A stretch of 10,468 bases of DNA from an uncultured Lentisphaerota bacterium. Its GTDB lineage: Bacteria > Verrucomicrobiota > Lentisphaeria > Oligosphaerales > CAITYL01. Position numbers and translations under genes: made by a program. Within the stretch, counting starts at the first letter, position 1. Every line of letters starts with the position of its first letter. The notes beneath the pieces are model-generated. The model was not told where the DNA came from, searched no databases, and saw nothing but the letters and a program-made list of their open reading frames with translations. Below, piece by piece: positions 1-10,468 of this stretch. Where the stretch lies: contig CAITSE010000040.1 of NCBI GenBank assembly GCA_903894975.1, forward strand, positions 1 through 10,468, in the 5' to 3' direction.

Positions 1-30
1 CTGACCCCTGACCCCCGACCCCCAAACCCT
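1..30 (-). repeat. Partial cluster of CCCYGAC/CCCCGAC heptamer-like units at the window edge (reverse complement GTCRGGG/GGGTT-type), same family as the GGGTTCR repeats elsewhere
   Basis: Direct reading: ctgacccctgacccccgacccccaaaccc; C-rich-strand version of the GGGTTCA/GGGGTCG units seen at 1041, 3146, 7782, 8403 and 9404. Confidence 0.5.
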
Positions 31-96
31 TTCCCATCAGGGCAGGATTTTGTTACCCTTTTTTTTGCGGTATAGTTTCAGAGCTATGCGTCCTGG

Positions 97-1185
97 TTGT
101 CGCATGAGGATCTGCCCGTGACCGCCACCCCTTCTGAATCTTCCGGTTCCGCCGCGGCGTTCAATCCTGGCGCGGTGTTGGGGCAATACCGTATTGTCCG
201 CCTGCTCGGCCGCGGCGGGATGGGCGAGGTGTATGAGGTGGAGCATGCCGTGCTGCACCGGCGGTATGCGTTGAAATTGCTGCCGGCGGAGTTCGCCGCC
301 GCGTCCGGCGCGCTGGAGCGGTTCCAACGCGAGGCCCGGGTGATGGCGGCCTTGGAGCATCCGAATATCCTCCAGGTCGATGACTTCGGCGAGACCGGCG
401 GCCGCTACTGGCTGCGCATGGAACTGGCCAACGGCGTCAATGCCGCCGGGAAGCCATGCGTCTCCCTGGCCGATTGGGTGGAAGCAAAAGGGGGGAAATT
501 GGATGCGGCGCGGGCGGCGGGCGTGCTTGGGCATATTCTTTCCGGCCTGGCCCACGCTCACAAACGCGGCGTGGTGCATCGCGACCTCAAGCCCGCCAAC
601 ATCCTGCTCCTGACCGCTGCCGATGGGAAGACGGAGGTCAAGATCGCCGACTTCGGCCTGGTACGGCTGGTGGGTGAGGAATGGGTGCGGGGGCGCGCCG
701 AGCAATCCATACGTTTGTCCATGAGCCTGGGCGACCAGCGGACCATGGCCCCGGACGGCGGGTCTTCCACCGGGTCGCTGATCGGCACCTATGCCTACAT
801 GAGCCCCGAACAGAAGCGCGGCGCCGAGGCCGACATGCGCAGCGACGTCTACGCCATGGGCCTCATCGCCTACCGCCTGTTCACCGGGCGCAAGCTGGGC
901 CTCAAGAAGCCGTCCGAACTAGTGCCCGGCCTGGCCCCGGCCTGGGACACCTGGATCATGACCGCGCTGGAGGAAGCCCCCGGCGATCGCTTTGCCGATG
1001 CGGGCGAGCTCCTGGCCGCCATGCCGGACGCGGGGGATGAGGGTTCAGGGTTCGGGGTTCAGGGGTCGGGGACGAACCCGCAACCCGCAACCCACAACCC
1101 GCGGTTCAGGGTTCAGGGTTCGGGGTTCAGGAAAAAGAACCCGCAACCCACAACCCACAACCCGCAACCCATTCCGGCTGGCTGA
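97..1185 (+). CDS. Hanks-type (eukaryotic-like) Ser/Thr protein kinase. The catalytic domain ends near nt 1040; the last ~45 codons are translated heptamer repeat
   Basis: Glycine-rich loop LGRGGMGEVY, lysine in YALKLL, catalytic loop HRDLKPANILL, DFG (IADFGLVRL), SPE-type activation-segment end (YMSPEQ), subdomain IX DVYAMGLIAY. The track start at 97 is TTG; an in-frame GTG at 118, preceded by GAGGA at 106-110 with a 7-nt spacer, is a more plausible start. The C-terminal residues ...GSGFGVQGSGTNPQPATHNPRFRVQGSGF... are a translation of the GGGTTCR/AACCCRC repeat. Confidence 0.85.
   Translation: MSHEDLPVTATPSESSGSAAAFNPGAVLGQYRIVRLLGRGGMGEVYEVEHAVLHRRYALKLLPAEFAAASGALERFQREARVMAALEHPNILQVDDFGETGGRYWLRMELANGVNAAGKPCVSLADWVEAKGGKLDAARAAGVLGHILSGLAHAHKRGVVHRDLKPANILLLTAADGKTEVKIADFGLVRLVGEEWVRGRAEQSIRLSMSLGDQRTMAPDGGSSTGSLIGTYAYMSPEQKRGAEADMRSDVYAMGLIAYRLFTGRKLGLKKPSELVPGLAPAWDTWIMTALEEAPGDRFADAGELLAAMPDAGDEGSGFGVQGSGTNPQPATHNPRFRVQGSGFRKKNPQPTTHNPQPIPAG
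1041..1170. repeat. Heptamer repeat cluster: (GGGTTCR/GGGGTCG)4 - (AACCCRC)4 - (GGGTTCR)4 - (AACCCRC)5, i.e. alternating G-rich and C-rich blocks that can pair into imperfect hairpins
   Basis: Direct reading of 1041-1070 gggttcagggttcggggttcaggggtcgggg, 1071-1100 acgaacccgcaacccgcaacccacaaccc, 1101-1130 gcggttcagggttcagggttcggggttcag, 1137-1170 gaacccgcaacccacaacccacaacccgcaaccc. G-rich blocks satisfy G3+N1-7 x4 (G-quadruplex motif). Confidence 0.8.
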
Positions 1186-1193
1186 AATGGGCG

Positions 1194-2579
1194 GTGGTGG
1201 GGCTGGGGCTGGCGGGCGTGGTTGCGGGGGCGTTTCTGGTGTGGCCGCGGCTGTTTCCGGCGGAGCAGGGGGTAGAGCGCAGGGTTCAGGGTTCAGGCGG
1301 TGGAGTGGAGAATCCTTCCGTTTCCAGTTCCCCGCCGCCGGGTGCAAACCCGCAGCCTATATCCCAGATCCCGGCGCCGGCGCCGCCGCCCCCGCAAGCC
1401 GTCATACCCCTGACCGCGCCGCCGGTGAAGCCGATCGTGCCGCCGGCGCCGTCGCCGGCCGTGACCACGCCGGCCGCGCCTGCGTCCACGATTCTTTTCC
1501 AAGACAATTTTGATGCCTACCCGGCCGGCACGTTTCCCGCTGGGTGGACCCTGCGGTACAATGGCCCCGGGACACAAAATCAGTATGTGGACAAGACGTA
1601 CTTCGTCTCATCCCCACAGGCCTTGCATCTGGTCGGTTCGGGAAGCTGGTCTGGCAACGCCTATCATCCGATAACCTTTCCGGCCAATTCCGTCTCCAGG
1701 GTGAGGGTCACGGCAAAGGTCTTGCTTGATCGCATTGTGTCAGGCGGAGCCTCCCCGGTTTTGGCCAGGGTTTGCCTGGAGAACCCGAGTTTAAGCACCT
1801 GGGGAACAGCTTTTGCCGCTGTGGAATTCCAGGCTGACGGGAATCTCTACGCGGCGCAAAGCAATGGTGGAAATTGCGTAAAACTTATGCCCTATCAGGC
1901 CAGGACCTGGTATACCATCCGGATCTATGTGGATTTCGCAACCCGGAGCTTTCGCGTGTCCGTCAATGGCGTCACCAAGGCGTCCGGCCTGAAAATAATG
2001 GATGCCGGTTTGCCAACCGGAGTGGAGTTGACCGCGGGACACGGGGACTCTCCCACGGCCTGGTTTGACGATGTGATGATTACCATCTTCCCGTCCGGGG
2101 GCGCGCCGGGACGCGTCGCCGCCAAAGAACCACAGGGATGGGAAGCGGCATGGAAGGCCGCGACCGGGTTCGATACCGAGGTCACAAAACTGAAACTCTA
2201 CAAAGGGATGGTCTGCGGCAGTCAATGGAATGTCGGCGCCTGCCTGTCACAGACGGGAGGAACGGCGTCGGTAGGCGGGTTGAGTCATCAGTTGTTTGCG
2301 CCGGGGAAGGGAACCTTCGATTTTCCCGCCGGCGGGTATGTGGGGTTTTCCTACAATGACGGAAAGAATCCGAAAAATCCGCTTACCATGACGCTCTACC
2401 ATGCCAACGGCTCGGTTCTGGCCGTCATCGGTGAAAGAGGCAAATTTGTGGCGTATGGCAACGGGAAATTCATGTTTGTCGACGAGGGTGATTGGCACGG
2501 GTACTACATCACGAAAACTCCGGTCGCCGACGGTTCCAGCGCGACCTGGAAGCACACGGGGTATGTCGCTGGCAACTAG
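1194..2579 (+). CDS. Membrane-anchored protein: N-terminal TM helix, Pro-rich linker, ~370-aa beta-rich extracytoplasmic domain of unknown family. It is possibly the C-terminal (sensor) portion of the upstream kinase separated by a frameshift in the repeat tract
   Basis: GTG start; VVGLGLAGVVAGAFLVWPRLF hydrophobic helix; PPPGANPQPISQIPAPAPPPPQAVIPLTAPPVKPIVPPAPSPAVTTPAAPAS linker; then ILFQDNFDAYPAGTFPAGW... with no recognised catalytic motifs. Frame 0 is open from nt 1041, so it overlaps the kinase frame across the whole repeat. A GGGTTCAGGGTTCAGG copy lies in-frame at 1283-1300. Confidence 0.7.
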   Translation: MVGLGLAGVVAGAFLVWPRLFPAEQGVERRVQGSGGGVENPSVSSSPPPGANPQPISQIPAPAPPPPQAVIPLTAPPVKPIVPPAPSPAVTTPAAPASTILFQDNFDAYPAGTFPAGWTLRYNGPGTQNQYVDKTYFVSSPQALHLVGSGSWSGNAYHPITFPANSVSRVRVTAKVLLDRIVSGGASPVLARVCLENPSLSTWGTAFAAVEFQADGNLYAAQSNGGNCVKLMPYQARTWYTIRIYVDFATRSFRVSVNGVTKASGLKIMDAGLPTGVELTAGHGDSPTAWFDDVMITIFPSGGAPGRVAAKEPQGWEAAWKAATGFDTEVTKLKLYKGMVCGSQWNVGACLSQTGGTASVGGLSHQLFAPGKGTFDFPAGGYVGFSYNDGKNPKNPLTMTLYHANGSVLAVIGERGKFVAYGNGKFMFVDEGDWHGYYITKTPVADGSSATWKHTGYVAGN

Positions 2580-2639
2580 TGCGGGTTCAATGAAGACGCG
2601 TGAAAATTTGGGGCCGGCACAACGAGTTCACGGAACGGC

Positions 2640-2760
2640 AAGGACGGATTGATGATAAAAATAAATAGCACGGGTCGTTTGTAAATTAAAATAAAATGAT
2701 ATAGATTGAGCGTATGAAAAACGAGTTTGGCGATAGGAGTTGTGGAGTGTGAGGCGCAGT
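2640..2760 (+). promoter_or_regulatory. AT-rich island in a GC-rich background upstream of the HTH gene; candidate sigma70-like promoter (TTGTAA 2669-2674; TATAGA 2690-2695 or TAGATT 2692-2697)
   Basis: gatgataaaaataaatagcacgggtcgtttgtaaattaaaataaaatgatatagattgagcgtatgaaaaacgag; spacer 15-17 nt between hexamers. No transcript data, so this is inferred. Confidence 0.35.
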
Positions 2761-2781
2761 CAAGCATGAGGCGAGACGACC

Positions 2782-3144
2782 ATGGTGGATGAAACCAAAA
2801 ACTATCTGACTTTGGAAGAGGTCGCGGACCGGCTGGGAGTGCATTACCAGCTCATCTACCGGTTGGTGCGTGACGGCGAGCTGCCGGCGATCCGGCTGGG
2901 CCGGGTGTACCGGGTGGAGACGACGGATCTGGAGGCCTTCCTCCAGGCGTCAAAGACGGCGCGGGTGCGTTCGCCGGGGGCGGAGCCGCCGGCGGCGTGC
3001 AGCGCCTGCGGCAAGGTCTACAAGAGCCGGCAGTCGCTGACCCAGGAATGTGAAGAGTGCAGCAGCCCGATTTGCGCGGATTGCTGGAGCCGGCGGAAGG
3101 TGCGCAAGTGCAAGGAGCATGGGGGCGGCGGTGGGGGTGGGTGA
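2782..3144 (+). CDS. Excisionase-family (Xis/MerR-like) helix-turn-helix DNA-binding protein with a C-terminal Cys-rich zinc ribbon and poly-Gly tail
   Basis: LTLEEVADRLGVHYQLIYRLVRDGELPAIRLGRVYRVETTDLEAFL matches the excisionase-type HTH pattern (TIGR01764-like). C-terminus CSACGKV...ECEECSSPICADCW has three CxxC-type pairs. The ORF ends in GGGGGGG encoded by the start of the heptamer tract. Confidence 0.85.
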   Translation: MVDETKNYLTLEEVADRLGVHYQLIYRLVRDGELPAIRLGRVYRVETTDLEAFLQASKTARVRSPGAEPPAACSACGKVYKSRQSLTQECEECSSPICADCWSRRKVRKCKEHGGGGGGG

Positions 3145-3145
3145 A

Positions 3146-3178
3146 GGGTTCAGGGTTCGGGGTTCAGGAAGGGCTGGG
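3146..3178 (+). repeat. GGGTTCAGGGTTCGGGGTTCAGG heptamer cluster (G4-capable) immediately after the HTH gene
   Basis: Direct reading: gggttcagggttcggggttcagg followed by aagggctggggttcc. Confidence 0.8.
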
Positions 3179-3185
3179 GTTCCGA

Positions 3186-3253
3186 ACAAATCCAAAATCG
3201 GCAATCCAAAATCCAAAATCAATAATCGGCGATCGGCAATCGAAAATCGGCTG
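3186..3253 (+). repeat. A-rich 'AATCCAAAATCGGCAATCC' repeat block; contains a 24-nt motif AATCGGCAATCCAAAATCCAAAAT (3196-3219) also present at 7890-7913
   Basis: aaatccaaaatcggcaatccaaaatccaaaatcaataatcggcgatcggcaatcgaaaatcggctg; internal near-repeats of AATCGGCAATC and AAAATCCAAAATC. Immediately followed by RBS TAAGGAGG (3254-3261) and ATG 3269. Confidence 0.6.
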
Positions 3254-3268
3254 TAAGGAGGTTGAATC

Positions 3269-4891
3269 ATGGGTCTTTTCTCTGACAATTGCCCGGAGTG
3301 TGGCACCAACGTGCGGCGTACGGCGAAGTTCTGCGGCAAGTGCGGGAAGCCGGGGCCGAAGAGCTGGTTCAAGTGTCCGTCCTGCCGGAAATGGGTGGGC
3401 GGGGATTCGGAGTTTTGCTGGAACTGCCATGCGGCCTTGCATCCGAACCAGCGCGGGGTGATGTCCGGCGGCATCTGGCAGCGCCCGGCCGGGATGTTCG
3501 CCCAACGTTTTGACGTGGACGATCTGCGCGGCCAGCTTGGCAAGGGCGTCATGGTTCAGGCCGGCACCTCCGCGGTGCTTTTGGACCAGGGCGTGCTCAA
3601 GGACGTGCTGGAGCCCGGCCGGCACACGCTCGACAGCCTGATGCAGCGGCTGCTGCACTGGGGTGAACCGGCCCCGCGCACCGTGATCCTGGTGGATGAC
3701 GGGGACGTGGTGCTGCCGTTGCGCATCGAGGGGTTGCGGACGCGTGAGGAGATGCCGGTCGAGTTTTACGGCGAGGTCGCCATCCATTTCCAGGCCGCGG
3801 GCGCGGATCGGCTGGTGGCGAACCTGCTGAAGGAAAAGCGGGAGGTGACCTGCCTGGAGATCACGGAGCATCTGGCCGGCGAGATCCGGTACGCCGTGCA
3901 GAACCTTTGCCAGCAGTCGCTGATGGAAGAATTGATCCGCGACCCGGAGCGGCGGCTGCGCTTGGAGAACACTCTCCAGCAGACCTTGTCCGCGGCGCTG
4001 GACCGGTTGGGGCTGGCGCTGGTGCGGGTGGCGTCGGCGGAGTTCGCGGGAACGGAATACGAGGCCATCCGCGAGAAAATGGGCGGGGTGGAACTGAAGC
4101 GGCGCGAGATTGAGTTTGACCAGCGGTTGCGGGAACTGCTGTCTTCGGACCAGATGCACCAGTTCAAGAACGAGCACGAGCTGGAGGAATACGTCAGCCA
4201 GCTCGCCCAGGAAAAGAATATCAGCGCTTCGCACCGGAACCAGGAGTTGGCGCTGTTGAAGCAGGTGCAGCGGCATGAGTTAGAGGGACACGAGGCGGAG
4301 TTCCAGATCCGGCGGGAACAAGAGCAGGCGGAGCACGAGATCGGCATCAAGGTCAAGTGGGACGATTACGGCCGCGACAAATCGCTTAAGGACGAGCGCA
4401 CCACGGACGAGATCGAGACGATCCGCCGCAAGCGCGAGGATGAAGAAGTCAAACTGGCCCTAACCTGGCGCCAGAAGAAGCAGCAGCTTGAACGCGAGCA
4501 CGAAGGGGAGCTGAAACGCTTGGAGCGCGACGACCTGGCCGAGCGCGGCCGGATCTTCTCCGGGATGAATCTGGAGACGATGCTGGCCACGATCGAGGAT
4601 CCGGCCCGGCGGGCGCACCTGCTGGAAATGCAGCAGCAACTGCAAGCGGCCGGGAAGACGCCGGCGGAGATCCTGGCGATGCAGGCGGGCCGCTCCCCGG
4701 CCGCGGCCGCGGCGTTGCAGGAAATGCTGAGGTCGAACCGGGAATTGCTCGAGTCCGAATTCAAGGAGCGGCAGCGGATCTCGGACGATGGCGCCAAGCG
4801 CCTGGAAGAAGTGATGAAAAAAGCGTTGGAAGCCGTGGCCGAGGCCGCCAAGCGCAGCGGCGGCGGCGGTCCCGTGAACATTGTGACGTGA
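3269..4891 (+). CDS. Three-part protein: N-terminal double zinc ribbon, a Band_7_1 / SPFH-like domain (YdjI-type), and a ~300-aa highly charged E/R/K/Q-rich coiled-coil C-terminal region
   Basis: Strong RBS AAGGAGG 7 nt upstream. CPECG...CGKCG and CPSC...CWNC zinc-ribbon pairs. KGVMVQAGTSAVLLDQGVLKDVLEPGRHTLDS matches the LIVRESQAAVF..G.i.DvF.PG.YTLDT signature of the SPFH-like Band_7_1 family. The region from ~REIEFDQRLRELL to EEVMKKALEAVAEAAKR is heptad-like and charge-rich. Confidence 0.85.
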   Translation: MGLFSDNCPECGTNVRRTAKFCGKCGKPGPKSWFKCPSCRKWVGGDSEFCWNCHAALHPNQRGVMSGGIWQRPAGMFAQRFDVDDLRGQLGKGVMVQAGTSAVLLDQGVLKDVLEPGRHTLDSLMQRLLHWGEPAPRTVILVDDGDVVLPLRIEGLRTREEMPVEFYGEVAIHFQAAGADRLVANLLKEKREVTCLEITEHLAGEIRYAVQNLCQQSLMEELIRDPERRLRLENTLQQTLSAALDRLGLALVRVASAEFAGTEYEAIREKMGGVELKRREIEFDQRLRELLSSDQMHQFKNEHELEEYVSQLAQEKNISASHRNQELALLKQVQRHELEGHEAEFQIRREQEQAEHEIGIKVKWDDYGRDKSLKDERTTDEIETIRRKREDEEVKLALTWRQKKQQLEREHEGELKRLERDDLAERGRIFSGMNLETMLATIEDPARRAHLLEMQQQLQAAGKTPAEILAMQAGRSPAAAAALQEMLRSNRELLESEFKERQRISDDGAKRLEEVMKKALEAVAEAAKRSGGGGPVNIVT

Positions 4892-4907
4892 GCGGGAACA
4901 TGCCGTC

Positions 4908-6212
4908 ATGAAACTGTCGTCCTGTCCAACCTGCGGCCGCGAAACCAGTTCGGGAGCTTATTATTGCCCGGGCTGCGGCGAGAAACTGCGCGGCGGCGCC
5001 GGGGCTGACGCGCCGGCGATGCCGGTCGCGGCGGCGGCGCGGGCGTTTGCGGCCGGCGGTCTGGAGCACCCGGCGCTGGGACTGCGGGGCATGGCGCTGA
5101 TGGACGGAGGCCCAGTGCTGAAGCGGCTGGACGCGTGGGTGCTGGACCGGCTCAGGCTGACGCGGTACGGCGCGAAAACGGAAGTGCCGACGGTGCTCTG
5201 CGAGACCGGCGAGGAATTCTACGGCGCGCTGTTCGCAGACGAACCGCTCTCCCAGGCGCAGATGCGGGAGCTGCTGGCGGCCCAGCTCGCCGCGGCCCAG
5301 GCGCAGGCCGAAGACGGCGGCGGCATGTTCGGCCTGTTCCTGGGGGCGCACGGTTGCCTGGTCAACGGCTGGCTGTTCCGGGAGTTGGCGGGGCTGGACT
5401 CGGTGGCGGCGTGCCTGAAGCGGCCGGAGGTGGCCGCCCGGATCTTCACCACGGCGGCCCATGAAAAATGGGGGCATGGTTTCATCAGCACCTGCACGGA
5501 GCTGGGGCGCGAGGCGGCGGCGCTGGACCTGGACCGGTTTCATTATGCCCGGCGCTTTCCCGCCCAGACCGTGACCACGCCGCGCGGCGTGCTGCTGCGG
5601 GAAAAATCCCAGGCGGTGTTCCAGGCCTCCCGGTTTGTCGAGGAAGGCTGGGCCTCCTGGGTGGATCAGCTTGCGGGGCGGAACCTGGCGGCCATTCTGC
5701 CGGAATGTCCGGAAGGCGGCGGCGGACACACTCTGCCGGAGCCGGAAACCCTGCTGGCGGCGCTGGCCGATGTCCTGCCGCCCGCCGGTATGAAGGCGAT
5801 GACGGTGTTGCTGCGACCCGGCGCGGGCACGCCGGAGCAGGCGACGGCGGCCATGGCGTGGCTGGAGGAGGCCGAAGAAAAGCTGAACGCATTTTTCACG
5901 GCGCGCTTTCATCGGCCGGCCCGGTATGTCGTCGGCCAGGCCATGTGCGCGGCGCTGGCGGCGCGGCTGGGGGAACGGGCGGTCCCGGCGGCGGTGGCGC
6001 TCGCGGGAAACGTCCGGTATGAACTTGAAAAGACCAGTGTGTCAGACCTGGTTTCGGTGGTGGCGGGCAATTCCGGGCTGAACATGAATCGGCGTCTGGC
6101 GGCGCTGCTGGCGCTGGCGGCCGCGGTGCCGCCCGGCGGGGATGCCGCCGTGGCGTTGGCGCGGGCGGCGCACGACCGGCTGAGCTGGACTGTGCCGGAG
6201 TGGGCAAGATAA
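4908..6212 (+). CDS. N-terminal zinc-ribbon protein with an Ala/Leu-rich C-terminal domain of unknown function (contains HEKWGH)
   Basis: CPTCG...CPGCG zinc ribbon in the first 25 aa; 17-nt gap from the upstream gene, so it is operonic. No confident family match beyond the zinc ribbon. HEKWGHGF is HExxxH, not a canonical HExxH zincin motif. Confidence 0.75.
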   Translation: MKLSSCPTCGRETSSGAYYCPGCGEKLRGGAGADAPAMPVAAAARAFAAGGLEHPALGLRGMALMDGGPVLKRLDAWVLDRLRLTRYGAKTEVPTVLCETGEEFYGALFADEPLSQAQMRELLAAQLAAAQAQAEDGGGMFGLFLGAHGCLVNGWLFRELAGLDSVAACLKRPEVAARIFTTAAHEKWGHGFISTCTELGREAAALDLDRFHYARRFPAQTVTTPRGVLLREKSQAVFQASRFVEEGWASWVDQLAGRNLAAILPECPEGGGGHTLPEPETLLAALADVLPPAGMKAMTVLLRPGAGTPEQATAAMAWLEEAEEKLNAFFTARFHRPARYVVGQAMCAALAARLGERAVPAAVALAGNVRYELEKTSVSDLVSVVAGNSGLNMNRRLAALLALAAAVPPGGDAAVALARAAHDRLSWTVPEWAR

Positions 6213-6240
6213 ACAGTAGTGAGAGCTGGGAACGATCCTC

Positions 6241-7773
6241 ATGGCGGATGACGCGACCATTCAATGCGGGAAGTGCGGGCGTCTGGTGCCGGCGGCAATG
6301 TTCTGCGACAACTGCGGGGCGCCGCTGGCTCCGGCTTCCCCGGACACCCCGGCGGCCCGGAGAGAGGCGGCGGCGGAGCGGGACGAGCGGAACGGCTCCG
6401 TTGCGGGAGGGGAAGAACGGGAGACGACGATGGAACCGATCGCGGCGCCCCGGCCGCGGGAGATGCGGATGCCGCCGTCGCCGGTCCGGCCCACGGACAT
6501 GCAATCGGACTGTGACGCCCTGGAGTTTTCGGTGGATGTGAGCCGGGTGTTCGTGGCAGGCGCTACTTTCCCGCTCAAGGTACGCCTGCAGTCCTCCGGG
6601 TTGGAACTGAGACGGGTCAAGGTGGAGGTGGCGACGGATCTGCCGGGCGGCGGCGCGCTACGGTCGGGCCAGACCCTGGACCGGTTACGCGCCGGTGGCG
6701 TCCGGGAACTGTCGCTGGATCTGAGCTTGCCGGAAGGGATGCAGGGGGAAAAGACCTTCCGCTGGAGCGTTTGCCTGGAGCGCGACGGCCAGCCCTGCCG
6801 GTTTGAGGCGGACCCGGTGCGGTACACGATCTATCCCGGCGATGCCAGCGCGCGGAAGGTCGTGGAGCAGGTGGTGTTCAACATCCACACCGGCCACGCC
6901 TCGGACGTGAACATCGGCGGCAAGGGCGCAGCCGAGGACTTTTTCCGCAGCCTGCGGGGCGGCGACGGCTCGGTCCGGGAACTCCTGGACCGGATGCGGA
7001 ACGCCCCGGAAGTCTGGCAGGCACTGCCTTTGCACGAATGCGAGCTTACCCTCCTGGACACGGCCCCGCCTGACGCCGCCGTGACGGGCCGGCTGACGCT
7101 GCGCGCCGGGCAGACACTGTTCCATTTGATCGCCGGGCCCGCGGTGCAGCTCGGTCGGAACCGGCAGTGCGAACTGGTGACGCGGCTGTTCTCGGCCGCG
7201 GGCGCCGCGGAGCCGGATCTGAACGCGCTCCTGAGCCGGGTGCATGCCCGGATCGAATGCGGCACGTCCGGGTGGACCGTCGAGGACGGCGGGATCAACC
7301 CGGAGGATGGCCGCTTCAAGGCGAGTTCCGGCGGGGTGTTCGTCAACGGCCAGCGCGTGGCTCCCGGAGTGAAGAGTCCTCTCCCGTTGAACCGCCCTTT
7401 TGGGCTGACCCTGGGCGCGCCGGCCGTGACGGAACCGCGGGTGATGGGCTTTGATGCGGAACTGCTGACCTGCGAGCGCTGGAACGGGGCGGACTGCCCG
7501 GTGGCGGCCCGGTGCGACCGGAAGCGGCCCGCCTGCCTGCTGCTGCGCCGGCGCGACCGGGTGCCGGAGCGGTTCGCGCTGATCGGCTGCGCTTGCGCCC
7601 CGGGGCTCAGCGTGGGGCTGCCGGAACTGGGTTCGCTGCGGGTCTGGCGGGTGCGGGATGCGTTTGCCTTCAAGTGCGGCGACCAGACCGGCTGGCTGAC
7701 GCCCGGCATCCAACTGCGGCTCTCCGGCGGCACCCAGGTCGCGGTCGAAGGCTTCCAGCAGTGGGGCTTATGA
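6241..7773 (+). CDS. N-terminal zinc ribbon + central region + FHA (forkhead-associated, phosphothreonine-binding) domain + Cys-containing C-terminal region
   Basis: CGKCG...CDNCG zinc ribbon. FHA signature at ~nt 7120-7420: LGRNRQCELV...LSRVHARIEC...WTVEDGG...SSGGVFVNGQRV...LPLNRPFGLTLG. 28-nt gap from the upstream gene. Confidence 0.85.
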   Translation: MADDATIQCGKCGRLVPAAMFCDNCGAPLAPASPDTPAARREAAAERDERNGSVAGGEERETTMEPIAAPRPREMRMPPSPVRPTDMQSDCDALEFSVDVSRVFVAGATFPLKVRLQSSGLELRRVKVEVATDLPGGGALRSGQTLDRLRAGGVRELSLDLSLPEGMQGEKTFRWSVCLERDGQPCRFEADPVRYTIYPGDASARKVVEQVVFNIHTGHASDVNIGGKGAAEDFFRSLRGGDGSVRELLDRMRNAPEVWQALPLHECELTLLDTAPPDAAVTGRLTLRAGQTLFHLIAGPAVQLGRNRQCELVTRLFSAAGAAEPDLNALLSRVHARIECGTSGWTVEDGGINPEDGRFKASSGGVFVNGQRVAPGVKSPLPLNRPFGLTLGAPAVTEPRVMGFDAELLTCERWNGADCPVAARCDRKRPACLLLRRRDRVPERFALIGCACAPGLSVGLPELGSLRVWRVRDAFAFKCGDQTGWLTPGIQLRLSGGTQVAVEGFQQWGL

Positions 7774-7781
7774 AGAGGAGA

Positions 7782-7865
7782 AGGCAGGGGTCGGGGTTCA
7801 GGGTTCAGGAAGCAAAGATGTCAGGACGCAAGGGTTCAGGGGTCGGGGTTCAGGGTTCAGGAAAG
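7782..7865 (+). repeat. Two GGGTTCR heptamer clusters (7782-7808 and 7829-7861), G-rich on + strand, G4-capable
   Basis: ggggtcggggttcagggttcagg ... agggttcaggggtcggggttcagggttcagg. Confidence 0.8.
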
Positions 7866-7870
7866 GCCAG

Positions 7871-7932
7871 GAATTAGGGAAAAATCCGGAATCGGCAATC
7901 CAAAATCCAAAATGAGAATCAGGGTTCAGGGA
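7871..7932 (+). repeat. A-rich block carrying the shared 24-nt motif AATCGGCAATCCAAAATCCAAAAT (7890-7913), followed by AGGGTTCAGGG
   Basis: gaattagggaaaaatccggaatcggcaatccaaaatccaaaatgagaatcagggttcaggg; identical 24-mer to 3196-3219. Confidence 0.6.
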
Positions 7933-7964
7933 AAAAAAACGGGAAAAGTGGGAGAACGATCGAC

Positions 7965-8456
7965 ATGGAAACGTACCGGAGGTTGGAGGACTTGGCGGTT
8001 TACGCGAAGCTTTGTCACTTGCACATTGAGATCAGCGGGATCACGCACCGATGGCCGGCTGAGGAGAAGTACGAGCTGGGATCGCAGGCCCGGCGTTCAT
8101 CGAACAGCGCCCCGGCCCAACTTGCGGAGAAGTATGATGACCGGCATATTCGGAACAAAATCGAAGGAGTCAATCGCAGTCGGGGCGAGGCCGCGGAGAC
8201 GGTACACCATCTTTACATGGCACATTTGCGGGGCTACGAGTCTCAGACGACGTATGAAGAATACCGCGCCCGCTACCAGGAATGCATCCGGATGCTTAAC
8301 GGCATGGAACGAACCCTTGAAAAACAACTGCCCGAATCGGAGCGGCGTTGGCCCCAATTGTCCGTGCGGGAAGAGGAGGGCTCGTATGACGCCTCCCCCC
8401 GCGGTTTCCCCGACCCCCGACCCCTGACCCCCGACCCCCGAACCCCTGAACCCTGA
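7965..8456 (+). CDS. Four-helix-bundle protein of the TIGR02436 family (the family first seen inside 23S rRNA intervening sequences); the last ~20 codons are translated C-rich repeat
   Basis: LGSQARRSSNSAPAQLAEKY...HIRNKIEGVNRSRGEAAETVHHLYMAHLRGY...YQECIRMLNGMERTLEK matches the family signature (L.SQ.RRSS.S...NIAEG...F..A.GS..E..~~...L.yi...eei.kML..Li). RBS GGAGA at 7951-7955. Tail ...PRGFPDPRPLTPDPRTPEP is repeat-derived. Confidence 0.8.
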   Translation: METYRRLEDLAVYAKLCHLHIEISGITHRWPAEEKYELGSQARRSSNSAPAQLAEKYDDRHIRNKIEGVNRSRGEAAETVHHLYMAHLRGYESQTTYEEYRARYQECIRMLNGMERTLEKQLPESERRWPQLSVREEEGSYDASPRGFPDPRPLTPDPRTPEP

Positions 8457-8490
8457 ACCCCGAACCCCGAACCCTGAACCCCGAACCCTA
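8403..8490 (-). repeat. Heptamer cluster in inverted orientation (CCCYGAC/CCCTGAA/CCCCGAA units; G-rich on minus strand)
   Basis: cccgcggtttccccgacccccgacccctgacccccgacccccgaacccctgaaccctgaaccccgaaccccgaaccctgaaccccgaaccctaagcc; reverse complement of the GGGTTCR arrays at 7782-7865. Confidence 0.8.
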
Positions 8491-8511
8491 AGCCGGAAAG
8501 GGAATGAACCG

Positions 8512-9366
8512 ATGAATACGAGGACAACCATGAAAATGACGCGCGGATTGATGACGGCGGCGCTGGCGGCGGGATTGGCCGCGGGCCTGGGCACGGGTTG
8601 TGCAACGCTTTGTCCCGGTAAGACGGCGGCGCCGCCGCCGGTGGTGTCTCCGCCGCCGGTGCCGACGCCAACTCCGCCGGCCCCGATGCCAGTGTTGGCT
8701 CCGCCCCCGGCCCCGGCGATGGCCGTGGGGAAAGAGACCATGCTGAAGGTTCAGGTGCAGGCGACCGGGAGCGGCGCGGATGCCGCAGCGGTGGCGGACG
8801 CATTGAAGATCCACGCGGAAGGCAAGCTCGCCGCCGGCGGGTTTGCCGTCACTCCCAACCAGCCGGAGGTCGCGGTGACCATGGCGGTGACGACGGAGTT
8901 GTTCGACCAGTCCGGGAATTACTTTGTCTTTGACGGCCGGACAGTGGTGTCGGCCGTGCGCATCTTTGACGGCAAGCTTTTGGGCAAGATCGAATTGAAC
9001 GCCCGCAATGAACGCAAACTCGGCCGGGCCGCGGCGCTGGCGGCCCTCACCGCGAAGATGAAGGACGAGGCGGCGTCCTGGCTGGCGGCCACGATCACGC
9101 CGGATAAGATGGGAATCGCCGCCAGCACGCTGCGAGTGCGGCTGGCTTGGGACGACGTGAACAAGGACGGGGAGTTTGCCACGAAATTCACCGGCAAAGT
9201 CACTCAGATTCCCGGCATTGCGCGTTGCACCATGGAGCGCGAGGATTATACGGAACGGATGCTGAATTTTCGCATCCTCCATATGAAAGACCAATTCCCG
9301 GAGGGCATGGTCACGCGGCTTTTCGCGACGCCGGGCCTTGGGATTGTGCCGGATGTGAAGAAGTGA
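8512..9366 (+). CDS. Secreted or lipoprotein-like hypothetical protein: signal peptide, Cys after the h-region, Pro-rich linker, then a ~210-aa domain of unknown function
   Basis: MNTRTTMKMTRGLMTAALAAGLAAGLGTGCATLC then PPPVVSPPPVPTPTPPAPMPVLAPPPAPA. An alternative start ATG at 8530 (MKMTRG...) has a better SD (GAGGA, 7-nt spacer). Lipobox fit (LGTGC) is only approximate. Confidence 0.7.
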   Translation: MNTRTTMKMTRGLMTAALAAGLAAGLGTGCATLCPGKTAAPPPVVSPPPVPTPTPPAPMPVLAPPPAPAMAVGKETMLKVQVQATGSGADAAAVADALKIHAEGKLAAGGFAVTPNQPEVAVTMAVTTELFDQSGNYFVFDGRTVVSAVRIFDGKLLGKIELNARNERKLGRAAALAALTAKMKDEAASWLAATITPDKMGIAASTLRVRLAWDDVNKDGEFATKFTGKVTQIPGIARCTMEREDYTERMLNFRILHMKDQFPEGMVTRLFATPGLGIVPDVKK

Positions 9367-9403
9367 AAAGGACGTGGGACTTGTGACCTGAGAGGTGAAT
9401 GCA

Positions 9404-9853
9404 AAACGCCAAAGGGTTCAGGGTTCGGGGTTCAGGACGGATGGATGCGAAACACACTCAAGCTCCAATGTCCCCCGTCCCCTGCCACCCTAAACGCCAA
9501 AGGGTTCGGGGTTCAGGGTTCAGGACGGATGGATGCGAAACACACTCAAGCTCCAATGTCCTCCGTCCCCCTGCCACCCTAAACGCCAAAGGGTTCGGGG
9601 TTCGGGGTTCAGGACGGATGGATGCGAAACACATTCAAGCTCCAAGGTCCCCTGTCCCCTGCCACCGAGAGGTGAATGCAAAACGCCAAAGGGTTCGGGG
9701 TTCGGGGTTCAGGACGAATGGATGCGAAACACACTCAAGCTCCAATGTCCCCTGTCCCCTGCCACCCCAAACGCCAAAGGGTTCAGGGTTCGGGGTTCAG
9801 GACGAATGGATGCGAAACACACTCAAGCTCCAATGTCCCCGTCCCCCCACCCC
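9404..9853 (+). repeat. Five tandem copies of an ~88-bp unit (88, 89, 100 with a 13-nt insert, 88, ~85 bp), each containing AAACGCCAAAGGGTTCRGGGTTCRGGGTTCAGGACGRATGGATGCGAAACACACTCAAGCTCCAATGTCCCCYGTCCCCTGCCACCC
   Basis: Unit boundaries at aaacgcc: 9404, 9492, 9581, 9681, 9769. The third unit carries the gagaggtgaatgc insert that also precedes the first unit (9391-9403). Not CRISPR: there are no unique spacers; the whole unit is repeated. Confidence 0.85.
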
Positions 9854-9890
9854 CTGAACCCTGAACCCTGAACCCTGAACCCTGAACCCT
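9854..9890 (-). repeat. (CCCTGAA)5 perfect heptamer run, the reverse complement of TTCAGGG, capping the 88-bp tandem array
   Basis: ccctgaaccctgaaccctgaaccctgaaccctgaaccct. Confidence 0.85.
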
Positions 9891-9988
9891 ACCCTCGCAC
9901 CCCTTCTGCACCCGCCTCTTGAAACTGGAACTGGAACTCAGAGATTGGCAACGGAACTGTCGGAAACATCAGGCAAGGAGATCATGGC

Positions 9989-10468
9989 ATGAAAACGATT
10001 CATTGGATGAGGACGTTGGCGGCGGCAATGCTGTTGCCGTGGGCATGGGCCGGGATGCCGGCGCGGGCACAGTCGCTGCCGGACGAGACCCGGCAGGCCA
10101 TCGGCAAGGTGGGGATGGACGTCCAGGCGGCATTGCAGAAATCCGGGATTCCTAAGAACCAGCCCATCGCGATTCTACCTCTCGCCAACGATCCGGAACA
10201 GTATGTGGCCGGGATGCTGAAGAACGCGGTCACGGCGGCGGGACTGCCCTGCGTCGAAGGCCGGGACGATCCGTTCTGGAACCAGGTGCTGGCCGAGGTG
10301 GAATGGAGTGAGCGCAAGGCGGACATGCTGGATCCGGCAACGCTGACCAAGTTCGGCAAGCTCAAGGCCGCCAAGCTGCTGCTGTACGGCGTGGTACGGG
10401 ACATGTCTTTCTCCGGGGCGAAAGGGTTTGTGGAGATTGAGCTGCACATCAGCGCCATCGAGACCAAG
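9989..10468 (+). CDS. Partial (3'-truncated by the window end) secreted protein with a CsgG/LpoB/FlgO-like periplasmic domain pattern; not in the supplied ORF track because no stop lies within the window
   Basis: RBS AAGGAG (9975-9980), 8 nt before ATG 9989. Signal peptide MKTIHWMRTLAAAMLLPWAWAGMPARA/QS. QPIAILPLANDPEQYVAGMLKNAVTAAGLPCVEGRDDPFWNQVLAEVEW...KLKAAKLLLYGVV resembles the iAVlpf.n.......g..l.d.L...L...g..vvER..l..vl.E pattern of the CsgG/LpoB-type fold. Open frame to the end of the window (160 codons). Confidence 0.6.
   Translation, partial: MKTIHWMRTLAAAMLLPWAWAGMPARAQSLPDETRQAIGKVGMDVQAALQKSGIPKNQPIAILPLANDPEQYVAGMLKNAVTAAGLPCVEGRDDPFWNQVLAEVEWSERKADMLDPATLTKFGKLKAAKLLLYGVVRDMSFSGAKGFVEIELHISAIETK

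What the first reader, a model, noticed from the sequence alone, without database searches (positions are those of the whole stretch)
1041..1200. Kinase catalytic domain and a TM + extracytoplasmic sensor-like ORF separated only by a heptamer-repeat tract in which both reading frames are open: possible slipped-strand phase-variable or frameshifted receptor kinase
Seen in sequence: the kinase frame (frame 1) reads through the repeat to TGA 1183-1185. Frame 0, which encodes the TM helix, Pro linker and large external domain (GTG 1194 onward), is already open from nt 1041, the first base after a TGA. The two frames therefore overlap across the entire 7-nt-unit repeat. Because 7 is 1 mod 3, gain of one unit or loss of two units fuses the kinase to the TM/sensor ORF, and loss/gain in the other direction separates them. 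A further GGGTTCAGGGTTCAGG copy sits in-frame inside the downstream ORF (1283-1300), encoding RVQGSG.
Established knowledge: many bacterial STKs (PknB-like) are kinase-TM-extracellular sensor fusions. Short tandem repeats whose unit is not a multiple of 3 are classic contingency loci.
Inference: either one receptor-kinase gene disrupted by frameshift or sequencing error, or a genuinely phase-variable coupling of kinase and sensor. The alternative is that they are two separate genes and the repeat is purely intergenic.
Basis: partly seen in the sequence, partly recalled or inferred. Interest (0 to 1): 0.7.

Follow-up and report, generated by a model that had tools for sequence, protein, structure and literature searches.

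The report
Receptor kinase split by heptamer hairpins
A bacterial receptor-type protein kinase is encoded here in two out-of-frame pieces (kinase; membrane anchor plus outside domain), joined by a pair of hairpin-forming 7-base repeat elements that litter this genome. The join is identical in every sample found, so it looks like a fixed split or dying gene, not an on/off switch.

Summary
The coordinates, stops and frame arithmetic are correct. The tract is not a simple heptamer run. It is two tandem 61/63-nt units, each (GGGTTCR)x4, a short loop, then (AACCCRC)x4-5, which makes two imperfect hairpins. Its units cannot encode a stop in any + frame, so all three frames are open and the "two open frames" are automatic. 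The same arrays fill 5 of 6 intergenic gaps in the window. The core 23-mer occurs in more than 120 metagenome contigs, usually as a hairpin just after a stop codon. The tract is base-identical in three independent assemblies, and two more show the same gene spacing. No fused allele turned up in searches of a 5.8-billion-cluster protein database. Phase variation and assembly error are therefore unsupported. Best reading (about 0.5): a former kinase-TM-ectodomain receptor kinase, now fixed in a split state that needs a -1 shift. Support: most relatives carry a TM segment after the kinase; the second-closest ectodomain homologue is a kinase-TM-ectodomain protein; ORF2 starts inside its TM helix without an SD; and the 3' arms are a rare stop-free variant. 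Rivals are two genuine genes (0.25) and -1 recoding at G_AAA_AAG (0.08). The split gene is ordinary. The widespread hairpin family is the more interesting by-product.

The parts
118..1185 (+). Hanks-type Ser/Thr kinase ORF (355 aa as called in public assemblies). The catalytic domain ends near nt 1020. The last 48 codons (1041-1182) are encoded by the repeat.
   Evidence: Pfam Pkinase 131 bits against a cut-off of 31.7. The motifs GRGGMG, YALK, HRDLKPAN, DFG and SPE are visible in the translation. SD-like GAGGA lies upstream of GTG118. The same 355-aa protein, P0003, is on 6 contigs.
1038..1040 (+). TGA in the ORF2 frame, after which that frame stays open.
1041..1069 (+). G-rich heptamer array 1 (GGGTTCA GGGTTCG GGGTTCA GGGGTCG), the 5' arm of hairpin A.
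1070..1074 (+). Loop of hairpin A (GGACG).
1075..1102 (+). C-rich heptamer array 1 (AACCCGC x2, AACCCAC, AACCCGC), the stop-free 3' arm of hairpin A.
1103..1130 (+). G-rich heptamer array 2, the 5' arm of hairpin B.
1131..1137 (+). Loop of hairpin B, GAAAAAG. In the kinase frame it reads AGG AAA AAG, so it is a non-canonical candidate -1 slippery site (G_AAA_AAG). A -1 slip here enters the ORF2 frame.
   Evidence: Read directly. The frames were checked. No special downstream structure was found.
1138..1170 (+). C-rich heptamer array 2 (AACCCGC, AACCCAC x2, AACCCGC, AACCC), the stop-free 3' arm of hairpin B.
   Evidence: RCAACCC arrays occur in no fetched locus other than this one and its three near-identical copies.
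1183..1185 (+). Kinase-frame stop TGA, 8 nt before GTG 1194.
1179..1244 (+). Predicted transmembrane helix WLKWAVVGLGLAGVVAGAFLVW in the ORF2 frame. Its first five residues lie upstream of the only available start, GTG 1194.
   Evidence: Translation. Similar K/R-W-started TM segments follow the kinase in homologues.
1194..2579 (+). ORF2 (461 aa). It has a TM remnant, a Pro-rich stalk (about 1326-1487), a ~200-aa ConA/CBM-like ectodomain (about 1482-2093) and a C-terminal domain.
   Evidence: Weak PF22585 match, 28.3 bits against a cut-off of 27. 680 HMMER relatives match the ectodomain. No SD-like motif at proper spacing before GTG 1194.
1282..1297 (+). Short in-frame GGGTTCA array inside ORF2 (RVQGSG).

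Best explanation
The tract is two tandem copies of a heptamer-array hairpin element. This repeat family occupies almost every intergenic gap of this PVC-type genome and is widespread in environmental metagenomes.

Here the element sits in the juxtamembrane linker of what was a single-pass receptor Ser/Thr kinase: cytoplasmic Hanks kinase, linker, TM helix, Pro-rich stalk, ConA/CBM-like ectodomain. It survived inside the gene as a rare stop-free variant, with 3' arms of RCAACCC instead of the usual YGAACCC.

In the allele now present, the kinase and the TM/ectodomain part are out of frame by -1/+2. This state is fixed in the sampled population, so the gene is split. One product is a soluble kinase with a 48-residue repeat-encoded tail.

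Inferences (not shown):
- A separate membrane-anchored ectodomain protein is made only if ribosomes reinitiate at GTG 1194, 8 nt after the kinase stop.
- The frameshift probably arose by a small indel or unit change inside the element. For example, loop B is 7 nt against 5 nt in loop A, and removing 2 nt there restores one ORF.

It is not a slipped-strand switch.
For: 1. Both parts are real. Pkinase scores 131 bits with all catalytic motifs. The ORF2 ectodomain has 680 HMMER relatives.
2. Family norm. In my hydrophobicity screen of the kinase homologues, most of those with 85 or more residues after the kinase domain carry a TM segment there. By my count that is roughly 50 of roughly 75.
3. The second-best ectodomain homologue, P0124 (836 aa), is Zn-ribbon + Pkinase + TM + TPR + this ectodomain. 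Identity is 57% in the ectodomain and 34% in the kinase, with a comparably long activation-segment insert. P0152 is TIR + TM + Pro-rich + ectodomain.
4. The ORF2 frame has no start before GTG 1194, which lies inside the predicted TM helix (WLKWA precedes it). There is no charged n-region and no SD at proper spacing. Several other window genes have GGAG/GAGG-like motifs upstream, and stand-alone ectodomain homologues begin MK....
5. Both 3' arms are stop-free RCAACCC arrays. Of 165 C-type arrays in high-GC metagenome loci, 158 contain a stop trinucleotide, and GC/AC units make up 3 of 728. RCAACCC arrays occur nowhere else in the loci fetched by then. This is what a filter for read-through predicts.
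6. Heptamer arrays do live in frame inside kinase ORFs of relatives (P0008, P0031, P0040, P0044, P0096, and a 60-nt array in L007).
7. The allele is real and fixed. The tract is base-identical in L001-L003, two further assemblies have the same gene spacing, and there are no gaps in 5.8-7.9 kb alignments.
Against: - No true orthologue of the locus exists in the databases searched. ORF2 has only domain-level relatives, and the closest kinase is 63% identical and not syntenic. The ancestral state is therefore inferred, not observed.
- Stand-alone kinases of this family followed by separate genes do exist (P0052/P0054, P0090, P0087).
- 18 of the 20 ectodomain homologues checked are ordinary extracellular multidomain proteins, not signalling fusions.
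- ORF2 is still intact over 461 codons. Either the split is recent or ORF2 functions on its own.
- Tract 1042-1170 is 129 nt, a multiple of 3, so the frameshift cannot be pinned to a specific event.
- The stop-free arms could instead belong to an independent heptamer flavour.
Confidence: 0.5

Rival explanations
1. Two genuine genes in an operon: a soluble stand-alone kinase whose 3' end has been colonised by the repeat element, and an independently (or coupling-) initiated membrane-anchored surface protein. The repeat lies in the kinase tail and has nothing to do with coupling the two.
For: - Stand-alone kinases of this family with tightly following separate genes exist.
- The ectodomain is mostly found in non-kinase secreted proteins, many with their own N-terminal signal.
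- The arrays are typically intergenic in this genome.
- An 8-nt stop-to-start spacing is normal for coupled genes.
- All public gene calls give two genes.
Against: - GTG 1194 sits inside the TM helix, with no SD and no charged n-region.
- Nothing would select for stop-free 3' arms if the kinase could simply end early.
- P0124 shows this ectodomain on a kinase-TM protein.
- Most relatives have a TM segment after the kinase.
Confidence: 0.25
2. Programmed -1 ribosomal frameshifting at G_AAA_AAG (1131-1137), or low-level spontaneous slippage there, yields two products: a soluble kinase and a full-length receptor kinase.
For: AAA AAG are zero-frame codons. A -1 slip lands exactly in the ORF2 frame (QEKEPATH...SGWLKW...). 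A_AAG-type sites are known to be slippery in bacteria (dnaX, IS3 family; own knowledge). The split is stably maintained with an intact downstream ORF.
Against: - The heptamer is not a canonical X_XXY_YYZ site, because the first base is G.
- It lies in a hairpin loop, so its 5' arm is already unwound when the ribosome is on it.
- The region downstream folds no better than shuffled sequence (z = +0.23). The whole tract gives z = -1.33.
- CAGGAA(A/G) is simply the usual end of these arrays elsewhere in the window.
- No orthologues exist to test conservation.
Confidence: 0.08
3. Slipped-strand phase variation: gain of one heptamer, or loss of two, switches the kinase-sensor fusion on and off within populations.
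For: The unit length of 7 is not a multiple of 3 and the arithmetic works. Copy number of these arrays differs between loci (2.5-11 units), so slippage happens on evolutionary time scales. Heptanucleotide repeats are reported as the most abundant long-SSR class in most genomes of a prokaryote survey summarised in PMC4679880.
Against: - The arrays are short and imperfect.
- The tract is identical in all assemblies covering it, from what look like three submission batches.
- There are zero indels in any array across 5.8-7.9 kb.
- No ON (fused) allele appeared in the protein database searched.
Confidence: 0.05
4. An assembly or sequencing artefact in a repetitive, G-rich tract has split one true ORF.
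For: Contigs of this organism tend to break at these arrays: L001 ends at window position 8462 and L002 starts at position 8. The tract contains two similar 61/63-nt units.
Against: The same sequence was obtained by different assemblies (k141-named contigs and a scaffold-named contig) from different samples. The two units differ enough to be resolved.
Confidence: 0.02

Closest known systems
PknB/PrkC-type bacterial receptor Ser/Thr kinases (Hanks kinase, TM, extracellular sensor)
   Same: A Hanks kinase with complete catalytic motifs is followed by a single TM helix, a Pro-rich stalk and an extracytoplasmic beta-rich domain. An FHA-domain gene lies nearby.
   Different: It is not one ORF here, because a stop and a -1 offset intervene. 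The ectodomain is a ConA/CBM-like module, not PASTA. The kinase has a ~50-residue activation-segment insert shared with Lentisphaerae/Kiritimatiellae-type relatives.
Simple-sequence contingency loci (e.g. tetranucleotide and pentanucleotide tracts of Haemophilus and Neisseria; own knowledge)
   Same: A tandem repeat whose unit is not a multiple of 3 lies between two coding segments, so unit changes would switch the frame.
   Different: It has only 4-5 imperfect units per array, arranged as inverted arrays. No length polymorphism and no ON allele were found.
Abundant intergenic heptamer repeats (TAACTGA arrays of marine Beggiatoaceae, cyanobacteria and Bacteroidetes, PMC4679880; cyanobacterial STRR heptamers, own knowledge)
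   Same: Genome-wide, mostly intergenic period-7 arrays. One orientation gives stop codons in all three frames and is therefore excluded from ORFs, while the other orientation is tolerated in coding sequence.
   Different: The unit is GGGTTCR. The arrays usually come as inverted pairs forming hairpins just after stop codons. The same 23-mer is shared by very many metagenomic and IMG/VR contigs.
REP/BIME extragenic palindromes, and Rickettsia palindromic elements (RPE) that insert in frame into genes (own knowledge)
   Same: Dispersed hairpin-forming elements downstream of genes without a U-tail (1 of 18 has a T-rich tail). Occasional copies reside inside ORFs and add peptide segments at permissive loops or linkers.
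   Different: They are built from heptamer microsatellite arrays rather than a unique palindrome. No transposase (for example a RAYT) was seen, and mobility was not demonstrated.
-1 programmed frameshift sites of dnaX and IS3-family transposases (A_AAA_AAG; own knowledge)
   Same: AAA AAG lies in the zero frame, with the extended product in the -1 frame and a zero-frame stop 46 nt downstream.
   Different: The first base is G. There is no supported downstream stimulator, no obvious upstream SD-like stimulator at the dnaX spacing (judged by eye), and no conservation data.

Membership tests
Hanks-type (eukaryotic-like) Ser/Thr protein kinase | Match to the Pkinase profile above the curated threshold | tested here: met
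   PF00069 scores 131.3 bits against a cut-off of 31.7, over residues 31-266.
Hanks-type (eukaryotic-like) Ser/Thr protein kinase | Catalytic motifs: Gly-rich loop, VAIK Lys, HRDLKxxN, DFG, APE-like | tested here: met
   GRGGMG, YALK, HRDLKPAN, DFG and SPE are read in the translation.
PknB-like receptor kinase (single polypeptide) | Kinase, TM helix and extracellular domain in one ORF | tested here: not met
   The kinase frame stops at 1183-1185. The TM and ectodomain are in the -1 frame, and this is identical in independent assemblies.
PknB-like receptor kinase (single polypeptide) | PASTA (or other characterised sensor) ectodomain | tested here: not met
   No PASTA domain. There is only a weak PF22585 CBM-like hit and no significant PDB sequence relative.
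SSR contingency (phase-variable) locus | Long run of identical tandem units, unit length not divisible by 3, in or before an ORF | tested here: inconclusive
   The unit is 7 nt, but each array has only about 4-5 imperfect copies (88-90% matches). The longest perfect run is about 2.7 units.
SSR contingency (phase-variable) locus | Tract-length polymorphism between or within populations, with both ON and OFF alleles observed | tested here: not met
   The tract is identical in the window and L001-L003, and two more assemblies have the same spacing. There were no gaps at all in the alignments and no fused protein in the database. Within-sample read heterogeneity could not be tested.
-1 programmed ribosomal frameshift site | X_XXY_YYZ slippery heptamer in the zero frame | tested here: inconclusive
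   G_AAA_AAG at 1131-1137. The A-site AAG to AAA re-pairing is good, while the P-site AAA to GAA re-pairing is imperfect.
-1 programmed ribosomal frameshift site | Stimulatory structure 5-9 nt downstream that is more stable than background | tested here: not met
   Region 1138-1250 has an MFE of -52.9 kcal/mol against a shuffle mean of -53.8, z = +0.23.
-1 programmed ribosomal frameshift site | Conservation of the site and the two-frame arrangement in orthologues | not testable with these tools
   No orthologous locus was found.
Genome-wide intergenic heptanucleotide repeat arrays (LSSR / STRR / TAACTGA-like) | Period-7 tandem arrays, many per genome, mainly intergenic | tested here: met
   TRF arrays occupy 5 of 6 intergenic gaps of the window. 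There are 34 matches against 0.02 expected.
Genome-wide intergenic heptanucleotide repeat arrays (LSSR / STRR / TAACTGA-like) | One orientation carries stops in all frames and is excluded from ORFs | tested here: met
   TGAACCC, CCCTGAA and CTGACCC give stops in all 3 frames, while GGGTTCR gives none. In-ORF copies are in the G-rich or stop-free orientation.
REP/BIME-like extragenic palindromes | Dispersed imperfect palindromes located after stop codons, not intrinsic terminators | tested here: met
   18 hairpins were found in metagenome loci. 12 lie within 60 nt of the stop of an ORF of at least 100 aa, and 1 of 18 has a T-rich tail.
REP/BIME-like extragenic palindromes | Association with a REP-associated tyrosine transposase (RAYT) or demonstrated mobility | not tested
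   No transposase lies in the window. An empty-site comparison was not possible.

The most novel reading that the evidence does not exclude
The (GGGTTCR)n-loop-(YGAACCC)n hairpins may be an undescribed, widely distributed class of bacterial extragenic elements. They would act as bidirectional barriers, with stop codons in all three frames on both strands. They would sit just after genes, sometimes bracket IVP/Avd-like genes, amplify in tandem, and occasionally colonise ORFs as stop-free variants. In this kinase, the element-borne G_AAA_AAG loop would then serve as a recoding site that sets the ratio of soluble kinase to full-length receptor kinase.
Probability: 0.12. Interest if true: 0.65.

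Novelty: new member of a known kind. Interest (0 to 1): 0.3.

Why it matters
The finding as posed matters little. A split or frameshifted receptor kinase in an uncultured PVC bacterium with many kinase genes is ordinary, and treating it as a contingency locus would be a mistake.

Two points are useful:
1. Open overlapping frames across a repeat mean nothing when the repeat unit cannot encode stops. This is a general caution for scans of this kind.
2. The tract exposes a sequence-conserved heptamer-hairpin family that is common in environmental bacteria and (pro)viral contigs. I could find no description of it. It fragments assemblies, sits at gene ends, and can be domesticated into protein linkers and loops.

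If the split kinase proved to be recoded, it would be a rare example of a signalling receptor whose membrane attachment is set by frameshifting.

Tried and rejected
- Rfam scan of the whole window at E<=1: nothing.
- Literature searches for the heptamer strings and for heptamer repeats in PVC bacteria found only rat Kiss1 papers carrying the 14-mer. The one relevant paper was the Beggiatoaceae TAACTGA study.
- Search for orthologues of ORF2 by word-indexed search gave only itself plus P0002. The genome-contig scan with the kinase gave a best hit of 59-62% identity, so the source species is absent.
- Organism names could not be retrieved for P0001, P0003 or P0004 by exact look-up.
- SNP-based selection test: no SNP falls in the kinase or ORF2 among four sequences.
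- I looked for a recurring 'kinase, then a downstream ORF in the -1 frame' pattern. L085/P0040 is a second reproducible split (kinase | FGE-sulfatase, at a G5 run with no heptamers). L084 needs +1 and comes from a single low-coverage contig. L209 and L211 turned out to be true separate genes. No consistent pattern emerged.
- General association of IVP genes with the arrays: only 4 of 120 metagenome loci and 0 of 107 viral loci. Rejected as a general rule.
- PDB sequence/profile search for the ectodomain: no significant hit.
- Structure prediction was not attempted, because the informative homologues came from the representative library and might not have been accepted as input.
- Ribosomal hopping between the direct repeats (offset 68 nt) was considered and dropped. 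With period-7 repeats, some offset always fits the required frame.
Full report
OBSERVATION. The kinase ORF (first possible start TTG 97; public gene calls use GTG 118, which has a GAGGA motif upstream) runs through the tract to TGA 1183-1185. The frame that encodes the TM helix and the large downstream ORF is open from 1041, directly after TGA 1038-1040. Its first ATG/GTG/TTG is GTG 1194. The kinase frame is index 0 and the ORF2 frame is index 2. So +1/+7 nt, -2/-14 nt, or a -1 ribosomal slip would join them. The extra GGGTTCAGGGTTCAGG copy is at 1282-1297 and encodes RVQGSG.

Three qualifications change the weight of the observation.

First, the tract is not one heptamer array. It is two tandem 61/63-nt units (TRF period 63, 2.0 copies, 85% matches). 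Each unit consists of four GGGTTCR units, a short loop (GGACG 1070-1074; GAAAAAG 1131-1137) and four to five AACCCRC units. The arms are 73-78% complementary. As RNA they fold into two hairpins made of 5-bp helices separated by 2x2 internal loops, although the energy is not exceptional for this composition (z = -1.33).

Second, GGGTTCR and AACCCRC cannot produce a stop codon in any + frame. Accordingly the third frame is open across the tract as well (ORF 992..1513). "Both frames open" is therefore automatic and is no evidence for coding.

Third, the repeat is a window-wide family. There are 34 matches to GGGTTCRGGGTTCR (<=1 mismatch) against 0.02 expected. They lie in 5 of the 6 intergenic gaps longer than 50 nt: 1-29, 3145-3251, 7783-7913, 8408-8488 and 9404-9895.

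NOT AN ERROR, NOT VISIBLY VARIABLE. The exact ORF2 protein is carried by 8 contigs, of which the look-up read 7. Three of these (L001-L003, from ERZ27313068, ERZ27313164 and ERZ18629311) have DNA available. They are 99.94-99.95% identical to the window, with no gap in 5.5-7.9 kb, and the 1000-1215 region is base-for-base identical. Two further assemblies (ERZ1426631, ERZ1426818) have the same 355-aa kinase and the same 9-nt offset between kinase end and ORF2 start. One of them may be the source of the window; that is my inference from the coordinates. The accessions fall into three numeric batches, which I take to be three studies (inference). The 355-aa kinase product, which includes the repeat-encoded tail, is exactly the same on 6 contigs. 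Searches with ORF2 and with the kinase against 5.8 billion protein clusters returned no fused or alternative-length allele. No SNP lies in either ORF. Array-rich intergenic regions also show no indel. Minority variants within samples could not be examined.

WHAT THE TWO ORFS ARE. ORF1 is a Hanks-type kinase (PF00069, 131 bits) with GRGGMG, YALK, HRDLKPAN, DFG and SPE motifs. Its relatives (up to 63% identity) come from Victivallales/Lentisphaerae, Kiritimatiellae, Verrucomicrobiota and Opitutales MAGs. The organism is therefore a PVC-superphylum bacterium that is not in the GTDB representative set.

Most relatives that extend at least 85 residues beyond the kinase domain have a TM segment there. 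By my count from the hydrophobicity screen, that is roughly 50 of roughly 75. The others carry soluble modules such as Zn-ribbon, Sel1, FGE-sulfatase or Lcl_C. True stand-alone kinases of about 330-360 aa, followed by separate genes, also exist.

ORF2 encodes a TM helix, a Pro-rich stalk, a ~200-aa ConA/CBM-like domain (weak PF22585 hit, 28.3 bits) and a C-terminal domain. An exhaustive HMMER search found 680 relatives of the ectodomain. Of the 20 I checked, most are extracellular multidomain proteins. However, the second-best hit, P0124 (836 aa), is Zn-ribbon + Pkinase + TM + TPR + this ectodomain, with 57% identity in the ectodomain and 34% in the kinase. P0152 is TIR + TM + Pro-rich + ectodomain. 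No solved structure is detectably related by sequence.

ONE GENE OR TWO? Five observations favour a former single gene.
(a) The fused architecture is the family norm, and it exists for this very ectodomain.
(b) The only start for ORF2 lies inside the predicted TM helix (WLKWA|VVGLGLAGVVAGAFLVW). It leaves a 17-residue hydrophobic stretch with no charged n-region. Homologues start their post-kinase TM segments with similar K/R-W motifs, and stand-alone ectodomain proteins start MK....
(c) There is no SD-like motif at proper spacing before GTG 1194, whereas several other genes in the window have one.
(d) Both 3' arms are stop-free RCAACCC arrays. In the canonical element the 3' arm is YGAACCC. 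Of 165 such arrays in high-GC metagenome loci, 158 contain a stop trinucleotide. TG units make up 63% and CG units 24%, while GC/AC units are 3 of 728. RCAACCC arrays occur in no other locus fetched by then. This sample is biased, because the loci were selected for a TGA-containing 23-mer, and the two arms are duplicates. I treat it as moderate evidence for a read-through filter.
(e) Heptamer arrays do reside in frame inside kinase ORFs of relatives. Inserts follow WLRMEL in P0008, P0031, P0044, P0096 and L007 (60 nt), and another sits in P0040.

Against a single gene: no orthologous locus is available, stand-alone kinases exist, and the ectodomain is mostly non-kinase. ORF2 is intact over 461 codons. 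The tract 1042-1170 is 129 nt, so the frameshift cannot be assigned to a particular event. One simple route would be a 2-nt difference between loop B (7 nt) and loop A (5 nt), since deleting AA from GAAAAAG restores a single ORF. This is inference only.

RECODING. In the kinase frame the loop of hairpin B reads AGG AAA AAG AAC. A -1 slip on G_AAA_AAG lands in the ORF2 frame (…QEKEPATHNPQPATHSGWLKW…). However, the heptamer is non-canonical and lies in a hairpin loop. The downstream 113 nt fold no better than shuffles (z = +0.23). CAGGAA(A/G) is also the usual 3' end of these arrays elsewhere in the window. I keep this as a low-probability rival.

THE REPEAT FAMILY. A degenerate form occurs in 107 IMG/VR stretches, and none occurs in the 80 named genome loci fetched earlier. 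Some low-GC, long-array hits may be eukaryotic telomere-like DNA.

In the bacterial-looking contigs the motif is typically the 5' arm of a hairpin: (GGGTTCR)3-5, a loop of mostly 20-34 nt, then (YGAACCC)3-5. There are 18 clear cases. Twelve lie within 60 nt of the stop of an ORF of at least 100 aa, and only one has a T-rich tail. Because TGAACCC carries TGA in all three frames, and the reverse complement of the 5' arm does the same, the canonical element blocks translation from both directions.

Related MAGs carry period-7 arrays with other units. I found no publication with these sequences. The nearest described phenomenon is the intergenic TAACTGA heptamer arrays of Beggiatoaceae, cyanobacteria and Bacteroidetes, where the same orientation-dependent stop-codon logic was noted (PMC4679880). 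REP/BIME elements and the in-frame Rickettsia palindromic elements are functional analogies from my own knowledge.

VERDICT. Phase variation and sequencing error are not supported.

The most likely reading (about 0.5) is a receptor Ser/Thr kinase whose juxtamembrane linker hosts two stop-free copies of a dispersed heptamer-hairpin element, and which is now fixed in a -1-offset, split state. It yields a soluble kinase and, at best by reinitiation, a separate anchored ectodomain.

The rivals are two genuine genes (0.25), -1 recoding (0.08), phase variation (0.05) and artefact (0.02). The split gene itself is ordinary. The widespread hairpin family is the part worth a follow-up.

Noticed in passing
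window 1-29, 3145-3251, 7783-7913, 8408-8488, 9404-9895: Period-7 arrays (GGGTTCR and its complement, plus AAATCCA/AATCGGC) fill 5 of the 6 intergenic gaps longer than 50 nt. Only the AT-rich gap 2580-2781 lacks them. Public contigs of this organism tend to break at these arrays.
   Followed up: partly
L089-L208 (metagenome contigs), L213-L319 (IMG/VR): The exact 23-mer GGGTTCAGGGTTCGGGGTTCAGG is shared by more than 120 metagenome contigs, and a degenerate form by 107 viral-collection stretches. In bacterial-looking contigs it often forms a hairpin with a YGAACCC array, and 12 of the 18 clear hairpins lie within 60 nt of the stop of an ORF of at least 100 aa. No literature was found. The taxonomic range is unknown, and some hits may be eukaryotic telomere-like.
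   Followed up: partly
window 7783-7861 / 7965-8456 / 8408-8488; L115 5656-6205; L186 6583-7743: A 23S-rRNA-IVP / Avd-like four-helix-bundle gene (PF05635) is bracketed by inverted heptamer arrays, so it sits in the 'loop' of a giant hairpin. Its C-terminus is encoded by the C-rich array. The same arrangement occurs in two metagenome loci. IVP genes are rare among array loci overall (4 of 120 metagenome, 0 of 107 viral).
   Followed up: partly
window 9404-9846 and 9852-9895: Five tandem 88-nt units, each a G-array...C-array hairpin (fold z = -2.25), are followed by (CCCTGAA)x5.6. ORFs listed here (e.g. 9399..9857) are probably repeat artefacts. No copy of the unit's unique core was found in 319 other loci.
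   Followed up: partly
window 3188-3251 and 7880-7913; L129 about 1600-1670: A-rich AAATCCA/AATCGGC heptamer arrays lie between a G-array and the SD/start of the next gene. AATCGGC arrays next to GGGTTCA arrays recur in an unrelated metagenome contig, which suggests a composite module.
   Followed up: no
P0008, P0031, P0044, P0096, L007 1101-1160; P0040 / L085 4794-4827: Related kinases carry heptamer-array-encoded inserts in frame at one and the same loop (after WLRMEL...) or between the catalytic loop and DFG. This is a hotspot where the arrays are tolerated inside the kinase domain.
   Followed up: partly
L085 5250-5440 (also L086, L087): A second reproducible split receptor kinase: the P0040 kinase stops 100 nt before an FGE-sulfatase ORF. 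The FGE frame continues the kinase C-terminal helix if a -1 shift occurs at TTTCGGGGGTGG. It is seen in at least 3 assemblies, with no heptamer repeat at the junction.
   Followed up: partly
window 2782-7773; L211/L212: Downstream genes are an HTH_17 protein, a Zn-ribbon + SPFH/Band_7 protein, a Zn-ribbon protein and an FHA-domain protein. An HTH_17 + Band_7 pair also neighbours a related kinase in L211/L212, so this may be a conserved kinase-FHA-SPFH signalling neighbourhood.
   Followed up: no
window 3697-3703: Three clustered substitutions (two synonymous, one D to N) in the SPFH gene distinguish the window from all three other assemblies. They are the only shared differences in 5.5-7.9 kb.
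   Followed up: no

What the first reader, a model, noticed from the sequence alone, without database searches (positions are those of the whole stretch)
2782..7773. Four-gene operon in which every product carries a double CxxC zinc ribbon (HTH-Xis, SPFH/Band_7_1 + coiled coil, unknown, FHA), next to a Ser/Thr kinase: candidate undescribed signalling / envelope-stress or defence module
Seen in sequence: four co-directional genes with 17-125-nt gaps. Each encodes a zinc ribbon: C-terminal in the excisionase-type HTH protein, N-terminal in the other three (CPECG..CGKCG, CPTCG..CPGCG, CGKCG..CDNCG). The domains attached are a DNA-binding HTH, an SPFH-like Band_7_1 domain with a long charged coiled coil, an unassignable domain, and an FHA phosphothreonine reader. 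A Hanks kinase sits ~1.6 kb upstream.
Established knowledge: FHA domains are the canonical partners of bacterial Ser/Thr kinases. SPFH/Band-7 proteins organise membrane microdomains. As I recall it, in Bacillus subtilis the PspA-linked ydjFGHI locus pairs a zinc-ribbon protein with a Band_7_1 protein.
Inference: this is a phospho-regulated membrane-stress or phage-response-like module with its own transcription factor (the Xis-type HTH). The whole unit is bracketed by repeat arrays, consistent with an accessory island. I do not recognise this exact four-gene architecture as a described system.
Basis: partly seen in the sequence, partly recalled or inferred. Interest (0 to 1): 0.8.

Follow-up and report, generated by a model that had tools for sequence, protein, structure and literature searches.

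The report
Bacterial SPFH–FHA module linked to ESCRT-III/Vps4
The four zinc-ribbon genes are real and form the front half of a gene cluster conserved in Verrucomicrobia, Kiritimatiellia and Lentisphaerae, which in most complete copies also encodes a Snf7-type ESCRT-III protein and a Vps4-like ATPase, a pairing that recent reviews describe as missing from bacteria.

The parts
97..1185 (+). Hanks-type Ser/Thr kinase domain ORF. Its 3' end runs into heptamer repeats.
   Evidence: Pkinase E 5.6e-38. Repeats lie at 1040-1171.
1194..2579 (+). ORF with an N-terminal TM helix and a LamG/sialidase-like CBM domain. It is probably the sensor half of the same receptor kinase, split at the repeat.
   Evidence: Sialidase-like_CBM at 28.5 bits against a cut-off of 27. 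TM helix at residues 2-20. The one-piece equivalent L010:15735-17780 has zinc ribbon + Pkinase + Laminin_G_3. The split is an inference.
2782..3144 (+). HTH_17 (excisionase/MerR-like) DNA-binding domain plus a C-terminal eight-ligand (C7H) zinc finger.
   Evidence: Ligands are invariant in 25 homologues. The finger is homologous to the N-terminal finger of the downstream helical protein c6 (hhalign 95.9%, E 5e-9). The gene is present upstream of SPFH in 31 of 35 eligible loci.
3269..4891 (+). Double zinc ribbon + SPFH/Band_7 domain + long charged coiled coil. It has no transmembrane segment.
   Evidence: There are 109 homologous clusters, named members from PVC bacteria.
4908..6212 (+). Zinc ribbon + zincin-fold (gluzincin-like) metallopeptidase domain with HExxGH (185-190) and EEGW (245-248). 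Optional member of this cluster type.
6241..7773 (+). Zinc ribbon, disordered linker, beta-sandwich (about residues 94-200), helical region, FHA domain (about 303-380), and a Cys-containing C-terminal domain.
   Evidence: The family profile's best solved relative is the archaeal ZnF-FHA protein ArnA (E 9e-10). Present downstream of SPFH in 32 of 34 eligible loci.
8512..9366 (+). Conserved lipoprotein LIPOa. The lipobox Cys30 is invariant.
   Evidence: It directly follows the FHA gene in most loci. Here it is separated from it by the inserted gene at 7965-8456.
9989..10468 (+). 5' part of LIPOb, a paralogue of LIPOa with a signal peptide and, in full-length homologues, a C-terminal TM anchor. 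It is cut by the end of the window.
   Evidence: tblastn up to 66% identity. A full 388-aa gene is called on a longer near-identical contig. Translation shown.

Best explanation
The window holds the upstream half of a multi-gene system conserved in the PVC bacteria Verrucomicrobiota, Kiritimatiellia and Lentisphaerae.

Shown:
- The order HTH-zinc finger, then zinc-ribbon-SPFH-coiled coil, then (optional zinc-ribbon metallopeptidase), then zinc-ribbon-FHA, then lipoprotein a, then lipoprotein b recurs across these lineages.
- In most copies with enough flanking DNA it continues with a zinc-finger helical protein (c6), a Snf7-family ESCRT-III protein and a CdvC/Vps4-like single-module AAA ATPase.
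- Receptor-type Ser/Thr kinases are next to or inside the cluster in many loci.

Inferred mechanism:
- Receptor kinases sense envelope cues through their periplasmic domains and phosphorylate threonines on a system component.
- The FHA protein reads the phosphothreonine.
- It then nucleates or positions an SPFH scaffold on the inner face of the cytoplasmic membrane. None of the cytoplasmic proteins has a TM segment, so the shared N-terminal zinc ribbons are proposed as the common assembly or membrane handle.
- The C-terminally anchored lipoprotein b is a candidate trans-membrane link to the periplasm.
- At that site the Snf7-like protein polymerises to remodel, seal or bud the membrane, and the AAA ATPase recycles it.
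- The HTH protein carries the same zinc finger as c6. It could therefore be held at the complex and released to adjust transcription.
- The metallopeptidase, where present, would process a component or a damaged substrate.
For: Synteny:
- Genome scan with the SPFH profile gave 39 PVC loci; 37 of these plus the window (38 loci) were tabulated. Gene order comes from tblastn and clustering.
- Frequencies in eligible loci: HTH 31/35, FHA 32/34, lipoproteins 22/30, c6 18/24, Snf7-like 15/24, AAA 14/24. HMM re-search gave similar counts.
- The same four-gene order, including the peptidase, occurs in L009, L046 and L048, with partial copies in L047 and L049. L047 continues into c6 and Snf7-like.

Snf7-like protein:
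- All 14 members hit Pfam Snf7, best E 7e-8.
- Five of the seven PDB profile hits are Snf7 or ESCRT-III.
- The N-terminal half is basic (pI about 10) and the C-terminal half acidic (pI about 4.3).

AAA ATPase:
- Full-length colinear match to archaeal CdvC, residues 16-366 against 19-365 of 370, E 2e-56.
- An invariant SKW-GESE pore loop, which I recall as Vps4-like.

Kinases:
- At least one kinase lies within 10 kb in 22 of 38 loci. It is directly adjacent on the same strand in 10 loci and embedded between core genes in 4.
- Their sensor domains are FGE-sulfatase-like, PEGA, LamG, LysM, Sel1 and PDZ.

Other points:
- In 74 peptidase-anchored metagenome loci, SPFH occurs in 37, kinase in 33, FHA in 20 and the AAA in 20.
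- No TM segments in the HTH, SPFH, peptidase or FHA proteins.
- The zinc finger is shared by HTH and c6.
- Archaeal ESCRT variants with zinc-ribbon-SPFH-coiled coil, FHA and kinases are described in PMC10936438.
Against: - The window stops 480 nt into lipoprotein b, so Snf7/Vps4 genes are not shown for this genome. About a third of loci with at least 8 kb of downstream flank lack them within 10 kb.
- Most Snf7 Pfam scores are below the gathering cut-off (for example 16.8 against 27.3 bits).
- No MIT domain could be detected by sequence in the ATPase N-terminus.
- The ATPase scores about equally against CDC48 D2 and PAN, so its clade is unresolved.
- c6 is not detectably related to the Snf7-like protein.
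- The canonical Asn of the FHA phosphopeptide loop is not conserved.
- Kinase background density in these genomes was not measured.
- Everything about mechanism is inference; there are no experimental data.
Confidence: 0.55

Rival explanations
1. An anti-phage or other conflict (abortive-infection-like) system. Kinase and FHA would sense infection, and the SPFH and ESCRT-III-like proteins would act on the membrane as effector or protector.
For: - Distribution is patchy: 39 of about 185,000 species genomes by a pattern-limited scan.
- Modules vary: the peptidase is optional, M48-like peptidases occur in some Kiritimatiellia loci, and a vWA protein occurs in the second operon type.
- A close SPFH paralogue (50% identity over 71% of the query) is fused to TIR_2. 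It sits among TIR, NADAR and RelA_SpoT genes.
- The HTH protein resembles MAD1 weakly.
Against: - The SPFH, peptidase and FHA proteins match no PADLOC model. The kinase hits there are generic kinase-domain hits.
- No relatives were found in viral contigs.
- Gene order is conserved across three PVC phyla at 33-48% SPFH amino-acid identity. That looks more like a stably inherited cellular system than a shuffled defence island.
- Two dedicated envelope lipoproteins are core members.
Confidence: 0.15
2. An SPFH-caged proteolytic quality-control machine analogous to HflK/C-FtsH. The classic-clade AAA ATPase would unfold membrane-associated substrates for the zinc-ribbon zincin peptidase under an SPFH scaffold, with kinase and FHA control.
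For: - AAA ATPase, zincin peptidase and SPFH co-occur in one operon in the second cluster type, for example L074 and L077.
- The ATPase scores well against FtsH-family models too.
- That HflK/C cages FtsH is established knowledge; SPFH 24-mer cages are mentioned in PMC10936438.
Against: - In the window-type cluster the peptidase is rare. It is present in 2 of the 38 tabulated loci (the window and L009) plus the small contig L002, and in four further metagenome loci.
- By contrast, a Snf7-family gene lies next to, or within a few kb of, the ATPase gene in 13 of 15 loci that carry the ATPase.
- The peptidase is not M41-like.
- There are no TM segments in the ATPase or the peptidase.
Confidence: 0.15
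3. No common function: neighbouring zinc-ribbon genes placed together by chance or by local repeats in this one genome.
For: Zinc ribbons of this generic type are common, and the window is full of repeat-driven rearrangements.
Against: The same order recurs in dozens of genomes and metagenome contigs at 25-60% amino-acid identity.
Confidence: 0.02

Closest known systems
Euryarchaeal ESCRT variants 'Meth_adaptin' and 'Halo_FHA' (Makarova et al. 2024, mBio, PMC10936438)
   Same: Vps4-like ATPase plus ESCRT-III, linked to an SPFH protein that also carries a zinc ribbon and a coiled coil, to an FHA-domain protein, and to membrane Ser/Thr kinases.
   Different: - Those systems are archaeal, and the paper states that ESCRT components are not identifiable in bacteria.
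- Here the hosts are PVC bacteria.
- The cluster adds an HTH-zinc-finger regulator, two lipoproteins and sometimes a zincin peptidase.
- Adaptin-appendage or CdvA-like domains were not demonstrated here.
- Direct homology to the archaeal SPFH and FHA families was not tested.
Bacillus subtilis PspA-YdjG/H/I(L) system
   Same: An ESCRT-III-superfamily protein works with an SPFH/Band-7 protein and a double-zinc-ribbon protein at the inner face of the membrane (PMC11237479; Scholz et al. 2021, cited).
   Different: - The polymer protein here is Snf7-type, not PspA. PspA_IM30 is not among the 25 families listed for the Snf7-like family (31 families matched in all).
- The zinc ribbons are fused to the SPFH protein itself.
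- An AAA ATPase, FHA and kinases are present.
- There is no TPM-domain YdjH equivalent.
Vps4-like AAA ATPases transferred to bacteria (e.g. ACB74714.1; PMC11237479)
   Same: [quoted passage not shown] I recall that accession as Opitutus terrae, a verrucomicrobium.
   Different: In the reported cases Snf7 is replaced by a TPR + 6TM protein. Here a Snf7-family gene lies next to, or within a few kb of, the ATPase gene in 13 of the 15 ATPase-bearing loci, and the cluster includes SPFH, FHA and lipoproteins. Whether the ATPases are the same lineage was not tested.
ArnA (zinc finger + FHA) of Sulfolobales
   Same: Best solved relative of the FHA family (5a8i, E 9e-10). It has the same zinc finger then FHA order and works with Ser/Thr kinases (from my knowledge).
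   Different: ArnA is about 214 aa and regulates motility and the DNA-damage response. The protein here has extra beta-sandwich, helical and C-terminal domains, and an SPFH/ESCRT-III context.
HflK/C-FtsH
   Same: An SPFH scaffold associated with a classic-clade AAA ATPase and a zinc metallopeptidase.
   Different: ATPase and peptidase are separate, soluble proteins. The peptidase is not M41. The SPFH protein has no TM anchor.

Membership tests
SPFH / Band 7 (PF01145) | Match to the SPFH domain profile above the curated cut-off | tested here: met
   32.2 bits against 23.6 for residues 95-254. PF01145 is precomputed for most of the 109 homologues.
SPFH / Band 7 (PF01145) | N-terminal membrane anchor (TM helix or hairpin), as in stomatin, flotillin and HflK/C | tested here: not met
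   No hydrophobic segment was found. The N-terminus is a double zinc ribbon instead.
   20.2 bits against 24, and only residues 89-123 align.
FHA domain (PF00498) | Profile match above the cut-off | tested here: met
   30.5 bits against 20.7. PDB profile hits include Rad53, Chk2 and GarA FHA domains.
FHA domain (PF00498) | Conserved phosphothreonine-binding residues (Gly-Arg, Ser-x-x-His, Asn-Gly) | tested here: inconclusive
   G305 is invariant, with Arg or Lys next to it. S332 and H335 are at least 90% conserved. The canonical Asn position is variable.
ESCRT-III / Vps4 system | A Snf7/ESCRT-III family protein encoded in the locus | tested here: inconclusive
   Met in related loci: 18 loci carry it, all 14 members tested hit Pfam Snf7 with best E 7e-8, and Snf7 tops the PDB profile search. 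Many scores are below the gathering cut-off. The window ends before this position.
ESCRT-III / Vps4 system | A single-module AAA ATPase of Vps4/CdvC type in the same locus as the ESCRT-III gene | tested here: inconclusive
   There is a full-length colinear CdvC match. In 13 of the 15 ATPase-bearing loci a separate Snf7-like gene lies 3 nt to 5.5 kb away; it is directly adjacent in about half of them and is separated by kinase genes in L026 and L028. Scores against CDC48 D2 and PAN are equal, and no phylogeny was made. Not present within the window.
ESCRT-III / Vps4 system | N-terminal MIT domain and Vps4 C-terminal helix | tested here: inconclusive
   The profile of the N-terminal ~100 residues, an Ala-rich probably helical region, finds no MIT structure. 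Vps4_C is only E 0.045.
PspA / YdjGHI-type Psp system | A PspA/IM30-family protein | tested here: not met
   No PspA_IM30 hit for any window protein, and none among the 25 families listed for the Snf7-like family (31 families matched in all).
Known anti-phage defence systems (PADLOC-DB v2) | Core proteins match a defence-system model | tested here: not met
   SPFH, peptidase, FHA and lipoprotein give 0 hits. The kinase and HTH give only generic domain hits.
Zincin (MA-clan, gluzincin-like) metallopeptidases, for the third protein | Thermolysin-like fold with an HExxH-type motif and a downstream Glu | tested here: inconclusive
HflK/C-FtsH | An M41 peptidase fused to a membrane-anchored AAA module | tested here: not met
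   There is no Peptidase_M41 hit. The ATPase and the peptidase are separate and lack TM segments.

The most novel reading that the evidence does not exclude
PVC bacteria possess a genuine Snf7-type ESCRT-III plus Vps4-like ATPase machine. It would be built around a zinc-ribbon-tagged SPFH scaffold, controlled by receptor Ser/Thr kinases through an FHA reader, and coupled to envelope lipoproteins. In other words, it would be a bacterial counterpart of the archaeal ESCRT variants, related by ancient inheritance or by inter-domain transfer. It would carry out ATP-driven membrane scission, vesicle formation or repair in a diderm cell.
Probability: 0.4. Interest if true: 0.9.

Novelty: new variant of a known kind. 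Interest (0 to 1): 0.8.

Why it matters
Current reviews state that a Vps4-like ATPase "appears absent in bacteria" (PMC7619361). They also state that ESCRT components other than PspA/Vipp1 are not identifiable in bacteria (PMC10936438).

A conserved bacterial cluster that joins a Snf7-family protein and a Vps4/CdvC-like ATPase to SPFH, FHA and kinases would:
- change that picture;
- give an experimentally tractable bacterial model of regulated ESCRT-III dynamics;
- add to the long debate on eukaryote-like membrane biology in the PVC superphylum;
- suggest that the SPFH-ESCRT-III-phosphosignalling link seen in archaea and eukaryotes is older or more mobile than thought.

It also assigns a fold and a context to three families that had no annotation: the zinc-ribbon zincin peptidase, the two lipoproteins and the zinc-finger helical protein.

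Tried and rejected
- PADLOC scan of all eight window proteins: only generic kinase and HTH hits.
- Viral-contig scan with the SPFH profile: nothing.
- Rfam on the whole window: nothing.
- Sigma-70 promoter and terminator scan: nothing useful; no + strand promoter at about 2670.
- Word-index homologue searches for the third and fourth proteins: only two hits each. The exhaustive search was needed.
- AF2 of the FHA protein with two sequences was poor (pLDDT 48). Only a beta-sandwich at 94-200 is credible, so no fold search was run on it.
- Profile of the ATPase N-terminus against PDB found no MIT domain.
- hhalign of c6 against the Snf7-like family was negative. The 246-aa protein of the second operon type against Snf7-like was also negative.
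- Lipoprotein profiles gave only faint PelC, LpoB or OutS-like hints.
- The afdb50 fold library was unavailable.
- Cavalier-Smith and Chao 2020 (PMC7203096) mentions Snf7 and Vps4 together with PVC taxa. Those passages lie beyond the text held, so I could not check for a prior mention.
- The idea that repeats mark an accessory island was rejected. The same heptamers are scattered through and inside the cluster.


Full report
**1. What is in the window**

All genes are on the + strand.
- Kinase: 97-1185, Pkinase E 5.6e-38.
- ORF 1194-2579: N-terminal TM helix plus a LamG/sialidase-like CBM.
- HTH_17 protein: 2782-3144.
- Double zinc ribbon + Band_7 + coiled-coil protein: 3269-4891.
- Zinc-ribbon protein with no Pfam domain: 4908-6212.
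- Zinc-ribbon FHA protein: 6241-7773.
- 23S_rRNA_IVP four-helix-bundle gene: 7965-8456.
- Protein with no Pfam match: 8512-9366.

Gaps between the four genes of the finding are 124, 16 and 28 nt. Two corrections apply.
- The SPFH protein has four CxxC pairs, so two ribbons.
- The HTH protein has seven Cys plus one His, so a two-zinc finger.

Band_7 passes its Pfam cut-off and Band_7_1 does not. FHA passes. A near-identical contig exists in an ENA metagenome. A longer copy (11,288 bp) shows that a 388-aa gene starts at about 9989 and runs off the window.

**2. The genes are a conserved unit, but the unit is larger**

The SPFH protein has 109 homologous clusters of the same architecture. Named members come from Lentisphaerae, Kiritimatiellia, Planctomycetota and "PVC group" MAGs.

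A profile scan of one genome per species returned 39 loci, all PVC. 37 of them plus the window (38 loci) were tabulated. tblastn with the window proteins, and all-against-all clustering of ORFs, gave one recurring order:
- HTH
- SPFH
- FHA
- LIPOa, which is the window's 8512-9366 protein
- LIPOb, a paralogue with a signal peptide and a C-terminal TM anchor
- c6, about 315 aa
- c7a, about 200 aa
- c7b, about 370 aa

Some Kiritimatiellia loci add M48-like peptidases.

Counting only loci with enough flanking DNA:

| Gene | Present in |
|---|---|
| HTH | 31/35 |
| FHA | 32/34 |
| Lipoprotein | 22/30 |
| c6 | 18/24 |
| c7a | 15/24 |
| c7b | 14/24 |

An HMM re-search gave similar numbers.

The window carries LIPOa and the first 160 codons of LIPOb, with up to 66% identity to homologues. 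So the window contains the front half of the cluster and is cut by the contig end.

Two things interrupt the cluster here, at junctions that are tight in other loci:
- the IVP gene, flanked by inverted heptamer arrays;
- an 88-nt tandem array at 9404-9846.

**3. Identity of the downstream partners**

*c7a.* All 14 members match Pfam Snf7, best E 7e-8. Five of the seven PDB profile hits are Snf7 or ESCRT-III. The protein has the basic-N, acidic-C polarity of ESCRT-III. PspA_IM30 is not among the 25 families listed.

*c7b.* It is a classic-clade AAA ATPase. It aligns end to end with archaeal CdvC (16-366 against 19-365 of 370, E 2e-56), whereas CDC48 matches only the AAA part. It has an invariant SKW-GESE pore loop, which from my knowledge resembles the Vps4 pore loop. 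However:
- scores against CDC48 D2 and PAN are equal;
- its N-terminal ~100-residue, Ala-rich region is not recognisably MIT by sequence.

I therefore call it CdvC/Vps4-like in architecture and context, not a proven Vps4 orthologue.

*c6.* It starts with a zinc finger homologous to the C-terminal finger of the HTH protein (hhalign 95.9%, E 5e-9). The rest is helical, basic then acidic. It gives only a weak CHMP4B hit and has no detectable relation to c7a.

**4. The "unknown" third protein**

An exhaustive search found 125 representatives. In 59 aligned sequences, H185-E186-x-x-G189-H190 and E246-G247 are invariant.

In the tabulated PVC loci it occurs only in the window and L009, and also on the small contig L002, where a kinase follows it. 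So it is optional in this cluster type.

A metagenome scan anchored on it returned 74 loci. Co-occurrence in those loci:
- SPFH in 37
- kinases in 33
- FHA in 20
- the AAA ATPase in 20
- the HTH-zinc-finger protein in 16

L046-L049 reproduce the window's order. L047 runs SPFH, peptidase, FHA, LIPOa, LIPOb, c6, Snf7-like.

A second operon type also appears, for example in L077:
- HTH_17-zinc finger (412 aa)
- a 246-aa protein
- AAA ATPase
- a 910-aa PQQ-propeller + TPR/solenoid + zinc-ribbon protein
- the peptidase
- a 527-aa protein
- zinc ribbon-SPFH-zinc ribbon
- vWA + zinc ribbon
- kinase

Only a minority of the peptidase family carries the N-terminal ribbon (8 of 59 and 17 of 62). This suggests the ribbon is a tag acquired on joining this kind of system.

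**5. Kinases and FHA**

At least one kinase ORF lies within 10 kb in 22 of 38 loci. It is adjacent on the same strand in 10 loci and embedded between core genes in 4.

These are receptor kinases with FGE-sulfatase-like, PEGA, LamG, LysM, Sel1 or PDZ domains. One has an N-terminal zinc ribbon.

The window's kinase ORF ends inside heptamer repeats. The next ORF supplies a TM helix and a LamG-like domain. Together they look like one receptor kinase split at the repeat (inference). If so, the kinase gene ends 202 nt before the HTH gene.

The FHA family keeps Gly-Arg/Lys and Ser-x-x-His but not the canonical Asn. Its best solved relative is the archaeal zinc finger-FHA protein ArnA. Background kinase density was not measured, so enrichment is argued from adjacency, not from statistics.

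**6. How it probably works**

*Shown:* the composition, the order and the conservation. Also shown: the HTH, SPFH, peptidase and FHA proteins have no TM segments, while LIPOa has an invariant lipobox Cys and LIPOb has a C-terminal TM anchor.

*Inferred:*
- Periplasm-facing receptor kinases phosphorylate a component.
- The FHA protein reads the mark and positions a zinc-ribbon-tagged SPFH scaffold under the membrane, possibly via the tail of LIPOb.
- The Snf7-like protein polymerises there, and the AAA ATPase recycles it.
- The HTH protein shares its finger with c6. It may be titrated by the complex and so provide feedback on transcription.
- The peptidase is an accessory processing activity.

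The biological role would be envelope repair, vesicle formation or microdomain turnover. It is unlikely to be cell division, because (from my knowledge) these lineages have FtsZ and the cluster is patchy.

**7. Rivals**

*Defence or conflict system.* It is favoured by the patchiness, the modularity and a TIR-fused SPFH paralogue in a TIR, NADAR and RelA_SpoT neighbourhood. It is disfavoured by:
- no PADLOC hits for the core proteins;
- no viral relatives;
- stable synteny across three PVC phyla, with SPFH identity of only 33-48%;
- dedicated lipoproteins as core members.

*HflK/C-FtsH-like proteolytic machine.* It fits the second operon type, where AAA, peptidase and SPFH sit together. It fits the window type poorly, because the peptidase is rare there while a Snf7-family gene lies next to, or within a few kb of, the ATPase gene in 13 of the 15 loci that carry the ATPase.

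*Chance juxtaposition.* Refuted by the synteny data.

**8. Comparison with the literature**

- Makarova et al. 2024 (PMC10936438) describe euryarchaeal ESCRT variants with a zinc-ribbon + SPFH + coiled-coil protein, an FHA protein and Ser/Thr kinases. They say ESCRT components are not identifiable in bacteria.
- A 2025 review (PMC7619361) says a Vps4-like ATPase appears absent in bacteria.
- The PSP survey (PMC11237479) notes transfers of Vps4-like ATPases to some bacteria, where Snf7 is replaced by a TPR + 6TM protein. It also notes PspA-Band-7-zinc ribbon links in Firmicutes.
- Full-text searches found no description of this PVC cluster.
- One very long paper (PMC7203096) mentions Snf7 and Vps4 with PVC taxa, in text I could not read.

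**9. Verdict**

It is wrong on the boundaries, on Band_7_1, on the unknown domain, on the island and on the defence leaning.
- I file it as a new variant of a known kind, namely ESCRT-III/Vps4-type membrane-remodelling systems with SPFH and phospho-signalling partners.
- The explicit caveat is that the Snf7 and Vps4 genes are shown in homologous loci, not in this truncated contig.

Noticed in passing
window 7786-8495: A 23S_rRNA_IVP / TIGR02436 four-helix-bundle gene (7965-8456) is flanked by inverted (AGGGTTC)n / (GAACCCC)n arrays, with arms at 7821-7861 and 8416-8456. It sits between the FHA and lipoprotein genes, which are adjacent in other loci. It looks like a small inserted cassette.
   Followed up: partly
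window 9404-9900: An 88-nt tandem array (4.9 copies, 88% matches) followed by a (CCCTGAA)n run separates lipoprotein a from lipoprotein b, which are adjacent elsewhere. There is no Rfam match.
   Followed up: partly
window 1040-1171 and 1183-1194: Heptamer repeats lie inside the 3' end of the kinase ORF and are translated as GSGFRVQGSG / NPQPTTHNPQP. The next ORF, in another frame, begins with a TM helix and a LamG-like domain. A receptor kinase gene was probably split by a repeat insertion, a frameshift or an assembly error.
   Followed up: partly
L120:9001-11037 (protein P0090): A close paralogue of the SPFH + coiled-coil module is fused to a TIR_2 domain. Its neighbours are TIR, NADAR, RelA_SpoT+RyR and AAA+Peptidase_M41 genes, which is a conflict-system-like neighbourhood.
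   Followed up: partly
L077:4096-6828: In the second operon type there is a 910-aa protein with a PQQ beta-propeller, TPR/alpha-solenoid (IFT- and clathrin-like hits) and a C-terminal zinc ribbon. This architecture is reminiscent of membrane-coat proteins. A vWA + zinc ribbon protein is also encoded, at 11981-13270.
   Followed up: no
L024:18556-20472 and other Kiritimatiellia loci: Two tandem M48-like metallopeptidase paralogues and a small secreted Gly-rich protein follow the lipoproteins in several Kiritimatiellia versions of the cluster.
   Followed up: no
L031:7720-9111: One ORF (463 aa) matches both the Snf7-like and the AAA ATPase profiles at reduced scores. It may be a fusion or a mis-assembled junction.
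   Followed up: no
window 2640-2720: A sharply AT-rich stretch lies upstream of the HTH gene in an otherwise 65% GC window. The sigma-70 consensus scan finds no + strand site there.
   Followed up: partly

What the first reader, a model, noticed from the sequence alone, without database searches (positions are those of the whole stretch)
9391..9890. Five tandem copies of an ~88-bp structured unit capped by an inverted (CCCTGAA)5 run: candidate structured-RNA array or composite repeat element, not CRISPR
Seen in sequence: unit starts at 9404, 9492, 9581, 9681 and 9769 with about 90 percent identity. Each unit has a 5' G-rich arm (GGGTTCRGGGTTCRGGGTTCAGG), a conserved ~35-nt centre (ACGGATGGATGCGAAACACACTCAAGCTCCAATGT) and a 3' C-rich arm (CCCCYGTCCCCTGCCACCC), so each can fold as a hairpin. 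The 13-nt string gagaggtgaatgc precedes unit 1 and is inserted in unit 3, suggesting the array grew by duplication of a two-unit block. The array ends with five perfect CCCTGAA repeats, complementary to the internal TTCAGGG, giving potential long-range pairing across the whole array.
Unit lengths are not multiples of 3 and the ORFs called across it (9399-9857 etc.) change frame every unit, so it is non-coding. It lies between two envelope-protein genes with strong RBSs, so it would be transcribed in a read-through or UTR context.
Basis: seen in the sequence. Interest (0 to 1): 0.6.

Follow-up and report, generated by a model that had tools for sequence, protein, structure and literature searches.

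The report
Copy-variable 88-bp intergenic hairpin repeat
The five 88-bp repeats are real but are a young, non-coding tandem repeat found only in this lineage, built from the GGGTTCR heptamer arrays that fill this uncultured PVC-group bacterium's gene spacers; nothing indicates a conserved structured RNA.

Summary
There are five head-to-tail units of 88 bp (90-95.5% identical), a 13-nt string before units 1 and 4, and a perfect (CCCTGAA)5.6 cap.

The structured-RNA reading is not supported:
- Rfam gave no match.
- Three of five units fold no better than shuffles.
- None of 23 consensus pairs covaries.
- The 35-nt core occurs nowhere else I could search.

The array fills a 622-nt spacer between two co-oriented genes of a conserved operon. 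Four relatives have 18-158 nt there and no heptamers. In other assemblies of the same organism the spacer is shorter by exactly 88 or 176 nt, giving 5, 4 or 3 units. This looks like a VNTR, but short-read collapse is not excluded.

The only strong structure is a 24-bp duplex between a unit's (GGGUUCR)3 and the terminal (CCCUGAA)n. The same inverted heptamer arrays bracket the neighbouring four-helix-bundle (S23p/PF05635) gene, here and in unrelated genomes, as in 23S rRNA intervening sequences.

Best reading: an ORF-less, heptamer-ended hairpin element amplified internally by slippage. It is probably co-transcribed and possibly an RNase III target. Interest is moderate to low for the array and higher for the cassette family it points to.

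The parts
8530..9366 (+). Upstream gene X (278 aa, no Pfam domain), orthologue of the 217-aa gene in relatives
   Evidence: Gene table. It is 48% identical to L009:6832-7485. Pfam gave no family.
9391..9403 (+). 13-nt GAGAGGTGAATGC, copy 1, the start of the higher-order block
   Evidence: Sequence. The block 9390-9571 matches 9667-9848 at 94%.
9404..9491 (+). Unit 1 (88 nt): linker AAACGCCAAA, (GGGTTCR)3GG at 9414-9436, 35-nt core, C-rich heptamers
   Evidence: RNA fold -35 kcal/mol, z -2.75.
9492..9580 (+). Unit 2 (89 nt), G-array 9502-9524. It carries a C-run that differs by 1 nt between assemblies (window about 9567).
   Evidence: Fold z -1.78.
9581..9667 (+). Unit 3 (87 nt, 3' end truncated), G-array 9591-9613
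   Evidence: Fold z -0.43 when folded with the 13-mer.
9668..9680 (+). 13-nt GAGAGGTGAATGC, copy 2
9681..9768 (+). Unit 4 (88 nt), G-array 9691-9713
   Evidence: Fold z -0.99.
9769..9851 (+). Unit 5 (83 nt, degenerate 3' arm), G-array 9779-9801. This G-array forms the 24-bp stem with the terminal run.
   Evidence: pairs I7-I9. RNA fold of 9769-9895 is -54.2 kcal/mol, z -7.5. The DNA fold has z -7.2.
9852..9890 (+). (CCCTGAA)5.6, perfect. It is the reverse complement of the GGGTTCA heptamer and forms the 3' arm of the element.
9891..9988 (+). Unique leader of the downstream gene, with AAGGAG at 9975-9980
   Evidence: Sequence. No sigma-70-like promoter or intrinsic terminator was found in 9200-10100.
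9989..10468 (+). LpoB-like lipoprotein gene (388 aa in full, cut by the window end)
   Evidence: Gene tables. Homologues are in Lentisphaerae, Victivallales and Verrucomicrobiota MAGs.
7787..8488 (+). Related element: a four-helix-bundle (PF05635) gene at 7965-8456, bracketed by (GGGTTCR)n at 7787-7861 and 11 x (CCCYGAM) at 8408-8488
   Evidence: Pfam E 1.1e-21. Arrays. In the RNA fold the terminal arrays pair with each other.

Best explanation
The region is a non-coding composite repeat found only in this lineage. It was inserted into the spacer of a conserved, co-oriented gene pair.

Anatomy:
- An ORF-less hairpin element has G-rich heptamers (GGGTTCR)3 as its 5' arm and the perfectly complementary (CCCTGAA)n as its 3' arm.
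- Its left part is linker, G-array, 35-nt core and C-rich heptamers. This part was multiplied head-to-tail to five 88-bp units.

Growth (inferred): units are gained and lost in whole-unit steps by replication slippage or unequal recombination between the near-identical units. This makes the locus a minisatellite (VNTR).

Action (inferred by analogy, not shown):
- The array is read through as part of the operon transcript.
- One of the five competing G-arrays pairs with the single terminal C-run.
- The resulting duplex is about 24 bp of near-perfect dsRNA.
- It is the same kind of terminal stem that brackets S23p-encoding intervening sequences, and it is long enough to be an RNase III substrate or a decay barrier between the two cistrons.

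The 35-nt core has no detectable function of its own.
For: Shown:
- The tandem structure and the perfect cap are real.
- It is non-coding. Unit lengths are not multiples of 3, no gene was called in the gene tables of the other assemblies, and the 152-aa ORF translation has 0 hits among 1.84 billion protein representatives.
- It is an insertion. The FHA gene, gene X and the LpoB-like gene are syntenic in relatives.
- In those relatives the X-to-LpoB spacer is 18, 71, 100 and 158 nt, with no heptamer arrays in L009, L010, L137 or L138.
- The spacer varies in whole units: 622 or 621 nt, 533 nt and 445 nt.
- L005 differs from the window only by an exact 88-nt deletion and a 1-nt C-run indel. The rest of the spacer and the 837-nt upstream gene are identical.
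- The duplex is strong. Unit 5 plus the cap folds at -54.2 kcal/mol with z -7.5. The whole array has z -6.8.

Family context:
- GGGTTCRGGGTTC occurs 34 times in the window against 0.05 expected.
- The next spacer downstream holds a related element with two G-array units and the same (CCCTGAA)4CCCTACCC end, fold z -5.7.
- An ORF-less element of the same plan exists in L022, z -4.9.
- The same inverted arrays bracket the PF05635 gene here and in L022, L134/L135 and L136. L108 shows the upstream array only, because the contig ends inside the gene.
- In the two cassettes folded (window and L136), those arrays pair around the ORF.

Literature:
- The S23p-encoding IVS of Coxiella has a 28-bp terminal stem cut by RNase III and strain-variable heptameric repeats (PMC4990558).
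- Cyanobacterial STRR heptamers form hairpins in operon spacers (PMC2670836).
Against: - Transcription, processing and any effect on expression are untested.
- Copy-number differences come from short-read assemblies. The L005 deletion lies exactly in the longest exact inter-unit repeat (55 nt at 9698). That length equals what I recall as the largest default metaSPAdes k-mer, so assembler collapse cannot be excluded. MEGAHIT contigs L006 and L012 break inside the array.
- The core has no significant similarity to the interior of the four-helix-bundle cassette, so descent from that cassette is not shown.
- No target-site duplication or empty site at the DNA level was available.
- Only about 11 kb of this genome could be read, so I cannot say whether the 88-bp unit is dispersed elsewhere in it.
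- The hairpin is equally good on either strand and as DNA, so an RNA-level rather than a DNA-level role is not discriminated.
Confidence: 0.55

Rival explanations
1. It is a purely neutral minisatellite. A local spacer segment that happened to contain a heptamer array was duplicated by slippage. It has no relation to a mobile or IVS-like element and no consequence for the RNA.
For: - The array is young: units are 90-95.5% identical.
- It is absent from relatives.
- Spacer lengths differ by whole units.
- There is no covariation.
- The core is unique to this locus.
- The core is unrelated to the cassette interior.
Against: - The perfect inverted (CCCTGAA)5.6 cap and the shared ...(CCCTGAA)4CCCTACCC end in the next spacer indicate a recurrent element plan rather than a one-off duplication.
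- The same arm pair brackets a conserved gene cassette in unrelated genomes.
- A duplex of about 24 bp at -54 kcal/mol in an operon spacer is unlikely to have no effect on the RNA.
Confidence: 0.25
2. It acts at the DNA level. It could be a contingency or phase-variable spacer whose copy number tunes expression of the LpoB-like gene. It could also be a protein-binding or non-B-DNA (hairpin, cruciform, G-quadruplex) site.
For: - Spacer lengths differ by whole units between otherwise identical alleles.
- The DNA hairpin of unit 5 plus the cap has z -7.2.
- The minus strand of the cap (9859-9913) fits a four-tract G-quadruplex pattern.
- The array lies directly upstream of a gene start.
Against: - No promoter-like site lies in or next to the array.
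- The flanking genes are tightly packed in relatives, so the promoter is probably far upstream.
- The G-arrays inside the units have only three GGG tracts.
- No binding protein is identified.
Confidence: 0.1
3. It is an array of discrete structured small RNAs, or a multi-site sponge RNA of the CsrB/Rsm type. Each unit carries CAGGACGGAUGGAUG with three GGA motifs.
For: - There are two or three GGA motifs per unit (sequence).
- The units repeat.
- Unit 1 folds at z -2.75.
Against: - Rfam gave no match at E<=1, CsrB/Rsm families included.
- Three of five units fold at z above -1.
- No pair of 23 has a compensatory change, and several substitutions break pairs.
- The GGA motifs lie in predicted stems, not loops.
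- The core is conserved nowhere else.
- The array is absent from all relatives examined.
Confidence: 0.06
4. It is an assembly artefact or a cryptic coding repeat.
For: - The repeats break assemblies.
- One reading frame stays open for 152 codons.
Against: - The same 5-unit array is recovered in separate assemblies. L006 and L012 from one sample match the window exactly apart from a 1-nt C-run indel and overlap each other. ERZ1426631 and ERZ1426660 have a 621-nt spacer.
- The frame changes with every unit.
- No gene was called here in the gene tables of the other assemblies.
- The translation has no homologue among 1.84 billion protein representatives.
Confidence: 0.03

Closest known systems
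Cyanobacterial STRR (short tandemly repeated repetitive) heptamer sequences
   Same: Both are tandem 7-bp units in spacers between co-transcribed genes and are able to form hairpins. Their function is unknown; they have been proposed to stabilise transcripts or couple translation (PMC2670836).
   Different: - The heptamer is different: GGGTTCR and its complement, not the CCCCAGT-type consensus (from my own knowledge).
- The host is a PVC-group bacterium, not a cyanobacterium.
- Here the heptamer array is embedded in an 88-bp higher-order unit with a unique 35-nt core.
23S rRNA intervening sequences (IVS) carrying an S23p / PF05635 ORF
   Same: - Terminal inverted repeats form a stem of more than 20 bp (28 bp in Coxiella, cut by RNase III).
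- Heptameric tandem repeats with strain-variable number lie next to the ORF (PMC4990558).
- The neighbouring cassette at 7787-8488 has the ORF, the arms and the fold.
   Different: - The 88-bp array has no ORF.
- It lies in an mRNA operon spacer, not in 23S rRNA helix 9, 25 or 45.
- Its arms are heptamer arrays and its interior is a tandem repeat.
- RNase III cleavage is untested.
MIRU-type minisatellites (VNTR) of Mycobacterium tuberculosis
   Same: Both are tandem repeats with units of tens of bp. MIRUs are minisatellites whose copy number varies between strains (PMC3635867); from my own knowledge they also lie in spacers within operons.
   Different: - MIRUs are one unit family dispersed over many loci, and they carry small ORFs that overlap the flanking genes (my own knowledge).
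- Here the core was found at one locus only and no such ORF arrangement exists.
REP/BIME extragenic palindromes and MITEs
   Same: They are GC-rich hairpin-forming repeats that colonise intergenic spacers of operons, and they are non-autonomous relatives of larger elements (review PMC3184786).
   Different: - REPs are palindromes of about 35 bp in alternating orientation, mobilised by RAYT transposases (my own knowledge).
- Here the units are direct, 88 bp long and built of heptamers, and no transposase is in the window.
CRISPR arrays
   Same: Both are regularly spaced direct repeats with some dyad symmetry.
   Different: There are no unique spacers because the units are contiguous. The unit is 88 bp. 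No cas domain was found among the 9 ORFs scanned.

Membership tests
Bacterial minisatellite / VNTR | Head-to-tail copies of a 10-100 bp unit in non-coding DNA | tested here: met
   TRF gives period 88, 4.9 copies and 88% matches. No gene was called and the ORF has no homologue.
Bacterial minisatellite / VNTR | Copy number differs between strains in whole-unit steps | tested here: inconclusive
   Spacers of 622/621, 533 and 445 nt correspond to 5, 4 and 3 units. All are short-read assemblies, and the L005 deletion sits in the 55-nt longest exact repeat.
MIRU-type interspersed minisatellite | The same unit is dispersed at many loci of the genome | tested here: inconclusive
   The core is absent from GTDB representatives, JGI metagenomes, viral contigs, plasmids, phages and 129 other loci. 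Only about 11 kb of this genome was readable.
MIRU-type interspersed minisatellite | Unit ORFs overlap the stop and start of the flanking genes (translational coupling) | tested here: not met
   Unit lengths are not multiples of 3. ORF 9399-9857 touches neither 9366 nor 9989.
STRR-like heptamer arrays | Tandem 7-bp units in intergenic spacers that can form hairpins | tested here: met
   (AGGGTTC)3.4 lies in units 1, 2 and 5, (GGGTTCG)2.9 lies in units 3 and 4, and (CCCTGAA)5.6 forms the cap. The 24-nt arms are 92-96% complementary.
STRR-like heptamer arrays | Cyanobacterial host and STRR consensus heptamers | tested here: not met
   The heptamer is GGGTTCR. Neighbouring proteins have their relatives in Lentisphaerae, Verrucomicrobiota and Kiritimatiellae MAGs.
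S23p-type intervening sequence (IVS) | Terminal inverted repeats forming a stem of 20 bp or more | tested here: met
   A 24-bp stem at 96% complementarity, -54.2 kcal/mol and z -7.5.
S23p-type intervening sequence (IVS) | S23p / PF05635 ORF inside the loop | tested here: not met
   There is no ORF with a homologue in 9391-9890. The feature is met only by the neighbouring cassette at 7965-8456.
S23p-type intervening sequence (IVS) | Inserted in a 23S rRNA helix | tested here: not met
   Rfam finds no rRNA in the window. The element lies between protein-coding genes.
S23p-type intervening sequence (IVS) | Excised by RNase III | not testable with these tools
   This needs an in vitro cleavage assay or RACE, as in PMC4990558.
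CRISPR | Short repeats separated by unique spacers of similar length | tested here: not met
   The units abut, and the whole 88 bp is repeated at 90-95% identity.
Known RNA families (Rfam 15), including CsrB/Rsm sponges | Match to a curated covariance model | tested here: not met
   0 matches at E<=1 over the whole window. No tRNA or tmRNA was found.
Conserved structured RNA (generic) | Base pairs kept through compensatory changes, and a fold better than shuffles | tested here: not met
   0 of 23 pairs are compensatory and the covariation term is +0.84. Unit z-scores are -2.75, -1.78, -0.43, -0.99 and -0.32. Power is low with 5 near-identical copies.
REP/BIME | Imperfect palindromes of about 35 bp in alternating orientation, with a RAYT transposase in the genome | tested here: not met
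   All units are direct and 88 bp long. No transposase domain was found among the window ORFs. The rest of the genome was not available.

The most novel reading that the evidence does not exclude
The inverted arrays (GGGTTCR)n and (YGAACCC)n are the termini of an undescribed family of IVS-like elements. These elements colonise the spacers of protein-coding operons rather than 23S rRNA in PVC-group and other environmental bacteria. The autonomous-looking form carries a highly conserved four-helix-bundle (S23p/PF05635) gene. The 88-bp array is an ORF-less, internally amplified member of the same family. All members place an RNase III-type duplex into polycistronic mRNAs.
Probability: 0.35. Interest if true: 0.65.

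Novelty: new variant of a known kind. Interest (0 to 1): 0.4.

Why it matters
The array by itself is a modest result: a young minisatellite that could serve as a strain marker. It also explains why assemblies of this organism break at these spacers.

Its arms matter more. The same inverted heptamer arrays enclose a four-helix-bundle gene that stays 73-89% identical across many metagenomes, while its neighbours differ entirely. This matches the plan of S23p-bearing intervening sequences, which are known only from 23S rRNA.

If confirmed, IVS-type elements would also be invaders of ordinary operons. There a 20-45-bp duplex could cut or stabilise mRNAs. The unknown function of S23p proteins could then be approached through their conserved cis-elements.

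Tried and rejected
- Rfam scan of the whole window at E<=1 gave nothing. ARAGORN gave nothing.
- The promoter and terminator scan of 9200-10100 gave nothing.
- The exact core was searched in GTDB representative genomes, JGI metagenomes and viral contigs. All returned 0.
- blastn of the array against plasmids and phages gave no match.
- Protein X has no word-sharing homologue other than itself.
- The ORF 9399-9857 was searched as a protein against 1.84 billion representatives and gave 0 hits. Coding was rejected.
- A covariance model of the unit found only its own copies. The weak hits of at most 28 bits are generic G-array/C-array hairpins.
- I tested whether the core is an internally deleted remnant of the four-helix-bundle cassette. 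Local alignment scores were no better than shuffles, so this was rejected.
- I tested whether the AATCCAA/AATCGGC heptamers pair with GGGUU through G-U wobble, which would have pointed to an RNA-level constraint. The fold of 3140-3256 has z -0.09, so this is not supported.
- The canonical four-tract G-quadruplex pattern is not met inside the units. It is met only on the minus strand of the cap.
- The (GGGTTCR)3 scan of JGI metagenomes hit more than 120 contigs. Many of these look like TTTAGGG-type eukaryotic telomere or subtelomere repeats, so the breadth of the bacterial distribution should not be read from that count.

Full report
**Observation**

The sequence is as described.
- Tandem Repeats Finder gives 9404-9846 with period 88, 4.9 copies, 88% matches and score 678. 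It gives 9852-9890 as (CCCTGAA)5.6 at 100%.
- The five units start at 9404, 9492, 9581, 9681 and 9769 and are 90-95.5% identical pairwise.
- Each unit has four parts: a 10-nt linker, (GGGTTCR)3GG, a 35-nt core, and a C-rich 3' part that is itself heptameric.
- The 29-nt core occurs five times in the window at up to 3 mismatches, with none expected.
- GAGAGGTGAATGC stands at 9391-9403 and 9668-9680. The block 9390-9571 matches 9667-9848 at 94%. The array is therefore [13-mer, U1, U2, truncated U3][13-mer, U4, U5], followed by the cap.
- Diagnostic substitutions are shared in a mosaic pattern, which suggests more than one duplication or conversion event.

**Not coding, not a known RNA**
- Unit lengths are not multiples of three.
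- No gene was called in the spacer in the gene tables of the other assemblies.
- The 152-codon ORF has no hit among 1.84 billion protein representatives.
- Rfam gives nothing at E<=1 in the whole window, and ARAGORN gives nothing.
- No sigma-70-like promoter or intrinsic terminator was found in 9200-10100.

**Structure**
- Single units fold at -24 to -35 kcal/mol. Dinucleotide shuffles of such G-rich and C-rich sequence fold nearly as well: z is -2.75, -1.78, -0.43, -0.99 and -0.32.
- The consensus fold of the five units has 23 pairs. None has a compensatory change, several substitutions break pairs, and the covariation term is +0.84. With five near-identical copies this test has little power, but it gives no support.
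- The one strong feature is pairing of a unit's G-array with the terminal C-run, which is 24 nt and 92-96% complementary.
- Unit 5 plus the cap folds at -54.2 kcal/mol with z -7.5.
- The whole array folds at -226 kcal/mol with z -6.8.
- The hairpin is as good on the other strand and as DNA.

**Conservation**
- The core is absent from one-genome-per-species GTDB contigs, JGI metagenome contigs, viral contigs, plasmids and phages.
- A covariance model of the unit scores 105-116 bits on its own copies. It scores at most 28 bits anywhere else in 355 kb of related or heptamer-bearing loci.

**Context**
- The window is a metagenome contig of an uncultured PVC-group bacterium. The LpoB-like protein has relatives named Lentisphaerae, Victivallales and Verrucomicrobiota, and the four-helix-bundle protein has one named Kiritimatiellae.
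- All genes are on the + strand.
- The order HTH_17, (Zn-ribbon proteins), FHA protein, gene X, LpoB-like recurs in relatives L009, L010 and L138, where a trypsin-like protease gene follows the LpoB-like gene. X is 48% identical to its L009 counterpart and the FHA protein 30%.
- In four relatives the X-to-LpoB spacer is 18, 71, 100 and 158 nt. The three with DNA have no heptamer array anywhere.
- The 622-nt spacer here is therefore a lineage-specific insertion into a tightly packed operon. This makes read-through transcription likely, but that is an inference.

**Copy number**

Other assemblies carry 100% identical X and LpoB-like proteins.

| Assembly | Spacer (nt) | Units |
|---|---|---|
| Window | 622 | 5 |
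| ERZ1426631, ERZ1426660 | 621 | 5 |
| L005 | 533 | 4 |
| ERZ1426818 | 445 | 3 |

- L005 differs from the window only by a clean 88-nt deletion (window 9698-9785, a U4/U5 hybrid) and a 1-nt C-run indel.
- L007 looks like a U1/U2 hybrid followed by U3, but its contig ends too early to be sure.
- Caveat: the L005 deletion coincides with the longest exact inter-unit repeat, which is 55 nt. To my knowledge that equals the largest default k-mer of a common metagenome assembler. MEGAHIT contigs also break inside the array. Collapse is therefore not excluded.

**The heptamers are a family**
- GGGTTCRGGGTTC occurs 34 times in the window against 0.05 expected, and 14 of these lie outside the finding.
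- In the window, G-arrays come first and C-type arrays second on the coding strand.
- Two 63-bp G/C modules lie in the 3' end of the kinase ORF at 1040-1171, with fold z -2.9 and -4.3.
- The spacer after the LpoB-like gene (L005 2636-2838) holds two short G-array units, C-rich heptamers and the same ...(CCCTGAA)4CCCTACCC end as the array, with fold z -5.7.

**The cassette**
- The PF05635 gene at 7965-8456 lies between (GGGTTCR)n at 7787-7861 and eleven CCCYGAM heptamers at 8408-8488. Its TGA stop is part of a heptamer.
- Its protein has 2210 homologues. The best 120 are 73-89% identical. By contrast, X has no word-sharing homologue and the LpoB-like protein drops to 67% and then 57%.
- Homologues chosen by protein similarity alone (L134/L135 and L136) show the same arrays 10-25 nt before the ATG and across the stop codon, between entirely different neighbours.
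- L022 shows the same arrays on both sides, and L108 shows the upstream array, although these two loci were found through the array itself.
- In RNA folds the two arrays pair and enclose the ORF.
- This is the plan of S23p-encoding intervening sequences of 23S rRNA. The Coxiella IVS has a 28-bp terminal stem cut by RNase III. It also has two or three heptameric repeats before the ORF, varying by strain (PMC4990558).
- I found no paper describing such cassettes in mRNA operons.
- The core of the 88-bp unit is not recognisably derived from the cassette interior.

**Interpretation**
- The finding is an ORF-less member of this genome's heptamer-ended hairpin elements.
- Its left part has been amplified to five units by slippage or unequal recombination. 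It is probably still changing in unit steps.
- Its likely molecular consequence is a duplex of about 24 bp in the operon transcript, with five alternative 5' partners for one 3' arm. By analogy with IVS stems, this could be cut by RNase III or could block exonucleases.
- These last steps are inferred, not shown.
- The structured-RNA-array reading fails the tests available. A DNA-level role cannot be excluded.

Noticed in passing
window 7787-8488: A four-helix-bundle (PF05635, 23S_rRNA_IVP/S23p) gene at 7965-8456 is bracketed by (GGGTTCR)n upstream and 11 x (CCCYGAM) downstream. Its stop codon lies inside a heptamer. In the RNA fold the arrays pair and enclose the ORF, as in a 23S rRNA intervening sequence, but the element sits between protein-coding genes.
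   Followed up: partly
L022 2140-2640; L134 9924-10470; L135 6-517; L136 9967-10472; L108 1180-1577: Close homologues of that gene sit between unrelated neighbours: Rieske and cytochrome c-like genes, an epimerase, AllG and a cyclase. 2210 hits were found and the top 120 are 73-89% identical. L022, L134/L135 and L136 carry the same inverted heptamer arrays on both sides; L108 shows only the upstream array because its contig ends inside the gene. This suggests a horizontally mobile cassette, which is not described in the papers I could search.
   Followed up: partly
window 1040-1171: Two tandem 63-bp modules of (GGGTTCR)3-4 followed by (AACCCRC)4-5 lie inside the 3' end of the called Ser/Thr kinase ORF. 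Each folds as 5-bp helices separated by 2x2 loops (z -2.9 and -4.3). A short (CAGGGTT)2.6 array also lies inside the next ORF at 1280-1297.
   Followed up: partly
window 3188-3251 and 7880-7913: A second heptamer family (AATCCAA / AATCGGC, including GGCGATCGGC) follows the GGGTTCR arrays in two spacers. It does not pair significantly with them (z -0.09).
   Followed up: partly
L005 2636-2838 (spacer after the LpoB-like gene, beyond the window end): A related composite element holds two units of AGAAT(GGGTTCR)2-3...GGATG.ATGAAGGC, then CCCGCCC heptamers, then (CCCTGAA)4CCCTACCC identical to the end of the 88-bp array. It folds at -96.5 kcal/mol with z -5.7.
   Followed up: partly
L022 1414-1550: An ORF-less hairpin element lies between two genes: (GGGTTCA)2GG, an unrelated core of about 95 nt, then (YGAACCC)4. 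It folds at -68.8 kcal/mol with z -4.9. It has the same plan as the array's last unit plus the cap.
   Followed up: partly
L062 about 9960-10010; L125 about 6890-6940; L133 (minus strand, about 3120-3170 of the reverse complement): Three unrelated JGI contigs share a hairpin motif GGTG(C)GGCGCAT(C)AAAAAT..GAAGCGCCGC. In each it is embedded between series of different heptamer arrays (GGGATTA, TGAGAAA, CAGTCAC, GACGTCA) and their complements. This may be another conserved intergenic element.
   Followed up: no
L014, L015, L039, L060, L071, L122 and similar short JGI contigs: Many contigs hit by (GGGTTCR)3 consist almost wholly of GGGTTTA/GGGTTCA-type heptamers at 44-52% GC. They look like eukaryotic telomere or subtelomere repeats rather than bacterial spacers.
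   Followed up: no
L001 (ends 7854), L002, L005 (both ends), L006/L012, L013: Contigs of this organism from several assemblies start or stop inside heptamer arrays or inside the 88-bp array. These repeats are therefore a systematic cause of assembly fragmentation.
   Followed up: partly
window 9984-9992: A three-codon mini-ORF (ATG GCA TGA) overlaps the ATG of the LpoB-like gene at 9989, just after the AAGGAG at 9975-9980.
   Followed up: no
window 2782-10468; L009 4791-9735; L138 1966-8682: The gene order HTH_17, FHA-domain protein, X and LpoB-like is conserved, with a trypsin-like protease gene after the LpoB-like gene in the relatives (that position lies beyond the window end). Zn-ribbon proteins sit between HTH_17 and the FHA protein in the window and L138. 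This may be an envelope-associated signalling operon in Lentisphaerae-like bacteria. The window lineage is about 60% GC against 66-69% in the relatives.
   Followed up: partly
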